Below are positions 1-64,000 of a stretch of DNA of 64,000 nucleotides, in pieces (the first letter of the stretch is position 1; each line of letters begins with the position of its first letter). Under the pieces are notes generated by a model, which saw only the letters and a program-made list of their open reading frames with translations, did not search any database and had not been told where the DNA came from. The stretch is from the IMG/VR virus record IMGVR_UViG_3300027987_000368, positions 1 to 64,000 of that record, one strand, 5' to 3'. Source of the DNA: a virus. Made by a program: the position numbers and the translations under genes.

Positions 1-168
1 CGCCATCGCCATCGCCATCGCCATCGCCATCGCCATCGCCATCGCCATCGCCATCGCCATCGCCATCGCCATCGCCATCGCCATCGCCATCGCCATCGCC
101 ATCGCCATCGCCATCGCCATCGCCGTCGCCGTCCCCATCGCCGTCGCCGTCGCCGTCGCCGTCGCCGC
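1..168. repeat. Hexamer tandem repeat (CGCCAT)20 followed by 8 variant units; runs off the window edge
   Basis: Read directly. The internal variants CGCCGT and CCCCAT are synonymous for (Gly-Asp)n on the minus strand and for (Ser-Pro)n on the plus strand. Confidence 0.95.
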
Positions 169-173
169 GCGGC

Positions 174-581
174 ATGATCACCGACGCCGAGCTGCTCGAG
201 TCGATGACCAGGATCTTTGCTACCGAACAAGGACAGAGGCTCGCAGCGCTCATCGTGCGACGGGCAGCCGATCGGGTGTCATCCTCGGGCCGCGACATCT
301 CGCCTGTGATCGACGTCGTTTCGCTGGAGACCGGTGTCGCGCGCGAGGAGATCCTCGGACGATCCAGGGTCGGCGCTGTGGCGCGCGCGCGCATGGTCGT
401 GGCGCACGTGGCCTTTGAGTCTGCCGTTGCCACCCAGCCCGAGATCGGAGAGGTGCTTGGTCGGCACCCCACCACGATCCTGGCCGCTCGCCGAAGCGTC
501 CGTCGCAGGATCAAGGCCGGCGACCAAGATCTAGCTGACCTCTGCGCGCGCGTGTCGGCGAGGCTCTATTCGACCCCGTGA
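174..581 (+). CDS. Stand-alone DnaA C-terminal (domain IV)-like HTH protein
   Basis: ETGVAREEILGRSR..ARARMVVAHVA...QPEIGEVLGRHPTTILAARRSV matches the Bac_DnaA_C pattern. Confidence 0.75.
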   Translation: MITDAELLESMTRIFATEQGQRLAALIVRRAADRVSSSGRDISPVIDVVSLETGVAREEILGRSRVGAVARARMVVAHVAFESAVATQPEIGEVLGRHPTTILAARRSVRRRIKAGDQDLADLCARVSARLYSTP

Positions 582-1015
582 GGAGCCGGCATCACGCGAA
601 GCTCGATCCGCGGGTTGTCGCGGTCGATGAATTTCCGCGCTCGCAGTTCGACGACCCGAGCATCATCGTCGATCGCACCGCAGCTCTCGAGCGCGTCGAT
701 CGTCAGCTTCAGCGGCGCGTCGACGTCGCCAAGCGCGAGTTCATCCGCGCGCGCGAGTTTGCGCCGTCGCGGCCAGTAGGCGTCGATCTCCACGACCAGA
801 GTCCCGGCCTCGGCCACCGCGATCGCAGCGTCTGTCTGCTCGAGCACAGCTTTCCAGACCGTCGCAGCGGCAACGACCTTCGCCTTTCGGCTTGATCCGA
901 CATCAACCAGCCGAGCTGTTTTGCCGACGACCACGGCCTTCTTGGCGTTGTTGATTCCGAGCGCGCCGGGATTGCCAAGGATTACAACGGAGAGGATGAG
1001 GCTCTGATCTGACAT
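566..1015 (-). CDS. rusA: RusA-family Holliday junction resolvase
   Basis: GDVDAPLKLTIDAL...DDDARVVEL...K...NPRIELRV catalytic motifs. Confidence 0.85.
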   Translation of the reverse strand: MSDQSLILSVVILGNPGALGINNAKKAVVVGKTARLVDVGSSRKAKVVAAATVWKAVLEQTDAAIAVAEAGTLVVEIDAYWPRRRKLARADELALGDVDAPLKLTIDALESCGAIDDDARVVELRARKFIDRDNPRIELRVMPAPHGVE

Positions 1016-1071
1016 GGTGTTGACCCACCACCGATGTCAGGCCCAGGAGATTCCAGCGGTCAGCTGGCGGA

Positions 1072-2166
1072 ATGGACCTGCCGGCCGTCTGGTCGAGGTC
1101 GCACATGCATGATCTCGAACTGGAGGTGCGCGAGGCCAGCTGGTTGCGCAACCGGCTGTACCACGACCGGGTTCGCCTCTTCGATCCGAGGACGCGCGCG
1201 CGGGCGATGCTCGCCGCGAGCGTCGAGTTCGTGGGCCGAGTCCGCGCCAGCGAGACCCGGGACGTCGACGCGCGCGCAGCGTTCTTCGACCTGCTCGAGC
1301 AAGTGGAGCGGATTTCCCGAGGGCTCCCGATCTACGAACTCGTCGAAGGCATGGGCTACGTGGGCCGGCACGGGCCCACCGACGAGCGTCTGCGCCTGAT
1401 CGGCAAGGCAGCTGCGCTCATGCACATCAGCCCAGCCCAGCTCGACGAGGCCACGTGCAAGATGGCCGTGCTCGAAGACGCTGCGCTCGACGAAGGCCTC
1501 GAGTTCGTCGCGTCGCTGCGCGCAACGACTTCGCTGCGCGCAACGACCACGCCGCGAGGCCGACCTCGGCAAACAAGCCATGACCCACATGCAGCTCGCG
1601 GAGATGCTCCGAGGCTTAGCAAGCGACCGAACTACGACGACGCTCGCCTGCGCGAGATCGCGGCGCTGCTCCCCAGCAAGATCTCCTGGCCTGACCGGGC
1701 CGCCTTGAGCGAGATGCTACTCGGCGAGCTCGGCGATGACGTTGAGCCCACGGCCGAGATGTCGACGCGGCCGGTTTTCAACTCGGCGATCCTGGTGGTC
1801 TTGCTCAAGCAGCTGGTCGCCTGGGAGGCCAGGCTGGCGCAGGCCGCAGCAGCGAAGGCGACCCAGCTGGGCTCGGAATACCCAAACGCTCAAGGTACTG
1901 AGCGTGAGTACCTTTGCCGAGCAGCGGACCTCGACGCGCAGCTGGTCCAGGATCCGCGCGAGCAAGTCGCCAACCTGCGTCGAGAATTGATTTCGGCGGC
2001 GGTGAAGGCAGCGAGGATCGTGGACTGGCCTGGAGATCGTAGGGACAGTCGCCTCGCGCGAGCCTGTTTGCTCGCGCGCAAGATCAGCAGGACCATGACC
2101 TTCAGCCCCGAGGACCTGGCCATGGCCGCTGCTTCACTTGGCTATGGTGATGCGTCTGTGATCTGA
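1072..2166 (+). CDS. Hypothetical protein (364 aa)
   Basis: Long ORF with normal amino-acid composition, divergent from rusA. Confidence 0.65.
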   Translation: MDLPAVWSRSHMHDLELEVREASWLRNRLYHDRVRLFDPRTRARAMLAASVEFVGRVRASETRDVDARAAFFDLLEQVERISRGLPIYELVEGMGYVGRHGPTDERLRLIGKAAALMHISPAQLDEATCKMAVLEDAALDEGLEFVASLRATTSLRATTTPRGRPRQTSHDPHAARGDAPRLSKRPNYDDARLREIAALLPSKISWPDRAALSEMLLGELGDDVEPTAEMSTRPVFNSAILVVLLKQLVAWEARLAQAAAAKATQLGSEYPNAQGTEREYLCRAADLDAQLVQDPREQVANLRRELISAAVKAARIVDWPGDRRDSRLARACLLARKISRTMTFSPEDLAMAAASLGYGDASVI

Positions 2167-2472
2167 CTACTCGTCGTGGCAGATCGCCGCGCCGGAAGCT
2201 GGCTCGACCGAGTAGTTCTGGCACCACCCGAAGATATTGCCTTCGCCACACTGTCCGTTTGCGACGACACAAATTCCGCTCGTCTCGGAGCAGCAGAGCC
2301 AGCCGCTCGACTCTTGCGGGCACGAACCGACGCAAGGCTCGCAGAGCTCAGGGTCTTGCTCGCACAGGTTGCCAGGTCGTTGGTCAGCTACGGAGTTGAG
2401 CCCGATCCCGAGCCCGAGTCCGAGCAGAAAGGAGAGAATAACGGAGATGGCGAGTTCGGATTTGGTCCTCAT
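2167..2472 (-). CDS. Cys-rich membrane-anchored or secreted protein
   Basis: N-terminal hydrophobic helix, then WLCC..C..C..GWC..C. Confidence 0.65.
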   Translation of the reverse strand: MRTKSELAISVILSFLLGLGLGIGLNSVADQRPGNLCEQDPELCEPCVGSCPQESSGWLCCSETSGICVVANGQCGEGNIFGWCQNYSVEPASGAAICHDE

Positions 2473-3170
2473 TTTGTCTGGTGTATCATGATCTCGGCCT
2501 TGGCTATTTGGAGGATCGGAGGAACATCTGGAGTGCGAATCTTGCGCTCTTCCAACAGCTTGTTGATTCCTTCTAGGAGATAGATCACGAGGGCATCCTG
2601 CCTAGCTTCTGCCTGCTTTACCCTGCGCTCGAGGTCTGCGGATACGGTTTTTGCGACGGCCTCCTGTGCCAATGCGTTGGCCTTGAGCTCGAGCTGCAGG
2701 TTCTCGGCGTCGGCTATGCGGGCTTCAAGACCTGTGACCCGCTCTGTCTGGGCTCGATCCATGTCGAGTAGTCGATTGGTGAGCTCCATGGCGACCATAG
2801 CACCGACGATGACGGCGATCGCAAGCACGATTGCGGTGACGATCGCAAGCACAAAGGCCGGTCGAGATGCAGGTGGCGACACCTGGTCTGCCTTGTCGTT
2901 CTTCGATGTGAGCATCCAGTCATCGACACGTTGCCGGACTGCGTCGACCGCGAATTCTTTGAGCTCGCTGGGGATGCCGGCGCCCATCTGTTTTCGGATC
3001 AGATCGTCGACGTGGTCGAGAGCGGCACGCGCGAGCTCACCAGACTCTTCTCGAGGCCGGGGTGTTCGGCTTCGACGCGGCACCGGGTCGTCGATGAGAT
3101 CTTCGCTGGCGACGTGGATTCGACTTGTCGCCGACTTCGTGCTCTTCGTAGGTACGCCGGGAGCTGTCAC
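2469..3170 (-). CDS. Single-TM coiled-coil membrane protein
   Basis: TM FVLAIVTAIVLAIAVIVGAMVAM followed by a heptad-rich region; ATGA overlap with the next gene. Confidence 0.7.
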   Translation of the reverse strand: MTAPGVPTKSTKSATSRIHVASEDLIDDPVPRRSRTPRPREESGELARAALDHVDDLIRKQMGAGIPSELKEFAVDAVRQRVDDWMLTSKNDKADQVSPPASRPAFVLAIVTAIVLAIAVIVGAMVAMELTNRLLDMDRAQTERVTGLEARIADAENLQLELKANALAQEAVAKTVSADLERRVKQAEARQDALVIYLLEGINKLLEERKIRTPDVPPILQIAKAEIMIHQTK

Positions 3171-3254
3171 GCCCCCAGCCTAGCGGATGGCAACGACACG
3201 CGTTGTGCGCATGTGACGTCTGTGTCTCCGACCCCCACCAGGGTGCTATCATCG

Positions 3255-3641
3255 CTAGTTCGAGCAGGTCCAAGAGCCCGGGACAAACTCGTCCCAAGTC
3301 GAGCACCGCACCGCCTCCGCTGCCCCGTTGCAGCCATAGTAGGTGTGCCCGTCGATCGTGGCCTCGCCGAGAGGCCACGCGCAGACGTCCACGTCGGCCA
3401 AGAACGGCTTACTGACGGGGCAGCACCGAACATCGCCAGCATGGGGATTGAGCGGGACGCAGGTCGTCGACTGATCGATGAGACTCCCGTCGCACCAGCC
3501 CAACTCGACGTCGGCCGCTGGAGCGCAGCCGAGCACTTCGACCAGGTCGACAAACGGCTCACAGCTGCCGGGGTCGGTGGCGTCGTCACAGCAGACGAGG
3601 CCGGGGAAGAAGTTCAGGAAGATGACGAGAACGAGATTCAT
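3255..3641 (-). CDS. Cys-rich secreted protein
   Basis: Hydrophobic N-terminus; LVCC...C...C...LGWC pattern resembling 2167..2472. Confidence 0.6.
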   Translation of the reverse strand: MNLVLVIFLNFFPGLVCCDDATDPGSCEPFVDLVEVLGCAPAADVELGWCDGSLIDQSTTCVPLNPHAGDVRCCPVSKPFLADVDVCAWPLGEATIDGHTYYGCNGAAEAVRCSTWDEFVPGSWTCSN

Positions 3642-3651
3642 GCGCTGTACC

Positions 3652-4241
3652 TTAGTGCGCATCGCTCGCTGTTACCAGCCCGAGCCTCGCGTGCTGGCCC
3701 TTGCCGCCCGGGATCAGCTCGACGCCCGCGATCGCCCCAGCCTTGGCCCACTGGTAGATCGACCCGCGGGCCGACACTTCGTTCGCGTAGTGATGCCGGC
3801 CCTTCAGCGCCAGAACAGCCTCGCGGATCGTCATCGGCCCGCGAGCCAGAACCGTTCGGAGTGCCTCGCACGTCGACGCGTATGGCGTCCACCGCTTTCC
3901 GTCAGCGTTGCCGGCGGCCGCGAAGTGCTGCTGCTCCTCGCGCAGCGCGGCCCGCATACACCCATGCACGCGCCGATGTCGAGCAGGTCGGACGATCTCG
4001 CGCAGTCGGCTCGGCATGCCGCGGAGCATCCAGTCGACTCGGTCAGGGGCGTGAACCTCGAGCACGCCGATCCCGAATCGGCCGGCGACCTCGAGCGCTA
4101 GGTCGCGCGTCGAGCTCCGGCGACCATTGGCCACGGCGACCGACACCAACGTCGCGGCTCCTGGTAGACGGTCCAGCCGCGGGCGCGCAGTTCGTCGACC
4201 ACGACCTTGGCGAGCTCGGTCTCTTTCTTCGTCCAGGCCAT
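3652..4241 (-). pseudogene. Frame-disrupted, probably nuclease-like phage gene
   Basis: ATG at 4241 directly follows the upstream stop and gives MAWTKKETELAKVVVDELRARGWTVYQE, stopping at 4098; the plausible C-terminal part (VSVAV...GIGVLEV...HHY) is in another frame. Confidence 0.5.
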
Positions 4242-4592
4242 CTATGCCGTTCCCCACATCGAAAGCTGCTGCTCGGTCTCACCGTCGGGCTCGACCGCTG
4301 TGACCAGCTCGACCTTGACGCCATCAACGACGGCCCAACGGTCACCAGGCATGGACCGAATTAGCCCCATGGATTGCAGCCGCAGGAGGTCGTGAAAGAC
4401 ATCGCTCCACGAGTGCTCCTTGTAGGCAAAGGCGATCGCGTCGAAGTCGGCTCCAACGCTCACCACGGCTAGTAGCTCGGCGCTGTCGAGCGTCTTCAGC
4501 TTCGTGACCTTGGCGGCAAGCGGCTTGCGGGCGGCGATAGCTCGAACCTTCACTAGGTATGGATGCATGTAGATGAGCGGCTCGTCGTCCAT
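4242..4592 (-). CDS. Hypothetical protein
   Basis: ORF tightly packed in a minus-strand operon. Confidence 0.65.
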   Translation of the reverse strand: MDDEPLIYMHPYLVKVRAIAARKPLAAKVTKLKTLDSAELLAVVSVGADFDAIAFAYKEHSWSDVFHDLLRLQSMGLIRSMPGDRWAVVDGVKVELVTAVEPDGETEQQLSMWGTA

Positions 4593-4594
4593 GA

Positions 4595-5287
4595 CTACTT
4601 CGCGCCACCAAGGTGGCGAACTGGGTCGAGCATGCCGATCAGCGTGGACATCAGCTCCTGCGTGAGGCCCAACACCTGGCCCATCGACGTCTGGCGAATC
4701 TCGGCGAGGGTGGACTCAGCCTTGAGCGCGCGGTCGCGCCACTGCGCGAGCGTGACGGTGTTGGGCGCCTCCGCAAGCGAGTTGTCGTCAAGCACGAGCG
4801 ACAGCGGTCGCGGTGTCCCGCGCACGCCCTCCGGCTCCGGCCGGCCCTCGCTCCTCCGCTTGTAGAGCAGCGCCCACGCGCAGGCGTTGCCCCGCTGGGC
4901 CTCGGTCTGCTCGAGCTTGCTGCGCAGCGTGATGACCTCATGGTGGTCCTCGACGTCGGCGAAGCCGGCGGCCCGACACAGCAAGCGCGCGGGCGCGAGG
5001 TCCTCTTCGGTGAGCTGCTCCTTGGTCTCCCAGGGCGCGAGGTCGAGTTCGATGGCGATGTTGATCACCAATTCGTCGGCCCCAAACGATGGGTGCGAGA
5101 TCGGCTCTTTTCCGGAGGCGGCGCGACGCTGATCGATAAACGAGATGATGTCGTGGTACTTCGCTACCTCGATGCGCATCTGTGTGCGTACCCAGTCCAG
5201 GAGCTCGACGAGTTCGATGGCCTCGACATCCTGGCTTGAATCTAGCCAGGTCGCGGCGATGATCTTGATGTTTTGCGGGACGCTCAT
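4595..5287 (-). CDS. Hypothetical protein
   Basis: ATG overlaps the upstream stop (ATGA). Confidence 0.65.
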   Translation of the reverse strand: MSVPQNIKIIAATWLDSSQDVEAIELVELLDWVRTQMRIEVAKYHDIISFIDQRRAASGKEPISHPSFGADELVINIAIELDLAPWETKEQLTEEDLAPARLLCRAAGFADVEDHHEVITLRSKLEQTEAQRGNACAWALLYKRRSEGRPEPEGVRGTPRPLSLVLDDNSLAEAPNTVTLAQWRDRALKAESTLAEIRQTSMGQVLGLTQELMSTLIGMLDPVRHLGGAK

Positions 5288-5841
5288 CCTGGATGCACCT
5301 CTGCCGCCTCTCGCATGCGGCTGGTAAGCTCCCACGCACACGAGTCTGCGGGCGGGGAGTCGACGTTGATCGGGATATATTCTCCGTCGTCATCAATCAC
5401 TTCCCAAGGCGATTCGTTTGCCGAACACATGTTGAATGCGACCCCGCGAACCGACGTGTCCTCGTGAGCTTCCCGAAGCGCTGCGATGATGCCGACCGCG
5501 CATCGCTCGTCGAGGCGATGCGGCCGAATGTGCTCGGCATGAAATTCCGCCCATCCCTTGGTCAGCACAGGCAGAGCAGCGCGGGCGACCCAGACGTTGT
5601 CGAATGTCGATCCGAGCAGGACGTTCTCGGTGAGGCTCATCCGCGGACTCGGCCACTCATCCCACATAACCTTGATCCCTGGGTCGACCAAGAAGAACGG
5701 GTGTTGCAGCTGGTCGAGATATCCGTACTTCCTCCCGAGCGCACGCCAAACCAACGGGGCGCCCGCATGGTTGTTCGCTGCATCGGCGATCTCTGTCACG
5801 TCACCGCTGGCTTGTACCGCGTAGATCGTCACGTAGCTCAT
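5284..5841 (-). CDS. Hypothetical protein
   Basis: Protein-like composition, operon packing. Confidence 0.65.
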   Translation of the reverse strand: MSYVTIYAVQASGDVTEIADAANNHAGAPLVWRALGRKYGYLDQLQHPFFLVDPGIKVMWDEWPSPRMSLTENVLLGSTFDNVWVARAALPVLTKGWAEFHAEHIRPHRLDERCAVGIIAALREAHEDTSVRGVAFNMCSANESPWEVIDDDGEYIPINVDSPPADSCAWELTSRMREAAEVHPG

Positions 5842-5938
5842 GGGGTGTTTCCCTTGCTGATCATGCGCCATCTACCTCATCGTACTGCCTGTATTCCCGC
5901 GAGCCACCCGTGGAAGGCTTCTATCTTGCTGTCTGGGA

Positions 5939-7198
5939 TCATGGCTCGTACCGGTCGATCGCAGCTTCAAACCTCGGGAACCCGAGCTCGTCGAAGAACT
6001 CGTTGAGCGCCCGCCTCGACGTCGACCAGGGCCGGAGCGCATCGAGGGGGCAAGGCAGCGCGACCCGGCGCAGCTCGATCAAGCGGCGGCCCAGCCTGAT
6101 CGCCTCGGCGTTGTCGCGCAACGCCTCGCTGACGCGGCGCCCCGGCACCAGCGCCCAACGGCCGAGAAGCTGTTCGAGGTCGCCATGGTCGGCGAGCAGC
6201 TTCGCGGCAGTCTTCTTCCCCACCCCGGGGCAGCCGGGGATCCCATCGACCTTGTCGCCCGCGAGCGCCAATAGGTCCCCGAGGAGCTCGGGGCCGACGC
6301 CGTACTTGCCCCGGACGTACTCGGCCCCGCGCAGCTCAAGGTCGCCGAACCCAGACATCACCGAGACGACACCGAGCGGATGGTCGACCAGCTGCAGCAA
6401 GTCCTTGTCGTCGGTGATGATCACGACCTCGATCCCGGCGGAGGCGGCCGCCTCGGTGTAGGCCGCGATCACGTCATCGGCCTCGACCCCCTCGGACCGG
6501 ACCCAGGGCAGCCCGAGCGCGTCGAGCAGTCGGCGGACGAGCTGCCACTGGCTCATCAGCGCCGCGTCTTGCGGCGGCCGATCGGCCTTGTAGGCGGGGT
6601 ACTCGCGCGCCCGCCAGCCGCCGTTGCTCGCCGCATCGAAGACACCCAGCGCCCAGCGCGGCGTTGGGTCGATCTGGGTCCTGATCTTTCGCAGCTGCCG
6701 GGTCAGCCCGAGCACCGCGTTGATCGGCACGGGGTCCCCGGTGGGGCTGAGCTCGGGGGGGACCGCGTGATAGAGGCGATGGACCAGGCCATCGAGATCG
6801 AGCAGGTAGAGCTTGTCGCCTGCGCGCGGGCAGGGCTCCGCAGAGGCTTCCGGTGAGGACTGGCTCCGCAACGGGGCCCGGTGCAGCTCCGACTCCGGCC
6901 GCGGGCTCCTCGTCAGCCTGGCATGGGTTGCGACCATCGCGTCGTGCTCGGCCCGCTCGACGGGCTCATGCGTTCCCCGATGTGCGCAAAAAGGGCAGAG
7001 ATCGGTGGCGTTGTCGATGTGCGCACAACCCTTGCCGCGCCCGCGCGAGCAGACGATCGCCGTCACCGTGGCCGCGGACCTCATCGAGCAGCTCAAGCAC
7101 ACCGGAGAACTGCATGTTTCGTCGGTCCCGGCAACAGCGCCGTCGCAGAGGCGACCCGCTGGCGACCCGCACCATGGGCAGAGAGGTTGGGCTGGCAT
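5939..7198 (-). CDS. 5'-3' exonuclease (PolI N-terminal/flap endonuclease family) with N-terminal Cys-rich Zn-finger extension
   Basis: LLDLDG..HRLYHA, VFD, YPAYKADR, EADDVI, DKDLLQLV, LAGDKVDGIPGCPGVGKKTA; start inferred. Confidence 0.9.
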   Translation of the reverse strand: MPAQPLCPWCGSPAGRLCDGAVAGTDETCSSPVCLSCSMRSAATVTAIVCSRGRGKGCAHIDNATDLCPFCAHRGTHEPVERAEHDAMVATHARLTRSPRPESELHRAPLRSQSSPEASAEPCPRAGDKLYLLDLDGLVHRLYHAVPPELSPTGDPVPINAVLGLTRQLRKIRTQIDPTPRWALGVFDAASNGGWRAREYPAYKADRPPQDAALMSQWQLVRRLLDALGLPWVRSEGVEADDVIAAYTEAAASAGIEVVIITDDKDLLQLVDHPLGVVSVMSGFGDLELRGAEYVRGKYGVGPELLGDLLALAGDKVDGIPGCPGVGKKTAAKLLADHGDLEQLLGRWALVPGRRVSEALRDNAEAIRLGRRLIELRRVALPCPLDALRPWSTSRRALNEFFDELGFPRFEAAIDRYEP

Positions 7199-7301
7199 CG
7201 GGAGGAATACCCACCGTAGCTGCCCTGCTATTCCAGCACTTCGGGTACGCTCACCCATCGGTCGGGGCGCGTGCGGGGCGGGGCTCCGGGGTGGGCGTGG
7301 G

Positions 7302-7793
7302 TCAGCGCGCGTCTCGCTTGCGGTCGCGGGCGCTCGCGTCTCGGTGGGCCGATGAGCAGAACAGCTTGAGCGCTTCGAGGATTCGCCCAACCTCCTGGTA
7401 GCGATCAGCCAAGCTCACGCGGTCGAACTCCGCAAGTTCGGCCTCGGCCCTGGCGCCCGAGGCAACCCGGCACAGCACCAGTCCCAGTCGGCACAGCACC
7501 AGGCCTGGCTCACCTGACTCGCGGGTGACGAAGAGCCGCATATCCGGCTCGAGCCAGCGCGCGAACGCGGCGACGTGCCCGTGCTGGATCTTTGTGCCGT
7601 CGGGCAGCACCCTGCTGGCGAAGAACATCGGATCTGCGGATAGCCCCCGCACGCGTCCGGTCAGCGCGCGGTTGCGGGTCATGGTGTCGAAGGTCAGCGA
7701 GTTGGCGCCGCGGTCGAGCGTGAAGCTCTCGCCCACGTCGAGCGGTCGAGCGAGAAGGTAGAGCCCGCGGGCGACATTGGTCTTGGTGTCCAT
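7302..7793 (-). CDS. Hypothetical protein
   Basis: ORF starting just downstream of a hairpin repeat. Confidence 0.6.
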   Translation of the reverse strand: MDTKTNVARGLYLLARPLDVGESFTLDRGANSLTFDTMTRNRALTGRVRGLSADPMFFASRVLPDGTKIQHGHVAAFARWLEPDMRLFVTRESGEPGLVLCRLGLVLCRVASGARAEAELAEFDRVSLADRYQEVGRILEALKLFCSSAHRDASARDRKRDAR

Positions 7794-7801
7794 CACCGCC
7801 G

Positions 7802-7839
7802 AAGCCCCGCGCGACCGATGTCGGGCGGGGCTCGGCGCG
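7802..7839 (-). repeat. Hairpin repeat copy A (terminator-like)
   Basis: AGCCCCGC-g-CGAC-cgat-GTCG-g-GCGGGGCT. Confidence 0.8.
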
Positions 7840-7849
7840 GCGAAACGTC

Positions 7850-8098
7850 CTACTGGTGCGGGCCCTCGTGCTCGCGACAGGATGAGTAATCAGCGCTCGG
7901 TCCCGATCCGAAGCAGGTCATATACCCACCATTGCAGTTCCAGGTCTGGGCTGTTTGCGTGCCGTCGTCCGCGTACGTCTTTCCGACTGAACGACAGTTT
8001 TCCATGCCAGGCGGAGGTGCCCACGCGAGTGCCGTGGCGCCAGCAGTTGTGATGAACGTAATGAGCAAGATGGGAATGGTGAACTTGAGTTTTGACAT
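7850..8098 (-). CDS. Small secreted protein with 4 Cys
   Basis: Signal peptide MSKLKFTIPILLITFITTAGATALAWA. Confidence 0.7.
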   Translation of the reverse strand: MSKLKFTIPILLITFITTAGATALAWAPPPGMENCRSVGKTYADDGTQTAQTWNCNGGYMTCFGSGPSADYSSCREHEGPHQ

Positions 8099-8105
8099 CT
8101 ACCTG

Positions 8106-8144
8106 AAAAGCCCCGCGCGACCAGGTCAGGCGGGGCTCAGCGCG
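8106..8144 (-). repeat. Hairpin repeat copy B
   Basis: AAAAGCCCCGCGCGACCAGGTCAGGCGGGGCTCAGCGCG, near-identical to copy A. Confidence 0.8.
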
Positions 8145-8156
8145 TCTGGTGTTCGG

Positions 8157-8741
8157 TCACTCTTGCGCCTGGCGAAGCACGCGGTCGAGCTCGGCCGCGA
8201 TCAGGGCGCCCGCGATCGTTAGGCATCGGACCGGATCTCCTCGGTGTTTCGCCACCAGGCCCCAGGCGTCGTGTTCACCTTCGTGCGGATTCAGCTCATA
8301 GTCGGTGTGCACCAGGGCAAGCTCCGCCCCGCGCACCGCGAGTTCACCGTCGCCGTGCTCGTCGTCGTGCTCAGCACTCCACCGCCCCATCTGGCGGGAT
8401 CGCTCGGCAGCAATCGCGGTGATCGCCAGTGACCACCGCGACTCGACTGACGCTTTCCACGCGTCCACCACCGCCTCGACGGCATGCTCGCGGACGGGCC
8501 CAACATGTTGACGGCCGGGCTCATCTAGAACCGCGATGAAGCTGACGCCATCGATCTTGATGTCATAGCCCATGGGTAGGACGGGCAACCTAAGCACGGG
8601 ATCGTCGAACGGTTCCCTCGAGATCACGGTCGCGGTCTGGGCCGCCATGTTGACCTCGACGACCATGTCGGCGGAGATCATCGCCTCGGGTGACGGCTTT
8701 TGGTGGGAGAGATAGACGAGTAGCTTGGGCTCATTGCTCAC
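8157..8741 (-). CDS. Phage protein with AERxRQ..W..EHDD.H..GELA C-terminal domain
   Basis: Motif common in phage accessory proteins; function unknown. Confidence 0.7.
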   Translation of the reverse strand: MSNEPKLLVYLSHQKPSPEAMISADMVVEVNMAAQTATVISREPFDDPVLRLPVLPMGYDIKIDGVSFIAVLDEPGRQHVGPVREHAVEAVVDAWKASVESRWSLAITAIAAERSRQMGRWSAEHDDEHGDGELAVRGAELALVHTDYELNPHEGEHDAWGLVAKHRGDPVRCLTIAGALIAAELDRVLRQAQE

Positions 8742-8748
8742 ACGTCGG

Positions 8749-8788
8749 AAGCCCCGGCGACCTTCGCAGGTCCGGGGCTCCGGGGCTT
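8749..8788 (-). repeat. Hairpin repeat copy C
   Basis: AAGCCCCGGCGACCTTCGCAGGTCCGGGGCTCCGGGGCTT. Confidence 0.75.
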
Positions 8789-9005
8789 GTCAGCACTGCA
8801 TGGCTGGCCTCCCGGTTGTTCTCGCTCGCTTGATCCGCGGAGCGCTTCGCGGTGGACCATCGCGGTCCGTGGATGCTGTCGTCGTTTGATGTTTCGGTAG
8901 CCGCGTTACTTCGTGCGGCGCATGCTCCTGGCTCCGGGTTTGAGTATTGGTGGACGCGAGCCCCACGGTGTCTTACCGGACCTCGCGCCGACTCATTCCC
9001 GGCTA

Positions 9006-10154
9006 CTACTCGACAACGACGTCCAGCCAGCGAGACCCCGCGTCCGTGCGTACCTCGACGATGTCATGCTCGCCGCGGGCAAGCGCATCGCTCGTGGCTT
9101 GATCGACGACGAGTAGGTCTCCGACCTCGAGACCGAGATACGTCGGGAGCGAGTCCAGGTCAGCTCGCGTGAGCTCGAGGCCGACGTACTCGCCGGTCGA
9201 GTCGAATACGGGCGCAGCGTCGAAGCGGTCGAACGTCTCGGCGTGCGTCAGCCACAAGAACACCTCGGGCAGAATCGAGACCGACTCGCCGGACATCCAC
9301 ACCAGTTCCGGCGCCCAAAACTCCCCCGGAACAGGGGGTAGATGTGGGCTTGATGTCCCGTGTGGGCCGTCCCAGGTGCACATGGTCGGCTGTGTCCAGA
9401 AATGACGACCGTGGTGGTCAACCGGCAAGAAAAGCGCCTCACACACAGCACCTGGCTGGCACTCCTCATCGGTATGCTCGGGGCACGCGCAAGTGACAGA
9501 CGACGTAGGAGCATACGACGAAGGCACTCCGTCGTAGCGGTAGTGGTGCGGATCGCATCCGAACCCGACCCCAGTCTCCCCGCAATTCATGCGGTCGTAC
9601 CATGGTCCGATGCCGTTGAGGGCCTTCGTGGCCAGGCGAGCGGTCCCGTCACCTGGCGCACACATTGGCCAGACACCATCGAAGTCATGGGCGACCCCCA
9701 CGAGACCGGGATCATCCTCTTTGAGATCCGTTATGTCGCAGTATGAACACCAATAGTCCACTGCCCCCACTCCATCATCCCAGCGCTCATTGCACGGGAA
9801 GCTGCGGCTGAGATTTGGACACGTCGCGCTGTCGACGAGCTCTAGTCCGCCCGGGATATCGAGCGGAGAGAGCACGACATCGCCAACGAAGCAGACCGAG
9901 TGATCGCTCGGCTGGCACGAGAGCACGGGCCCGGGCTCTTCGCCCCCCGTATCGCCCCCACCGGGAGGGCACGGCTGACCAAGTTGATCAGGACATTCGA
10001 GGCAATACTCGAGCACGGCGCTCCCTTGCGGGGCGAGTGGATTCGATCCGGGTGGACCCTTGCATGGGTCTGGCGCGAGGTAGTTGCACGCGGTTGACAA
10101 TATGCCGGCGGTCACGAGACCGACGACCATGATGGGTTGACGTGATGTAGTCAC
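9006..10154 (-). CDS. Cys-rich lipoprotein with C-terminal GspC-type PDZ-like segment
   Basis: Lipobox-like ILSTAC; C-terminus PVFDSTGEYVGLELTRADLDSLPTYLGLEVGDLLVV. Confidence 0.7.
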   Translation of the reverse strand: MTTSRQPIMVVGLVTAGILSTACNYLAPDPCKGPPGSNPLAPQGSAVLEYCLECPDQLGQPCPPGGGDTGGEEPGPVLSCQPSDHSVCFVGDVVLSPLDIPGGLELVDSATCPNLSRSFPCNERWDDGVGAVDYWCSYCDITDLKEDDPGLVGVAHDFDGVWPMCAPGDGTARLATKALNGIGPWYDRMNCGETGVGFGCDPHHYRYDGVPSSYAPTSSVTCACPEHTDEECQPGAVCEALFLPVDHHGRHFWTQPTMCTWDGPHGTSSPHLPPVPGEFWAPELVWMSGESVSILPEVFLWLTHAETFDRFDAAPVFDSTGEYVGLELTRADLDSLPTYLGLEVGDLLVVDQATSDALARGEHDIVEVRTDAGSRWLDVVVE

Positions 10155-10159
10155 ACCCG

Positions 10160-10189
10160 AAAAGCCCCGTCCCTTGTGAGGGCGGAGCT
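10160..10189 (-). repeat. Hairpin repeat copy D (diverged)
   Basis: AAAAGCCCCGTCCCTTGTGAGGGCGGAGCT. Confidence 0.65.
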
Positions 10190-10230
10190 ATCGCGCAACG
10201 GCCGAGTAACGGCCTATAGGCGCCGTAGGA

Positions 10231-10377
10231 CTACGGTGCACATCTGAGCCGCAATCTCCGAATCACACTCTTGCGTAACACGCCAGCTGCGATGATCGGA
10301 ATAGCGACAATGACGACGACGAGTGCAGCCGGTATGCACGCCACTGCAAGCGCCACGCGCTCGGGTGAATGGTTCAT
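10231..10377 (-). CDS. 48-aa single-TM peptide (below the ORF-track cutoff)
   Basis: Manual translation MNHSPERVALAVACIPAALVVVIVAIPIIAAGVLRKSVIRRLRLRCAP. Confidence 0.45.
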   Translation of the reverse strand: MNHSPERVALAVACIPAALVVVIVAIPIIAAGVLRKSVIRRLRLRCAP

Positions 10378-10399
10378 CGTATAATCACCATCAAACGGT

Positions 10400-11395
10400 T
10401 TACCGAACTGCGGAACGGTACATTCCAGGAGCCATGAACAAACCCAACTTTAGCGCCTGTTCAGTCGTCTCGGTCCCGGGCTGCTGGCGGACGTCACCCG
10501 GTCGCGCGCCGGGGAACGGGAGCCACTTGCGATCGTGGCTGGCGAGCTCGGGCAGCAGCTCGAGGTGGGTCGTCCCCGTGTACCCGCGCAGCCACAGCGT
10601 CGCGCAGTAGTCGTGCGTGTCGGCGCCGTACTTGACCGGTTTGCCCGCCTTCGCACTGGCCTTCGGGTTGATGTTGCCCCCGCGGAAGTCCACGGTCCCG
10701 CTCACGAGCCACTGGACGGCCGGCGTGTAGCGGCGCCAGATCTCCCGGCCGACGCGCCCACGCTGGAAGCTCTGAGTCTGGGTGAACAGCAGCAGCGCCG
10801 GGGCGACCGCGAGCGCGAGCGCGACCAGGCTGTTCTCGACGGCGCAGTCGAGCCGAGCTGCGTAGGCGCCGGGCTTGTCAGACTTCCGCGATGGCGCCGC
10901 CGCTGGGGCGAGCAGCGTGAATGCCGGGTTGCCGAGGGCAAAGTCGGCAGTCTCGCCCCTCGCCGCCATCGCGCGCAGCTCCTCGACGACGTCGGTGGTC
11001 ACGACATCGTCGCACCACTTCTCCGCGTGCTCGCGCTTCGTCGGGTCGATCTCGATCCCCGTGATGTGGATCGGCCAGTCGGCGCGGCGGCGCAGCTCGG
11101 ACTCCCAGACGCCAAAGCCCGTGCAGAGGCCAAGCCCGCGGATCGCCGGACGCGGCGGGCTGACCAGCCGGTGACGATCGCTACCGGCGAAGCAGAGCTC
11201 AGGCATCAGGGGATTGATCGCGCCGACGCCAACGTACAGCCGAGGATTTGCTGGGCCGAAGACCGCGGCCAGGCATGCTCGAGCCACGCCGCGCGGCGTG
11301 AGGTCCTCCTCGAGCCCGCGCGCCGCGTCGTGAGCAGCTGCAGCTTGGGCCTCGCGCTCGTTGGCGGCGGCTTGCAGTTCTGGGAACAGGGTCAT
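10400..11395 (-). CDS. SAM-dependent amino (N6A/N4C) DNA methyltransferase
   Basis: LCTGFGVW, GIEID and GNPAF (NPPF-like) motifs. Confidence 0.7.
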   Translation of the reverse strand: MTLFPELQAAANEREAQAAAAHDAARGLEEDLTPRGVARACLAAVFGPANPRLYVGVGAINPLMPELCFAGSDRHRLVSPPRPAIRGLGLCTGFGVWESELRRRADWPIHITGIEIDPTKREHAEKWCDDVVTTDVVEELRAMAARGETADFALGNPAFTLLAPAAAPSRKSDKPGAYAARLDCAVENSLVALALAVAPALLLFTQTQSFQRGRVGREIWRRYTPAVQWLVSGTVDFRGGNINPKASAKAGKPVKYGADTHDYCATLWLRGYTGTTHLELLPELASHDRKWLPFPGARPGDVRQQPGTETTEQALKLGLFMAPGMYRSAVR

Positions 11396-11411
11396 TCGTC
11401 CACCAGGTTCT

Positions 11412-11765
11412 TCATGATGCCAGCCTCGCTGCCTCGACCTCGGTGCGGTGTTCGTTCAGCCACAATCGGCAGTCGACGACGCGCCACCACGCCGCCCACA
11501 GCAGGCGCTCGACGGGCACGACATCGCGGTCCGAAGAGCAGAACGGGCCCGCCTTGCCCAAGAGCCTGATCGGTCGGTTGCGAGGGTTTCGTTTCCGCCG
11601 AACGGTAACCTGGACCAGCTGGATTCCCGAACGCTCGGCACGCTGGGTCAGCGCTTCGAGGTCGAGGATCGTCGCCTTGCCCTCGGCAAACCGATCCAAA
11701 ACGTCGCTCATGTCGATGCTCACCGCCAGGTCCATGCACGCAGAATCGCTGCTGGTCTGGATCAT
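11412..11765 (-). CDS. Hypothetical protein
   Basis: ATGA overlap with the ASCH gene stop. Confidence 0.55.
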   Translation of the reverse strand: MIQTSSDSACMDLAVSIDMSDVLDRFAEGKATILDLEALTQRAERSGIQLVQVTVRRKRNPRNRPIRLLGKAGPFCSSDRDVVPVERLLWAAWWRVVDCRLWLNEHRTEVEAARLAS

Positions 11766-12433
11766 TCCAGCGGCCAGTGGCCCTTCCAGCGACACGGGCT
11801 CTGGGGAGGGCTCTGGCCCGGCGGAAGCGGGACGGGGTTGGCGAGCGGCGTGACCTCGAGCCGGAACGCCACGGCGACATCGCGGCCCTTGAAGTACTTG
11901 TCGTAGTCGGGGCGCAGGATCCCGCGCTTGTACGTTCGCCTCCAGACCTTGGGCGGGGTGTCCGTGATGATCTCCGGGACCACGGCCTTCGCCACGACAA
12001 TCGAGCGTGGCGCCGTGGCGTAGAGCAGGATCGTATCGCCGAGCTCGATCCCCCACATCCTGGTCCGGTATTCCCACAGCTTCGATTCGTCGAAGAACAT
12101 GTCGATCCACTTGGGATGGACCGCGACCAGGAGGGGCTTGCTGAGCACGGTCTTGGTGTTGGCCTGGAAGAAGAAGCCAGGGTCGACCCCGAGTTGCGCG
12201 GCCCAGCGCGCGACCATGTCCGCGCCCGGCCGCTTTGTCCCGTGGGTGTACGCGCGCAGGGCAAAGCGGCACCGCTCGCGGTGCTCATCAGCCTCAGACC
12301 TGCCCGATGTCCACGACTTCGGCGGCGAGGCCATGCCGAGCTCGATCGCCAAGTCCGCGTAGTTCAGACCTCGCTGCTCGATCAGCTCGAGCAGCCTCGC
12401 CCCCGGACGCCGCTTGAATTCATCTGTGCTCAC
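11762..12433 (-). CDS. XRE-type HTH + ASCH domain protein
   Basis: VHPKWIDMFFDESKLWEYR, ILLYATAP, YDKYFKG, PPQS (ASCH) preceded by a helical HTH; GTG start inferred. Confidence 0.8.
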   Translation of the reverse strand: MSTDEFKRRPGARLLELIEQRGLNYADLAIELGMASPPKSWTSGRSEADEHRERCRFALRAYTHGTKRPGADMVARWAAQLGVDPGFFFQANTKTVLSKPLLVAVHPKWIDMFFDESKLWEYRTRMWGIELGDTILLYATAPRSIVVAKAVVPEIITDTPPKVWRRTYKRGILRPDYDKYFKGRDVAVAFRLEVTPLANPVPLPPGQSPPQSPCRWKGHWPLE

Positions 12434-12482
12434 GGGCCCGCAACAGGGCCTAGGGACAGCTATTCCCAGGCCTATGGGCAGG

Positions 12483-13115
12483 CTACCGCGCCCGCGCACC
12501 TGACCCGACGCGGCGGGCGGGCGCATCGCCTACGAACCCGAGGTCCTGCGCATGGTCGTGCAGCTCCTCGGCCAGCAATCCACGGCCGCGGTAGATCCGG
12601 CTCATCACGGTACCGATCGGGCAGCCCATGATCGCGGCGATCTCCTTGTAGGAGTGGCCCTCGAGGTCTGCCAGCGTCACGGCGTCGCGGTAGTCTTGGG
12701 GCAGCGAGGCGAGGGCGGCACGAACGTTGTCGTGGGTGTGCTGCGCGGTGAGCCCTTCTTCGGGGCCGGGCGGCGACGCGTTCGAGCCCGCGACGGACGC
12801 AGTCTCCCCGACCGACCCCATGTCGCTGGCGACGTCACGGCTGAAGGCGCTACGTCGCTGACCCTTGTGGTACCCGTTGATGAAGGTGTTGCGGAGGATC
12901 GTGAACAGCCACGCCTTGATGTTCGAGCCCTGCTCGAACGAGTTCCAGAACCGGAACGCCCGAAGCAGGGTGTCTTGGACCAGGTCCTCGGCAACGGCCG
13001 GATCTCGGGTGAAGCGCATCGCGGCGCCGTAGAGGTTTTCGCGCTGCGGCATGGCGAGGCGCTCGAACGCGCGCGTATCAGCAGCAGTTGTAGTGGGTCG
13101 GGTAGGTTTGGTCAT
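12483..13115 (-). CDS. ECF sigma-70 factor (SigH/SigR-like)
   Basis: AEDLVQDTLLRAF, KAWLFTILRNTFIN, SYKEIAAIMGCPIGTVMSRIYRGR. Confidence 0.95.
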   Translation of the reverse strand: MTKPTRPTTTAADTRAFERLAMPQRENLYGAAMRFTRDPAVAEDLVQDTLLRAFRFWNSFEQGSNIKAWLFTILRNTFINGYHKGQRRSAFSRDVASDMGSVGETASVAGSNASPPGPEEGLTAQHTHDNVRAALASLPQDYRDAVTLADLEGHSYKEIAAIMGCPIGTVMSRIYRGRGLLAEELHDHAQDLGFVGDAPARRVGSGARAR

Positions 13116-13149
13116 GTCGTCTGGTCCTTGCGGCGATGCCGTGCATGCG

Positions 13150-13172
13150 TTCTAGTCCCGCTCGCACTAGAA
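13150..13172. promoter_or_regulatory. Palindromic operator CTAGT-N9-ACTAG, copy 1
   Basis: TTCTAGTcccgctcgcACTAGAA in a divergent intergenic region. Confidence 0.6.
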
Positions 13173-13230
13173 AACAAGCGCTTTTTTCAAGGCTCGGAAT
13201 GCAGCGATGTGAGGCGATGTCTTTCCGCGC

Positions 13231-13548
13231 ATGGCCAGGAAACCTCGACGCACGATCTCGATGAACTCAGCACTCTACGACCGGATCTCCGCGCACAGCG
13301 AAGCGATCGGTGAGTCTCGGTCTGGCTGGGCAGCGCGGGTGATCGAAGCTGCTCTCGACGCCGAAGGGGCTCCGGTCGTTTTCGACCAACCGAAACCAGG
13401 CAAGGGCGGGCGGCCTCCGCTGCCCCGAATCAACGGAGCCCGCGTGAGTCCCTCGCCGTTCGTCGAAGCGCCTGCCTGCAGCAGCAACACCATCTCGACG
13501 GCGCCGATCGTGCTGGACGGCCACTTCGGCGGAGTGGCATTGCTGTGA
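13231..13548 (+). CDS. Ribbon-helix-helix-like DNA-binding protein
   Basis: RRTISMNSALYDRISAHSEAIGESRSGWAARVIEAAL. Confidence 0.65.
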   Translation: MARKPRRTISMNSALYDRISAHSEAIGESRSGWAARVIEAALDAEGAPVVFDQPKPGKGGRPPLPRINGARVSPSPFVEAPACSSNTISTAPIVLDGHFGGVALL

Positions 13549-13667
13549 TCCGGCGCGCGCTCAACATGGCGGGCGGGGCCGCGATCGTGGTGGTCGTGGT
13601 CTCGTCCGTCGTCGCGCTCGGCATCGTTGGCCGGGTGCTCATCGCCGTCGGTCGAGCCGACGCATGA
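13545..13667 (+). CDS. 40-aa hydrophobic peptide
   Basis: GTGA overlap with the RHH gene; MIRRALNMAGGAAIVVVVVSSVVALGIVGRVLIAVGRADA. Confidence 0.45.
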   Translation: MIRRALNMAGGAAIVVVVVSSVVALGIVGRVLIAVGRADA

Positions 13668-14430
13668 GCTGGGCGCCGACGGGGCCCGATGACTGCGGCC
13701 GGCCGCGAACGCGAGTGGCCCGACGCGGCGGGTCTGCTGGCGTCGAGTACCCCACGCTGAGCCGCTCAACCATCTCGGATGCCTCACGCATCGAGAGCCC
13801 TGCGTCTGCCACCGCCGAGCTGAGTTCGTCCATCAGCGACGTGAGTGCTGGCAGCAACACCAGGCCCGTGCGCTTCGTTAGCCCATCATATGCCTGCGAG
13901 ATGGCGGTGTCGCTCGTGGCCGCTTGCCACTCCAGCACGAGCACCAGCTCGCGCTCAAGCTCCTTGCGGGCGGGGTGCGTCCACCAGCCGCCCCACCTTC
14001 GCGGGGCGAGCAGAGCTGCGATCCAGTATCCCCAACGATTGCCGTCTAGCATGAGCTGCTCCGCGATGATGGTCAGATCGTCGCGCGCGCACGCTGCCCC
14101 GTCGATGAACTCCTTGATCAGCGTGGTCAAGGTGACTCGGACCACACCAACGCGGTCGCTCGGGCTGATTCGCCGAACAGCCTCATGGAACACCAATCCG
14201 CCAGTCCCCGCGGTCGACCATACGTCGAAGTACCCGCGCCCGCAGCATCGCGTGCAGGTACGTTCCACGAACACGCCAGGGCCGAAGCCGTCGCTCTCCG
14301 CTATGACCGCGAGAACATCGAAGGCATGAACCCAGCTGTCGATGTTCACGCCGTGTGGCACGTATCCGGCGCCGATCCCAGCATGGATGCACGCAAGCAG
14401 GTCTGGGTATTGCTCGGTCATCACTGTCAC
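13639..14430 (-). CDS. Hypothetical protein with CxxCxGxG
   Basis: CTRCCGRG; operon packing. Confidence 0.6.
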   Translation of the reverse strand: MTVMTEQYPDLLACIHAGIGAGYVPHGVNIDSWVHAFDVLAVIAESDGFGPGVFVERTCTRCCGRGYFDVWSTAGTGGLVFHEAVRRISPSDRVGVVRVTLTTLIKEFIDGAACARDDLTIIAEQLMLDGNRWGYWIAALLAPRRWGGWWTHPARKELERELVLVLEWQAATSDTAISQAYDGLTKRTGLVLLPALTSLMDELSSAVADAGLSMREASEMVERLSVGYSTPADPPRRATRVRGRPQSSGPVGAQLMRRLDRRR

Positions 14431-14720
14431 GGGGCCATCATCGCTCGGTCGAATGTGATCTCAGTTCCTCGCCAGACGTAGATGTCGGTCAATCCACTCG
14501 CGCGCTGGATGTGCAGCTCTCGATAGCTCATGCAGGTCGTGAATAGGTGGTCAAGCGCGTCGGCTAGGCTATCACCGTAACCGGACAGGCTTGAGTATAC
14601 CTGACCTCGATTACGGCCGAGAGCGCAAAGTGTCGCTGTATAGCTCGACTGGTCCTTGAACCAACGGACACCTGCGACGATGGACAAAACGAGCAGCTTT
14701 TCTTCGTTCATGGCCATCAT
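14427..14720 (-). CDS. Hypothetical protein
   Basis: Overlapping start/stop with neighbours. Confidence 0.6.
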   Translation of the reverse strand: MMAMNEEKLLVLSIVAGVRWFKDQSSYTATLCALGRNRGQVYSSLSGYGDSLADALDHLFTTCMSYRELHIQRASGLTDIYVWRGTEITFDRAMMAP

Positions 14721-15037
14721 GACTCGACTTTCTCGACGTAGATTCCCGCGCGGCGGATCATCGCCTCGATCTGGTCCTGGACGTGGATCGGCAGCATGGC
14801 TTGGTCAAGGCACCCCATCGCCACGGTGGCCCAGTCCGTTGGCGAGTCGGCGCCGAGCCGGCCGATTTCGTCGAGGACCTCCACGATGTCAGGCAATGTC
14901 GAGTCCTCGATTGGCAGCTCAAGCAGGGCCTTGGCCTCCGCGACCGTGGTCCAGTCTTCGCGGAACAAGATGTCAGTGCCGGCATCAACGGCGGCGGCCA
15001 GGCGGTTTCGTTCTTTGGTGGTGATGGTGATATTCAT
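14717..15037 (-). CDS. Hypothetical protein
   Basis: Overlapping start/stop with neighbours. Confidence 0.65.
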   Translation of the reverse strand: MNITITTKERNRLAAAVDAGTDILFREDWTTVAEAKALLELPIEDSTLPDIVEVLDEIGRLGADSPTDWATVAMGCLDQAMLPIHVQDQIEAMIRRAGIYVEKVES

Positions 15038-15696
15038 TTGGATAGCTCAACAACGAGTTGAAGTGCGGTCTGAGCCTGGGTGAGCGCAAGGGTCTCGGTG
15101 CAGACCAGGCTGGGGCTCGGGGCCTCGAGCTCAACGGCGGAGATCCCATGTCGAGAAGCCCAACCAGGCAGACCGACACCAAGGTCGATGACCTTCTGCG
15201 AGTACTCCCAATGCTCGAGCGGCACACCATCGACCGACACCCGGGCGACCGCTGGCGCTGCATGCAGCAGCCCGGAAGTGTGCCAGGGTCCCTTCATGCT
15301 GTGCAGGCCCACCACTACCGCTGGCCGGAAAGCCAGGAGCAACTCGGCGACGGCAGCTGCCCGCGTCATGCTCTGCTCGCTCGAGTACTGCGGGTGCACC
15401 CCTCCAGGCCAGCTGCAGTTGAGGTCCCCATTGCCGTCGCCATCGCGGAGCCCAAGAGCGCAGGCCTCGGGGTGAGCCTCGGGGATGACGATGATCTCGC
15501 AGTCGGCGAGCTCGGGGGGAGCGGCGAAGAAGCTCTGGCCGAAGATCATGGACCGGACGACCTGCGCGGGCGCGAGGCGGGCTGGCATCTCGTCGCCATG
15601 GACGCCGCCGAGGATGACGGCGCGCCAGGTCGGCGCAGGCGGGGTCAAGCAGACGTGCCTGACACTTGCATCGATGAATTTGGCTGTATGCCTCAT
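15034..15696 (-). CDS. M14/succinylglutamate desuccinylase-aspartoacylase family Zn hydrolase
   Basis: GGVHGDE, DLNCSWPG, GLHS, ELE motifs. Confidence 0.8.
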   Translation of the reverse strand: MRHTAKFIDASVRHVCLTPPAPTWRAVILGGVHGDEMPARLAPAQVVRSMIFGQSFFAAPPELADCEIIVIPEAHPEACALGLRDGDGNGDLNCSWPGGVHPQYSSEQSMTRAAAVAELLLAFRPAVVVGLHSMKGPWHTSGLLHAAPAVARVSVDGVPLEHWEYSQKVIDLGVGLPGWASRHGISAVELEAPSPSLVCTETLALTQAQTALQLVVELSK

Positions 15697-16160
15697 GAGT
15701 CGACCCGATCCTGGTCCTGATCATCCGGCTCGAGGTCGACCGTGAGCGCGTCCTCGCGGAACTCGTGCTGAGCATCGAGCCACCCAAGTCGCTCGGTCTC
15801 GCTCGCGCAGGCGGTCAGGGGCTCGGACTCGAGGTAGCGGCGGCGGCCTCGGGCGTAGTCGCCCACTGGCCGCTCTCCATCGGTGGCCATCAGCGAGCCA
15901 CCGCCGAGCCGAGCCCATCGCAGTGCATGCGGTACCGGACGTTCCGGCGGTCCGACTCGGGCTTGTAGCCAGTGTGGATGCGCGGCTGCGAACCGCGAAG
16001 CATCGCCGCGATTCCGAGCGGCAGAGTCGTGTCCATCTTCCAGGCCACGACCGCCGCCGTCATGAGCCAGATCTGGGCCGCGTCGCAAAGGTTGGAGATC
16101 TCGGGGTCCAGTGGAAGTGGGTTGGTCATGGTCATGTCGCCTCGCTTGGTCTCATGTACT

Positions 16161-16246
16161 CTAGTCCACGCCGGACTAGTGCGCAAGGCCAGGCGACCAA
16201 GTACATGATCTGGCTCGGATAACGTGTCTAGTCTGGCGTGGACTAG
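16161..16246. promoter_or_regulatory. Divergent control region: two inverted CTAGTC-N7-GACTAG boxes (16161-16179, 16228-16246) and a 25-bp operator (16202-16226)
   Basis: The second box is the reverse complement of the first with 1 mismatch. Confidence 0.7.
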
Positions 16247-16255
16247 TATATCTGC

Positions 16256-17128
16256 ATGACCGGGCAAGACATCTACACCGACATCGCTAACCAGATCATC
16301 GCGGCCCTGGATCGCGGCATCGCCCCGTGGCGCAGGCCGTGGCGCGTCACTCGCGGCACCGGGTTCCCCACCAACCACTCGACGGGGCGCAGCTACTCGG
16401 GTGTCAACGTGATGATCCTCGCCTGGGCCCAGATGAACGGCGAGCGATCCACGTCGCTCTGGCTGACCTACAAGCAAGCCCAGGGACTCGGTGGCCAAGT
16501 GCGCAAGGGCGAGCGCGGGACCAAGATCCTGGTGATCAAGCCGGTCACGCGCAAGCGCCCCAAGGAAGGCCAAGACGCCAGCTACATGATGTCCAGGAGC
16601 GCGACGGTCTTCAATCTGGACCAGATCGACGGGCTCGAGTTGCCTGAGCTCACCGAACTACCAGCGGTCGAGCCGATCGCTGCGGCCGAAGGTCTGGTCG
16701 CGGCCTACCTTGCCGATGGCCCCAGCCTCGCCCACGGCGGGAACCGGGCTTGCTACGCGCCCAACACCGACGCGATCACGCTCCCGCCGCGTGACCACTT
16801 CGACTCGCCAGCGGCCTACTACAGCACCTTGTTTCACGAGATCGGACACAGCACTGGCCACGGCTCGCGGCTCGACCGGGATCTGACCTCGCTCGCCAAC
16901 GTCCACACCTACGCCCGCGAAGAGCTCGTAGCTGAGTTCGCGGCTGCGTTCCTGCGCGCCCACGCTGGCATCGTTGACGACGTCGAGACCGAGCAATCGG
17001 CTGCCTACCTGCGCGGGTGGGCGAGCAAGATCCGCGAGGATCCCAAGGTCCTGACCTGGGCTGCGTCGCAAGCTCAGAAGGCCGTTGACCACGTGCTCAC
17101 CCACAATGCCGAAGCTGTCGCGGCGTAG
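16256..17128 (+). CDS. ardC: ArdC-family antirestriction / ssDNA-binding protein with zincin-like domain
   Basis: PWRRPW, YSGVN, WLTYKQAQ.LGGQVRKGE, VFNLDQ, HEIGH, YAREELVAE. Confidence 0.95.
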   Translation: MTGQDIYTDIANQIIAALDRGIAPWRRPWRVTRGTGFPTNHSTGRSYSGVNVMILAWAQMNGERSTSLWLTYKQAQGLGGQVRKGERGTKILVIKPVTRKRPKEGQDASYMMSRSATVFNLDQIDGLELPELTELPAVEPIAAAEGLVAAYLADGPSLAHGGNRACYAPNTDAITLPPRDHFDSPAAYYSTLFHEIGHSTGHGSRLDRDLTSLANVHTYAREELVAEFAAAFLRAHAGIVDDVETEQSAAYLRGWASKIREDPKVLTWAASQAQKAVDHVLTHNAEAVAA

Positions 17129-17133
17129 CGTGC

Positions 17134-17178
17134 TCGACATGACCACATTGTCTGACTCGGATAATGTGGTCATGTCGA
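17134..17178. promoter_or_regulatory. 16-bp perfect inverted repeat containing the 25-bp operator core (may double as a terminator)
   Basis: TCGACATGACCACATT-N13-AATGTGGTCATGTCGA. Confidence 0.75.
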
Positions 17179-17469
17179 CTTGGGTTATTATCTTCATGAA
17201 CTCGCCTGATCACGTCGACGACGTCCGGTGCCGGATTTACGGCGGCGACAGCAACCAAGAAGACGAAGACCGGCGTGTCAGCTTCGTCAAGTCATGCGCG
17301 GGCGCGGGCGTGATCGACTGCCGGCCTACGATGGCTTCGTCGCGGCCATGCAAGGCCGGGGCTGGCTGCCCATCGAGCCGGAGTTCGAGCCCAACCCCGA
17401 CGGCGAGGGCAAGATCGGCCGGTGGAGGCTCACCGACAAGGGCCGAGTCGAAGCGGGTGATCTGATCCG

Positions 17470-19311
17470 CTAGGGATCAATCGCGTCGAGCGCGAGCTGG
17501 AAGCGCCGCTTCGCTATCGTGTGGCGCGCGACCGGCTCGAGTTCGGCGATCTCCCGCGCGAGCGCAGCGGGACGAGCGCCGCGGGCGTGCCCTGGCGCCG
17601 GGTGGACCGGCTCGGTCCCATCGCAGCTGCGGCCCATCTTGGTCCCGTTGACAGCGAACCTCGAGACCGCGGAGCCGTCGATCGAGGTCACGCCGAGATC
17701 GCGGCAGAGCGCGGCGCGGCGCTCACCGTTGACCCTGCCCACGTGCACCCGCACCCCAAGCTCTAGCCCGAGCTCGGCCCAGTCGTGGACGGTCCGCCAC
17801 TTCCACATGGGGGTGCCAGGGCCCGCGCTCCCGCCGACGAAGATCCCGCCGATCCGGTGCCGCTCGAGCGCGCGCCGGACCTCGAGCACGGTCATCCCGT
17901 CTTGGACCGCGAGCAGCCAGTTCGGCGAAGCGGCGGCGGCGAGGCCGTTGCGGTGCTGCTTCCACCAGGCGATGGAGAACGCGAGCGAGTCGGCGCCGCC
18001 TGCGACGATGTCCGGGAGCACGGCGAAGCTCGGCTGCTCGAGCTCGACCGCGCGCGCGAGCAGCCGCACGAATGGCTCCTCGAGCCAGGCCTTGCCCGCG
18101 ACGTGGCAGGCCCAGGCGCCGTTGTCGATAGCCCATGGCAGGCCAGTCACGGGCTTCGTGTGGCCGCTCAGGTCGTCGAGCTTGTGCCCGCCACGTTTGA
18201 GCTTGCGGACGCGGCAGAGATCCGGCGCGGTCTCGGGGTCGTGGCCCATCGAGATGTGCTCGCCCCGCGGGACGACGCGGGTGGCATCCCTGGTGAGCGT
18301 GGTCCCGTCGAGCAGCATAGTCATGAGCGGCGTGTCGCGGGCATCGAGCAGCGCCTCTCCGCCGTCGCGGATCAGACGGTCGATCCAGTCGTCACCATCA
18401 AATTCTGGCGGCACCGGACCAGGCTCCGGCATGTCCGCGAGTCGCCGTCGCAACGCTGGTATCCACTCGATTGGCGGGACCACGCCCGCGAGGTTGTGGC
18501 CGGTGCCGCGGCAGTCGTTACACTGGGGCAGCACGACGAGCCCAACATTGAGAGATTCGCTAACCGCCTCTATTATTCGCCATTGCGAGTAGTCCGACTC
18601 GGCGCGGGTGTGCATGAGCCGCTCATAGAGCTGGCGGCCGACAACCAGGGGCTGAAGCTCAGTATCACCTGCCATGTCAGCTGACCGCGCCACCCGATGC
18701 ACTGCGGCCAGCGCATCGTCGAAGGTGTCAGCGGTCCCAGTGCATGCCTGGCACTCGCTCGGCTGCACCGGCGCGCTCGGGGCCCAAGAGCATCGACCGT
18801 CGAGCATGTCGAGCAGACGCTGGCCCAAGCGCGCGAGGGTCTTGCCCGCGGCGGCGCTCCGCTTGGCTCCGGTCTTGGCGTAGGCGCGGGAGAGCTTGCC
18901 TGGCCAGCCGCCACGATGCGTCAGCTTCTTGGCTCCGAAGTAGCACCCGCCCGGGCAATCGGCATCGAAGAACGCCACCCCGCGACCATCGCAGACGTCG
19001 CAGGCTTCGATGTCCTCGCCTCGCTCAAACCCGCTAGACCAATTCGAGTCGAAGGTCCCACGGATGCGATTTTCCGGCCCCAGCCCGAGGTCTCGCGTCC
19101 AGTCCTCGAACACCTCCTGTTCGTCGGCCAGCGCCACCAGGCTCCGGCCGTACTCGCGGGCGGCGTGGACATCGAAGGTTCGGCCGAATCCCCAAGCGTC
19201 GAGCGAGCGATTGGAGTCGTCATCTGGCAACGACTCGAAGATCAACTGCTCGACGTTCCGCCGGTGGCGCTGCATTGCGTGGACCCGCTTGGGCCCCACC
19301 GACTGAGTCAT
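17470..19311 (-). CDS. Zn-finger (CxxCxGxG) N-terminal region fused to a TGT/DpdA-like barrel
   Basis: IDNGAW, LPDIV, AVQDG, IFVGGS, VHVGRVN, SIDGS motifs in the C-terminal ~230 aa. Confidence 0.55.
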   Translation of the reverse strand: MTQSVGPKRVHAMQRHRRNVEQLIFESLPDDDSNRSLDAWGFGRTFDVHAAREYGRSLVALADEQEVFEDWTRDLGLGPENRIRGTFDSNWSSGFERGEDIEACDVCDGRGVAFFDADCPGGCYFGAKKLTHRGGWPGKLSRAYAKTGAKRSAAAGKTLARLGQRLLDMLDGRCSWAPSAPVQPSECQACTGTADTFDDALAAVHRVARSADMAGDTELQPLVVGRQLYERLMHTRAESDYSQWRIIEAVSESLNVGLVVLPQCNDCRGTGHNLAGVVPPIEWIPALRRRLADMPEPGPVPPEFDGDDWIDRLIRDGGEALLDARDTPLMTMLLDGTTLTRDATRVVPRGEHISMGHDPETAPDLCRVRKLKRGGHKLDDLSGHTKPVTGLPWAIDNGAWACHVAGKAWLEEPFVRLLARAVELEQPSFAVLPDIVAGGADSLAFSIAWWKQHRNGLAAAASPNWLLAVQDGMTVLEVRRALERHRIGGIFVGGSAGPGTPMWKWRTVHDWAELGLELGVRVHVGRVNGERRAALCRDLGVTSIDGSAVSRFAVNGTKMGRSCDGTEPVHPAPGHARGARPAALAREIAELEPVARHTIAKRRFQLALDAIDP

Positions 19312-19607
19312 GGCGCGAGGTCCTCGCCTTGATCGTCAAGGTCGCGCTGCCGCTGGCGATCGTCTTCGGCGAGCTGCGCCGCGTGACCGACCACGATCAG
19401 GATGTGCCCGAGCGTCAGGACTGCCAAGGCGACGCCGGCCATCAAAAACGCGTCGGTGACGACGGGCGTCCAGATGATGGCAGCTATCCACCCCAGCGAG
19501 AGAATGACGCTCGATGCGATCGCGTGCTTGCCCCCGGCTACCGCCGTCGAGGTGGCTACGTCGGTCCACATGCTCGGCTTGGCGGTCGGGGTCTTGCTCG
19601 GTTTCAT
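19308..19607 (-). CDS. Two-TM membrane protein
   Basis: Two hydrophobic helices; stop overlaps the next ATG. Confidence 0.55.
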   Translation of the reverse strand: MKPSKTPTAKPSMWTDVATSTAVAGGKHAIASSVILSLGWIAAIIWTPVVTDAFLMAGVALAVLTLGHILIVVGHAAQLAEDDRQRQRDLDDQGEDLAP

Positions 19608-19618
19608 GGGGGGAGCAA

Positions 19619-20305
19619 TCAGCCAGAGCCTGTTCGATTCCCTGCGCTGGTCTCGCGGGCGTAGAGCCAGCGCCAAGCCCGGACCAGCGGACCGTGCCGC
19701 GCGGCGAGCTCGGCCAGGCGCTCGGACCACGGCTGCCCGACGGCCAGCGCCTGGTCGGTCGCCATCATCCACTCGCCAGACAGCGGCTTGACGCCCATGC
19801 CCGCGAGCAAGCAGCCCGCGGCGACGGCTGGCTCCCAGCACAGCGCGATCACCAGCGGCTCGAGGTCGGCGAGCAGCACTCGAGCAGGTCGATCCGCGTC
19901 GGACTTCTTCGCGGTGATCGTGACCCCGCAAGTGAGTAGCCCGGGACGCAGGCGATCCGCGAACGCCTCGACCGGGGCCTTGGTCATCGCGTTCTCGTAT
20001 CCACCAGACCCGCGCGCGCCGTAGTGCAGGAAGTCGAGCATCCACCGAGCATCTCCGTGCGCCTTGTGAATCTGCCTGGATGGCTCTCGGGCGGTCCCGT
20101 TGACTCGCCGCCACATCCCCGCGAGCTCGGGATCCCGCTGATACATCGTCGCCAGCGGCCGCTGCAGCTTGGCTCGATAGGTGCCCGCCGCGTGACCGAT
20201 CGTCGGGATGCACGAGAGCACGAACGCGAGCGCCTCGCCCTCGACGATCGGCGTGGTCACGGGCTCGCCCACGCCGGCGCCGAACAGGCTGATCTGCTCG
20301 CTCAT
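19619..20305 (-). CDS. Hypothetical protein
   Basis: MSEQISLF start with ATGA overlap. Confidence 0.6.
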   Translation of the reverse strand: MSEQISLFGAGVGEPVTTPIVEGEALAFVLSCIPTIGHAAGTYRAKLQRPLATMYQRDPELAGMWRRVNGTAREPSRQIHKAHGDARWMLDFLHYGARGSGGYENAMTKAPVEAFADRLRPGLLTCGVTITAKKSDADRPARVLLADLEPLVIALCWEPAVAAGCLLAGMGVKPLSGEWMMATDQALAVGQPWSERLAELAARHGPLVRAWRWLYARETSAGNRTGSG

Positions 20306-20964
20306 GTGGCCTCGGCCGCGTCGAGCATCTCCACCATCGCGTCGACGTGGGCGCCGAGCATGACGCCGTGGCCATGGCAGTCGGGGCACGGGTCCGCGAC
20401 TGTATGGCCGGTGTTCATACAGTCCGAGCACCCGTAGCCCTCGAAGCGCCCGCTGGCGTGGTCGCAAATGCTCGGATGTCCATCACACCTCGGGCACTCT
20501 CCCCGCAGCCACGCAGCGATCCACTCGCCAAGCGGTTCGCCGGTGGTCATCAGGAGGTCAGCTTCAACGGCGAGCTGATCGCGTCGAACGGGTCGAGCGA
20601 GTTCGGCAACCACGCTGAAGTGCGCGCGATCGCGCGGCGCAAGCTCGCAAACGAGACGTGGCAGCGCATCGCGTTCGCTCTCGATTGGGTGGCTGTAGCT
20701 CGACTCGACACATGCAGCCCACAGGAGAGCTGTGAGCGCGTCAAGTATCCACTTTCGCGCGCACGCTGTGTTGTGCGTCACCATCACCACGCTCCCTACG
20801 ATAGTCGCACTCCATTCTGGCCCAGGCACGAACCCGATCTTCAAGCTGACGCACTCGTGCTGAGCGAGGTGGCGGTCCAATAAGCTGACTGGGTTGGCCC
20901 GAGCATGTGATCGTCGCTGGCGGGTGTCCCACGTGCGGAACACATCTAGAACGTCAGCGTTCAT
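20302..20964 (-). CDS. Hypothetical protein with C-terminal CxxCxG Zn-finger repeats
   Basis: CPRCDG, CSDCMNTG, CPDCHGHG. Confidence 0.6.
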   Translation of the reverse strand: MNADVLDVFRTWDTRQRRSHARANPVSLLDRHLAQHECVSLKIGFVPGPEWSATIVGSVVMVTHNTACARKWILDALTALLWAACVESSYSHPIESERDALPRLVCELAPRDRAHFSVVAELARPVRRDQLAVEADLLMTTGEPLGEWIAAWLRGECPRCDGHPSICDHASGRFEGYGCSDCMNTGHTVADPCPDCHGHGVMLGAHVDAMVEMLDAAEAT

Positions 20965-21428
20965 GTTCGAGACCGTGACGTTCGCATGTAGCGGTCGAGG
21001 TCGCGGCACGCCGCCGCCGTCTGTCCCCTGGCGACATCGAGCACGGCCTCTGCCTGTTCGAGCACGGCCGCCGCCGCATCCTCAATCGCCTCCGATTCTG
21101 CCGCAGCCTGGCGCAGCTGCTCGAGCTGCTCGTCGAACCCCGTTGTCGTGTCGACGACCCGCTGTGGAATCCTCACGACCCAAGCCTCGACAGCAAGATG
21201 GTGCACCCCAACGCGACCACGGCCGCGACCACGAAGATCAGCCCGGCGGTCCACGAGATGCGCGCAACGATGGCGAACATGACGAGCGTCGTCGCCAGCC
21301 AGGCGAGAACGGCAAAGCTTTGGGCGCCCGACTTGGCGTTCATTGGATAGCTCCGATGCGAATGTGATGAAGCACGACGTCCGCGACCGATGCTCATAGC
21401 GACTGATTCCCAGACATCATCCGAGACA

Positions 21429-22238
21429 TTATCGTGTATGCGTAACCGGAAGATGAATGCGATCCTCCTCGCGCTCGGCATCGTCCTCATCGAACTCGTC
21501 GTCGGAAAAGACCTGGCGGAGCGGGCAGTCCTTCCCGCGCTCGCACACAGACGCCTTGCACCGCACCTCGTCCTCATCGATCGCACCGCAGTGCTCGCAC
21601 CATTCGTATTCGCCGGTATCGCTCCGCTTGAGATCGTCGTGGCCATTGGGAACCTCGAGCCGGACGTCGTGCTCGTCCATCCATTGAGAGAACACCTTGA
21701 TCACGGCGTTCGCCTGGCGGACAGTGAGGGGATCTTCGTCGAAGTGCTCGCCCTCGCTCGCCCGCCCGCGCATGACCTCGTAGGCGTGCTCCATGCGGTC
21801 GTGGTAGTGCTCGGCCGTCCATCGCCAGTAGGGGACCTCGATCGGCAGCGAGCAGATAGGCCAGAACTCGGCCGCATGCTCGACGGTGATGGTCTCTCGC
21901 TCCCCGCCCAGCAGCTCGGCCTGGTCGGGAAGCAGCCGGGTCCAAATCTCGTCTACGAAGTGCTGGTGATCGCTGGCGATCGCTCGCACGTGCTTGTCCG
22001 TCAGCAGGCCAGCATCTTCCGCGCGCGCTGGCACGAGGTCCTGGCCGCGGCTCGAAGGGACACTGCGGGTGCGGAACTTGTCGCGGACCGCCCAACGCCA
22101 CTCGGTGGGGTCGTCACCGAGCCCCAAGGCCTCGACGAGCATCGCCTTGTGGGACTCGATCAGGGCCAGCGTACCGACCTGAACATCGACGGGATGCAAG
22201 AGACCACGTGTGAACATGAACCTTGTTTCGACGGACAT
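21429..22238 (-). CDS. Hypothetical protein
   Basis: Protein-like ORF with Cys cluster and acidic tail. Confidence 0.65.
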   Translation of the reverse strand: MSVETRFMFTRGLLHPVDVQVGTLALIESHKAMLVEALGLGDDPTEWRWAVRDKFRTRSVPSSRGQDLVPARAEDAGLLTDKHVRAIASDHQHFVDEIWTRLLPDQAELLGGERETITVEHAAEFWPICSLPIEVPYWRWTAEHYHDRMEHAYEVMRGRASEGEHFDEDPLTVRQANAVIKVFSQWMDEHDVRLEVPNGHDDLKRSDTGEYEWCEHCGAIDEDEVRCKASVCERGKDCPLRQVFSDDEFDEDDAEREEDRIHLPVTHTR

Positions 22239-22335
22239 CGCCCACTCAACGTGGCCGGGCCCTTGCTATTCCTGCTGGCCGTTCGATTCCCAAGCCGAAG
22301 GTCCGGGACCGCCGTGAGGCGACCCCGGGTGAGAG

Positions 22336-22533
22336 CTACCAGTCGGGCTCGATCGGTTCGTCGACGTCGCCCTGGCTGTAGCCGCGGAAGATCTCCGGGC
22401 GAAACTGCGCGCGCTTGGCCTTCTCGCACTTGTCGCAGACGCGTCCGCAGTAGACGCCTTGGGCATCCTTGAGTTCCCAGGATGTTTTGCCGGAGCCACA
22501 GGGGCAAGTTCGGATTGGCTTGAACATGGTCAT
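22336..22533 (-). CDS. Small Zn-binding phage protein (CPCGSGK...CDKC)
   Basis: SEC-C-like motif. Confidence 0.65.
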   Translation of the reverse strand: MTMFKPIRTCPCGSGKTSWELKDAQGVYCGRVCDKCEKAKRAQFRPEIFRGYSQGDVDEPIEPDW

Positions 22534-22592
22534 TGTCTGGTCTTTCTGCCGGATGCTGCCGACATCAACAATATACGCGACATTGACGGAAT

Positions 22593-22617
22593 CACGTTAT
22601 CTGGACCGGACAATGTG
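22593..22617. promoter_or_regulatory. 25-bp pseudo-palindromic operator
   Basis: CACGTTATCTG-GAC-CGGACAATGTG; matches 17144-17168 and 16202-16226. Confidence 0.7.
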
Positions 22618-22618
22618 G

Positions 22619-23077
22619 TCATCCCTCATCGACCCACCCATAGTGACGCGCGTCGGCGAGGATGTCGTCGTCGCTGTACCCGACGATGTCCTTCATGCCG
22701 ATCAACGCCCTTCGCTTGTTCAGGTAGCGCCGAGCTCGGTCGGCGGGCTGCTCCCGCTTGAGCACGGCGGCGGCGGGCTCTTGCACCGCGAACCAATTAC
22801 TCCCGCCGATGCTGCCGAGTTCGGCAACATCGCCTTTATCGTCCAATCGGACCATACACCGTATGGGTCGGCCCCATGTGATCGCATCGGTCCCGTTCCC
22901 GAACGCAGTCACCATCGATGTCAGCCAGGCGGTTGACGGCGCGTCTTTAGCCAGTGGAGGGCTCTGTTCAAAGACCAAGACCATAGCCAGGGTTCCAAGA
23001 GCGCCCTTGGTCATCACGATCGCTTTGCAGACGTCTGTGAGCTCATGCATGGCTGGGCCGACAGTTGGCGGCTTCAC
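22619..23077 (-). CDS. Hypothetical protein
   Basis: ORF with normal composition. Confidence 0.6.
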   Translation of the reverse strand: MKPPTVGPAMHELTDVCKAIVMTKGALGTLAMVLVFEQSPPLAKDAPSTAWLTSMVTAFGNGTDAITWGRPIRCMVRLDDKGDVAELGSIGGSNWFAVQEPAAAVLKREQPADRARRYLNKRRALIGMKDIVGYSDDDILADARHYGWVDEG

Positions 23078-23100
23078 CTATTCCACGGCCGCCTGGGCAT

Positions 23101-23292
23101 CTAGCCCCCGGGCACATCGAGTGTGGTCGCGGGTGCGCTGGCGTTCGCCCACGCATCCAGCTTCGCCGCGTCACCCGATGATGCTCGAGTCGAGGCGCCG
23201 CACGGGCACGCCCCACGCCATCGCCCGTCGTCATGACGCCAAGCCAGCTTGAGCTTGCCGCACGCGAAGCAACCGGTGAGCAAGATCCTCAT
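23101..23292 (-). CDS. Small Zn-ribbon protein (Lar-like)
   Basis: CFACG...CPCGAS...AW; ATGA overlap with the methylase. Confidence 0.45.
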   Translation of the reverse strand: MRILLTGCFACGKLKLAWRHDDGRWRGACPCGASTRASSGDAAKLDAWANASAPATTLDVPGG

Positions 23293-25130
23293 CGCGCAAT
23301 CTCGTCGTGATCCTGGACCCAGACACCCGCCGATGACAAGGTGAAGCTCTCCTCGGCGCCGAGGTCGAGCAAGCCGAGGATCACCCCGCCGATCGCCTGC
23401 GCGGCCTGAACAGGGACCGCGTTGCCGACGTGCTCGCGGACCAGCGAGTCGGGCCCCTCGAGCTGCACGAACTGCCCTCGAGGATCCCAGAGCTGGATCT
23501 CGGTCGGGTCCCCGGGGATGTGCCAGATCGGGCAGCCCTGCAGGCGCATGAGCTCCGCCGTGGTCATCGGCCTGTGGACTGTGCCGTCGGGCGCCCGGAT
23601 CACCATGTGGGTCGGGCGCCCGCCCTTGGCGAATTTGGCGCGGGGACCGACCAGCCAGAACTCGCCGGCAGTCCAGGCGTCGCGATCCCCCGTCCACTCC
23701 TGGCCTGCGACGAGCTCGTGGTCCGGGACAAACAGCTCGCGCGGATCGGCGACGGCGCTGGGGGGCTGCCTCACCGAGTGATTTCCGCGCACCGTAGAAC
23801 TCGGCGCGGCTGGGTCTTGGACACCGTAGCTCCCGCGCCTTGGCCCGTTGTCGAGCCTCGGATCGGCGACGCTGCTCGGGCTGTTCTCGACCTTCTGGTG
23901 GCCGATGACCGCGGTCTTGTAGGGCAGCGCGGGGTCGCTGACGCCGATCGAGTCCTCGCGGCGGTGGCAATGGCTGCGCGGATCGGCGACGGCGCTGGCG
24001 CTGTTGTGGATGTCCGCCGTGCCGATGATCGTCTTGCTGGGACCAGCGTCATCCAAGACACCCATCGTGCCCGCGCGCGGCGAGCAGTCGATCCGAGGGT
24101 CGTTGACGCTCGCCCAGGTGTTGCGCACCGAGCCCTCGGCGACGACCGCGTGACTTGGGCTACTGCTGTCGTTGACGCCGTAGCCGCCGTTCTGGCGAGC
24201 AGCTCGAGCTGCAAGGCGCGGATCGTCGACGCTAGCCCAGCTGTGAGAGCCAGCGCGCGCGGCCGCGACGATCGTGTGGCTTGGCCCCTCGCTCGAGCAG
24301 ACGCCGTAGAGCCCAGCCTGCCGACCTCGAGCATCGCCACCGCAGCGGGGCTCGACGTCGAGCCCCACATGCACCCGCCCTGGTATCGCGCGCCAGTCGT
24401 ATCCGGCCGGGATCGTGGCGAGCCGCAGCCAGTTGATTGGCGCCAGCTGTGGCAGCCGATGATGTGGTCCGCCGGCGGTCGAGCCCGGCACCGGCACCGG
24501 CAGCTCCCACAGCACCGAGGCCATCGAGCGCAGGCCCAGACCTGGCGGCATGAGCAGGTGGCTAGGCGCCGAGCTGCGCAGCCGCGCCATCAGCAGCACC
24601 CGCTCCCGCTTTTGTGCGAGCCCGCCGATCTTCCCGCAGTCGTGGACCCGAAGATCGACCTCGTAGCCGGCCTTGCGCAGCAGCACCTTCATCTGCTCGA
24701 GCAGATCGGCTCCACGCGTCAGCATCCTCGGGACGTTCTCCAGCGCGATGATCTTCGGCTTGCGATCCCACGTCTCGATCGCTAGGTCGACGGCTCGAAG
24801 GGCCAGGCGATTGAGCGCCTGGTAGTGCTCGGTCTTGCTCGACTTCTCTGGAAGGCAACCTGAGAACGCTTTGCATGGGGGCGAGCCAACGACGAAGTCA
24901 GGCACGCCGTCGCATCGCTCGCGCAGCTGCTCAACCGTGACCGCGCCAAGGTCGAGCACCTGCGCGCGCGCGCCCGTGAGCAGTTCGAAGTCCTTGCACG
25001 CGACCGGGTCGAGGTCGAACGCACCGATCGAGCGGAAGCGCGAGCCGTCTGCTCCACGCGCCCGCAAGATGCCCAGCGTCTTGAATCCCGAACCCGAGAA
25101 GAGCGTGACGACGTTGTAGACGCGAGGCAT
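23289..25130 (-). CDS. DNA (cytosine-5) methyltransferase with five tandem repeats in the variable region
   Basis: Motifs I FSGSG, IV SPPC, VI ENVP, VIII QKRER, X GNAV. Confidence 0.92.
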   Translation of the reverse strand: MPRVYNVVTLFSGSGFKTLGILRARGADGSRFRSIGAFDLDPVACKDFELLTGARAQVLDLGAVTVEQLRERCDGVPDFVVGSPPCKAFSGCLPEKSSKTEHYQALNRLALRAVDLAIETWDRKPKIIALENVPRMLTRGADLLEQMKVLLRKAGYEVDLRVHDCGKIGGLAQKRERVLLMARLRSSAPSHLLMPPGLGLRSMASVLWELPVPVPGSTAGGPHHRLPQLAPINWLRLATIPAGYDWRAIPGRVHVGLDVEPRCGGDARGRQAGLYGVCSSEGPSHTIVAAARAGSHSWASVDDPRLAARAARQNGGYGVNDSSSPSHAVVAEGSVRNTWASVNDPRIDCSPRAGTMGVLDDAGPSKTIIGTADIHNSASAVADPRSHCHRREDSIGVSDPALPYKTAVIGHQKVENSPSSVADPRLDNGPRRGSYGVQDPAAPSSTVRGNHSVRQPPSAVADPRELFVPDHELVAGQEWTGDRDAWTAGEFWLVGPRAKFAKGGRPTHMVIRAPDGTVHRPMTTAELMRLQGCPIWHIPGDPTEIQLWDPRGQFVQLEGPDSLVREHVGNAVPVQAAQAIGGVILGLLDLGAEESFTLSSAGVWVQDHDEIAR

Positions 25131-25594
25131 TGCGAGCCCTACCAGCGATGGGCTCGGTCATTCCTAGGCCAGCCCCATCTTAGCCCAGAGCCGCTGACGC
25201 TGAGCCTCGATCTCCTCTTCGCTCTCCGGATCTTCGAAGGGGACCAGCGAAAACCGGGCCGGCTCGGTCACGAAGACATCGCCCGCGAACGTGATGATCT
25301 CACCGCTGACCGAGGCCGATCGATGGATCGAGACATCGGCTGGAGCGCTGGCAATCGGATCACAGTCGACATCGACCACGCATATGGTGTCGTCCCAGGC
25401 TGGGTCTCGAGGTGGTTGCTGCTGCTCGAGTTCACGCAAACGCGCGAACCTGAACTCGTCGAGCTTGAGTTGCCCGAGCAATGCCAGTTTGTTGTAGCCG
25501 ATGTCCAGCAAGCCGATCGGCCCCTCTGGATGGTTGAAGAACCTCCCCGCCCTGCGCAGCTCCATGAGCTCGAGGCGCTCGGTTGGGCTCATCT

Positions 25595-25915
25595 TCATTG
25601 GACATCTTCGCCTGGCTCGGTTCGCACCTTCGAGCATGTCCTGCACACGCGCCGCGTGAAGTCCATCTCGAACTCGATGCCTGGAAGGTACGGGCGAGTC
25701 CATGCTTGGCTCCCGCAGCTCTCACATAGGTCGAGGCGCCGTTCGGGCGGGAGCATCTTGTTGAGCACATGCAACTCGAGCACGAGATGCTGAGCTAGCA
25801 GGATGGCCATCGCCCCCATACCGGGGTCAACGGCGACGGTTTCGCCCTCGCAGAACACAGAATGCGCCGCCTCCTTGGCCGCTTCGAAGTTGAATCCCTC
25901 GGGTCGTGAGAGCAT
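25595..25915 (-). CDS. Hypothetical Zn-ribbon protein
   Basis: CESC...CRTC. Confidence 0.55.
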   Translation of the reverse strand: MLSRPEGFNFEAAKEAAHSVFCEGETVAVDPGMGAMAILLAQHLVLELHVLNKMLPPERRLDLCESCGSQAWTRPYLPGIEFEMDFTRRVCRTCSKVRTEPGEDVQ

Positions 25916-26011
25916 GGGCTGGCCTACCGCGGAGATCCTGGCGAGATTCCAGCATGCTCGCAGCCCAGGCTTGAGCGTGGAACAACCTCAAGCTCGGCCG
26001 GTTCGGCGGGC

Positions 26012-26815
26012 ATGGCAAATTCAGTCAACGTGCCCCCAGCTGTCCGCGACGTCCTTTCGCGCGCGACTATCACCAGCGACCGCGTCGTGCTCCCGCCCGA
26101 GCAGCTCGAGCGCAAGCTCTACGAGCAGGTCAACAAGGTGCTCGCAGCTGCGGGCGGGAAGTGGAACCGCAAGGCCGCGGCCCACCTGTTCAAACACGAC
26201 CCACGCAAGGCGCTCGGGCTCGCGGTCGACAGCGGGACGATCGTCAACACGAAGAACGTGCTGCAGGCGTTCTACACCCCGCTCGAACTCGCTGACCTGC
26301 TCGTCGAGAAGGTCGACCTACAGCCTGGCGAACGCGTGCTTGAGCCGTCGTGTGGCGGTGGTGCGCTGATTGCCGCCGTGCTCCGCCGCCAACCAGCGGC
26401 GATCGTCCACGCGATCGATATCGAAGAAGCGGCGATCTTCGAATCAGCTGCTCTTGTCAGCAGCTATCAGCAGGCCGGAATCGTACCTTCAGGCCTTCAG
26501 GTGAAGCTCGTCACCGTCGACTTCCTCGAGGTCGAGCCCAGCCCAATCTACGACGTCGTCGTGATGAATCCGCCCTTCACCAAGGACCAAGACATCGCGC
26601 ACGTCCGGCACGCGTGGGCGTTTTTGCGTCCTGGCGGTCGCCTGGTGAGCGTCATGTCGAAGGGCTGGACTTGGCCTGGCGGCAGCAAGAAGCGACAGGA
26701 CTGGGCTCGCTTCGTCGGGGCCCAGCGCGGCGAGGTCGAGACCGTCGATGCGGGCGCGTTCAAGGCGAGCGGCACCATGGTCGAGACCGTCATCGTGCTG
26801 CTGCGAAAGCCCTAG
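26012..26815 (+). CDS. N6-adenine DNA methyltransferase
   Basis: FYTP, VLEPSCGGG, DFL, VVMNPPF. Confidence 0.9.
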   Translation: MANSVNVPPAVRDVLSRATITSDRVVLPPEQLERKLYEQVNKVLAAAGGKWNRKAAAHLFKHDPRKALGLAVDSGTIVNTKNVLQAFYTPLELADLLVEKVDLQPGERVLEPSCGGGALIAAVLRRQPAAIVHAIDIEEAAIFESAALVSSYQQAGIVPSGLQVKLVTVDFLEVEPSPIYDVVVMNPPFTKDQDIAHVRHAWAFLRPGGRLVSVMSKGWTWPGGSKKRQDWARFVGAQRGEVETVDAGAFKASGTMVETVIVLLRKP

Positions 26816-27312
26816 ACCTCGGGCAACGCGATCGTGGCATCGACGATCAGGTCGCCGCCGTCCCACCGGACCGGGCGCAGCTCAGGATGCGCCCGCCATA
26901 GGTCGGCGAGCGACGGGTAGCGCAGCCCGAAGCCGGCCTCTTGCTTGACCGGGTCGAGCAGCCACGCCTCGCCGTCGGTGACGCGGACCAGCGCTTCGCC
27001 GTACAGAATCCGCCGGCCGTGAAGCACCGCGTCGAGGCGGCTCTTCGCGTCGCGTTCCTCCGAGTATGCATGCCGAGCTCGGACCTCGGCCTCGGACTGC
27101 AGCGCGCGCGCTTGGCCGATCGCCGTCGTCGCATCGGGCAGAACCTCGGCGATCGCATCGGCGACGACGTTGGCGCGGTCGATGTCGTGGCAGTCGACCA
27201 GGACGCTTGGCCCTGGACTTCCGCCGCCATCATTCACGTAGACCAGCGCAGGTCGATGGCGCTGCCCCTTGACATTCTCCGCGCGTCGGTGGCTATCGAT
27301 GGTCAGCATCAC
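26812..27312 (-). CDS. Hypothetical protein
   Basis: Operon packing. Confidence 0.6.
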   Translation of the reverse strand: MMLTIDSHRRAENVKGQRHRPALVYVNDGGGSPGPSVLVDCHDIDRANVVADAIAEVLPDATTAIGQARALQSEAEVRARHAYSEERDAKSRLDAVLHGRRILYGEALVRVTDGEAWLLDPVKQEAGFGLRYPSLADLWRAHPELRPVRWDGGDLIVDATIALPEV

Positions 27313-27749
27313 TGCCCCAGCACCTTTCGAAGCGCGACCGACATCCCCTCGGCGCGCGCTCGTTTCGTCGCGGCGAGATCCACCTGTTCTCGTTCCTCAA
27401 GTTCATCGGCGAGAGCGTGAAGTTCGGCATGGCGTTTCACGATCCAGTCAACCGCGGCTTGGTCGAGCGCAGGCATCGAAGGTTGCTCTGCATCCTCGAT
27501 GACCTCGATGACGACGTCGTCGGTATACTGGCGGTAGCACTTGCCGGCCTCCATCCTCTCATCCAGAACCTTGAGGGGACCAACGTGCGGCGCCCAGCAG
27601 ATGCCGTTCTCATCGTAACCGAGCAAGATTCCGTCAGCCTTCATGATGAAGTGGTTCGGGATGGCTCGATGACCAAGCCGGACCTGGCGACCCTCCCACT
27701 GCATGGCCTCGCGTTTGTCGTGGATCGTGACGATCATGCCCGCCTGCAC
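27309..27749 (-). CDS. Hypothetical protein
   Basis: Operon packing. Confidence 0.55.
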   Translation of the reverse strand: MQAGMIVTIHDKREAMQWEGRQVRLGHRAIPNHFIMKADGILLGYDENGICWAPHVGPLKVLDERMEAGKCYRQYTDDVVIEVIEDAEQPSMPALDQAAVDWIVKRHAELHALADELEEREQVDLAATKRARAEGMSVALRKVLGQ

Positions 27750-27773
27750 ATCGGCTGCGGCGGGTGCATTCCA

Positions 27774-28868
27774 TCATGAGCATCCAGCGAAGAGCGGGCC
27801 GTCGCCACCGTCGTCGAGCGCGAGGCAATGCGGCGACGCCCAGATCGTCTCGCCGTCCTTGCGCCACACGTGCTTCGACCAGCCGTGCTTGAGCAGTTCG
27901 TCGTGCTCGTTTCCCTTGCCCGCGAGGGTGATGCGCAGCAGCGGGTTGGCGCCGTGCTCGAGCGCCCAGGCCCTGACCTCGGCGCTGATCGCCGGGTCGT
28001 CGACGCGGTAGAGCCTCGAGCTGCGCAGGCTGTGGCAGTAGGGCGGGTCCAGGCTGACGCCGGTCAGGCCGTGGCTCGTCGTCACCGACACGGTCAGGAC
28101 CCGCCGCCAGTCGCCGCAGATGATCCTGGCCCAGCGGAGCCGCTGCGCGAGCTCGACGAACCAGACGACGAGGGCCTCGCGGTGGGTCCCGCTGTGGATC
28201 CCGTTGCCGTGGGCCGGGTGCCCGGTGTAGCTGCCCGAGATCATGGGCATCTGGCGCGGCGTGACGCCGTGGCCAGCGTGGCTCAGCTGCGGCCGGGTCC
28301 GGTGGGTTGCAGCGCCTCCGCGGCCGGCAACGCCGAGCCCATAGTGGGGACGCTGACCCTGACCTCCGACCCGCGGGATCTTCCGCGTCGTGCGCCTGAC
28401 GACGCCTCGACCTTGGTGCGGCCGGTTGCCCTGACCGCCGAGCGCCGGCCGCTTGCGGCTGGGCTCCCGGCACCAGCCCGAGCCCAGCCACGCCGAGGCG
28501 CCCCAGATCCACCACGCCGCGAGTTCGATGTCGCAGGCCTTGGGGTCGCTGCGCAGCAGGTCCGGCAGCTCATGCGCCCGTGCGACGAGCAGGTCGTGCG
28601 CTGCATGGAGGGTGACCTCGTGCACGGGATGATCGCAGAGCTCCGCGGTATCCTCGGGCGAGTAGGTGATCGCGCGCCAGACGTTGACGATCAGCCCGTC
28701 TGCGTCGTTGATCGTCTCGACCTTCGCGGGGGCGGACCGGCCGAGTAGCTCGCCGAGCATGCCCGCGAAGGGGATCACGAGGTTGTTGATCGGCCCCATG
28801 AGCTGCTCGATCAGCGGGGCCGCCTGCAGCTTGGATCCGTAGTACGGGGCCGGGGCGCGGAGTGTCAA
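27774..28868 (-). CDS. Dam/D12-class adenine methyltransferase with internal repeats
   Basis: PYYGSK, PFAG, ETIND, DPPY; TTG start inferred from stop overlap. Confidence 0.88.
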   Translation of the reverse strand: MTLRAPAPYYGSKLQAAPLIEQLMGPINNLVIPFAGMLGELLGRSAPAKVETINDADGLIVNVWRAITYSPEDTAELCDHPVHEVTLHAAHDLLVARAHELPDLLRSDPKACDIELAAWWIWGASAWLGSGWCREPSRKRPALGGQGNRPHQGRGVVRRTTRKIPRVGGQGQRPHYGLGVAGRGGAATHRTRPQLSHAGHGVTPRQMPMISGSYTGHPAHGNGIHSGTHREALVVWFVELAQRLRWARIICGDWRRVLTVSVTTSHGLTGVSLDPPYCHSLRSSRLYRVDDPAISAEVRAWALEHGANPLLRITLAGKGNEHDELLKHGWSKHVWRKDGETIWASPHCLALDDGGDGPLFAGCS

Positions 28869-29052
28869 AACGGTGGGTCCTCCCACACGCGACCACGGCA
28901 ATCGGTGAACCTTCCATTGCCAATGGCTCGCCGCGTGGAGTGAGCCAGGCGGCAAGTGGGGCACCCGCAGCCGCAGCCAAGTCGAGCAAGCCGTTGCTCG
29001 GTTGCCGTCTTTCGGTCCGCCTCCGACTTGGTCATTTTATCCGCCTCCGACT

Positions 29053-29385
29053 TCATGGCTGCGCCTCGAGTTCGAGCTCGGCTTGCCTGTCGGTTTCCAC
29101 GGCCGCGCGCGCCATCGCGTCGTCGTCGAGCCCGAGCTGATCGAGGTAGCTCGCGCGCCCATGGTGCCAGGCTGCGTGACAGCCGGTGCTCATCGGGACG
29201 ATGTCCGCCGCGCGCCCGCCCGCGCCGCGGCTGACGATGTGGCTCGGCTCCGACCAGCCGCCCGTGCACTCGGGGTGCTTGCCGGCGCAGACGCAGGGCA
29301 TCGCGTTGATGACCAAGATGCGCTCGCGCGAGCCGAAGTCGCGCAGTCGTCGGGCTTGCTGTCGCGGCGCGTTGGGTCGGATCAT
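29053..29385 (-). CDS. DUF968/Ref-like HNH-type protein
   Basis: PCVC...SHIVSRGAGG...IVPMSTGCHAAWH. Confidence 0.65.
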   Translation of the reverse strand: MIRPNAPRQQARRLRDFGSRERILVINAMPCVCAGKHPECTGGWSEPSHIVSRGAGGRAADIVPMSTGCHAAWHHGRASYLDQLGLDDDAMARAAVETDRQAELELEAQP

Positions 29386-29799
29386 CCCATCCTCCGCGTG
29401 TAGGGCTTGGACGCTGGGCGGCGGCTTGGTGGATCTTCGTACTTCGCGTACTCCGCCAACAGCATCCCGATCTCATCGCAGCCGGGTGGAGGACGAAGGC
29501 GATTGAGGTTCACGGCCTCACCTCGCTCGGATCGCCGCGCTTCCACGCCGCCGCACACTTGTCGCAGACGCACCGCACGGTGTTGGCATCGCACCACGCG
29601 AGCGCATCGTAGCGATCTTGATCGTGGGTGCCGGCGTGCTGCTGGCGGAACACGTGAGTGCCCGCCGAGATCATCGCTCGACCAGACTCGACCAGCTCGG
29701 CGCGCAGGCGCTTCACCTCGCGCGCGAGCACCTGCTCGCCAGCGCTGACTGGCGCGCGCACCAGGATGTCCAGCGTCGAGCCGGCGGACGCCTCGCTGC

Positions 29800-30303
29800 T
29801 CATGACCGCGCCGCCATCCCGGCGAGGATCACCCACTGGTCGATGCCCGTGGCGTCGTGGGCAAACTCGATCAACTTGGCGACGCTCCACGCGTCGTCGG
29901 TATCGGTGGAGACGAACGCCATCTCTTCGTCGCCCTCAGCCACCCAGGCCGTGTAGTCGTCCCCCGATCGTGACGTCAGGTTTGAGTCGGGCATCCCCGC
30001 TCGCTCGCGCATCCAGGCGAGCGCGCCTTGAGCGGTCACGCCCGCCTCGCGCACCTCGGCGCCGCCCGGCATCACGCGGGACTTCCAGCGCCGGATCTCC
30101 GCCTTCGCCTCCGCGAGCTGCTTCTCCGCCGCACCGATCTCGCTGGCTCGGTCGAGGCGCGCCTCCGATGCCGCCCGTTGGAGTGCGAGGATGCATTCAC
30201 GCGGATCGAAGTGCTCTTGCACCTTCGCTTCGCTGGTCCCGGGCGCTGATCGCCAGACCCGTTCACCATCGAGAATCAAACACTGGCAGCGACCGCACAA
30301 CAT
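29800..30303 (-). CDS. Hypothetical protein
   Basis: Zn-finger N-terminus, coiled coil, C-terminus similar to that of 38636..39379. Confidence 0.6.
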   Translation of the reverse strand: MLCGRCQCLILDGERVWRSAPGTSEAKVQEHFDPRECILALQRAASEARLDRASEIGAAEKQLAEAKAEIRRWKSRVMPGGAEVREAGVTAQGALAWMRERAGMPDSNLTSRSGDDYTAWVAEGDEEMAFVSTDTDDAWSVAKLIEFAHDATGIDQWVILAGMAARS

Positions 30304-30408
30304 CAGTCCGCCTCCGCAAGCTTGGTCAGCATGCCATCGGCGACCGAGCACCAAGCTGTGTCATTCCATGGCCGCCGCGAACAGCTCACGCGGCGATCCG
30401 TGCGGGGC

Positions 30409-31254
30409 TCAGAGCATACGCTCGAGGCGGAACTGCATCATAAATTGTACGTCGATGTTGTTGGACCCGACCTTGACGATCCCTTGCACGTCGGTTCGCT
30501 CAACGATCCTCGTCACGGCCGCGTCCGAATCGAACAGCGCGGTGGTGTTCTCGACCGAGCTGACAGGCAAGATGGACCACGCCGTCCCAAGCCCAAAGTT
30601 TGTGCCGATAAAGGCTGTGCCTCGGCCGAGTGCAGATCCGAACGGCGCGTAGGTGAGCTTCGCAGCATGCCCACGTGGACAGTGGAACGAGGCCGATCGC
30701 GAGCGCCCTGCCCCGATCGGGATCCGATCGAATACCTTCCCACCGCCATCGCGGACGTCGACGTTCCCCAGATTGTTCGTGCTAGGCGCATCTTCGGTCG
30801 CGCCAAGCGAGGTCACGACTGACGCATCTTGGACACGAAACACCGATGCTGGAACCGACGAACCGCTCGGTGGGGTCGGTGGGGTCGGTGGCCTGTTTGC
30901 CCGGCCAAGAATTCCGTCGGTCGGCTTGTAGGTCACGGCCACGTTGGACAGCCCATTCATGACAAGCAGGTCGGAATTACGCCAATCTCCTAGTTCATCG
31001 ATGAACGTGACCAATACGAGCTGAGCACCGCTGACTCCGAACGTGTCGCCTGCGCTCGAGGAGACGACGAACATTGGCTTGGGAGCGAGAGGCAAGGGAC
31101 GTTTGGTAGCGACTCCGGCCCACACATCAGCGGTGGTGTTGTTCGGGATGGCGAGGCGTTCGCCAAACGCCGGATGCGATCCCTCGTTGCGAGCCAGGCT
31201 CGTCCTCAGAGTATCGATCTGAGGTGGGCTCAGGAGTCCGCCTGACGGGATCAT
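30409..31254 (-). CDS. Beta-rich, probably virion-associated protein
   Basis: VVSSSAGDT..SGAQLVLVTFID...NG pattern recalled from phage structural proteins; appears lower in GC. Confidence 0.55.
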   Translation of the reverse strand: MIPSGGLLSPPQIDTLRTSLARNEGSHPAFGERLAIPNNTTADVWAGVATKRPLPLAPKPMFVVSSSAGDTFGVSGAQLVLVTFIDELGDWRNSDLLVMNGLSNVAVTYKPTDGILGRANRPPTPPTPPSGSSVPASVFRVQDASVVTSLGATEDAPSTNNLGNVDVRDGGGKVFDRIPIGAGRSRSASFHCPRGHAAKLTYAPFGSALGRGTAFIGTNFGLGTAWSILPVSSVENTTALFDSDAAVTRIVERTDVQGIVKVGSNNIDVQFMMQFRLERML

Positions 31255-31664
31255 AGCAGCCGAGCTCCCGACAAGATGTACACCCAGAGCGCAGGCAGCA
31301 CGCCGACGTTGGCGAGATTTTCGATGTTCAGCCACGCTGTAGACCCGGGGGTGAGGCCTTGAGCGGTCACCGAGATCCTGGCGCTGAGGCTCACGCTCAC
31401 CCTCTCCTCGATGTCCAGCCCCCGGACGATAGCGCCGTCGATCTCGGTGGCGACCCACGCGTTGATGGCCAGCGATCCGACGTCTTGGCCCGCCGCGTCC
31501 ACCTGGGTCCCAGCCTTGCCGACGAAGGCGAACGAGACTTCCGGCCTCAAGATTCGCATCGGTCGAACCGTGTCGGGGATCGGATTCGCTGGGTCGGTCC
31601 AGTTCTGATCGCGAACGAACCCCGTGGTGAGGTTGATCCGGCGAATGAGCGTCGAACTCGCCAT
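31251..31664 (-). CDS. Hypothetical beta-rich protein
   Basis: ATGA-coupled to 30409..31254. Confidence 0.6.
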   Translation of the reverse strand: MASSTLIRRINLTTGFVRDQNWTDPANPIPDTVRPMRILRPEVSFAFVGKAGTQVDAAGQDVGSLAINAWVATEIDGAIVRGLDIEERVSVSLSARISVTAQGLTPGSTAWLNIENLANVGVLPALWVYILSGARLL

Positions 31665-31804
31665 GAGCCCACTCTAGCAGACCAGTCACATGAACTCGCA
31701 AAAGCGAGCCAGCGAGCCAGCAGCTGGCTATTGATGAGTTTCCTGAGCCGCTGGTCGCGCGCGGCGCCCTGCGACGCCGCGGTGACAACGAAGCTCAACG
31801 TGGG

Positions 31805-32125
31805 CTACTCGGTCCACTCGGCGAGCCCACGGATGAGCTCGCCGAGATGGGCGAGGCCGATGGTGTTGTGCTTGCTCGGGACTCCCTCGCAGCGAGCGAG
31901 GCTCTCCAGGATCTCTGCGACCTCGAGCAACTCGCCGCCATCTGGGGTCAGCGCTGGCGTGATTCCGCCCTTGACGAGTTGGCGCTCGAGCGCGCGCACC
32001 CGCAGAGATTGACCGCGGATCAGGGCGCTGAGCTCGACGATGGGGTCTATGGCCGCGGGCGCGCGGTAGGGGCCCGTCGTGGTCGAGGCGGCTGGTCGCC
32101 GTCGAAGTCGGTCCAGTAGCCCCAT
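31805..32125 (-). CDS. Hypothetical protein
   Basis: ORF. Confidence 0.5.
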   Translation of the reverse strand: MGLLDRLRRRPAASTTTGPYRAPAAIDPIVELSALIRGQSLRVRALERQLVKGGITPALTPDGGELLEVAEILESLARCEGVPSKHNTIGLAHLGELIRGLAEWTE

Positions 32126-32269
32126 TACCTCGCCGCGCGGGCCGGATCGGCGCGGACGTCCTCGGCGTCGCGCTCGTAGTCATCCCAGTCGAGCGTGCTC
32201 ATGCCCACACTACGAAGAGCCCGACCAGCACACCGACCGCAGCTCCGATGATGGCGCTCCCGACGTACT

Positions 32270-32581
32270 TCACGAACCGGCCTCGCGCCGGGTCTCGCTG
32301 AGCACCCAAAAGTACAGAGGCGCCCGCGACGGGGCCGACTCGATCAGCTCCGCCCGGACAAATCGGCCAACGATCGGCGTCGCAGTCGAGCACCGAACCT
32401 CGGTTCCAGTCGGGGGCGGATCGCCAATGTTGGCGAAGAGCAGCGGGGCGCCGTCCAACAGGAGCACGTTGGCGTTGGCGTCCTTGATCACGATGGTCTT
32501 GCCCGCGCTCGTGAGCACCCCGATCCCGCCAGCCTTGAGCCAGTCGGGGCCCGCGAGTTGGAGCGTGACGGCGTCATTCAT
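32270..32581 (-). CDS. Hypothetical protein
   Basis: ORF. Confidence 0.55.
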   Translation of the reverse strand: MNDAVTLQLAGPDWLKAGGIGVLTSAGKTIVIKDANANVLLLDGAPLLFANIGDPPPTGTEVRCSTATPIVGRFVRAELIESAPSRAPLYFWVLSETRREAGS

Positions 32582-32815
32582 GGTGATGTCCTCTCCAGCT
32601 GCGAAGCCGGGCCTGTGCTCCCGTGGGCCTTGACCAGCGCGCGCTGGTCCTCGGCGCCCAGCTCCTCGAGCAGGCGCAGGGCCCAGCGAAGGGCGCTCGC
32701 CTCTGCGCGGTCGTGGTCGCCGTCACGATCCGCGATCCATGCGAGCCGCCTGCGCAGTCGGTTCATCCGCGCGCGACCCTTGCTAGAGCTCGGGCTTGCT
32801 GGGTCGTCTCGCCGG

Positions 32816-34447
32816 TCAGGCATCCTGTTCCTCGATGATCGGAAGCCCACACTCCTTGAGCGTGAGCCTGTGGAATTCTTCCGTGGTGTATCGCCGCCAG
32901 CCGGTGTCGTGAAACAGCCAGACGCCCGCGACCCGGCGCTCGCGGGCAATGCTGCGCGAGCACTGCCAGCAGGATGGACCGCCCGACACGGCGAGCTGGC
33001 CGTCGGCGGTCTTGACATGCAGGAGCTCGAGCTGGTCGAGGTAGTGCGCGGTCATGTCCCGGAGCGCCTCCATCTCGGCGTGCTCGCAGAGCTTGGCGCA
33101 GTTGGCCATGCACGCGGGTGATCCGTCACAACCAAGGGGGCGAGGCGGGGAGTTGTGCCCGCCGCTGATGAGCTGCGGCGTGTTGTCCGGCCGGTAGATG
33201 GCTGGCTTGTAGATGACCACTCCGCGCTTGCTTTTGCAGCACGGCGATGTGTTGGCCAGCCGGACGGCGCGATCAATAGCGAATTGTGGCGGGTTCATTT
33301 CGGTCCTTGGCTGTGAATGTAGTTGATCGATGGTGAACGAATGGCCCCCGGTTCGCGTTGGGGCTTGGTCACCGAGGAGCTCGGCTTCGCAGCGTTCGGT
33401 CGCGGCGGCGTAGAGCTCCCGAGCGTGCGCCTGCTCTGGGTACATCTCGACGAGCTCGGCCGCTTGCTCTGCGTGCTTGGAGATCATGTCCTCGCGCGTC
33501 ATCCCGATCGACCGCAGAGCGGAGCCGCGATTCAGCAGGTGCGTCAGCCTCGGGCAGATCTTGTCGATGTACCTGACCCAGCGTGCCTCGGGCGTCGATT
33601 GGCGCTCGTAGTCTTCGATCAGCTCGACGATCCGCGGAAGCCCGAGCGCGCGCAGCTGCTCGAGCGCGGCCTGCTCGCGCGCCGCCTTGTGCTCCCGCTC
33701 CCCGTCCGTCAGCCCCCAGGCCGTGCACGTGTCCTTGGCGTAGGTCTCGACCAGGTCGTGGACGAGCACCGCGCCAAGCAGCTGCGCCCGCCGGAGCTCG
33801 CTCGGAGCGAGTTCGATGGCGAGCAGCCCGAGCATCACCGTGTGTGTCGTGTCGCTCTCGGGCTGGCCGTCGGGGTGCTCGGTCGTGCGCAGGACCTGTC
33901 CGAACTGCATCGCCACCTCCGCGAGCTTGAGCGCCTGCTCGAGCTGGTGATCGGCCAGCTGCCCGTCGAGGTCGGCGTCGCGCTTGGCGAGTTCCGCAAC
34001 GCTGGGGAAGTCGGATGTGTTGATGCCCAGCCGCGCGATGGCTTCGCGCGCGCGCTCGTTCGGCGTCGCCAGCTTCGCCGCCTCAAGCCCGATCAGATCG
34101 GCAAGGGCGACGTCACTCAGCAGCGTCAACCGCCCGGGTTCCCCGACTAGCCTGACCCCGACGATCGCGGGTGGATCCCCATCGAGGCGCCTGAGCACCG
34201 GGTACCACCACGACTCGCGGCCCTCGTTCGTGAGCTGCACCAACCAGCCGTCGACGGTTGGAACCCCGCGGGCGAAGTGATGACCAGGCGGATCCCCGGC
34301 ATCGAGCTCCCCGGAGAACACCAGTTCGACCTCGGCGCCAGCCATCTCGGCGGATTCGAGCTGGCGCAGGAACTCGGCTCGCACGTGGGTGAGCATGGCG
34401 GATTGACCAAGCTCACCCACGTGCGGACCAGACTTATCAGTCTTCAT
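32816..34447 (-). CDS. HD-domain (YfbR-like) phosphohydrolase fused to a dCMP-deaminase-like domain
   Basis: ESDTTH, VHDLVE, PEARWVRYIDK; SPC..KRGVVI, GHN, HAE, SCWQC. Confidence 0.85.
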   Translation of the reverse strand: MKTDKSGPHVGELGQSAMLTHVRAEFLRQLESAEMAGAEVELVFSGELDAGDPPGHHFARGVPTVDGWLVQLTNEGRESWWYPVLRRLDGDPPAIVGVRLVGEPGRLTLLSDVALADLIGLEAAKLATPNERAREAIARLGINTSDFPSVAELAKRDADLDGQLADHQLEQALKLAEVAMQFGQVLRTTEHPDGQPESDTTHTVMLGLLAIELAPSELRRAQLLGAVLVHDLVETYAKDTCTAWGLTDGEREHKAAREQAALEQLRALGLPRIVELIEDYERQSTPEARWVRYIDKICPRLTHLLNRGSALRSIGMTREDMISKHAEQAAELVEMYPEQAHARELYAAATERCEAELLGDQAPTRTGGHSFTIDQLHSQPRTEMNPPQFAIDRAVRLANTSPCCKSKRGVVIYKPAIYRPDNTPQLISGGHNSPPRPLGCDGSPACMANCAKLCEHAEMEALRDMTAHYLDQLELLHVKTADGQLAVSGGPSCWQCSRSIARERRVAGVWLFHDTGWRRYTTEEFHRLTLKECGLPIIEEQDA

Positions 34448-34935
34448 CGGGTCACCGTCGCCGCCGGCAAGGCCAGGATCCCGCCCACTGAGTAGTCGGC
34501 CTCGGCGAAGTCGGCGATGTTCGGCACGATCCGCTCGGCGAAGGTCTGCTGTCCGCTCTCGATCGCTGGCAACCAGACATCGATCGGAGACTCCAGGCCG
34601 CTCTCGATCACCTCGAGCTTCGACTTCACCGCCCAATAGAGCGTCCGATGCAGCCGCATCGCCTGCTTTTTCCAGTGCTTGTCGGCTGCGTCGCCCCTCA
34701 ACCCACGCTGGAGCGGGTCTCCCTGTCGTGGCGGATCGACAACCAACCGCACCATCATGGTGATGCCGGCGTGGATGAACTGGAAGCGAAGTATCGAGCG
34801 ATGCGGTGGCGTCGTGGTCCACTGGACCGCCGTCACTCCGTGTTGCTCGAGCAGCTTCGAGATGTCGGTGCGCGACTTATCAACGCCGACCTTCGTGTCG
34901 GCGTACGGCTTTGGCCTGCTCTTGGGCTTGGTCAT
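34444..34935 (-). CDS. Conserved-looking phage protein
   Basis: YADTKVGVDKSRTDISKLLEQHG...RTLYWAVKSKLE. Confidence 0.65.
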   Translation of the reverse strand: MTKPKSRPKPYADTKVGVDKSRTDISKLLEQHGVTAVQWTTTPPHRSILRFQFIHAGITMMVRLVVDPPRQGDPLQRGLRGDAADKHWKKQAMRLHRTLYWAVKSKLEVIESGLESPIDVWLPAIESGQQTFAERIVPNIADFAEADYSVGGILALPAATVTR

Positions 34936-35008
34936 GACAGCCCAAGCATCGCAATCGTCGAGAGATTCCCGCCTCGATCCACGCAAGACCAACTCCGCAT
35001 ATGAAAGA

Positions 35009-35045
35009 AGCGCCGGCTGCCTACGATCGATCGGCAGCCGGCGCT
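35009..35045 (-). terminator. Intrinsic terminator downstream of the tRNA
   Basis: AGCGCCGGCTGCC...GGCAGCCGGCGCT followed by TCTTT on the minus strand. Confidence 0.7.
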
Positions 35046-35060
35046 CTAGGTTGTTGGTGT

Positions 35061-35134
<74 letters not shown>

Positions 35135-35400
35135 GCTCTGGTCTACCGCCGTGGACGACCACCGTCAAGGTTCCGCGGGGCGACCGCGTCGGAGAACCAG
35201 GCGCTGGCGCTGCACGACGCTGCTGCGTCTGGGCCGGCATCGCGACAAGTTCGGCACACGTGCCTGCGGACCAGTACAGAACCCACTTTTTTGACCTTGA
35301 CCTCGTGGTCCAGCACGAGGTCGCTGCTGCATTTGATCGTGGCCATCGACCCGCCCAAAGCCATCCGCCGGTCGGGTATTCCACCCGCTCGGAGCCGCGG

Positions 35401-36171
35401 TCACTTCCGCCTTCGTCGGAGCCAGCGCCACGCCTTGATCACGACCTCGACGTGGCAGTGAGCTGGCCAGCACGAGCAGACGGCGTAGTGGGCCGGCGTC
35501 AGCTGCTCGAGGTAGTCGACGACCGCGCGGTCGAAGTCAGGCCCCGCGGTGATCTTGCCACGCAGCCACGCCCGGTACGAAGCGAGCGACGCTACGACGG
35601 CGTCAGCTCGAGACTCGTCGGGGCCGGGCTTGAACTTGAACGGGTTCCCCGCGGGCGACGGCCGGCCGCAGTAGAGCGCGGGTCCCGGCGGGGTGCCGTG
35701 GTGCGAATTCCACGGGCGCGGCTCGGCGACGGCCCAGATGTGGTGCACGACCAGCCCGGCCTCGTAGCCAGCGACGCGGCAGTCAAGCGTGCCCGCGCCG
35801 CCCTCGAACGCGATCACCACGTCGGCGCGCGGGTCCGGGACCAGTTGCCCTGGCCGGCGACCCGAGATCATGTCTCGGTTGCGGATCGGACCAGCAGGGC
35901 GCCCGTGCCGTTTCCAGTCGGCCGGCCACGATTCGACATCCCAGCCGCGCGCTCGGAGGTAGCCCGCAACGAGCGTGTCGGTGCTGCCGACGAGTTCGCC
36001 GCGGGCGTTCTTCTTGGGCGGGCAGGCTCCATGCCGGACCACGCGGGCGCCGATGCCAGCAAGGAGTACCTCGAGCTGCTCGAGCTCCGCCAGCGTGGGG
36101 GTCCGGTCCCTACCGCCAGTGATGACCGCGACCTCGCGTCGATCCTGTGGTTGTGAGTCCGACGGATTCAC
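35401..36171 (-). CDS. SLOG (DUF2493/YspA-like) + DUF4326 fusion
   Basis: ITGGRD, HGA, PADWKRHG..AGPIRN..M, AFEGGAGT; GRPS..GNPF, CSCWP..CH. Confidence 0.85.
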   Translation of the reverse strand: MNPSDSQPQDRREVAVITGGRDRTPTLAELEQLEVLLAGIGARVVRHGACPPKKNARGELVGSTDTLVAGYLRARGWDVESWPADWKRHGRPAGPIRNRDMISGRRPGQLVPDPRADVVIAFEGGAGTLDCRVAGYEAGLVVHHIWAVAEPRPWNSHHGTPPGPALYCGRPSPAGNPFKFKPGPDESRADAVVASLASYRAWLRGKITAGPDFDRAVVDYLEQLTPAHYAVCSCWPAHCHVEVVIKAWRWLRRRRK

Positions 36172-36724
36172 TTGATGCTCTTCCGCCTGTACGCCCACCA
36201 AGTGCGTGCCTTCTGCTCTGCATGAGCGTACGACCTCGCTGCAAAGAACCGCGTTGACTCGAGCCTCGTAGCCGTATCCACAAGGATCACGGGGTAAGGG
36301 TCCTCCCCGTCTCGGCATGTCTCAGAAGCCAGCTGGTGACTTCGGTGGAGCATCTTGCGAGGCGACATCAACAGGACTACCTCTGTGGCTCAGGCTCCAT
36401 TCCTGGTGCGACCTGTCGCACTTGGCTACTCCTGAGTTTCGGCCTCGGCCACCGCGAGCGCGAGCTTCTTCAGCTTGCGCTCGATCTTCCCAGCCGTGGC
36501 GAGATCCGTCCTCACGACGGCCTTGACCGCGCTGCCTTCTTCTTCGGTCAGCGGAACCAGGTCGATCTGGCTCGGTTCGATGTTGAGCACCTTGGCGAGA
36601 GCCCTGGTGACGTTGGCGTGGTCGATGTCGTAGGTGACGTTATCCATCGATTCACCAACCGGCGGATGTCCTTGGCATTCCAGGCGAGGTGAAATAGCTG
36701 AGCGTCGGTTGCGGTCATGCGGAC

Positions 36725-36982
36725 ATGAGCGACGAGCTGACCAACACGAAGCGCGCCGAGGACATGATCGACACCTTGTCGATGGAGCTGGCATCCAGCG
36801 ATGACTTCGAGGGTGAACTCGAAGATGCCTACTACGCTGCGGGTGCTCACTTGCTTGCGGGTGCCTTGCTGCGCATCGCCGCGCTGACGACCGAGCTGAA
36901 GCTCGAGCAGCAGAATCACCGCGCCGAGATCGACCGCATCATCCAGACCGAATCTGCGTGCAGGACCGACCCCAAGGGATGA
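36725..36982 (+). CDS. Hypothetical protein
   Basis: Helical acidic ORF. Confidence 0.55.
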   Translation: MSDELTNTKRAEDMIDTLSMELASSDDFEGELEDAYYAAGAHLLAGALLRIAALTTELKLEQQNHRAEIDRIIQTESACRTDPKG

Positions 36983-37012
36983 CCCAGCTCGAGCTCAGCC
37001 TGACCCTCGATG

Positions 37013-37927
37013 TCAGCGTCGGCGCCTAAACTCTAGCCGAAGCTCGACACCGAGTTCGCGGCACACGGCTTCGAGGGCGTCAGCCGCGGGCCAGGGGTGG
37101 CGAGGGTATGAGCCTCCGCAGCTTCTTCTCACTCGAGGCCCCCGACAGATCCGGCCAGCAGAGCTCAGCCAGCCCGCCGACCGTCGTGTCGTGCTCGAGC
37201 AGGTAGGCGTCGACGAGCTCGCGGAGCTGTTCGCCTGGGAGCTCGACGAGGGGCTGCTCGGCGGGCATCGAGCTCGGACCCGGAGCCGGTGGCCACCGGC
37301 CTTGTTCGCCACGTGCCGGATGATGTTGCTCTTGCCCGTTCCGGGCTCGCCCACCAGCAAGACCGAGCACATGTACCCCTTGGCGAGATAGGGCAGCTGG
37401 CGCAGCCAGATCCTCTCGGCCGTCCCGCTCGGCAGCGTCTCGGTGATCGGGTCAACCTGGAGCTGCGCCGGTCCGATCGCGGGCTGATGGAACTTCACCG
37501 CGGATCCCATCGCCTCCCAGGCGAATGCCCGGAGCGCAGCGATGGCCTCGTCAGGATCGCCGACCGTGAACGGACCATCGACCCACCGCTCGTACTCGAC
37601 CCACGCGACGCGGACGCCGTTGACGACTCCCGCCACGACCGTCTCGTTTTTCTTGCTCTCGCCCTCGGGAGCGACGAGGTGGTGGGCGATGCAAAGCTGG
37701 AGAAGGAAGTGCTCGAGCGGAGCTGCTCCCGGGACTGAGCGCCACCCGCTGAGCGGCGCGCGGTCGAACTTGTCGATCGCCTTTGATAGTAGCTTCGCAC
37801 CGACCGCCACGAAGCCGATCGGGCCAGTGTCCTTGTTGAGCTGCACCAGCACGTCGGCCGTGTCGCCCACCACGCGCACGCCCTTGAGCGCGAACTCGCG
37901 AATCATCCTCTTGTCGATCTTCGTCAT
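37013..37927 (-). pseudogene. AAA ATPase truncated after Walker A, joined to a frameshifted XRE-like HTH remnant
   Basis: GEPGTGKS with no Walker B; overlapping MPAEQ... (37268-37080) and DALEAVCRELGVEL lie in different frames. Confidence 0.55.
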
Positions 37928-38011
37928 GCGCGCACGACATCGCCTGACGGTGTTCGCTTCCACGCAACCAGTCGATTGGAATCACCGGCTCGGGTTTGGA
38001 CTTGCGCGCGC

Positions 38012-38599
38012 ATGAACCTCGCGTTCGAGTCCATCCGCGCCAAGCTCGAGCTCGACGTCCAGCGGCGCCTGGTCGAGCAGGTCAGGGCCGTCGCCGCGGC
38101 GTCCCCATTCGTCCAGCCCGTCGCTCGCGGCGGCCTGGCCATGAGCGTCAAGGTCACCTGCGCCGGCGAGCTCGGCTGGGTGGGCGACGGCGCCTACCAC
38201 TATAGCCGGGCCGATTCGCGCGGGAATCCGTGGCCGCCGATCCCCGCCGAGTGGACCGAGATCGCCAACCGCGTCATCGGCCGGGAGCTCACCTGGGACT
38301 GCGCGATCATCAACTGGTACGCCCCCGGCGCACGCCTGGGCGAGCACGTCGATCTCAGCGAGCGCGACCGGACCCAGCCGATCGTGACCATCTCGTTGGG
38401 CGACGCGGCGTCGTGGACGGTGCGCCGGTTCGCTGGCGCACCGATCCACCGCGCGCTCCTCGAGAGCGGCGACGTCACCGTGCTCGAGGACGACACCCGG
38501 CTTGCACTTCACTCGATCGAGCGGGTGGTCGACGCCGGGTTGTTCTCGCCGCTCGGGGTTCGTGGGCGACTTTCGATGACGCTGCGGCGCGCAGGGTGA
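38012..38599 (+). CDS. alkB: AlkB-family 2OG-Fe(II) dioxygenase
   Basis: INWY..G..LGEHVD..E, PIVTISLG, LESGD, H, RLSMTLR. Confidence 0.9.
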   Translation: MNLAFESIRAKLELDVQRRLVEQVRAVAAASPFVQPVARGGLAMSVKVTCAGELGWVGDGAYHYSRADSRGNPWPPIPAEWTEIANRVIGRELTWDCAIINWYAPGARLGEHVDLSERDRTQPIVTISLGDAASWTVRRFAGAPIHRALLESGDVTVLEDDTRLALHSIERVVDAGLFSPLGVRGRLSMTLRRAG

Positions 38600-38635
38600 G
38601 GAATACGCGCCTCCAGGCCGGGCTTGGGGATCGAC

Positions 38636-39379
38636 ATGGCGACCACGAACGAAGTTCAACAAACAGATTACAGCAGCCTGCGGGAGCATTGCGAGCAACT
38701 CGCCAGCCGTGGCAAGTGGACATGTCGACGCCGCCAAGGTGTCGCCAACGTTGCTCTCTTCAAAGATGGTCACGAGATCGAGGTCATCGCGGCGAACGTG
38801 CCAGCATGGGCTGTCGAGGTCCTGGCGATCGGCCCTCACGGTGTGCTCGCGCTTCTAGATGAGATCGATACGCTGCGGACCAGTTCTGTCACGATCGCCG
38901 AACGCGACGAGGCTCGCCGGCTCTATTGTGAGCTCGCCGGGAGCAGCGATTGTGGTCCGATGGGTGATGGTCATGCGGACGTCGCCCGCGATCACGGCTG
39001 GGGCTACCTCTACGAGACGAAGTCTGACGGCACGAGTGAGCGCGACCAGGCCGAGCGCCACGACGAGCGCGACCAGGAGCTCGAGCGGCTGCGTGCGCGG
39101 GTCGTCATCAACTCCAGCGACGTCGCTCAGGCGAAGGTCACCGCGGCCACGCGCAACGCCTGGCTGCGCGAGCGCTGCGAGGCGAGCACCGGTCCAACAC
39201 CTGGCACTACGATCTGGTCAAGGGATGGGGTCGAGGTCGCGCTCACCTGGGACGATGCGATCGATGACGGCGTGCAGCGCGGCGAGACGGCGCGCTTCAT
39301 CAACAATGTCGCGCCGATGTTTGGCCTCACCCCGTGGGCGCTTCTCGAGCAGCTTGCCGCCGCGAGCCCGAGCGAATGA
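38636..39379 (+). CDS. Ead/Ea22-like phage protein
   Basis: PHGVLALLDEIDTLR motif. Confidence 0.55.
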   Translation: MATTNEVQQTDYSSLREHCEQLASRGKWTCRRRQGVANVALFKDGHEIEVIAANVPAWAVEVLAIGPHGVLALLDEIDTLRTSSVTIAERDEARRLYCELAGSSDCGPMGDGHADVARDHGWGYLYETKSDGTSERDQAERHDERDQELERLRARVVINSSDVAQAKVTAATRNAWLRERCEASTGPTPGTTIWSRDGVEVALTWDDAIDDGVQRGETARFINNVAPMFGLTPWALLEQLAAASPSE

Positions 39380-39810
39380 CCGACTGGACCAAGCACGGCA
39401 AGGGCAAGGTCGGCCGCTACGACTCGCACCCGAGCGGCTGGCAGATCCGCCATTGCGGGCACCCCACCGCGCACTGGCCCTGGTACGCGCTGGCGCCAAC
39501 CGGCGAGCGTGTGTGCAGCGAGAGCGGCTTCGCGTGGCGCAAGCTCGCCGAGGCGCACGAGCACGTAGACCAGGCCATCGCGGGCGAGCGCGTGCTCAGC
39601 TACGCGCGTTGGTCCGGGTGTGGAAGGGAGATCTACGGCCGGCTCGTCTGGCGCTGCTATGCCTGCGACGCCCCGGCGGCCGGGCGCGCGATCCCTGGCG
39701 GCGACCCGCGGACACCGAGCAAGCCAGCATGCGAGCGGCACCGTTGGGCCGAACTCGGGGCTGACTCTCGCCGCCGGCTGGACGGGGCCGAACCCATGGC
39801 GGCGCCATGA
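39376..39810 (+). CDS. Hypothetical protein
   Basis: ATGA overlaps on both sides. Confidence 0.6.
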   Translation: MTDWTKHGKGKVGRYDSHPSGWQIRHCGHPTAHWPWYALAPTGERVCSESGFAWRKLAEAHEHVDQAIAGERVLSYARWSGCGREIYGRLVWRCYACDAPAAGRAIPGGDPRTPSKPACERHRWAELGADSRRRLDGAEPMAAP

Positions 39811-40421
39811 CCGACGCGCCGATCGTCGAGCTCAAGCCCGTCGTCGGCCTCGACGGCGCGTGCGCCAGCTGGGGGGCGAACTGTGGCCCGGGAGCCATCG
39901 CCGCTGCGCTCGGGGTGGGCATCGACCGTGTGCGCGGGGCCGTCTCGAGCAGCGGGAAGTTCAAGGGCTACATGGGCGTGCGCGACTTTCGAGCTGCGAT
40001 CCCGAGCGCGGGCGGGCGGATCGTCCGCCAGAGGTCGAAGCCGATCGGGCCGACCGACGTCTTCGACCTATGGCACGCTATGTCCGCCGCCACCGAGGAC
40101 CTCGAGGGCAAGCCGGTCATCGTGCTCTTGCGGTTCTGCGGGCCCTGGGACAGCGTGCCGCGGGCGGCCGCGACCTACCGCCACGCGATCGCCTACCGCC
40201 GGGTGTTCTTCCGCAGCCGCGATTACTGGACCCAGAGCGCCTACGGGCCCGGCTGGGTCTTCGACGTCAACAACCACGAGCGCGACGACGCGACGTGCTG
40301 GCTGCCATCCCAGGCCTGGCGCAACCAAGTCTTGATCGATCTGCTGCCAGCGCGCGGCAACGGCCTGGTCGCGGTCGACTGGATGGCCCAGGTCGAGCGC
40401 GTGGAATCGACCGGCGCGTGA
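39807..40421 (+). CDS. Putative papain-fold (C39-like) protein
   Basis: NCGPGAIAAALG ... RHAIAY ... VFDVN. Confidence 0.5.
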   Translation: MTDAPIVELKPVVGLDGACASWGANCGPGAIAAALGVGIDRVRGAVSSSGKFKGYMGVRDFRAAIPSAGGRIVRQRSKPIGPTDVFDLWHAMSAATEDLEGKPVIVLLRFCGPWDSVPRAAATYRHAIAYRRVFFRSRDYWTQSAYGPGWVFDVNNHERDDATCWLPSQAWRNQVLIDLLPARGNGLVAVDWMAQVERVESTGA

Positions 40422-40436
40422 GCAGATTGCGCCCGC

Positions 40437-41675
40437 ATGACAACCGACGTCACCTTCGCCATCGCCACCGCAAGCTCCCCAGACGAGGTGCCCGACTGGG
40501 TTCCCGAAGGCATGGCCGACGAGGCCCGAGACAGGCTCGCGAGCAACTACAACGAGCGAACGGTCATGTTCATCATCAAGACGAAGATGGTCCATCTCGG
40601 AGGGCACAAGGGCCTCATTGAGGATCCGCCGGCCCAGCTGCCGCCCATCAAGAAGTGTCACGAGCTGATGGCCAGTCGCGACCTCGATGGCCTCGACATG
40701 CTCGAAGAACGTCGTCAGCTTGCGGCGGCCGTGGATGATGCGATGGACGCCCTCGAAGAAGCTGGACGGGCGATGGCGCAAGCGGCCAAGTTCTTGCTCG
40801 CCGACGCCATGCGCCGGTCCGAACTCTCGAAGGCCGCCGCGCAGCTCGAGGCCGATCTTCACCTGGCCCGATCGAATGGCCAATCGGATTTCATCGAGGG
40901 CCAGCGCTTCGTGGCCAGCGCGCTCACTCCCGAGGCCCGCGCATGGGCGGACCATACCCAGCTGAGTTTGGAGGCCGGAAACGCAGAACCTACGCCTGAG
41001 CAGTGGTCGGTTCTGCGAGCTGAGAACATCGACCACGAGACGTTCGTGACCAGCTACGGGCGAGCTGGTGAGCGCATCGACGCGCATCACGATGTCCTGA
41101 CCGCTCGACTTTGCGAGTTCACCAGCGCCGATGACATCGAACGGATGGCCGCACGCGGCGCGATGGCTGTCGTGCTCGCGCAGCTCACAGCCGCGCGGCT
41201 CGACCTCGCCAACGCTCGCGCAGAACGTGACCGGGCAGAGATGGCCAACAGCGACGCCATCGGGTCTCCATGCGAGCTCGACACCGAGCCCGAGCCCGAG
41301 CCCGAGTGGCGCGGGTTCCCCCGCGACCGCGAGGAGCTCGGCTACGAGCGCACATCCGCGTGGATGGCGCTCGGCCGGCGCGGCGATCAGCGAGGAGACG
41401 AACCGCACATGACCCAGGCTCTCCGCCCCTCAAACACCCGCCCCTCAACTTCGACAAAGCTCACCATGTTCAACTTCGGCGACGCAATCACGATCCTCAA
41501 GGCCGGCGGCCGCGTCCAACGGCAAGGCTGGAACGGAAAGGGCATGCACCTCTACTTGGTCAGCTTCCCGAGCTGCGAGCCCTGCATCGTCCTGCACACG
41601 GCTGCTGGCCTCGAGCAGCCCGGCTGGAACGCGAGCACGGCCGACGTCCTGGCCAACGACTGGATCGAGCTGTGA
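40437..41675 (+). CDS. Hypothetical protein with C-terminal DUF2829 (Tad2-like) domain (41466-41675)
   Basis: FNFGDAITILKAGGRVQRQGWNGKGM...GWNASTADVLANDW. Confidence 0.8.
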   Translation: MTTDVTFAIATASSPDEVPDWVPEGMADEARDRLASNYNERTVMFIIKTKMVHLGGHKGLIEDPPAQLPPIKKCHELMASRDLDGLDMLEERRQLAAAVDDAMDALEEAGRAMAQAAKFLLADAMRRSELSKAAAQLEADLHLARSNGQSDFIEGQRFVASALTPEARAWADHTQLSLEAGNAEPTPEQWSVLRAENIDHETFVTSYGRAGERIDAHHDVLTARLCEFTSADDIERMAARGAMAVVLAQLTAARLDLANARAERDRAEMANSDAIGSPCELDTEPEPEPEWRGFPRDREELGYERTSAWMALGRRGDQRGDEPHMTQALRPSNTRPSTSTKLTMFNFGDAITILKAGGRVQRQGWNGKGMHLYLVSFPSCEPCIVLHTAAGLEQPGWNASTADVLANDWIEL

Positions 41676-41817
41676 ACCGCGAGAAGCGAAGCCCCGAACA
41701 CGTCCGCCAGCTCAACGGCGTCCGCGTACGGTCAATGATCGTCGACGTTGACGGCGGCTCACCGGATGATCTCGCGCTCGAGCAGGGTCTTGATCTCGTC
41801 CGGCGAGCTGCCGGGCC

Positions 41818-42156
41818 ATGACCAGCGAGAAGCGCCCCGGCCCCGAGTGGACCCCGATCCCCTGGCCGACCGGCGCCCCGGGCCCGACGGCCAGCGCCTG
41901 GCGGTGCGGCCCGATCGTCGCGCTGTCCGAACTCGTCGTCGCCGAGTACCCCGATGGCGTCGGCGAGGGCCCGCAGTGGATCGTCTCGATCTCCAGCAGC
42001 GGCAAGCGGCCCAAGCCGAAGCAGGTGCGCAAGGCGCTCCGATCCTTCGACATGGTAGCGACCGAGGAGGACTGCCATCACCCACAAACCGGGCGAGCGC
42101 GGCAACCTGACCAGCAAGGCGCGACGGTTGGTATCTCGCTGACATCGGCCACCTAG
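41818..42156 (+). CDS. Hypothetical protein
   Basis: ORF. Confidence 0.5.
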   Translation: MTSEKRPGPEWTPIPWPTGAPGPTASAWRCGPIVALSELVVAEYPDGVGEGPQWIVSISSSGKRPKPKQVRKALRSFDMVATEEDCHHPQTGRARQPDQQGATVGISLTSAT

Positions 42157-42174
42157 CTATGCTTCAGAGGCCGA

Positions 42175-42243
42175 TGTCCCTCGACATGTCCCTTGTGTCC
42201 CCCGGCGTGAAACCCGGCGTGTCCCTTGTGTCCCCTGTGTCCC
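42175..42243. repeat. Six direct TGTCCC repeats (iteron-like)
   Basis: Copies at 42175, 42187, 42196, 42220, 42229, 42238. Confidence 0.85.
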
Positions 42244-42258
42244 ACGCGGTGTTACGAT

Positions 42259-43023
42259 GTGGTTGTGAAGCTCGAGCCCACGGACACGCGACCATCGGAG
42301 ATCCTGCGCCTTGTCGGGTCTGGCCTCACAGCAAAGGACGCGGCGGCCGAGGTCGGGATCAGCCGCAAGACGGTCACTCGGTGGCGACAGGGGTTGGCCG
42401 GGTTTGCCGCGGCATGCGATCGAGCTGCAGTTCTGAGCAGCGGCACGTCGCCAGCGGAGCGATCCGCGCTCGACTTGCTCGTGCGGACGTGGACCCCCGG
42501 CGGCCTGGTCAGCGCGCAGCATGAAGAGCCCACCCAGCCTGGCCAGCCTGGCCAACCCGAGGCTCTCGAGCAAGAGCCGGCTACGGACTCGGTCGCAAAA
42601 CCGGAAGCGGCACCATCGCCGTCGAGCACCGTGGACCCAGACGTGCTCGATGTACGGGGGAAAGAGCTCGCAGTCGCCCGCCGATCTCCAGCTGCCGAGC
42701 CAGAGTCTCCCTACACGACGGCGCGTCCGCCCACGCCAGCCGAGTGGCTTGCGGAGATGGCATTGCTCAGCAAGGACTCGTCGCAGCCAGCTCAGGTCCG
42801 GGCGGTGGCGATCGCAGCGGTGAGCTCTGGCGTGCTCGGCGGGCCAGTGAGGCGGCCAGTCGAGGCCGAGCAGGTGCCCAGCCAGGTCCGCGGCCGTGAC
42901 CCAGGCGTGCCGGCGAGCGTCTGGAAGGAGGCGCGAAAGAACTTCCTCGGCCCAGCTCCAGACGACAAGCCGGACGCGGCTCCTGGCGGTGACGTCGTCG
43001 AGTTCGAGCGGGCGCCTGGCTAG
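42259..43023 (+). CDS. HTH protein, possible small terminase subunit
   Basis: SGLTAKDAAAEVGISRKTVTRWRQ..AGFAAA; start uncertain. Confidence 0.55.
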   Translation: MVVKLEPTDTRPSEILRLVGSGLTAKDAAAEVGISRKTVTRWRQGLAGFAAACDRAAVLSSGTSPAERSALDLLVRTWTPGGLVSAQHEEPTQPGQPGQPEALEQEPATDSVAKPEAAPSPSSTVDPDVLDVRGKELAVARRSPAAEPESPYTTARPPTPAEWLAEMALLSKDSSQPAQVRAVAIAAVSSGVLGGPVRRPVEAEQVPSQVRGRDPGVPASVWKEARKNFLGPAPDDKPDAAPGGDVVEFERAPG

Positions 43024-43057
43024 ACCGGACCGCGCAGCCCCGTGATACCGTCTGCTC

Positions 43058-43432
43058 ATGGCCTCCGAATTCGTGCTCTTGACGCAGACCCAGGTCACGC
43101 CCCGGCTGCGTATCGGCTACCGCGTGAGCGTCGGAGCTCGCTGCCTGGCCAAGCGCTCGGGGCCCGGGCTGATCGGGATCGAGATCCGGCGGGGCGATGG
43201 CGGGGGCCCAGAGTTCTACCCCGACGTCGTCGATTACCTGATCTACGGACCGGTTCTTGCGGGCGAGGAACTCGAGCTCAAGCTGGGGGCGATCGACATG
43301 GTCGACGCGGGGTCTTACCCCCGCACCTACATGCTGCGCTTGGTGGCGATCGGCGGGGTTGACGACGTCAACGTGCGCGACGCGAACATCGCGACGTCTC
43401 CGTATTCGGAGCCCGGGCTTGTCCCGCCGTAG
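43058..43432 (+). CDS. Hypothetical beta-rich protein
   Basis: ORF convergent with the tail operon. Confidence 0.55.
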   Translation: MASEFVLLTQTQVTPRLRIGYRVSVGARCLAKRSGPGLIGIEIRRGDGGGPEFYPDVVDYLIYGPVLAGEELELKLGAIDMVDAGSYPRTYMLRLVAIGGVDDVNVRDANIATSPYSEPGLVPP

Positions 43433-43498
43433 GAACGACTTCGCCGGGTCGGTCATTGCTGCGTGGTCTACGGCGCGAGCTCAAGCGCCAAGGCGTGA

Positions 43499-44089
43499 TC
43501 ACGTGAACGTGTAGATCGCGTGGAAGCCAGCCTGCAGCTGGCCATTGATCAGGTCTTGTAGAGCCTGGTCCTGCGCCGCCCCGAGGCTCGTCGCGGTCAC
43601 CTGCATGGTGACCTTCCACAGGCCGCCGGCGAGGTAGTCGTCGGCGACGCTGACCGTCGTGAAGGGGTCAGCGGCCGGTGTCACCACGGCGTCGAGGTAG
43701 CCAGCATCGACGCACACGCTGGTGTAGTACTCGGCATTCACACCGCCCTCAGCTCGCATTTTGGCGAGGACCGTCGCGCGCCGCTCGTCGAGCGTCTGCC
43801 CGTCGACCGGCACGATCGCTCGTTCGGCCTCGCGCTCGGCGAGCAGAATGTCCGCCGTCCGCGGATCATATTGTCGCTCGAGCACCTCCCGAGCTCGACG
43901 AAGCCGCGAGAAGAACCGCGCGATCGCTCGGGCTGTGGCGGGAAGCCAGCCGACCGTGCGATTCCAGTACTCGCCAAGCGGAAACTGGCGTAGTACCTCG
44001 GCCAGCTCGGCCACCGACGTCACGTTGAGGAACGCCAGGTCGCTGGTGGATTCGACTTCTTGCTCACCGTAGATGTCGATAAATGCCAT
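43499..44089 (-). CDS. Mu gp48/YmfQ-like baseplate protein
   Basis: P.G..W, DPRTA..LL, TLDERRATVLAKM...GG. Confidence 0.8.
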   Translation of the reverse strand: MAFIDIYGEQEVESTSDLAFLNVTSVAELAEVLRQFPLGEYWNRTVGWLPATARAIARFFSRLRRAREVLERQYDPRTADILLAEREAERAIVPVDGQTLDERRATVLAKMRAEGGVNAEYYTSVCVDAGYLDAVVTPAADPFTTVSVADDYLAGGLWKVTMQVTATSLGAAQDQALQDLINGQLQAGFHAIYTFT

Positions 44090-44090
44090 G

Positions 44091-44498
44091 TCACACGTCC
44101 CGAACGCGAACTACGATCGCGCCGATCTGGAACCTGGCTTCCTCGCCAATGCCGGAAAACACGACAGGCGTTGGCGCACCGATGAAGTCCGTTATTTGCC
44201 CAGCGCGAAGCAGGTTACCGGCCACCGATGCATCGAAGATCGCCCAGTAGTCGGCGCTGCCTGCCTCTGTGATCGTCGGAAACTCGATCGGTGATGCGTT
44301 TGATCGCGCCGACTTGCCGACGCCAGGAACCGACGTGGTCCAGTCCTGGTGCGCCGCGCGAGCATAGCCGGCCAAAGTGATCTCGACACCGGGAGCTCCT
44401 GGGTCGATGGGGTTGCCGAGGTACAGGGCGATGTACCGATCCGTGCCGGCCGGCAAAACGCCAGCGAGCATGTAGGCCCGGCCGACTTCAGGATCCAT
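44091..44498 (-). CDS. Small tail-associated protein
   Basis: YIALYLGNP...EITLAGYAR...IEFP...WAIFDASVAGNLL. Confidence 0.65.
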   Translation of the reverse strand: MDPEVGRAYMLAGVLPAGTDRYIALYLGNPIDPGAPGVEITLAGYARAAHQDWTTSVPGVGKSARSNASPIEFPTITEAGSADYWAIFDASVAGNLLRAGQITDFIGAPTPVVFSGIGEEARFQIGAIVVRVRDV

Positions 44499-44510
44499 TG
44501 CTCGCCTTGT

Positions 44511-45611
44511 TCATGGTGGTTCCGTCCACGTTATTGTACCTGGAACGAGCAGCGATGTCGCCCCTACGACCGTGTCGTAGGGCCCATATCCGCCCAGTCC
44601 GTCGCTCACGAAAAGGCGGTGATGCTGCTCTCCTGCTGCCCGGTCGACCGCCTTCACCAGGTCGTCGTAGTAGGCAATCCCCCCTGGCTCGACGTCCGCG
44701 AGCGCGAGCGCGAGGGACTGCGTGACAGCGTTTTGGATATCGACCGTGTCCGGCGTCAGCACGATGTAGGGGTCGAGGTTTTGCAGCACGGGCCCTTGAA
44801 CGAACACCCCATGCAGGCCAGCTGGCTTGAGCGCGGTCAGGGATGCCTCGACCGTGGCTATCAGAGCGGGGCTGGGGACCGGCGAGTCGCCGGGGTCTGT
44901 GGGGTCCCACTCCTGCGCGATGACCACGAGCACCGTGCCGATCCCAAAGGCGGCGTCGAAGGCCCATGCCTGCGCCACGCCTGCTACGTCGGTCGACCAG
45001 CCGATGTAGTCTTGCTCGCTCCCACCGAGCGGGACCGACTGAATCTTGAAGAGCGTGCGCAAGCCCACCGATTCGGCATCCTCGGCGTCGAAGCCATCGG
45101 TGATCCCGTCTTCGCCCGCCGTGCCGAGCACGATGACGTCAGCATCCACACCAGCTGGCGGCGACGGAAACGTGAGCACGGTGCCCGTCGCCGTGTTGCC
45201 GATCGATCCAGCCTCGGAAGCGGTGATGGTGATTGTCACCTCGCCAGTGACAAGCACGACGAATGGCGCCTGCGTCAAGAATTCTGTGCCGTCGTCTCGA
45301 GCGACCACGGTCAGCGCCGGAATCACGCTCCCGGCCACGCCGGTCGCTCGGCCCAGGCCGGTCGCAGAGGTGGCCGGGTTCGGGGTGACCCCGTAGATCG
45401 CAGCCCACAGCAATTTGAAGGCAGCGTCAGCGAGATCGACAAACATCTGCCGCGCCTCCCATTGCAGGATGCGCAAGTACAGGTATCCGATAGCCGCGAG
45501 CGCGAAGGCGATTGCCTCTCGAATCCGGCTTCCGAGCGTCCCGTTGATCTCGGTCTCGACGTCGTCGCGGGCGAGCTGACGCAGCTGTTTCAGTGTTGGG
45601 ATCGTGAACAT
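44511..45611 (-). CDS. Baseplate J / Mu gp47-like protein
   Basis: PTLKQL, ASEAGSIGN, GFDAED, GGSEQDYIGW...GVAQAW, GTVLV. Confidence 0.9.
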   Translation of the reverse strand: MFTIPTLKQLRQLARDDVETEINGTLGSRIREAIAFALAAIGYLYLRILQWEARQMFVDLADAAFKLLWAAIYGVTPNPATSATGLGRATGVAGSVIPALTVVARDDGTEFLTQAPFVVLVTGEVTITITASEAGSIGNTATGTVLTFPSPPAGVDADVIVLGTAGEDGITDGFDAEDAESVGLRTLFKIQSVPLGGSEQDYIGWSTDVAGVAQAWAFDAAFGIGTVLVVIAQEWDPTDPGDSPVPSPALIATVEASLTALKPAGLHGVFVQGPVLQNLDPYIVLTPDTVDIQNAVTQSLALALADVEPGGIAYYDDLVKAVDRAAGEQHHRLFVSDGLGGYGPYDTVVGATSLLVPGTITWTEPP

Positions 45612-45612
45612 C

Positions 45613-46014
45613 TCAGCCGCCTCCCTGCGGCAACACAACGGCACCCTCGGCCACGCCGTTGCTACCGGTACGCGTGATTGCCCATCGCATCGTCAGTTCG
45701 TTGGCGGCCGTCTGTGTGACTGTGACGTCGACGCTCGACGCATGAAGCGGCACAAACGCGGCGCGAAGGGCTGACTCGTAGCGCTCCTTGAGCAACTCGC
45801 GCGTGCTGGCGACGAGCGGTTGTGCAAAGCTCAGCCACGCGCGCGAGCTCGCCCCCTCGTGCCGACGACACAACCACTGCTGGTGCCGGCGGCTGTCCCG
45901 TGGCCGAACCGTGGAGCGCTCTGGGGCGTCAGTGAAGCAGACCGCCAGCACTTCCTCGGTCAGGGCGTCGAGCTGCTGGCCGGCGAGTTCGTAGACTGGT
46001 TTGGCGTTGGTCAT
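45613..46014 (-). CDS. Mu gp46-like baseplate protein
   Basis: CFTDA, SRAWL; position in the module. Confidence 0.6.
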   Translation of the reverse strand: MTNAKPVYELAGQQLDALTEEVLAVCFTDAPERSTVRPRDSRRHQQWLCRRHEGASSRAWLSFAQPLVASTRELLKERYESALRAAFVPLHASSVDVTVTQTAANELTMRWAITRTGSNGVAEGAVVLPQGGG

Positions 46015-47315
46015 GCGAGAGGGTCGAGGTAGAGGATCTTCGTGCCGGGCAGCAGCCGCAGCATCTCAGGTCCCAGGGCGTTGGTGTCAATTACGCTGTC
46101 TACCGCGCGCTGCAGCACGTCGTCGTTGACAGCGCCGAGGTCGTCATACAACTCGGGGATCAGGGAGAAGACGTCGGTCGTCGTGATGATGGTGTGCGTG
46201 AGCAGCCGCGGCAGCGAGGCCGCGGTCTCCGCAAGAAATTGCCGCGTGGCCTGTCGCATCACGCGGGCATGCTGGTACACGTCACGATCGAGATTCCCCA
46301 GGGCGAACAGCGCCTCGAAGGCTGGCTCGAGCGCGTCGGCCACGGCCAGCACGCTGTTGACGGTGCCGAACTCGGTCGACGTGATCGCCAGGCAAACAGA
46401 CACGGTGACCGAGGACAAGACCAGCTGCGTGGCGGCGGCGACTTCGTCGACCTCCTCTAGATCTTCTTCGCTCGGTATCGGGACCAGGTCGGCCTGCAAC
46501 GTCGCCGCGCCGTCGTTGAAATTGACCCCGTCGAAGAGCGCGCCAACGAAGATGTCGGCAGCCTTGTTGCTCGTCGGATTTTGGATCACCGCCGAACCCG
46601 TATCTATGTCGCCCTGCGAAGCGAGCGAGGGCACGAGCGATAGCAGCTGGAGAGCAGCACCCATGAGCTGCATCGCCAGATTTTGCGGCGCGTTCAGGAT
46701 CTGCTCGAGGGTGCTCGCTATCGCCTGAATCGTTCCGGCGACATTGTTGACTGCTCCGAACGCTGCGGAGATTTTGCCCAGCGTATTCGTCAGCCATTCG
46801 AGCCCGGCCAGCAGCGTCTCGAGCTGTCCGTCGTAGGGGCCGTTCAGGCTCTGCCGGCGGCTGAAGTCGAGCGCCACCGCCTTGCTCAGCAGCGAGATCG
46901 CAGACTCGACGGCCGAGATCGCGGACTCCGAGAGGATCAGCTGCGGCTCTGCGTCGATGAGCGTGAGCGACCCCTCGCTCATGAGCTGGCGCGCCTCGTC
47001 GTATAGCGTCAGCGAGTACTCGCCATCGAGCCAAAGGCCCGTCACTTCTCCGAGCACGGGCGAGTTCAAGGTGAACGGTCCGCCAGCCAGAAACATCGCC
47101 CGCAGATCCAGCGACGCGGTCTCGTAGTCGGACACGATCCACTCGCCATCTTGGATCAACATGAAGTCGACACGGACCCGCTCCGGCGCCTGGCCGAGCG
47201 TGACCACGGTCGCGCCGTCGACGTTGGGCGCCTCCTTGATGACCGTGCGCTCGGACCCTGTGAGCGCCGTGGTCGTGATGAAGACCGGGATGTCGTTGAT
47301 GCTTCCGCGCTCCAT
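46011..47315 (-). CDS. Mu gpN-like DNA circularization/tail protein
   Basis: GSINDIPVF...E.P..DG...LG, LNSPVLG; C-terminal LPRL...LY.D...N..PG. Confidence 0.7.
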   Translation of the reverse strand: MERGSINDIPVFITTTALTGSERTVIKEAPNVDGATVVTLGQAPERVRVDFMLIQDGEWIVSDYETASLDLRAMFLAGGPFTLNSPVLGEVTGLWLDGEYSLTLYDEARQLMSEGSLTLIDAEPQLILSESAISAVESAISLLSKAVALDFSRRQSLNGPYDGQLETLLAGLEWLTNTLGKISAAFGAVNNVAGTIQAIASTLEQILNAPQNLAMQLMGAALQLLSLVPSLASQGDIDTGSAVIQNPTSNKAADIFVGALFDGVNFNDGAATLQADLVPIPSEEDLEEVDEVAAATQLVLSSVTVSVCLAITSTEFGTVNSVLAVADALEPAFEALFALGNLDRDVYQHARVMRQATRQFLAETAASLPRLLTHTIITTTDVFSLIPELYDDLGAVNDDVLQRAVDSVIDTNALGPEMLRLLPGTKILYLDPLA

Positions 47316-47962
47316 CAGGTCCCCTTCGCCTTCGTCGTCGCCGCCGCGTTGACCAGATCGTTGCCAGGGATCGCTGGCGGGATAATGGCTGTACCATTTA
47401 GGAATGCGGCAAAGTTGGTGAACGCCAGCACGCCGCCGTCATTGGGCGCAAAGTTCCCGAGCTGGATGGCATATGCGGCTGCCTGCACAAGGTGATTCTG
47501 CGCGAGCTGTGCCTTCAGTAAAGCCGCCGCCAGCGCGTCTCCGACGTTGACGACCTGGCCGTCGTCGACAAGGACCGTCACGTCGGACAGCGATCGAGCG
47601 GTCACAACGATGCCGCCGTCATCGTCAAGGTAGATCTCATGGCCACCAGCGGTCCAGAGCGCCACGTCGCCCGTTTCCGTCGCAGGCCGACCTGTGACGC
47701 TCGACACCAGCGCGACCAGATTGTCGACGTCTCCACCGGGCGCGAACACGAGCGCCTCACCAGATGGCGCAGAGCAGGCAAAGCCGTAGGGTTCGAGCAC
47801 GTCTGCGGAGTCATCACCGTCGAGCGTGCATGTTGGCCCCTCACCTGCTGTACCGGTCACCCCCGACGAGACAGACCACTCGACCATCGACTCGGTAGTG
47901 TCCCTGTCGCCGGCCTTGCGCTTGTCGATCAGCCTCACCAAGCCTTTCAAATTGACGTCCAT
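47315..47962 (-). CDS. Mu gp45-like baseplate spike
   Basis: EPYGFACSAP, GDVALW..GH.IYL. Confidence 0.8.
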   Translation of the reverse strand: MDVNLKGLVRLIDKRKAGDRDTTESMVEWSVSSGVTGTAGEGPTCTLDGDDSADVLEPYGFACSAPSGEALVFAPGGDVDNLVALVSSVTGRPATETGDVALWTAGGHEIYLDDDGGIVVTARSLSDVTVLVDDGQVVNVGDALAAALLKAQLAQNHLVQAAAYAIQLGNFAPNDGGVLAFTNFAAFLNGTAIIPPAIPGNDLVNAAATTKAKGT

Positions 47963-49197
47963 CAGGATCCCTCCGGTGGCTTGAACAGCAACTCGAGCTT
48001 CTTCTCGTCAAAGTCGATCGTGTCGCTCGCGTCGGCGATCTCCGTCACGAGTGCGCTGTGCTGACGCAACCACTCGGTGTTGGCCCGATACTGATTTCGG
48101 CGACCGCCGAACCCGCCACCGTCGACCGTGAAGTCGTCGAGCACAGCATGAGCATCTGGCGGCATGAACTCGAGCATGGTCTTGTCAGCTCCGCCGAGTT
48201 CGCGCGAGAGCGTCACCGACGTGAGCAGCATGGTGTCGAAAAAACCGCGCACGTTGTCCTCGAGCGGGTAGAGAGTGTTGGGCCAAAACATCGCCTGGCT
48301 GTTGTTCGGACTCCAGCCGTCGAGCTCGATCGATACTCGGATGGCCTCGGCCCTGCGCTTGCGAACCTCGTACTCGGCCTGTCGAAGCAGTTCGCCCTCA
48401 GTCCGAGCGCCCGCCTCCGCGTCGATGATCAGCGGGCTGTACCTGGCAGAGCTGTCGTAGGCTGGCGCGCCGAGCTGCGTGAGCCCGCCTCCGGCCTTCC
48501 GCTTCTTGCTCTTGCGACCGACGATGATCTCCGACTGGACCGCGCGGCCGTCCAACTCGTAGCCCCACGAGAGCACGCGCGCGTGCGGCCGCGCGATCGC
48601 GATCGGTGACGATCGGACGGCGTTGCGCGTGAGCCTGATCGACGCCTTCGCCTTGCGATCTGGGGTGACCGATGCCGCGCCGCTCACCAGGATGCAGCCC
48701 TGGCGCTTGGCCACCCTCTGGATAAACTCCCACGCGCCCTCGTTCTTCTTGATCTTGATCTTATCGATTGGAACATCGGCGATCTCGTTGCCGGTCTCGC
48801 CGACGTCGACCACGATGTCGAACGGCCGGACCACGCGCTCGATGATCTGCCGCGCCGACAGGTTGCGGAACACCCGGCTCGTCACGCTCTCGCCGTCGCC
48901 GATCTTGATCGACGACTTGGTCAGGCGCTGGGCCGAGGAGAACCCCGTGATCGACAGCGTGTCGGAGTTGGCGTCGCCATGGCTGCGGTAGTTCAGGACC
49001 TCGCCCACAAGCACGACGCGACCAGCGATCGCCACGGCCATCGAGTCGCCGATCCGCAGATCGGCCAGCGCGATGTCGTCGGCGACCTCGACCTGTACCT
49101 GGTCCGCGAGCTCGCTCACCGCAAGGCGCAGCGAGAACGACATCACGCGCTGCAGGTTCTTACCGCCGATCTGCACGACAAGGGACGGGAGGGTCAT
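47962..49197 (-). CDS. Mu gpP (gp44)-like baseplate hub
   Basis: E.AWEFIQRVAKRQG, RYSPLII, DGW...WPN. Confidence 0.8.
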   Translation of the reverse strand: MTLPSLVVQIGGKNLQRVMSFSLRLAVSELADQVQVEVADDIALADLRIGDSMAVAIAGRVVLVGEVLNYRSHGDANSDTLSITGFSSAQRLTKSSIKIGDGESVTSRVFRNLSARQIIERVVRPFDIVVDVGETGNEIADVPIDKIKIKKNEGAWEFIQRVAKRQGCILVSGAASVTPDRKAKASIRLTRNAVRSSPIAIARPHARVLSWGYELDGRAVQSEIIVGRKSKKRKAGGGLTQLGAPAYDSSARYSPLIIDAEAGARTEGELLRQAEYEVRKRRAEAIRVSIELDGWSPNNSQAMFWPNTLYPLEDNVRGFFDTMLLTSVTLSRELGGADKTMLEFMPPDAHAVLDDFTVDGGGFGGRRNQYRANTEWLRQHSALVTEIADASDTIDFDEKKLELLFKPPEGS

Positions 49198-51686
49198 GAG
49201 GAGATCCCTGCTTCCATGCTCGGGCCCGTCGTCTTGGTCGTGTTGGCTGCTACCATCTTCGTCGCGTCGATGAGCTCCTGCATCGCGGCGAGCGTGCCGC
49301 CCTCCCCCGAGAAGCCGGTGGGCGCGGTGAATGCTGCCTCGCCGAGGTTCAGCGTCGCGCCATATTGCTTATCAAATGCGGCAAGATCAGCCTCGGCGCG
49401 CGCGGCCTGCATATCCAGATCTTCGGTCACGCCGGACGCAACATTGAGCAATCCCGACCAACCACCAAGGCTCTTTTGCAAGAGGTTCGCGTCTTCGGCA
49501 ACCCCACCAACTCGAGACTCGGTCGCTGCCGAACGCGCCGATTTCGTCACGGAGATCAGTCGGCTGCGTCGCTCCATGAGCAACTCCGCATCGGTCTTCT
49601 GAACCGGACCCAACGTCGAGCCCGAGACCGCGGCGATTTCCGCGTCGATCGCCGCCTTCGCCTTCTTTCCGCGGGCACCTTTTCGCTGCTCTTCGAGTTC
49701 GGCGATCCTAGTCGCCTTATCGGCCTCGAACTTGGTCCTCTCTACGGCCGTTGCCTCGCGCATAAACGAGATGTTTTTCTGCTGTTCCTCTATTGACTTG
49801 ATCGTCTCCTCGTACTTGGTGAGCGACGTCTGGGCCTGGTCGAGCACGAGGTTGAAGGCGGTGATGGCCACGGCCGCGCCAGCAAAGATCGCCGGCATCG
49901 CACCAACCATCGCTTTCATCCCACCGCCGATCTTGGACGTCATGCTCATCGCCGTCCCCTGCTTTGTGACTGCCGTGCTCAGCGTATCAGTCGCGCTGCT
50001 CAGCTTCATGTTTCCCAGCTGCGTGACGCCCGAGAGCGCCTGCCACATCGAGTAGACGCTGATCAGAGCACCAGCTGCCTTCGCGGCGACGGCCGTCCCT
50101 ATGGCCACCTTGGCTAGCGTTCCGGCAAGGTTGGGGTTTTCCTTTATCCAGTCCCGCGTCCCAGAAATTATCGGCATCACAACGTCGGACAATTCGAGCA
50201 GTGCTGGGACAAGCTCCTGGCCCGCCTGGATCTTCAGCAACTCCCACTGGGCCTCAAGCTTCGCGGCCTTCTGGGCGGCCGTGTTCGACATCTTGGCGTA
50301 GGCAGCCTCGGCCTTGCCTGCCGAGTTGGTCGCGTCACCCAATACGCTGTGGAAGCCCTCGAGGTCCTGAACGAGTCCGCCGATCGCTGCCTGGGCTTCG
50401 GACGATTCGAACAGCTTACCCAGCGTTTGGGCGCTGTACTTCTCGGAAGCGGCGATCTGCATCACCCACGCCTCGAGCCCGCCAGCAGCCTTGATTCCCG
50501 CCGCGCTGAAGTCGATCCCGAGCTTCTCGGCCTCTTCGCGAGCCATCTTGCTCGGCTTGGAGATGTTCACCAACGCCTGATTGAGCCCCTTCGAAGCGAC
50601 CGCGCTCGACTTCATCTTCAGAGACAGGAAGGAAACCGCGGCGGCGGTCTCCTCCATCGATAGCCCCGCACGAGATGCGCTGTTGGCCACTTGCGGAAGC
50701 GCGCCGGCCATCTCCGACACCGTCGTCTGGCCGCGCTGCACGGCCGCGAACATGATGTCAGACGCCTTTTCGGACGTGACTCCGAAGTTGGCGACACTCT
50801 TGCTGATCGCTAGAACAGCTTCCTCCTGCGTCGCCACACCGCCGATCGCCAGCTTGTTTGCCGCTGTCAGCTGCGACTGCGCTTCGGCAGCTGTCGATGC
50901 GCCGGCGGACACGATCGAGTAGAAGGCCTTGACCTGCTCTGTCGGCAGCCCGCCGAACTCCGCCGCGGCGTCCTTTGTGGCTTTCTGGATCTGGTCGATC
51001 GAGATGTCGTCGGTCAGCGTGCTGACTTCGACGACCGCCTTCTCGTAGTCCTTGAAGGCGTCGAATGTCCCGCGGATCCCCTGCTCGACTTGGCTACCGA
51101 ACTGCTCGAATTCACCGCCGGCGGCCGCGAGGTTCTCGGCGAACTCGAGCTTGCCGAACGGGCCCATCTTGGCCTTTCCTGGCTTGCTCGGGTCGGCGCC
51201 AAGAGATGTTTTGGCCGCGTTGCGAGCTGCTCGGCGTCGGCGCGAGTTGATCTCGCGCTGCGTCTCGACCTCCTGCAGCTGCGCGTCCGACAGCCTGTTG
51301 AGGTTCTTCGCCGCTCGCTGCGACGCGCGGACGCGCTGCTGCCCCGCGCGCGCGAGCATGGACACCTGTCGCTCGGCATCGCGCGACTCCTTTCGATACG
51401 ATTTTTGGCGCGAGCGCTGTGCGGACTGCAGCGCCTTGTCGAAGCTGGTCCTCGTGTCTCGAGGTCCGGCGCCGCTGGCTCGCGATGCGCCGCCACCCCC
51501 ACGTCCACCACCACGACCCGCGCCGGCGAGCGAGCCGAGCGACCCACTGCCGAGGCCACCCATCGCCTTGTTGGCGCGGCCAAGGGAGTCAGCGAACCCG
51601 TCGGCAAGCTTCGTCGCGCTCGTCAGCCACTTGTGGACGCCCTTGTCACGCGCCTTGGCCTGGAGGATGACGTTGATCGTGGGCAT
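49194..51686 (-). CDS. Tail tape measure protein (TP901-type core)
   Basis: Ala-rich helical protein; AFYSIVSAG, GQTTVSEMAGAL. Confidence 0.9.
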   Translation of the reverse strand: MPTINVILQAKARDKGVHKWLTSATKLADGFADSLGRANKAMGGLGSGSLGSLAGAGRGGGRGGGGASRASGAGPRDTRTSFDKALQSAQRSRQKSYRKESRDAERQVSMLARAGQQRVRASQRAAKNLNRLSDAQLQEVETQREINSRRRRAARNAAKTSLGADPSKPGKAKMGPFGKLEFAENLAAAGGEFEQFGSQVEQGIRGTFDAFKDYEKAVVEVSTLTDDISIDQIQKATKDAAAEFGGLPTEQVKAFYSIVSAGASTAAEAQSQLTAANKLAIGGVATQEEAVLAISKSVANFGVTSEKASDIMFAAVQRGQTTVSEMAGALPQVANSASRAGLSMEETAAAVSFLSLKMKSSAVASKGLNQALVNISKPSKMAREEAEKLGIDFSAAGIKAAGGLEAWVMQIAASEKYSAQTLGKLFESSEAQAAIGGLVQDLEGFHSVLGDATNSAGKAEAAYAKMSNTAAQKAAKLEAQWELLKIQAGQELVPALLELSDVVMPIISGTRDWIKENPNLAGTLAKVAIGTAVAAKAAGALISVYSMWQALSGVTQLGNMKLSSATDTLSTAVTKQGTAMSMTSKIGGGMKAMVGAMPAIFAGAAVAITAFNLVLDQAQTSLTKYEETIKSIEEQQKNISFMREATAVERTKFEADKATRIAELEEQRKGARGKKAKAAIDAEIAAVSGSTLGPVQKTDAELLMERRSRLISVTKSARSAATESRVGGVAEDANLLQKSLGGWSGLLNVASGVTEDLDMQAARAEADLAAFDKQYGATLNLGEAAFTAPTGFSGEGGTLAAMQELIDATKMVAANTTKTTGPSMEAGISS

Positions 51687-52678
51687 CTATCGTCGTCGTC
51701 CGAGTAGGGCCGCGAGAACGGCTGAGAGGGCGTGGGCGTTGGCGTGAGCGGTGCGGGTGCGCTGGCGTTCGGCGTCGAGCGCGAGCGCGTTGAGCTCGCC
51801 GAGAGTCAGGTCGTCGATGTCTTCGGGGCGCCAGCCGCCGTAGACGTGGAAGAGAGTCGCGCACCGATTGCGGTGTTCTGCTGCTGTCCCGCTTTTTTTT
51901 TGAGTGCCTCGAACGCGTCCCACGCATGGATGGCATCCTCGGTGCGGAGCGCGAGCATCATCCCCAGCGCGCGATCGCTGGCCTTGGCCAGTGCTACGAG
52001 GCGCCCCATCCACTCGCTCTTCTCGCGCGCGGCGGTCCCCGTGTGCAGTCGCATGTGACCCGCTCGGACCGGCCCGATCGACAGGACCCCGACGCCAGGA
52101 GTGCGGCAGCGGACGCGCGCCGTGGTGCCATCGATCTCAGTGAGCAGCGCCTGCGCGACCTCGATCCACGCGAGCTCGGGCGCGCCTGCGATGAGCTGCT
52201 TGCCCCCACCTTCGAAGTAGATCTCCTTGCAGATGTTGGCGGCGTCTCGACCAGCGGCACGCACGCACAAGGCGATCCCGCCCTCGACGTCGGCCGGATC
52301 CATGCGCCACTCGACCGTGTCGAGATCGAGGCCCATGGCGCGGGCAAACACCTCGTGCTTGATCCGGTCGTCGAGATGGGCAACGCACAGGTCCGAGGCC
52401 GTGAAGCCGCGGATCGTGATCTTGGTCGGCCGCTCGTCTTCGGACTCCTGGATCTCGAGCCCGTCGGGTGCCAGGCGTGGCTCGATCGGGACCAGGTCGA
52501 CCTCGTACGGATCGGTCGTGTCCTCGGCTGGCGCCGCGATGGCGTCCACCGCGTTGGCGATGGCGAACCAACCTCGACCGCCGTCCTCGAGCTGCTCGAT
52601 CGGCAACAGCAGCGCCCCGTCTTCATCGACCGGGCACACGGACCGAAACGCGGCGTAGAGCTGAGCGGCGTCAGCCAA
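51687..52678 (-). CDS. Tail assembly chaperone: short form 52678-51806, -1 frameshift extension to 51687
   Basis: Between tube and tape measure; A9 run at 51893-51901; the -1 frame encodes YGGWRPEDIDDLTLGEL. Confidence 0.8.
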
Positions 52679-52680
52679 GA

Positions 52681-53055
52681 TCAGCTGCCCTTCTTGGTCT
52701 GAAGGACCTGCTTGCCGTTGTACGTGATCGCAACATCGCCCGAGCCACCGGAGAACGACGGAGGATCCGTGTTGAACGCCGAGCGCATCAGCCACTCATC
52801 GCCGGTGTCGGTCTGAATGCGGATGTCGACATTGACCGCGGTGAACGCCGCCACGATGTCCGTGCCCGCCTCGACCGCGCAGGTAAGCGAGACCTCGGCC
52901 GCGGTACCTTGGCGCGTCGAGCCGACGACCTCCTGTCCTGCGAGCACGGGCGTGTTGGTGAACCCGCCGAAGTTGATCGACGCGGTCCCGTCCTTGACCA
53001 GCACCTTGCGAGTGCCGATCACCACTGCTCGAACGTCGCTGATTAGTCGGGCCAT
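52681..53055 (-). CDS. Tail tube protein
   Basis: 124 aa directly after the sheath; Mu gpM-like. Confidence 0.8.
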   Translation of the reverse strand: MARLISDVRAVVIGTRKVLVKDGTASINFGGFTNTPVLAGQEVVGSTRQGTAAEVSLTCAVEAGTDIVAAFTAVNVDIRIQTDTGDEWLMRSAFNTDPPSFSGGSGDVAITYNGKQVLQTKKGS

Positions 53056-53058
53056 GGA

Positions 53059-54489
53059 TTATCCTTGCACGCTGAATGCGGTCACGACGTCGATCGTGCC
53101 GGTGTTGATGTAGTTCGTGCCCGGGATCGGCGGGCTCGTGTTGATCGTCAACTCGTTCGCGCCCGAGCGCACGACCTGGAGATTCGTCTCGTAGTACTCG
53201 GCGTTGTCCGTCCACGCCCGGGCCTGGAACACCTCGCGGTTGAGCGAGATCATCACCTGCCTGACGCCCTCGGGGTCGATGACCTTGTCCGCCGTGTCGA
53301 CGTCGTACTGGACCGCGCCGACGTCGTCGACCAGCGTCTTGCCGATGTAGGGCTGGAGCGTGATGAGCTGCAGCTGTCGGATCTCGGCGGCGGTCAGCTT
53401 GGTCTCGGCGTCCTGGAAGATCTCCGAAGGCTGCCCGAGGCCGTTGAGCTTGTAGAGCGTGATCATTCGCTGCACGCGGGTCTTGCCCGCCACGTAGTGA
53501 AACGTGGCGATCCCGCTCGAGAGCAGCGTCTGCTGATCCGCTGGCTGCAAGTACTCGGTCTCGTCGGGCGCTACCAGGCCAGGGATGTCCAAGTCGTAGA
53601 GCGTCAGCTTGGGATTCTCGACGCTGGCACGCAGACCAGCGACGCGCCCCGCCCACGCCCACGGGTTCGCGGGAACATAGGGATCACCAAAGATGGTGAT
53701 GTGCTTGGTGTCCTCGCCGAGCCCGAGCGTTGCCAGGGTGCCGACCGTGTCTCGGCGACCAATGAATGCGTGCCCGTCGATCTGCCGCGACTCGGTCCAG
53801 CGGTCGTCGAGCTCGGCGATCGCAGCTGTGAGGTTGAGCGCGGCCGTGTCGGGCAGGACCCAGTACTTGTAGCGCGTGCCGCCGAGCACCGCGATCGCAG
53901 CTGCAAGGTCGGGGTCGCCGGCCCCGGCCGACATCGCTACCGGGGCAATCGTGATGCCGGGGGTGTCCTGCAACACCTTGAACCGGATCTGGTTGCCGTG
54001 AGCTCCGATGCTGCGGGCCGTGAGCGTCTGGACGCCAGCCAATACGCTGCTGGTCACGTGCAGATCAAGGTATTCGTTGACCGCAGCGTCGGCAGCAGCA
54101 GCGACCGTGCCGAAGGCATCTCCGATCGCTACTGGCACAACGATCGACTGATCTTCGACCTGCAGGATGACCGGCGTCGCCGTGGTCGCCGCGCCTGTGT
54201 AGGTGAGCGTCCCCGTGGCAGCAACGCCCGCGGGGGCGTCCATCAACACCAGAGTCACATCCGCGCTGCGGTAGGCACCGAAGACAGCGACGACCTCCTG
54301 GTGCGCTTGCGATCCGCGGCCTGCATAGCTGGCCGCTTCATCTGGCGAAAACACTCGTGTCGGGGTGTTGATCGCGAGCGAGCCCGCGACAGTTTTTATC
54401 CCAAACACGAGGATCTTGTTCGCGGTGAACAGCGACCCAGTTCGTAGATCGCTGATCGTGTAGCGTCCGCCTGGTACCAAAATGGCCAT
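53059..54489 (-). CDS. Tail sheath protein (Mu gpL-like)
   Basis: GRGSQ, MSAGAGDPD, LLSSGIAT, RMITLYK.N..G. Confidence 0.92.
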   Translation of the reverse strand: MAILVPGGRYTISDLRTGSLFTANKILVFGIKTVAGSLAINTPTRVFSPDEAASYAGRGSQAHQEVVAVFGAYRSADVTLVLMDAPAGVAATGTLTYTGAATTATPVILQVEDQSIVVPVAIGDAFGTVAAAADAAVNEYLDLHVTSSVLAGVQTLTARSIGAHGNQIRFKVLQDTPGITIAPVAMSAGAGDPDLAAAIAVLGGTRYKYWVLPDTAALNLTAAIAELDDRWTESRQIDGHAFIGRRDTVGTLATLGLGEDTKHITIFGDPYVPANPWAWAGRVAGLRASVENPKLTLYDLDIPGLVAPDETEYLQPADQQTLLSSGIATFHYVAGKTRVQRMITLYKLNGLGQPSEIFQDAETKLTAAEIRQLQLITLQPYIGKTLVDDVGAVQYDVDTADKVIDPEGVRQVMISLNREVFQARAWTDNAEYYETNLQVVRSGANELTINTSPPIPGTNYINTGTIDVVTAFSVQG

Positions 54490-54755
54490 TAGTTGCCGTC
54501 CTTCTTGCTGCGATCTGCGTGTTGTTTGGGCAAGGCCTTGGCCTGCTCGACCTTCTCGACCGAGCCCTCGATGATGCGGCGCGTCCAGTATGACCCAGAC
54601 GTGCCATCCATCGAGACCGTGTCTCCCTCGGCGAGAAGCACCTTCAGGCGACCTCCGGCCACTGGCGGATAGGGGATCGTGGCCGTCTGTGGTCCACGAC
54701 CAGCGTCGACCATCTTCGGCCTGATGAAAATTCGCTTGGGTGTCTTGGCCATCAT
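54489..54755 (-). CDS. DUF2635-like small protein
   Basis: IFIRP...L.AEG..V....YWTRRIIEGSV just upstream of the sheath. Confidence 0.7.
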   Translation of the reverse strand: MMAKTPKRIFIRPKMVDAGRGPQTATIPYPPVAGGRLKVLLAEGDTVSMDGTSGSYWTRRIIEGSVEKVEQAKALPKQHADRSKKDGN

Positions 54756-55360
54756 GTCACCTGGAACTTGACTTCATCTCCGTTGGGGTCGCCGTCGTAG
54801 GCATCGGTGCCGTCGATCAGCAGCAGCACGCCGTCGCCTGGGCGTTCGCGGCCAGCTGCACCGAGAGAGATCTCTTGCTGCCACTGGATGCCCCAGATCG
54901 TGTAGGCGGTCTTCTCGTCTTTGTCGAGGTACCGCGCCCGGAACCTGACGGATCCTGCGACCGGTGGCTTGCTGAAAATATTGTCGACGTCCGCGTCGCG
55001 GAACACGTCGGCGTAGACGAAGCGCATCGCCTCTCCGATGAAATCGAGCGCGTCTGTTGTTCGGTCGATCAGCACGCCTCGAACGATCACGTACCAGACG
55101 AATGTCGGCGTGCACTGGATCGTCATCCCGTGGCCGTTGCGCACCGCATCCCCATCAACAACCGTCACGATGCTGCGCGGCGCCATGCCTGCATGCCGCA
55201 TGATGAACCCTTGGGTCACGGGCCCGCTGTGCCCGATCGTCTCGTGCTTGGCGTGAGGCCCCATCCACGCCTGTACCTGCGCGACGACAATGTCGCGAGC
55301 CTTCCGCAAATTGCTTTGCGGTCGCGGGCTTGGAAGCACTGGCTCGGTGACAGCCATCAC
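54752..55360 (-). CDS. Probable tail terminator (Mu gp37-like)
   Basis: Position; WGIQWQQ. Confidence 0.55.
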   Translation of the reverse strand: MMAVTEPVLPSPRPQSNLRKARDIVVAQVQAWMGPHAKHETIGHSGPVTQGFIMRHAGMAPRSIVTVVDGDAVRNGHGMTIQCTPTFVWYVIVRGVLIDRTTDALDFIGEAMRFVYADVFRDADVDNIFSKPPVAGSVRFRARYLDKDEKTAYTIWGIQWQQEISLGAAGRERPGDGVLLLIDGTDAYDGDPNGDEVKFQVT

Positions 55361-55779
55361 CAGCCCCTTTCGAAGTCAGCCGGGAAGATCGAGTCGAGCG
55401 ACTTGCCGAGCTCGCGGCTGAGCCCGACGTACTCGCGCTTGGGCAATCGTCCGTCGCGTGACCCCGTCTGGTGCACGACCGCGTAGGGCAGCGGCGAGCC
55501 GAACCCAAGCACGTCGCCGGTGCGGTCGGACTCGAGCGAGTCCGCCAGCGAGCCCGTCGAGAACAGCAGCTTGTGCTGAGGCCCGCGTGTCGCCGCGTAG
55601 TCGGGCGACCAGTCATCCCAGACCTTGCCGCTGGGGCTCACCTTGTCGTCCTCGAGCCGCAGCCGCGTGTCTTCTTCGAGGGCCTCGCCGAACACGTCGA
55701 GTACGCGGCCGGGCCACCAGTGTTTCCACCGGGCCTCGAGCATCTCGAACTCGAACAGGCCATCGAGTTGGAGGTCCAT
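55357..55779 (-). CDS. Virion morphogenesis protein (Mu gpG-like)
   Basis: PSG..W..WSP.Y, L..TGSLADS, GSPLPYAVVHQ.G, LPKREYVGLS. Confidence 0.85.
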   Translation of the reverse strand: MDLQLDGLFEFEMLEARWKHWWPGRVLDVFGEALEEDTRLRLEDDKVSPSGKVWDDWSPDYAATRGPQHKLLFSTGSLADSLESDRTGDVLGFGSPLPYAVVHQTGSRDGRLPKREYVGLSRELGKSLDSIFPADFERGW

Positions 55780-56246
55780 CAGCACCCACACTTTCCGAGT
55801 TTGCCGATCGGGAAGACGCGGACGATCGGCCCGCGGTACGCCGGGCGCGGCGCGACGATGCCGAGGTCGAGGCGCTTGTTGGCGATGTCGTCGAAGTAGG
55901 CCTTGACCTCCTCGACGCTGCGCTTGATGCGGTCCGTCAATACGCCGTCATCTGCTAGCGCATCCCGGGCGGCGATCTTGGCGGCCGCATGACGAAGGTG
56001 CGGTGGGATCGTAGTCGGGAGCGCGAGGTAGGCCTGAAGGATCCGCGTGTCGAGGGCGGAGCTCGCGGTCTCGATCGTCGCGTCGATCCGCAGCAAGATC
56101 GTCGTGGGGATGTCGAAGGTCAGGCCGTCGATGTCGAACGATGTCAGCGGCGTCAGCCACAACTGCGCGTCGAAGTGCATGCGAACATTGTCCTCGGTAC
56201 CTCCGTACCAACGGACAACATCCTCACGCTCGCAGTAGTTCGGCAT
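55779..56246 (-). CDS. Head-tail adaptor (Mu gp36/DUF1320-like)
   Basis: YC..EDV, Y.ALP...P..L...AAKIA, DIA..RLDLG. Confidence 0.75.
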   Translation of the reverse strand: MPNYCEREDVVRWYGGTEDNVRMHFDAQLWLTPLTSFDIDGLTFDIPTTILLRIDATIETASSALDTRILQAYLALPTTIPPHLRHAAAKIAARDALADDGVLTDRIKRSVEEVKAYFDDIANKRLDLGIVAPRPAYRGPIVRVFPIGKLGKCGC

Positions 56247-56249
56247 GGA

Positions 56250-56873
56250 TCAGGTCTTCGCCTTGATGCGCCGCTTCAACAGCTTGACGACAGGCGCCCG
56301 ATCTTCGCCGACGATCTCAGCACCGAGAGCTTGCTGCAGCGCAGCTGCATCGAGGTTCTTGATCGCGGACTTGACCTCGACGAGATCGAGCCCGGCGAGA
56401 TCAACCTCGCTTGACGCTGGGGGAACTTCGCTGGCCCCGCCGTCCAGCCTCGCCACCACCTTTTCGAGCTGCTGCGCGAGCATCTCGTTGCGCGCCTCCA
56501 AGGCTGCAAGCTGGCGCCCCTGGGCGAGCTCTCGCTCCGACCTGGTTGCGGCGTCTCGGGTGCGGTAGTGGCTGCGCAGGCCAGGCCGCACGGGGACGAC
56601 GTGGACTTCGTCGCCGGCGACCGGTGTTCCGACCTGGAGGATCGGCACCATGCGCTTGCCGATCCTGACGCGGTCGTTGAAGAGGTGAGCAAAAGCTCCA
56701 CCCTTGGCGCGCATCGTCGCGCCCTTCCCCTTGAAGCCACCGGTCCCGCGCTCGATATAGCCGCTCGGCACTTCGTTCCACCCCCGCTCGAGGCGCACTC
56801 GTTCGCCGCCGACTTTGGGCGTCAGAAAGAGCGGGTGCTCACCGTTGTTTCGGATGTTGATTGTCTCGGTCAT
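56250..56873 (-). CDS. Hypothetical head-module protein
   Basis: ORF directly after the capsid gene. Confidence 0.6.
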   Translation of the reverse strand: MTETINIRNNGEHPLFLTPKVGGERVRLERGWNEVPSGYIERGTGGFKGKGATMRAKGGAFAHLFNDRVRIGKRMVPILQVGTPVAGDEVHVVPVRPGLRSHYRTRDAATRSERELAQGRQLAALEARNEMLAQQLEKVVARLDGGASEVPPASSEVDLAGLDLVEVKSAIKNLDAAALQQALGAEIVGEDRAPVVKLLKRRIKAKT

Positions 56874-56896
56874 CGCGTCCTGGCCTACGTCAGATC

Positions 56897-57988
56897 TCAA
56901 ACACCCCAGCCGGCGCCCTTGCCGTCCAGGAACAGCACACTCTCGGTGTTGGTCACCTGGACGCCCGCGAAGTACGACCAGACCGCGACCTCCATCATCC
57001 ATGGGTTGCCGGGCACCATCACCGGCTGCTGGATCTGAGCGAACACTGGCATCGTGCAGCGGATCAGATCTGCGCGGGGCGTCAAGAACAGCGCTCCGGG
57101 ATGACCCTTGCCGTCCGCGTCGGACATGCCGGGATCCACGACGATCTCCAGCTGTTCGTTGTTCTCGAGGATGTAGTTGCGCAGCGTAGTGTCGGTTCCG
57201 CCTGGCGAGAACTGCTCGGTCTTCATGTGCCGCGCGACCAGGCGCGGCAGCACCAGCAACTCTGGCTCTGGCTCTTCGCTGTCCTGCCCGTAGATCGCGT
57301 CGATGCTCTCGTTGAACTCGTCGTAGATCGGGCCAGCGTTGGCTGTAGCCCAGTCGACCGTCGAGACCTTCTGCAGGATCCCCGGGTAGTTGGCTACGCC
57401 GCGCAGTTTGTGCGCCACCGAGCCACGCCGCATCAGTCGGTTGATCGCCTCGTAGTGCTTGCGACGGGTCGCGGTCCCCTTCGCCTGTTGCTTGTCATAG
57501 TTGGACCGAGCCGCCTGCGCGAGTTCGAAGAACCCGATCTGCATCTTGTGCTCGATCTTGTGAAAGTTCGCGGTCTTGAGTTCGGCGATGATGTCGACGG
57601 TCCGCTCCTGCGCTTGGTCGAGCGCCGTCAGGCCATCGTCCTGCGTCGAATCGGTGACGCCACCCTCTTCCCATTCGAGGTGCTTATCCCCGATGCCCGC
57701 GCCTGAGTCGGTGATCGTGATGATCGAACCGTCGGCAAACGGCGTCTCGAGCTCGGGCTTCATGAACAGCCCAGCGATCATCGCCGTCGTCGCGCACCGC
57801 GATGCCGTGTGCAGCATCGAGTCGTTATTCGCGAACATCGACTTGAACTGAGGTGTCTTGCCCCAGTTCTGCATGGCCATGTCGCCCACAGCGTGGGCGA
57901 TGACCTCGAAGTGCTGATCGAGAGCCTCCTGCTTGTGCCAGGGTTGGCGAAAGTCGAGCTTGGGTTCACGTTGAATTCGAGCGTTCAT
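56897..57988 (-). CDS. Major capsid protein (DUF2184-type)
   Basis: ELAQAA, G......GVANYP, P..LVLP, TTLRNYILENN, AGVQV; position. Confidence 0.85.
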   Translation of the reverse strand: MNARIQREPKLDFRQPWHKQEALDQHFEVIAHAVGDMAMQNWGKTPQFKSMFANNDSMLHTASRCATTAMIAGLFMKPELETPFADGSIITITDSGAGIGDKHLEWEEGGVTDSTQDDGLTALDQAQERTVDIIAELKTANFHKIEHKMQIGFFELAQAARSNYDKQQAKGTATRRKHYEAINRLMRRGSVAHKLRGVANYPGILQKVSTVDWATANAGPIYDEFNESIDAIYGQDSEEPEPELLVLPRLVARHMKTEQFSPGGTDTTLRNYILENNEQLEIVVDPGMSDADGKGHPGALFLTPRADLIRCTMPVFAQIQQPVMVPGNPWMMEVAVWSYFAGVQVTNTESVLFLDGKGAGWGV

Positions 57989-58019
57989 GTTGTCCTCGTG
58001 TGGCTCACTGAGCAGCGGC

Positions 58020-58802
58020 TCACTTGAGCAGCAGCATGGCGGTCAATTCGCCGTTCGCGTCGGTGTAGGAGAGAGACGTCCAGCGCGCGTTGTCGAGAAG
58101 CTGAGTGTCGGTTCCGTCGGCGGAGATGCGGAAGGCTCCGTTCTCCTCGGCGCCGGCGTCGACCTTGCGAGCGTAGACGGGATCGTTGAGCGAGGTCACG
58201 GCCTCTTCGACCGAGACCGGGATCTCGCCCTGCGTCACCACGTCGACGTTGGCACCGACAGACCAATGATCGACATCGGCCGAATCGCCCGTGCTGCTTT
58301 CGAGCTCCGGGCCGATCGCCGTGACACCGAAGATCAAGCTCTCGGTGTCGGCCAACACGAGTTTGCGGAGGTGCCCGTCGTCGTTGAGCGAGACGGCGAG
58401 ACCTGGACGCAGAGTATCGTTGGCCTCCGTCACGTCGGTCAGCGTCATGAGGGCGCCGACCGGAGCGACGGGCGTCGACAGGGTGAAGGTCTGATCGAGG
58501 TTGCGCGCCTCGAGGAACAGAGTCGCGCCAGTGGCTGTGCTCTCGGCCACCTTGACGACGACGGCGAGTGAGTCGGCCTTGGCCCCGAGCGCGACCACTG
58601 TTCCGTCGAAGTCGGTCGCTGCCACATTGACCTCAACCAGAGTCCCGTTGAACAGGAACGAATAGATGCCGTCGGCGTAGACGAGAGTCAGCGCGACCGA
58701 CCACTTGGTGGGATGGCCAGGCCATACTCGGCTTCGAATGTCTCCCCGGCTATGGTCCTGGATCTGTCCCCGCATGGCGGGATTGGTCGTCGACAAAGAC
58801 AT
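58020..58802 (-). CDS. Head decoration/cement protein
   Basis: Upstream of the capsid gene; V..VTQG.I.V, DPVYAR, GAFR, NARW. Confidence 0.7.
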   Translation of the reverse strand: MSLSTTNPAMRGQIQDHSRGDIRSRVWPGHPTKWSVALTLVYADGIYSFLFNGTLVEVNVAATDFDGTVVALGAKADSLAVVVKVAESTATGATLFLEARNLDQTFTLSTPVAPVGALMTLTDVTEANDTLRPGLAVSLNDDGHLRKLVLADTESLIFGVTAIGPELESSTGDSADVDHWSVGANVDVVTQGEIPVSVEEAVTSLNDPVYARKVDAGAEENGAFRISADGTDTQLLDNARWTSLSYTDANGELTAMLLLK

Positions 58803-58850
58803 GATGTGCGGTCCTCTTGGTACGTGGTGGGGGCGATCTGCCGAAATGGT

Positions 58851-61151
58851 TCAGGTCGTGGTGGCAGGCTTGCCGTAGACGGTGGTGGTGTCGATCTTCG
58901 GAACGATGATCGACACCGCGGAACCGTCCCTGCTCGACTTGCGAGCGGTTGCATGGCGTTTGGTCGCGGCGTATGCGTGATTCACGAACGCGTCGAACGT
59001 CGGAGCCGGCTTCTCCGGGTCGGGTCCTATCGCACTGTCGAGGTCCACCTTAGCGGCCGGGTCGAGGTCGAGGATCGCGGCGACGCGCATCGAGGTCATC
59101 GAGTCGGGTCGCTTGCCGTCCGACCACGTGGACACGAGCTGCGGACACAGCGGGGCGATCTCTCGCTCGAGCTCACGCATGTCGGCTTCTGCCTTGTCGG
59201 CCTCCAGCTTGTTGACGGTACGCGTAAGTGCGGAGAGCTCTCCCTGCGCGGCCGCGAGGTCGGTCGTCAGCTTGGCGGAGTCGCCGTGCACCTTGGCCTG
59301 CGACGCTCGGATGCGGGCAGCGGCGTCCTTGCTGACGCGCAGCTTGACGCCGTCCAACTCCATCATCTCGCCGCCGCCCAAGGCCTGCTTGACCATCTCG
59401 GGGTCGAGCTCGAGCGCGGCGGCAATCGCCTGCATCGCACCGTCTGCGGCCTCGGGGCTATCCGCGTAGGCGTATGCCTTGATCGCGTCGAGCAACGCCA
59501 TCGCGGCCTCGGGGTCCATCTGATCTTTCTTCGGCTTCGTCATGTCGTGTTCCTTGCTGGCCTCAAAAACGAAAACGGTCGCGCCGTCGATCAGCACTCG
59601 AGCCTTCGAGCCCGCACGTGCCTCATCAACGAGAGATTGATGGTTCACCTCGATGTCGGTCTGCCGATACGTGTACCGAACCCCCTGCGCATCGATGCCT
59701 GGGTCTCGCACCGCGAGCGTGGTGTAGCCGGTCGACAGCTGCACCTTGCCGTCACGCATCTTGCGGATCGTCGAGATGTCGCCGACGCAGATCTTGACCT
59801 TGACGAAGCGTAGGCCGTGCTCGTCAGCGGGTTCCAGCGTCGCCCCCGTGCCGAGCATGCCCCTGGCGTACTCGCGCCAGTTGTCGGCCGTCACGAGGAC
59901 TGGCGGATGGTCGTCGGTGAACGTGGCGAAGTCGAAGCTCTTGAGGCTCTTCTCGACTTCGTCCTCGCTCCGGTACTCGTACCAGGTGCTCTTGCCGTCG
60001 CCGTAGAGCTGGGAGCCCGTGCGCGCGGCGTAGCCCGTGACGATCAGCCGGCCGTCGGTTGTGACCTTGTCGGCGAACCCGTCGGCGCGCAGCCGCTCCG
60101 CGATCGAGTTGACCTGCGCAGCATCGGTCTTCGGGCCGAGCTCGTCAGCGATGGCGAGCGCGCGGTCAACCGCCACGCGGTCTTCGGCACCGAGCGCGAA
60201 GTCCATCGTGCAGGTGCGGAAGACCCGGTCGGTCGAGTCGGCCTGCACGGTTGCGTTCGCCACGGTAGTCAGCAGCGCCAGAGCGCCCGCGAGCGCCTTG
60301 TCGGTCCAGCCTCGGGCGGCACGCTTGATCGGCGGCAAGGCCATAACTCCGCGCAGCGCCTGGGTGACGCTGTCAGCGGTCGGCAGCTCGGAATCGTCGG
60401 TCGCATCGGTCCAGTGCCCCCAGTCCCGAAGCGACGCGTCGCGCTCGCTCGGACCTTCGCGGCCCTCGATCACAATCGGTTCCCCCTGCTCGACCTCGGA
60501 CATGCGCTTGACAAACGCGATAGCCTTGACCGCGTCGTCGTAGTCGCCCTCGGTCCAGTCGGACATGGGCTTTTCTTTGAGCGCGATCACCCGGCGCAAC
60601 GCATCTCGGGCGCTCTCTCGAGCGGCGCCTTCTTTGCGGTTCTCCCCCGCATATGGGCTCGCTGCCCAGTCGCGCATCTGCGAGGGCGTCATAGTGATCA
60701 GCCGCGGAAACTCTTCTCGGATCTGCGCCTGCTCATCTTCGCTGCGCGCGACATCGCCGTGAATGTCATGGTTGGCGCGCAGCTTCTCGAGCATTCCCTG
60801 GAGCGTGGTCTTGGCCTCGGCTCGGACTGCGTCCGACAGACCCTCGGTCTGCGACAGCCGGGCGAGCGCGTTGCGGATCGCGTTGCCGATGCCGACGAGC
60901 TCGCCGTCCTCGACGTACGCGATTGGCAGCTTGAAGCTCGCGCGCGTGATATTCTCGCCCGTAGGTGGATTCAGATCGGCAACGACGAAGCCCCTGGAGG
61001 CCTTGGCCCAGTCGACCTCGTCATCGTCCCCCGTAGCCCAGTCGAAGATTTCGCGCTGGCCACGAGCCCCGTCCCACTCGCCCTCGCGCAAGGTCATCGT
61101 GGCGTCAACCGTGACGGCGAATGCGTCTAGGCGTGCGGCGTGCCCGGTCAT
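58851..61151 (-). CDS. DUF2213 prohead protease/scaffold with N-terminal extra domains including a DUF3140-like one
   Basis: ARTGSQLY, TDDHP, QLSTGY, NHQSLVDEARAG. Confidence 0.85.
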   Translation of the reverse strand: MTGHAARLDAFAVTVDATMTLREGEWDGARGQREIFDWATGDDDEVDWAKASRGFVVADLNPPTGENITRASFKLPIAYVEDGELVGIGNAIRNALARLSQTEGLSDAVRAEAKTTLQGMLEKLRANHDIHGDVARSEDEQAQIREEFPRLITMTPSQMRDWAASPYAGENRKEGAARESARDALRRVIALKEKPMSDWTEGDYDDAVKAIAFVKRMSEVEQGEPIVIEGREGPSERDASLRDWGHWTDATDDSELPTADSVTQALRGVMALPPIKRAARGWTDKALAGALALLTTVANATVQADSTDRVFRTCTMDFALGAEDRVAVDRALAIADELGPKTDAAQVNSIAERLRADGFADKVTTDGRLIVTGYAARTGSQLYGDGKSTWYEYRSEDEVEKSLKSFDFATFTDDHPPVLVTADNWREYARGMLGTGATLEPADEHGLRFVKVKICVGDISTIRKMRDGKVQLSTGYTTLAVRDPGIDAQGVRYTYRQTDIEVNHQSLVDEARAGSKARVLIDGATVFVFEASKEHDMTKPKKDQMDPEAAMALLDAIKAYAYADSPEAADGAMQAIAAALELDPEMVKQALGGGEMMELDGVKLRVSKDAAARIRASQAKVHGDSAKLTTDLAAAQGELSALTRTVNKLEADKAEADMRELEREIAPLCPQLVSTWSDGKRPDSMTSMRVAAILDLDPAAKVDLDSAIGPDPEKPAPTFDAFVNHAYAATKRHATARKSSRDGSAVSIIVPKIDTTTVYGKPATTT

Positions 61152-61357
61152 CCATGCCTCACAACGGGCGTCTCGTCGTCGACGGGCTTCTCGTCCTTGG
61201 TCGCCTGATCACGCTTGGCCTTGGCCTTCTCGGGCTTCGCTTCGCGTTCGCGCGACGTCGACGAGTTCGTGTTCACACCAAATTGGTACAGCGTTGCGCG
61301 CGTGCTTGTCTTGCCACAGCTGTCTCTGCAAGGGATCAAGTCTTGACGTTTCGGCCG

Positions 61358-62026
61358 CTACATTGCGATCGGGACATACAGACCGATGGGCGATCCCTCG
61401 ACGAGATCCTGCAATCGAATCGATGCGCGCGCGCTCAGCTTCTCCACGCGGGCGACGAACACGTGGCCGAAGGTCGTGACTGTGACCAGACCGCGAGCTG
61501 CCACGCTCGCCATTCGCGACTCAACCTGCGCGCGCGCGTCGTCATCGCTCGAGGCCCGGACCCACGTCACGAGTTCATCGGACGCGCGCACGGGCGTGAC
61601 CGAGGGCGACCCGAGCACACCAACCCCGGAGACATCGACGCCCGCCAGATCGACCGTCACGGGGATCGCGGATCCCCGGACGCGAAGTCGCAGCGCGGTG
61701 TCGCCTGCGCTCGGCCAGACAGCGACAAGCCGCCGGCTCTCCGCCGGGATCTGGTCGAGCACCCGGCGAGCTGCGAACGGATCGCGGACCCCGACGCCGT
61801 CGACCTCGAACACTAGATCGAACAGCGGTGGCCCATCGAGCACGAGGTCGGCATGCGCCGATCCGGTGGCTCGAGACCACCGCCCGATCAACGTCGCGGA
61901 CGGCTGCTTCACGCCGGCCTCGACTTTCCAGATATGGCCGCGCCCGACCCCGACGCGCGCGGAGAGCTCGACCTGCGTCAGCCCGGCGCGGACCCGCTCG
62001 CGTCGAAGTCGGGATCCGAGGGTCAC
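61358..62026 (-). CDS. XRE-family HTH protein
   Basis: LGSRLRRERVRAGLTQVELSARVGVGRGHIWKVEAG..QPS. Confidence 0.8.
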   Translation of the reverse strand: MTLGSRLRRERVRAGLTQVELSARVGVGRGHIWKVEAGVKQPSATLIGRWSRATGSAHADLVLDGPPLFDLVFEVDGVGVRDPFAARRVLDQIPAESRRLVAVWPSAGDTALRLRVRGSAIPVTVDLAGVDVSGVGVLGSPSVTPVRASDELVTWVRASSDDDARAQVESRMASVAARGLVTVTTFGHVFVARVEKLSARASIRLQDLVEGSPIGLYVPIAM

Positions 62027-62397
62027 CGCGCCCCCACCACAACACCGCGCGCGAGCAAGAGCGGCCGCACTTCGTTCCAGACTTTCGCGTGCCCCTTGGC
62101 CATCGTCGCCTGGCCCTTCGACAGCTCCACGTGCGGCTCTGTCAGCACGATGATGCGTTCGCACGGCACGCCATCGGCGTTGGACTTGAGCCACTTTCGC
62201 AGGGCCCGCACGACCGCCACACCTTCGATCACCCACGGTCCGGGGCGCGCGAACCAGTCCATCGCCACGTGCTCGCTCACGCCCGACCAGTCGAATAGCT
62301 CGATCAGGTCGTCGGTGTGCAGCACGTTCGACATCGTGTTCGCCAGCGTCGTCTTGCCCGTGCGCGGGCCGCCGATGATGCAGATTCGCTCGGTCAT
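62023..62397 (-). CDS. Small P-loop kinase-like protein
   Basis: ICIIGGPRTGKTT, HTDD, WVIEG. Confidence 0.75.
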   Translation of the reverse strand: MTERICIIGGPRTGKTTLANTMSNVLHTDDLIELFDWSGVSEHVAMDWFARPGPWVIEGVAVVRALRKWLKSNADGVPCERIIVLTEPHVELSKGQATMAKGHAKVWNEVRPLLLARGVVVGAR

Positions 62398-62639
62398 CGC
62401 TCGCCACGCTTCTGCCGAGAACCTCGGTCCCGATCGTAGCTTGAGATCTTCTCGATGGATGCAACCGGGGCAAAGTCTTCGCATCCAGCGGGCGAATCGG
62501 CCGTCCATCGCCGATTCACAACGACCAGACTTCGATGCTTCGCGCCCTCTCCCACCACGAGACAATCCATGCGCGGCTCTTCCAGCCCGAACGCACACTC
62601 AGAGCACTTCACCGCGCCAGCGGGCTTCTTGTGGGTCAT
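62394..62639 (-). CDS. Small Cys-rich protein
   Basis: CSEC...C...CEDF; stop overlaps the kinase ATG. Confidence 0.5.
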   Translation of the reverse strand: MTHKKPAGAVKCSECAFGLEEPRMDCLVVGEGAKHRSLVVVNRRWTADSPAGCEDFAPVASIEKISSYDRDRGSRQKRGER

Positions 62640-62677
62640 CGATCCATGAATCCAACGCGCCGCTGGGTTGTTCCCGA

Positions 62678-64000
62678 TCACCGCTCGCCCCGAATATTCA
62701 GCTGCATGTGCTCGACGCCGACCTGCGCAGCCCGGGGCGCCAACTCGACGCCGCGGCTCACGGCCGACTTGAGCTCGCGGATGTTTCCCGGCCACGGGTA
62801 GACCAGCATCGTTGCGATCGCGGTCTCGGTGAACGCCGGGTCCGCGGACTCGTAGCCGCGCGCGCTCGTGTAGTCCGCGTAGATCCCTTGGGCGATCGTC
62901 ACGATGTCGGACTCGCGATCGCGCAGCGGGGGGATCTCGATCTCCACCTCCGCCAGCCGATAGAACAGATCAGGCCGCAGCACCCACTCGTCGCGGGCGT
63001 TGAGCGAGGTCGCCGACACGAGCCGGGCTTCGTGCGGCGCGGCCAGCACCCGCAGCAACGCGGACTGGACCTCGCGCGGCATGTCGCCGACCTCGTCCAA
63101 GAACAGGGTCCCGCCAGCAGCCGAGGCCAGGCCCTTCCGCAGCTGCTTCGCCGCGGCTGCGGGGTCGTCGGCGAGCTCGGCGCTGTTGATCGCCACGAAC
63201 GGGCCGTCGCCGACGTGGAGCCCCCTGGCGATCCCCTCTTTGCCCGTGCCGGTCTCACCGAGCAGCAGCACCGCGAGACCGCTGTCGCGGACGCGCTCGA
63301 GCACCGCGAAGATCTCCCGCATTGCGTCGGACTCGCCCCACACGTCGCCGAACTTCGTGGACTCGGACAGGCCGAGGTCGTCGAGGCGCTCGTCGGCGGC
63401 CTGCTCGAGCTGGGCCTGGGTCTTGCCCATGAGCGCCTCGGTCACCTGGGACAAGTAGAACTTCCAGCGGCCGGCGATCACGTGCCCGCGGACCTTGCCG
63501 GCCTTCGCCATCTTGATCAGCGTGCTCGACGAGACATTGAACGGCCGGCTTGCCTGCGCCGCGCTGATCATGTCCTCGCCCTCGGGGTTGTCGAGGCCGG
63601 ACGCCGTCGCCGCCTCGCGTGCTTGCTGTTCGCGCGTTTCCTTCGCTTCATAGTAGGCGTCGATGTCCGGGTAGTCCTCGCGCAGAGTTGGGTCACCCAG
63701 GATCACGTCGAGAGGCACGCCTGTTTTCACAGCATCCGCCGCGCGGGCATCGGCGTTGGCCTTCCGCTGCAGGGCTTTGTCCTTGCCGTTCGCCTCCTGA
63801 ATATCGCCCATGGTGACGATGAACTGCGTCGGCACGATGAGGCTCTCGCCAGCCAGCTTCGCCTTGTAGACCTGAGCGGCGAGCGAGATCTCGCTCCCGC
63901 GGGTGATCGCCGGCACGACCATCTGCTCCGCCCACCCGGCGACGAGATCGTAATAGGCGTCCATCGGCGCCGAGTTGTCGCCGAGGTTGCCTTCGGCCTC
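62678..64000 (-). CDS. Partial (5' end beyond the window): DUF1073-like portal C-terminus + excisionase-type HTH + sigma-54 activator-type AAA+ domain
   Basis: Frame open to 64000; GNLGDNSAPMDAYYDLV; HTH; VLLLGETGTGKE, GGTLFLDEVGDMP..VQ..LLRVL, RPDLFYRL, PPLRDR, YPWPGNIREL. Confidence 0.8.
   Translation of the reverse strand, partial: EAEGNLGDNSAPMDAYYDLVAGWAEQMVVPAITRGSEISLAAQVYKAKLAGESLIVPTQFIVTMGDIQEANGKDKALQRKANADARAADAVKTGVPLDVILGDPTLREDYPDIDAYYEAKETREQQAREAATASGLDNPEGEDMISAAQASRPFNVSSSTLIKMAKAGKVRGHVIAGRWKFYLSQVTEALMGKTQAQLEQAADERLDDLGLSESTKFGDVWGESDAMREIFAVLERVRDSGLAVLLLGETGTGKEGIARGLHVGDGPFVAINSAELADDPAAAAKQLRKGLASAAGGTLFLDEVGDMPREVQSALLRVLAAPHEARLVSATSLNARDEWVLRPDLFYRLAEVEIEIPPLRDRESDIVTIAQGIYADYTSARGYESADPAFTETAIATMLVYPWPGNIRELKSAVSRGVELAPRAAQVGVEHMQLNIRGER

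Follow-up and report, generated by a model that had tools for sequence, protein, structure and literature searches.

Promoter-early stem-loops (PeSLs) of T4-like coliphages and vibriophages are the best documented gene-exchange device of phages. Described in phi1/RB49, PST/T4 and nt-1/KVP40 (Arbiol et al. 2010, PMC2839356; Comeau et al. 2014, PMC4122927), they are stem-loops with G and C tracts that lie upstream of ORFans in hyperplastic regions and mediate indels and replacements (PMC2839356, PMC4122927). As composite regulatory cassettes they include a strong sigma-70-like early promoter (-35/-10), and terminator activity of the stem-loop and mini-circles formed by recombination between adjacent copies are ascribed to them. 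A second family of start-associated repeats, SAS and ESAS, occurs in Cluster K mycobacteriophages: the SAS is a 13-bp GGGATAGGAGCCC box 3–8 bp before the start codon, with or without 17-bp inverted repeats upstream, and the ESAS, which lies immediately before the start, is an imperfect inverted repeat whose spacer varies from 4 to 13 bp. Neither has a known function (Pope et al. 2011, PMC3203893). Small orphan genes, candidates for superinfection exclusion and anti-defence among them, are gained and lost by phages in ways that are poorly understood.

The window, which is the whole stretch of DNA analysed here (positions 1 to 64,000 of IMG/VR record IMGVR_UViG_3300027987_000368), belongs to an uncultured phage, G0, with a complete genome of about 81 kb (80,843 bp; direct terminal repeats, CheckV completeness 100%). 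It was compared with three related uncultured myophages, G1, G2 and G3; one of the four genomes is partial. A search for sequencing runs matched short contig fragments only. Four related hairpins, A–D, which the preliminary description had placed before a series of minus-strand genes, are confirmed at their coordinates and cluster within 2.4 kb (Table 1). At about even confidence, we favour a PeSL-like hairpin that attenuates or stabilises transcripts between cistrons and, as a patch of homology, also allows genes to be shuffled in modular fashion. On our best reading, the element is not integron-like.

Table 1 Hairpins, genes and borders of the array, in window coordinates
Feature	Coordinates	Strand	Remarks
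Zn-finger and FEN-type 5'-3' exonuclease	5939..7198	minus	PF02739, PF01367; downstream border of the variable slot
Degenerate half copy	7274-7293	minus	5'-arm motif alone (GGAGCCCCGCCCCGC); no folding, z = +0.9
164-aa gene X	7302..7796	minus	homologous to a 148-aa gene after hairpin F in G2
Hairpin A	7795..7840, core 7803-7832	minus	covariance model R1, 51.1 bits
82-aa ORF	7850..8098	minus	predicted Sec-type signal peptide (MSKLKF…ATALA/WAPP), four Cys
Hairpin B	8101..8144, core 8109-8137	minus	followed by CTTTTCAGGTAG and ATG at 8098; R1, 49.5 bits
194-aa ORF	8157..8741	minus	C-terminal ~100 aa match PHROG families of unknown function
Hairpin C	8745..8788, core 8750-8779	minus	followed by CTTCCGACGT and GTG at 8741; R1, 42.9 bits
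217-nt spacer, apparently noncoding	8789..9005	minus	from the stop of the 382-aa ORF to hairpin C; adjoins the additional 5' arm of C
382-aa Cys-rich ORFan	9006..10154	minus	predicted N-terminal lipoprotein-type signal (…AGILSTAC)
Hairpin D	10157..10195, core 10163-10189	minus	followed by CTTTTCGGGT and GTG at 10154; R1, 37.8 bits
48-aa hydrophobic ORF	10231..10377	minus	first lineage-specific gene of the array; no hairpin before it
331-aa conserved gene	10400..11395	minus	upstream border of the variable slot; methyltransferase-like by synteny

The likeness to PeSLs is extensive. Both are short conserved intergenic motifs in plastic, non-structural regions, directly upstream of ORFans; both form a stable stem-loop with G and C tracts that ends at the next gene's start codon (the GCCCCG/CGGGGC stems of the element have energies of -22 to -38 kcal/mol); and both bound insertions, deletions and replacements between related phages. 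The element differs in that it has no sigma-70-like -35/-10 promoter and no room for one: a promoter scan found no site at or near A–D, hairpin and start are just 5–9 nt apart, and no TTGACA/TATAAT-like boxes are conserved in the element alignments, although a promoter of non-canonical type may be present. A Shine-Dalgarno sequence accompanies just 2 of its 9 copies, there are 1–4 copies per genome compared with about 50 for PeSLs, and its phage lineage is GC-rich, uncultured and unrelated to T4. Like the SAS and ESAS repeats, the element is tied to start codons, keeps one orientation and is confined to the non-structural part of the genome. However, the 13-bp GGGATAGGAGCCC box is absent at the element, the conserved flank of which is CGGGGCTT-N5-GT, and its stems are much more GC-rich and stable. 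ESAS also accompanies the same gene families from genome to genome, in contrast to the near-identical elements here, which join genes that are unrelated.

Read on the coding (minus) strand, A–D have the form (G)AGC(C/T)CCG, an apex and CGGGGCTT, with hairpin-only energies of -21.7 to -35.0 kcal/mol. The motif AGCCCCG-N6-30-CGGGGCT occurs three times in the 64-kb window, against 0.04 expected from shuffles, and the exact motif is confined to this locus within the complete genome. Hairpin D has diverged (AGCTCCG..CGGGGCT) and contains a G.U pair; its coding strand is 5.7 kcal/mol more stable than the opposite strand, but the coding strand is the more stable in just four of the nine copies known. 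A and B have GGTCGCGCGGGGCTT in common, together with a 5' flank, GCGC(C/T)GAGCCCCGCC. Hairpin C carries a tandem additional 5' arm (GCCCCGGAGCCCCGG) at 8780-8788. The half copy that had been reported near 7275-7290 as akin to C is real and resembles this duplicated arm (CCCCGGAGCCCCG), but it does not fold.

All four hairpins are sense-oriented relative to the minus-strand genes and end 5–9 nt before the longest-ORF starts (7796/7793, 8098, 8741 and 10154), close to the 5–10 nt first described. The start at 8098 is secure because a signal peptide begins there; those at 8741 and 10154, two of the four hairpin-preceded genes of G0, are less certain. The outer stem is conserved while the inner stem and loop vary and still pair, a pattern first read from the letters and upheld by alignment and folding. 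The lower stem also varies yet pairs (GCCGA/UCGGC, CUGA/UCAG, CGGA/UCCG, GCCGGA/UUCGGC), and in hairpin A it extends, as CGCCGA/UCGGCG, to the GTG/ATG start. CGGGGCTT is common to all nine copies and is followed five nucleotides later by GT in eight, giving a conserved flank of the form CGGGGCTT-N5-GT-start. The element would be a lineage-specific intercistronic stem-loop of about 45–70 nt, with a conserved base, (GCCG)A-GCCCCG … CGGGGC-UU-(CGGC), an apex that varies and still pairs and, in most copies, the next start 5–9 nt downstream.

The outer stem alone is not special. As an ordinary terminator in single copy, mostly with a T-run after the stem, GCCCCGCC-N-CGCGGGGCTT was seen in over 119 unrelated IMG/VR contigs, and it is also found singly in diverse bacteria; few terminator shapes of phages and bacteria are commoner, and it is a widespread product of convergence. 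What distinguishes the element is the clustering of four copies, a 3' side poor in U, its Us drawn into a covarying lower stem, and the CGGGGCTT-N5-GT-start flank. The hairpins could still be ordinary intrinsic terminators of independently acquired morons, with a convergent stem and a start proximity that reflects genome compaction, an explanation we consider somewhat unlikely. It draws on the distribution of the stem, also present in 0–5 copies in most genomes sampled from the class that includes a Polyangiaceae MAG, and on three cargo genes with a lower GC3 (0.61–0.71), as expected for foreign morons. Another hairpin of G0, at 71058-71087, has a true T-run and likewise ends 5 nt before a longest-ORF start. 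GC-rich bacteria have been reported to use U-poor terminators, although this is debated.

The copies share with Rho-independent terminators a GC-rich stem-loop 17–25 nt after a stop codon (in six of nine copies), with A before and TT after the stem. The U-tract, however, is missing: no copy has an unpaired U-tract 3' of the stem, the 8-nt tail holds 2–4 T in all nine, whereas at least five are found in 78% of generic same-stem hairpins (leaving 22% with four or fewer), and in seven of nine copies the Us are paired within the GC-rich, covarying lower stem. A terminator scan did not call A–D. The element is moreover internal to an apparent operon and immediately precedes the next start, with no space for a promoter in between and yet with a conserved exonuclease gene downstream. 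Similarity among copies reaches beyond the stem into the CTT-N5-GT flank and the first codons, also where the flanking genes are unrelated, and any other contig scanned had at most two such hairpins per about 10 kb. The U-poor tails and the terminator scan suggest that A–D would not act as efficient canonical terminators. Thus the preliminary description was right to doubt plain terminators, but its argument that these would not normally share sequence was overstated, the stem being so widespread.

A covariance-model scan, proposed earlier as a check, bore fruit: R1 together with pattern searches yielded five more copies in the three relatives, at 61.9 kb in G1, at 19.0, 48.03 and 48.33 kb in G2 and at 3.65 kb in G3. 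All nine copies are sense-oriented and sited among accessory, lineage-specific ORFans, in phages whose structural proteins share 40–92% identity, most of them 70–92%. The copies E, F and G3, which were not in the training set, score 19–29 bits with R1, compared with up to 30.6 bits for unrelated same-stem hairpins; their membership therefore rests on flank similarity. The element-bearing group consists of uncultured GC-rich myophages, and its host is probably a myxobacterium.

The neighbours of these copies reveal mosaic junctions. The elements of G1 and of G2 at 19 kb are ~85% identical over ~60 nt, and their flanking genes are non-homologous. G2-F and G3 are ~93% identical over ~62 nt, including the first 4–5 codons, whereas the gene bodies and the upstream genes are unrelated. 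A module of hairpin and gene X is followed by the FEN exonuclease in G0 and by a DUF3799 exonuclease in G2; the two gene X products align with 33% identity over 98 aa (BLASTP) and a Smith-Waterman score of 96, against 28 +/- 4.6 and a maximum of 59 for shuffles. In G1 and G2, other genes occupy the slot between the 331-aa gene and the exonuclease: the slot of G0 has five genes without homologue in G1 or G2, and that of G2 is tightly packed with others and hairpin-free. The expectation that relatives would carry different genes here, at a cassette-like, shuffling-prone locus with hairpin boundaries, has thus been borne out.

Because relatives carry the element between unrelated genes, it looks like a regulatory hairpin that is also a junction for accessory-gene swaps, an arrangement that appears analogous to what has been described for the PeSLs of T4-like phages. 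The same 45–60 nt, recurring at many gene boundaries, would provide stretches of homology where homologous recombination may add, remove and exchange accessory genes or units of hairpin and ORF. Among the four genomes, no population variants differing by a cassette between two hairpins were seen, so recombination at the element is deduced from the mosaic junctions. The phage's own ERF annealing protein and DUF3799 PD-(D/E)XK exonuclease, encoded by G0 together with a RecD2-like helicase, would probably carry it out. A stronger version, in which the hairpin and start codon form an actively mobilised cassette boundary and the units move within and between genomes of the phage group, we regard as decidedly unlikely. 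Movement could then involve, for example, excised mini-circles, or strand annealing at the folded or homologous element, with the conserved stem base as recognition or annealing determinant; if true, this would be a recombinase-free gene-capture system in GC-rich myophages and a functional parallel of integrons and PeSL mini-circles.

The recombination that we favour would proceed by homology and not by a dedicated enzyme. In an integron-like or REP/RAYT-like system, the hairpins would be folded single-strand sites for cassette capture or shuffling by a dedicated tyrosine or HUH recombinase; folded recombination sites had been entertained in the preliminary description, but we find such a system extremely improbable. 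The likeness to integron attC cassettes is real: each of the same-orientation, apparently promoterless, unrelated ORFs is flanked by an imperfect inverted repeat, conserved at the base and variable in the centre, and a hairpin-plus-ORF module is found at different places in two phages. Yet the complete genome has no match to PF00589 (Phage_integrase), for which 14 of 14 control genomes were positive, nor to Resolvase or Y1_Tnp (PF01797), also with positive controls. The locus lacks an integrase, attI and R'/R'' core sites; GTTRRRY/RYYYAAC is not found in the sequence, the bases of A–D reading (G)AGCCCCG … CGGGGCTT. The element lies upstream of a start codon and abuts it, whereas attC follows its cassette. 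Nor is the motif a host repeat of the REP kind in the genomes scanned: the A/B type gave 12 single matches in 185,579 species genomes, and a relaxed motif occurs 0–5 times per genome in most of 151 genomes sampled from the class of the Polyangiaceae MAG, so that no repeat family is seen in the myxobacterial genomes sampled. The strict sense orientation of all nine copies and their coupling to start codons point instead to a role at the RNA level.

At that level, the element may punctuate a long leftward polycistronic early transcript, the array being presumably co-transcribed. It would act as a leaky attenuator and 3'-end-protecting hairpin rather than a full terminator, and so set the expression of each small accessory gene. 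We infer attenuation or stabilisation rather than processing. RNase III cleaves T7 early mRNA at intercistronic sites, and processing of this type, in which cut helices would yield monocistronic mRNAs, each with a protective 3' hairpin upstream and a freed start downstream, is unlikely here. The T7 and SP82 sites are comparable in being related, sense-oriented hairpins with an interrupted helix between cistrons of early polycistronic mRNAs. The longer helices of the element (15–22 pairs) are likewise interrupted by a mismatch or bulge where the outer stem meets the inner one, none of the nine intercistronic, sense-oriented copies has a free U-tract, and in seven of them the start lies at the helix foot without a Shine-Dalgarno sequence, so unprocessed RNA should translate poorly. 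On the other hand, several helices are under two turns (12 pairs in G1 and in G2 at 19 kb), and there is no sequence relationship to the T7 and SP82 sites. Few genes of G0 have a Shine-Dalgarno sequence anyway (19 of 80), and start occlusion may therefore matter less.

Start occlusion is also the basis of a translational operator, in which the hairpin would hide the ribosome-binding region of the next gene together with its G-rich 3' arm, and the accessory gene would be translated only once a regulator, temperature or an upstream ribosome opened it; we judge this very improbable. The spacing from CTT to the start is fixed at 7 nt in C, D, E and F (5–9 nt in A, B and G3), the GGGG 10–11 nt upstream, the sole G-run near the start, is locked in the stem, the lower stem of A reaches the start codon itself, and the SAS/ESAS repeats are similarly start-associated (PMC3203893). 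Against this, the hairpin lies 17 to more than 200 nt beyond the upstream stop codon, a distance at which a terminating ribosome would not open it; the hairpins of G1 and of G2 at 19 kb are 22 nt from the start with a free GAAGGA in between; and no candidate regulator was identified. The attenuator and homology-patch reading, as a promoterless, GC-rich counterpart of PeSLs in unrelated myophages, would make intercistronic exchange hairpins recurrent, not a T4 peculiarity. As leaky attenuators or processing sites, the hairpins would rank with the earliest regulatory RNA elements to be described in phages that infect myxobacteria-like hosts. The CGGGGCTT-N5-GT-start flank with its covarying lower stem could also serve as a marker to delimit accessory cassettes in metagenomic phage genomes.

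The genes of the array are unrelated to one another, as first described: none of the five matched Pfam, and PHROG matches were obtained for the 194-aa protein alone, the start codon of which is uncertain. The 48-aa ORF has no homologue in G1 or G2 and a GC3 of 0.61, compared with ~0.84 in core genes, and no relative of the 164-aa protein was found in the viral contigs searched. GC3 is 0.67 in the 82-aa ORF, which had no family match in Pfam or PHROG; ORFs in the spacer before hairpin C are without coding-type GC3 bias. At the borders of the slot, the 331-aa gene has homologues in G1 and G2 (26–35% identity) and no Pfam match, and the exonuclease ORF of 483 aa is over-called. Homologue alignment places its probable start near 7198, and 7199-7301, with the half copy, is therefore intergenic. 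Among 5.8 billion proteins the 382-aa protein (GC3 0.71) matched nothing but itself. Its public gene call is 336 aa, with a counted start at 10016; the longer form begins with a lipoprotein-type signal peptide.

The four hairpins A–D, which the preliminary description had placed directly before minus-strand start codons, are borne out by their sequences, their folds and motif counts. Each is an interrupted helix of 15–17 pairs (−22 to −35 kcal/mol), ending 5–9 nt before the first in-frame start codon. The pattern AGCCCCG-N6-30-CGGGGCT occurs three times in the window, compared with 0.04 times in shuffled sequences, and nowhere else in the genome of this phage (G0); a comparison set of about 2.2 Mb of unrelated loci contains four matches. 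The start at 8098 is secure because a signal peptide opens there; there is less certainty about 8741 and 10154. The half copy proposed near 7275–7290 is present at 7274–7293 as the 5′-arm motif alone, with no fold.

Positions of hairpin copies and recombination genes in G0 and its relatives (L198 is the part of the G0 genome beyond the window)
Feature	Location	Strand	Sequence
Hairpin A	7803–7832	minus (coding)	…GCGCCGAGCCCCGCCCGACAUCGGUCGCGCGGGGCUUCGGCGGUGAUGG
Hairpin B	8109–8137	minus (coding)	…GCGCUGAGCCCCGCCUGACCUGGUCGCGCGGGGCUUUUCAGGUAGAUG
Hairpin C	8750–8779	minus (coding)	…CCCCGGAGCCCCGGACCUGCGAAGGUCGCCGGGGCUUCCGACGUGUGAGC
Hairpin D	10163–10189	minus (coding)	…GCGAUAGCUCCGCCCUCACAAGGGACGGGGCUUUUCGGGUGUGACU
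G1 copy	61.9 kb		
G2-19k copy	19.0 kb of G2		
G2-E copy	48.33 kb of G2		
G2-F copy	48.03 kb of G2		
G3 copy	3.65 kb		
DUF3799 PD-(D/E)XK exonuclease, then ERF-family annealing protein	L198 10039–11810 = genome 73039–74810, beyond window		
RecD2-like helicase	genome 76156–78309		

The virus record is complete (80,843 bp, direct terminal repeats, 65% G+C), the window being its first 64 kb. The phage encodes a tail sheath and is thus a myovirus; cultured relatives of the sheath protein reach no more than 33% identity, and megablast against GenBank phages returned no close DNA relatives. A gathering-threshold Rfam scan of the window yielded one tRNA only. IMG/VR contains three true relatives, G1 (94.9 kb), G2 (97.5 kb) and G3 (a 33-kb fragment), whose structural proteins share 40–92% identity with those of G0 (most 70–92%) and whose accessory genes largely differ. 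The slot that holds the hairpins is bordered by an ECF sigma factor, a 254-aa gene and a 331-aa gene on one side and by an exonuclease on the other. Relatives carry different genes there: none of the five G0 slot genes has a homologue at the syntenic slot of G1 or G2, and the G2 slot is filled by other, tightly overlapping genes with no hairpin. Protein scans of IMG/VR gave no hits for the 164-aa and 331-aa proteins, and for the 194-aa protein distant hits to its C-terminal domain only; for the 164-aa protein the ESM Atlas was uninformative too.

Pattern and model searches revealed five more copies in the relatives. All nine copies, in four phages, lie amid lineage-specific ORFs and are in the sense orientation relative to the surrounding genes. 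The distance from CTT to the start codon is 5–9 nt in seven of them (7 nt in each of C, D, E and F); the remaining two (G1 and G2-19k) have 22 nt, with a GAAGGA Shine–Dalgarno sequence between hairpin and start.

Not every feature of the element is distinctive. The pattern GCCCCGCC-N4-20-CGCGGGGCTT is found in at least 119 IMG/VR contigs, at a single site in each, and because 78% of these sites, among the matches listed, are followed by at least five T in eight, those with T-rich tails are ordinary terminators. The A/B-type motif occurs as a single copy in each of 12 unrelated bacterial genomes. A covariance model built from six copies (R1) gives 27–31 bits (up to 30.6) to unrelated hairpins of the same stem shape, so its score is non-specific and was rejected as a family test, and E, F and G3 are not assignable by it alone. 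From its occurrence in these contigs and genomes, the ‘conserved outer stem’ is a common convergent shape.

Four further features are not trivial. The first is clustering: there are four copies in 2.4 kb, whereas every other scanned contig has at most two physical hairpins per ~10 kb. The second is similarity outside the stem: GGTCGCGCGGGGCTT is common to A and B, and to C minus one base; A and B share the 5′ flank GCGC(C/T)GAGCCCCGCC; and CGGGGCTT is present in all copies, followed five nucleotides later by GT in all but one. Third, the 3′ tails are U-poor, with 2–4 T of 8 in every copy, as against 22% of the generic sites among the matches listed. Finally, UU and the next 3–6 nt pair with the 5′ flank in a lower stem whose sequence varies by copy while pairing is kept (GCCGA/UCGGC, CUGA/UCAG, CGGA/UCCG and GCCGGA/UUCGGC). 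This covariation was taken from per-copy folds, since apex lengths differ and MAFFT therefore misaligns the 5′ arms of the nine copies.

Some similar sequences lie elsewhere. Several contigs of a Polyangiaceae MAG (G008, reached via L012) carry GCCCCGG(C/A)AGTGAATTCCGGGGCTT about eight times, as a small repeat family of REP-like hairpins with the outer stem of the G0 element and a different apex. An unrelated 37-kb viral contig (L201 5–36; G007 9554–9603) reads GCCCCGCCCGGC…CGCGCGGGGCTT, then CCTCAGTAGA, resembling the G1/G2-19k flank (CAGTAGAAGGA); no protein similarity between this contig and G0–G2 was found. In G0 itself, beyond the window, a canonical minus-strand terminator (a GC stem, then TTTTTT) at L198 8058–8087 (genome 71058–71087) stops 5 nt short of the longest-ORF start (TTG at 71053) of the minus-strand gene that follows, so a hairpin abutting a start is not confined to the A–D type.

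Comparison of the copies reveals mosaic junctions. Identity between the G1 and G2-19k elements is ~85% over ~60 nt (ACCAC, the hairpin and on to ATG); their upstream genes have no match by tblastx, run with a bit-score floor, and the downstream proteins (74 versus 265 aa) do not align. The G2-F and G3 elements are ~93% identical over ~62 nt, including the first 4–5 codons (ATGGA.A.CAAG), whereas the gene bodies (148 versus 114 aa) and upstream genes are unrelated. The 164-aa gene after A is in turn homologous to the 148-aa gene after F (BLASTP, 33% over 98 aa; Smith–Waterman score 96, compared with 28 ± 4.6 and a maximum of 59 in shuffles), and this module of hairpin and gene precedes a FEN-type exonuclease in G0 and the DUF3799 exonuclease of a recombination module in G2. 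The two junctions and the module in two contexts suggest that genes flanking the element are replaced while it stays, and that it can travel with the downstream ORF. A duplicated 5′ arm at C and the half copy that follows the 164-aa gene both contain CCCCGGAGCCCCG, and both look like scars of gene replacement or module transfer. Three DNA runs contain short fragments only (for example, 10051–10369 and 8418–8568); a joint from 7081 to 8344 in these data, with sides of 21 nt at <95% likeness, was taken as another organism.

The preliminary description had suggested a shuffling locus with folded recombination sites. Shuffling is supported by the comparisons; a folded site served by a dedicated tyrosine or HUH recombinase is not, as the complete G0 genome contains no tyrosine recombinase, serine recombinase or Y1/HUH transposase (control genomes were positive). 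Integron core sites were likewise absent. Instead, the same 45–60 nt recurring at gene boundaries could provide substrates for homologous exchange at the DNA level, with the phage's own ERF-family annealing protein, PD-(D/E)XK exonuclease and RecD2-like helicase as the machinery on offer. For phage annealing-protein systems, shared stretches of a few tens of nucleotides are enough for recombination. In none of the genomes searched is the motif a host REP: a relaxed version occurs 37 times in a 10-Mb Polyangiaceae MAG versus 33 in the reversed control, and 0–5 times in most of 151 sampled genomes of the class of that MAG. One of these (G046) has tandem units with 27–45-nt periods on contigs C71, C500, C532 and C199, which start with AGCCCCGC, end in GTAGTGCGGGGCTT and inflate its motif count; they resemble CRISPR-type or other tandem arrays.

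Sense orientation, fixed start spacing and G·U pairs that favour the coding strand argue for a role of the hairpin in the transcript. The G·U asymmetry, seen in D, E, F and G3, is weak and was rejected as strong evidence, the coding strand being weakly favoured. From their anatomy, the hairpins cannot be efficient terminators, because they lack an unpaired U-tract, leave too little space for a promoter ahead of the next start and lie upstream of a conserved exonuclease in an apparent single long leftward operon. A minus-strand promoter scan gave one promoter-like site, at 13913–13885. We favour a reading in which the hairpin would be both a leaky attenuator and a 3′-end-stabilizing structure, grading accessory-gene expression. 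Plain U-poor terminators of a GC-rich host are a serious rival; so is RNase III-type processing, by which the start codon would be freed. Read-through extension was rejected: the stop just before the gene A start shares the frame of the 82-aa gene upstream of it, whereas at B the equivalent stop is out of frame. A sigma-54 (GG-N10-GC) or ECF (GGAAC…CGT) promoter in the 3′ arm or flank was also rejected, the spacing, judged by eye, being off by one or the motifs missing.

The closest described system is the PeSL (promoter-early stem-loop) of T4-like phages, a conserved intergenic cassette of early promoter and G/C-tract stem-loop that sits before ORFans in hyperplastic regions, acts as terminator or attenuator and mediates indels, replacements and mini-circles (PMC2839356; PMC4122927). 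The G0-type element resembles it in location, stem-loop, start-codon end and junction behaviour; unlike PeSLs, it has no promoter, mostly no Shine–Dalgarno sequence and far fewer copies, and it belongs to an unrelated GC-rich lineage. A second analogue is the SAS/ESAS repeats of Cluster K mycobacteriophages, which are start-associated, in one orientation, in the non-structural half only, and include an inverted repeat with a variable spacer (PMC3203893); unlike the G0-type element, they keep to particular gene families, and their sequence differs.

The exonuclease ORF bordering the slot (5939–7390) is too long at 483 aa (public call, 381 aa). In homologues, ~6–10 residues precede a conserved CxWC…C…C Zn-finger, and by alignment with them the start is likely to be at 7198 (MPAQPLCPWC). 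The fusion of Zn-finger and FEN domain is common to a set of uncultured phage proteins (44–68% identity); a metagenome scan with the exonuclease alignment was saturated by generic PolI-type exonucleases and missed P0002, a relative of 68% identity. Most cellular homologues that have a source name come from Sorangium and Polyangiaceae, a hint that the host is a myxobacterium. An unrelated IMG/VR phage (L155, 3449–3721 and 5217–5828) has a homologue of the 194-aa C-terminal domain ~1.5 kb upstream of its FEN-type exonuclease; the order echoes that in G0, which raises the possibility of a functional link between the 194-aa ‘cargo’ gene and the exonuclease. A 217-nt stretch (8789–9005) that separates hairpin C from the lipoprotein gene shows no coding-type codon bias and may represent a small RNA or a decayed cassette. 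Between convergent genes at 17134–17178, a relatively AT-rich, near-perfect palindrome of 18 pairs (−33 kcal/mol) is probably a bidirectional terminator.

Follow-up and report, generated by a model that had tools for sequence, protein, structure and literature searches.

What would a phage gain by fusing a DNA-binding domain and the ATPase of a sigma-54 activator to its portal protein? The locus that raises this question lies at the edge of a 64,000-nt window (bases 1-64000 of the 80,843-bp viral record IMGVR_UViG_3300027987_000368), where a minus-strand open reading frame at 62678..64000 runs off the end of the sequence. An earlier note, made from this window, had read the frame as a single one running through a portal-like part, a helix-turn-helix (HTH) and a AAA+ domain of the bEBP type. 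In the full record the frame is whole: it encodes 778 aa at 62678..65014 on the minus strand (stop codon 62678..62680), with residues 339-778 inside the window, and the sequence beyond position 64000 completes a Phage_portal_3/DUF1073 portal that is joined to the HTH and AAA+ domains in the one ORF.

The fusion is very probably the phage's one working portal protein and no product of misassembly. Its ATG overlaps the stop codon of TerL (ATGA), with GGAGG 5 nt upstream, and the gene thus has a strong ribosome-binding site. No other portal of the PF04860 or PF05133 type was found elsewhere in the genome, leaving the fusion as its sole portal. That portal and AAA+ domain might prove to be separate genes had been allowed for from the start, and one gene was found in every relative examined. 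The probability that an error in sequencing or assembly brought two genes together, or that the AAA+ part is host contamination, is negligible; recurrence refutes it, since the same single open frame is kept in 12/12 distinct related viral loci and appears in ~46 protein clusters from several databases. An independent metagenome contig also crosses the portal/AAA+ junction without gaps, GC3 is uniform over the whole 778-aa ORF (0.88), and the portal and AAA+ halves co-diverge. The shares of the sequencing runs that carry the sequence are all 0.10 or less. An RNA contig matching 63346-63505 is a weak hint of expression.

The portal part is identified by several independent comparisons. Residues 74-375 match Phage_portal_3/DUF1073 (PF06381; 75.7 bits, 3.5e-21, cut-off 33.8; 78.3 bits in a six-frame search) and the protein matches the portal family phrog_146 (1e-27). 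In a Foldseek search the AF2 model found the Pam3 portal as its best match (8hds_A, 435 columns), along with the portals of E217 (8fvh_O), Pa193 (9b41_A) and T1 (9l01_M), at a probability of 1.00 and over 390-453 columns, and its clip, stem, wing and crown follow the fold of these solved portals. The portal homology that the earlier note had suspected in the N-terminal part is thus borne out. The core spans residues ~50-450 (63665..64867, minus strand), of which the wing and crown, the C-terminal portion recognized by the same Pfam, PHROG and Foldseek matches, fall within the window (63665..64000). The crown is followed in the AF2 model and alignment by a long helix at residues 451-472, a candidate barrel helix, and a flexible linker to residue 483 (together 63566..63664, minus strand). 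This is the least conserved segment of the protein, with a mean pairwise identity of 0.38 and pLDDT below 50 at residues 471-474.

The gene sits in a head module. TerL lies directly upstream, and the protease, cement and capsid protein genes lie downstream, an order common to 12/12 independent loci. The DUF2213 gene expected downstream of a DUF1073 portal is present as a head-maturation protease/scaffold-like gene of 766 aa (58851..61151, minus strand; DUF2213 at residues 363-519, PF09979 1e-29; phrog_530 2.9e-44) that is syntenic in related loci. Two or three small genes separate it from the portal fusion. Also between portal and protease is a gene for an XRE-type HTH protein of ~237 aa (61358..62071, minus strand; HTH_3/HTH_31, phrog_2328 and others), which is kept in most of the clade, with tblastn matches over residues ~134-370 in loci L003-L005, L007, L011, L012 and L017. 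A search for operator-like repeats near the head module gave nothing convincing.

Beyond the linker, the excisionase-like HTH that had been placed at about 63430-63570 maps to residues 484-530 (63425..63565, minus strand) and is probably a winged HTH of the HTH_17/excisionase/BldC/MerR type, as judged by Pfam, PHROG and fold model. The HTH_17 match (PF12728, residues 484-526) reaches 13.7 bits in this protein against a cut-off of 27, rises above threshold in the relative P0127 (32.7 bits, 9e-8) and is listed in precomputed annotations of 10 or more members of the family; phrog_66, an excisionase family, also matches. The nearest folds to the HTH model are BldC, RdfS and Pukovnik Xis (TM 0.75-0.80, with Foldseek E-values of only 0.04-0.2). 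BldC and excisionases bind DNA as cooperative head-to-tail multimers. The domain is conserved under purifying selection and holds invariant positions at G506, G510, R516 and 'GRWKF'. The conserved 'EDMxSAA', considered as a protease site, proved to be where the HTH fold begins, with its first strand and helix. A variable linker (residues 531-555; 63350..63424, minus strand) that is up to ~100 residues longer in P0035/L018 leads to the AAA+ domain in the alignment.

The AAA+ core (residues 556-697; 62924..63349, minus strand) is of the bEBP type. It matches Sigma54_activat (PF00158; residues 559-692, 73.4 bits, 2.3e-20) and, end to end, PF14532; the lid that follows (residues 698-778; 62681..62923) matches AAA_lid_14 (PF25601; residues 698-776, 42.1 bits, 8e-11); and FlrA, NtrC1, FleQ and PspF are matched among PDB sequences at ~1e-29, with Foldseek TM values of ~0.75 and VpsR also among the sequence matches (3.6e-18). 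The motifs reported from the window as intact are invariant across the family in an alignment of 24 members. These are Walker A GETGTGKE (residues 586-593, 63236..63259; G586, E587, G589, G591 and K592 invariant), Walker B LFLDE (637-641, 63092..63106; L639, D640 and E641), the arginine-finger motif RPDLFYRL (680-687, 62954..62977; R680, D682, L683 and R686) and the sensor II motif WPGNIREL (741-748, 62771..62794; W741, G743, N744, R746, E747 and L748), all on the minus strand. PPLRDR is invariant as well, and the glutamate-switch Asn is intact. Because every catalytic and inter-subunit motif is kept, the domain should hydrolyze ATP as an oligomer. Orthologue assignment is another matter: NCBIfam models for NtrC, PspF, PrsR, NifA and others all score far below their cut-offs (best 135.8 bits vs 502.6), and no match to the C-terminal Fis-type HTH_8 (PF02954) was found, the protein ending with the lid.

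What the domain has lost is its grip on sigma-54. In alignment to NtrC1 and FlrA a 12-14-residue gap falls exactly at the ELFGxxKGAFTGA loop, L1, leaving a stub at residues 611-633 ('...SAELADDPAAAAKQLRKGLASAA'; 63116..63184, minus strand) in which neither sequence nor charge is conserved, and a GAFTGA-like motif occurs in 0/44 family members vs 168/189 cellular relatives. The suspected deletion of the second sigma-54 contact loop, L2, is likewise confirmed for this protein, in which 12 residues are missing at the pre-sensor-I hairpin (residues 655-664, 'RVLAAPHEAR'; 63023..63052, minus strand), while a divergent subclade of the family still has the L2 insert. The spacing from Walker A to Walker B is accordingly 51 in the family vs 68 in cellular relatives, and that from Walker B to the arginine finger 43 vs 58. 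With both sigma-54-gripping loops lost, the module, as read from its alignment, is ruled out as an activator of sigma-54, and it is without a substrate-engaging pore loop. No sigma-54 gene was found in the phage. The earlier description of a structural gene carrying a co-opted bEBP-type ATPase therefore stands, for the sole portal of this genome and for one gene in every relative examined.

Loss of these loops in an otherwise intact ATPase might suggest that the fusion, as a monomer or a ring, acts in the cytoplasm of the infected cell before it is incorporated into procapsids. It could repress or activate transcription through its HTH independently of sigma-54, or, lacking GAFTGA, co-assemble with host bEBPs in a dominant-negative fashion and shut down sigma-54-dependent host responses until capsid assembly titrates it away. 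GAFTGA-less bEBP relatives such as VpsR (PMC6158489) and TyrR are indeed ordinary sigma-70-type regulators, the oligomerization motifs are intact, many cellular bEBPs match the module at 35-40% identity, and the conserved XRE-type regulator alongside it belongs to the same late operon. We nonetheless consider a cytoplasmic role distinctly unlikely. It does not explain why the module is covalently joined to the portal, without exception, throughout the clade; the start codon overlapping TerL in the late structural block implies a late appearance of the protein; its closest relatives in cells are spread over many phyla, with no host-like partner among them; the sigma-54 promoter consensus TGGCAC-N5-TTGCW is absent from the 64,000-nt window; and a pure poison would have no need of a conserved HTH.

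The architecture had been proposed as something to look for in other phages, and it recurs widely, in the ~46 protein clusters already mentioned and in 14 of the recovered viral loci. Every relative that matches the portal part, even at only 32% identity, bears the same HTH-AAA+ module, which is invariant across the clade although identity has dropped to 31-44% for the portal, TerL and capsid protein. In a quick IQ-TREE tree the fused AAA+ modules group as a single clade (SH-aLRT 99), and their divergence tracks that of the portal (r = 0.94), which argues for a single origin. No other part of the protein evolves as slowly as the AAA+ core (mean pairwise identity 0.63 vs 0.47 for the portal core), which is under purifying selection (dN/dS 0.19-0.28). 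A pattern scan of 185,579 species genomes for prophage copies was dominated by ordinary bEBPs, and the portal part was not covered in any of the best 80 loci; the cultured-phage collection lacked the fusion and yielded only bEBP genes in mis-filed bacterial contigs; and the ESM Atlas returned generic bEBP clusters only. Locus L019 was set aside as an ordinary PAS-AAA+-Fis bEBP with GAFTGS. No free-standing homologue of the module was found among the family proteins: the only short proteins with just the AAA+ part (P0144, P0122 and P0015) result from gene calls that are truncated or carry a frameshift. A nested start for a free HTH-AAA+ product (GAGG-N8-ATG at 'NPEGEDM' here) was rejected as a family feature, the ATG being CTG in L007 and CTC in L012-L018.

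Portals are usually viewed as passive rings, with energy supplied by the terminase outside. Where the module sits relative to the ring is suggested by gp19 of E217 and Pa193 (PDB 8fvh, 9b41), which share its portal fold and family and are of similar size (765 aa vs 778 aa here). The resolved structure of these portals ends in a head-pointing helix or barrel, much as a candidate barrel helix closes the modeled portal of the fusion, and ~240-300 further residues follow, in their case ~237 unresolved ones (PMC10329688, PMC11456595). The E217 barrel touches packaged DNA and unfolds once the DNA leaves (PMC10329688). Because the E217/Pa193 C-terminus points into the capsid, the HTH-AAA+ module should by homology lie inside the capsid, on the lumenal side, and a portal dodecamer should present twelve such modules there.

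We hypothesize that the module is a pre-packaged, portal-anchored, ATP-switched DNA-binding factor that is delivered with, or acts on, the phage genome, a tentative reading to which we assign a probability of about 0.4. The AAA+ domain would serve as an ATP-driven assembly switch that orders the HTHs on DNA and not as a translocase, because the sigma-54-gripping loops and the substrate-engaging pore loop are lost. The portal would be the anchor, providing a fixed dose of 12 DNA-binding ATPases per capsid beside the DNA end that leaves first. We infer the module's release, delivery and target as follows. It would be cut loose in the flexible linker behind the barrel, with the neighboring head-maturation protease as the presumed agent, would enter the cell together with the genome and, with cellular ATP, would assemble on phage DNA before any phage gene is expressed, acting as a sigma-54-independent early regulator or a genome-protecting pilot factor. 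The linker after the helix is a possible cleavage site, being the least conserved and lowest-confidence segment of a protein encoded upstream of a head-maturation protease gene; no cleavage motif for proteolytic release was identified in the fusion protein, nor were target sites on DNA, and both results count against the proposal. There is precedent for both halves of the proposal, in that portal-fused PBECR, 2H and InPase domains have been proposed as packaged and injected (PMC5512222) and the GAFTGA-less VpsR works as a sigma-54-independent DNA-binding regulator (PMC6158489). Two further considerations weigh against delivery. A folded AAA+ domain could travel down the tail channel only after unfolding, and a module that is never swapped, and that stays the same throughout a clade in which portal, TerL and capsid protein differ so much, resembles a core part for mechanics or assembly more than it does an effector in an arms race.

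That last consideration points to an internal DNA clamp, in which the modules are never released from the portal and line up around the axis of the DNA channel as one or two ATP-dependent rings where the barrel opens into the head. The HTHs would grip entering DNA while ATP still reaches the procapsid interior, and the device could serve as a leading-end anchor, an anti-slip valve or a headful or retention device that holds the terminal DNA until ejection; loss of L1 and L2 would clear the central face of the ring for DNA. We regard such a clamp as somewhat unlikely, but as the main alternative. A fixed module that is the slowest-evolving part of the portal gene clade-wide and co-diverges with it is what would be expected of a core machine part, the tether is covalent in all relatives with neither a conserved internal start nor a free-standing homologue, HTHs of this type bind DNA cooperatively, and the barrel position already interacts with DNA in E217 (PMC10329688). 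Set against this, bEBP-type AAA+ rings are not known as DNA clamps or translocases, the unconserved L1 stub offers no obvious DNA-contacting pore residue, the L2 hairpin kept in the divergent subclade means that a cleared pore is not universal, and the sealed virion contains no ATP. Twelve tethered copies would suit two hexamers, and the more specific proposal that the modules form an ATP-driven two-hexamer assembly in the procapsid that grips or gates DNA at the inner channel mouth seems rather unlikely. If it were true, there would be a second, capsid-internal ATPase in the packaging/ejection machine of tailed phages, one that evolved from a transcription activator through excision of its sigma-54-contact loops.

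The same arithmetic (12 = 2 x 6) could also reflect a role confined to building the ring, with AAA+ hexamerization gathering portal subunits and nucleating or proof-reading the dodecamer and procapsid initiation, and the HTH having little or only a secondary role. In favor are the intact trans-acting arginine finger and oligomerization-dependent ATPase motifs, the tether present in all relatives and the shared divergence of module and portal. Yet the related portals of E217, Pa193 and Pam3 assemble without such a module, purifying selection on a DNA-binding-type HTH would go unexplained, and bEBP rings can be hexamers or heptamers. An assembly aid is in our view very unlikely.

The pre-packaged DNA-binding factor that we favor resembles several described systems in part. 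Known portal cargo includes the portal-InPase of Burkholderia phage BcepF1.124 and portal-PBECR and portal-2H fusions, which likewise carry a non-structural domain on the portal C-terminus and are encoded among virion genes; an HTH with a bEBP-derived AAA+ domain is absent from that repertoire, and AAA+, NtrC and sigma-54 go unmentioned (Iyer et al. 2017, PMC5512222). Typical portal/MuF cargo varies or is swapped between related elements; the HTH-AAA+ module here does not vary within the clade and surpasses the portal in conservation. Our starting premise that no example had been described thus holds in part: searches of the cultured-phage collection and the literature gave no description of the portal-HTH-AAA+ combination, but C-terminal portal cargo is a described theme (PMC5512222). 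What appears new is the HTH with a loop-less bEBP ATPase as cargo; the portal-cargo fusion itself was already known. Relative to bEBPs (NtrC1 1NY6, PspF 2C96, FleQ 5EXP, FlrA and ZraR; 30-35% identity, E ~1e-29, TM ~0.75), the module shares Walker A/B, the glutamate-switch Asn, RxDLxxRL, PPLRxR, WPGNxREL and the lid, but it lacks L1/L2, the C-terminal HTH_8 (with HTH_17 upstream instead) and any receiver, GAF or PAS domain, and it forms part of a virion structural protein. A bEBP-type AAA+ domain devoid of sigma-54-engaging residues is also found in VpsR of Vibrio cholerae (PDB 7V2B, PMC6158489) and in TyrR, which are functional DNA-binding proteins; they are free cellular transcription factors in the classical regulatory-AAA+-HTH order, whereas here the loops are excised and the protein is portal-tethered. 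In concept the closest parallels are virion-delivered takeover proteins such as the N4-like virion RNA polymerase, e.g., that of DEV (PMC11445570), T4 Alt and the jumbo-phage virion RNA polymerase (PMC7824862), which are head-packed proteins of DNA or transcription that act before phage gene expression, as we infer for the module if it is delivered. These are unrelated to it in sequence and fold and are separate gene products, not portal fusions.

Over a long span of evolution this phage lineage has kept an intact-looking ATPase and HTH on the predicted capsid-interior end of its portal, and has conserved them better than the core of the portal. Should the module be delivered along with the DNA, it would represent a novel means of setting the dose of an early regulator, at exactly 12 per virion and with no separate packaging signal, and a natural case of a bEBP motor re-purposed after loss of its sigma-54 interface. 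If it remains attached, it would be an internal ATPase in the packaging/ejection machine and would change the view of that machine. As a minimal bEBP core without loops, the module could also be used to study a AAA+ ring that has no sigma-54 grip, and portal fusion may be a route for loading proteins into capsids.

The window covers bases 1-64000 of a viral record of 80,843 bp. Its edge cuts a minus-strand frame that the earlier note had taken for a single open frame running off the sequence, and the full record confirms this reading with an ORF of 778 aa (genome 62678..65014, minus strand). Its ATG overlaps the stop codon of the large terminase gene (ATGA), with GGAGG 5 nt before it, and its overall GC3 of 0.88 is like that of real genes in the same genome. 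In Pfam and PHROGs searches, residues 74-375 match Phage_portal_3/DUF1073, residues 559-692 Sigma54_activat and residues 698-776 AAA_lid_14. An AlphaFold model of the protein (mean pLDDT 76.7, about 90 in the AAA+ region) matches the solved portals Pam3, E217, Pa193 and T1 over 390-453 columns, so the portal homology proposed for the N-terminal part holds by domain and by fold, while the AAA+ part matches PspF, NtrC1 and FleQ at a TM score of about 0.75. The intervening HTH had been called excisionase-like; modelled by itself, its fold comes nearest (TM 0.75-0.80) to BldC, to the excisionases RdfS and Pukovnik and to MerR-type domains, with structural E-values that are weak, as expected for only 55 residues. 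The HTH_17 match (residues 484-526) is weak here, though significant in relatives. The portal begins with a Ser/Lys/Arg-rich basic tail of ~45 residues (genome 64868-65014, minus strand, just outside the window), variable in length and missing in divergent relatives, which we liken to the first 93 residues, unseen, of the Pa193 portal. One family member, P0035, carries a helical insert of roughly 70-100 residues between HTH and AAA+ domain (6432-6905 of viral locus L018), indicating that this linker tolerates large insertions.

The fusion is the only portal found in whole-genome domain searches and carries the genome's only Sigma54_activat domain. The fusion gene is followed, on the same strand, by a P-loop NTPase ORF (62023..62598; Walker A GGPRTGKTT), an XRE-type HTH gene of ~237 aa (about 61358..62071), a 63-aa ORF, the 766-aa DUF2213 head-maturation protease (58851-61151) that the earlier note had anticipated, and the cement and major capsid proteins. 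Related loci conserve the order TerL, fusion, (XRE), protease, cement, capsid protein. The XRE-type gene, which has an unassigned C-terminal part of ~170 aa, keeps its place across most of the clade at identities as low as 30-36% (L012, L017). A regulator is unusual at such a position and might serve as a partner for the portal module. No family match was found for the P-loop NTPase ORF, which overlaps the XRE frame where the latter has a spurious Arg-rich extension; among relatives, just the closest ones (L003, L007) have this ORF. The protease has an N-terminal extension of ~300 aa that includes DUF3140 and is absent from distant relatives, whose matches begin at about residue 300-350. The terminase ORF (genome 65011-67080, minus strand, 689 aa) is over-extended, with relatives' homology starting at about residue 154-188; its first ~150 residues, rich in Ser/Pro/Thr, are probably not coding. 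A separate 367-aa classical AAA ATPase (PF00004, 1.7e-11; genome 68918-70021, minus strand, L002 7918-9021) lies ~4 kb past the terminase within a region of lower GC3. Both ends of the record fall within a single (CGCCAT)n hexamer tract (window 1-170; genome 80677-80843, L002 19677-19843), so its "direct terminal repeat" is a simple tandem repeat, consistent with circular closure through a tract of uncertain length but giving no evidence for a physical terminal repeat.

Wrongful joining of portal and AAA+ sequences was considered and excluded. A single open frame crosses both halves in all 12 distinct loci tested, and in an independent mangrove-metagenome data set one contig spans the crown, the HTH and the first part of the AAA+ domain without gaps, disposing of the concern that a stop or separate genes might lie between the domains. 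The same architecture was present in 14 viral contigs, and searching with the C-terminal part recovered about 38 clusters of 730-830 aa with PF06381 and PF00158 together, down to 39% identity. Every protein retrieved by searching with the portal part by itself also has the AAA+ domain, and an exhaustive profile-free search ranked further fusions first, with ordinary bacterial enhancer-binding proteins (bEBPs) from about 1e-46 on. None of the cultured phages searched has the fusion, in keeping with the earlier statement that no described example was known, and among the best 80 loci from a pattern-based scan through 185,579 species genomes none covers the portal part. In a quick tree, the AAA+ modules of the fusions group in a single clade separate from 109 cellular bEBPs (SH-aLRT 99), the sole outsider (P0144) being a truncated gene call. 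Across pairs of members, identity in one half follows identity in the other (r = 0.94). A 160-nt sediment-metatranscriptome contig (run X13) matches the HTH-to-AAA+ linker (window 63346-63505) at 96% identity, which hints weakly at transcription of a close relative in nature but may also reflect DNA carry-over.

Of 276 pairs compared, 94% have the AAA+ module as the more conserved of the two halves (mean pairwise identity of 0.63 for the AAA+ core versus 0.47 for the portal core), with dN/dS of 0.19-0.28 in the AAA+ core, 0.19-0.27 in the portal core and 0.29-0.62 in the HTH. Walker A, Walker B, the glutamate-switch Asn610, PPLRxR, WPGNxREL, R664, A668, T669, R680, D682, L683 and R686 are invariant in a 24-member alignment, extending the earlier description of intact Walker motifs, RxDLFYRL and WPGNIREL to the family. 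The main rival to the packaged factor we favor, and somewhat less probable, is a module that stays attached to the portal and acts on DNA within the procapsid; the module's invariance and extreme conservation agree better with this than with a swappable effector.

Both sigma-54-contacting loops are lost, as the earlier note had read from the window: in HMMER alignments to NtrC1 and FlrA, 12-14 residues are cleanly missing at ELFGxxKGAFTGA (L1) and another 12 at the pre-sensor-I hairpin (L2). A GAFTGA-like motif occurs in 0/44 fused members versus 168/189 cellular relatives, and spacings are shortened from 68 to 51 (Walker A to B) and from 58 to 43 (Walker B to arginine finger). A divergent subclade (P0037-P0040, P0038, P0267) keeps half of L1 together with an insert as long as L2, indicating descent from a normal bEBP by stepwise loss. 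The stub at L1 is conserved in neither sequence nor charge, which suggests a ring without a substitute pore loop and argues against a translocase and for a putative assembly switch that depends on ATP. Judged by its sequence, the fusion cannot be a sigma-54 activator, because defining activator features that were tested are absent. None of the named bEBP orthologue models scored near its cut-off, and no sigma-54 gene was found in the phage genome. Late cytoplasmic regulation or poisoning of host bEBPs accounts for fewer features and seems unlikely.

The closest solved portals, E217 and Pa193, have 765 aa, compared with 778 here, and lack density for residues 529-765; the resolved part of each ends in a C-terminal barrel directed toward the capsid interior (PMC10329688; PMC11456595). 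By homology with these, the long helix at residues 451-472, which follows the crown in the AlphaFold model, would be the portal barrel, and the HTH-AAA+ module would lie in the capsid lumen at twelve copies per virion. Nucleation of the portal ring by the module, which likewise accounts for fewer features, appears very improbable. The GAFTGA-less bEBP relative VpsR is still a DNA-binding regulator (PMC6158489), and portal-fused cargo domains have been described, for which packaging and injection were proposed (Iyer et al. 2017, PMC5512222). Combining these precedents, we favor, at a probability of roughly 40%, a pre-packaged, ATP-switched, DNA-binding factor for which the portal would serve as packaging anchor, and which would come free at the flexible linker behind the barrel and may then act on the incoming phage genome.
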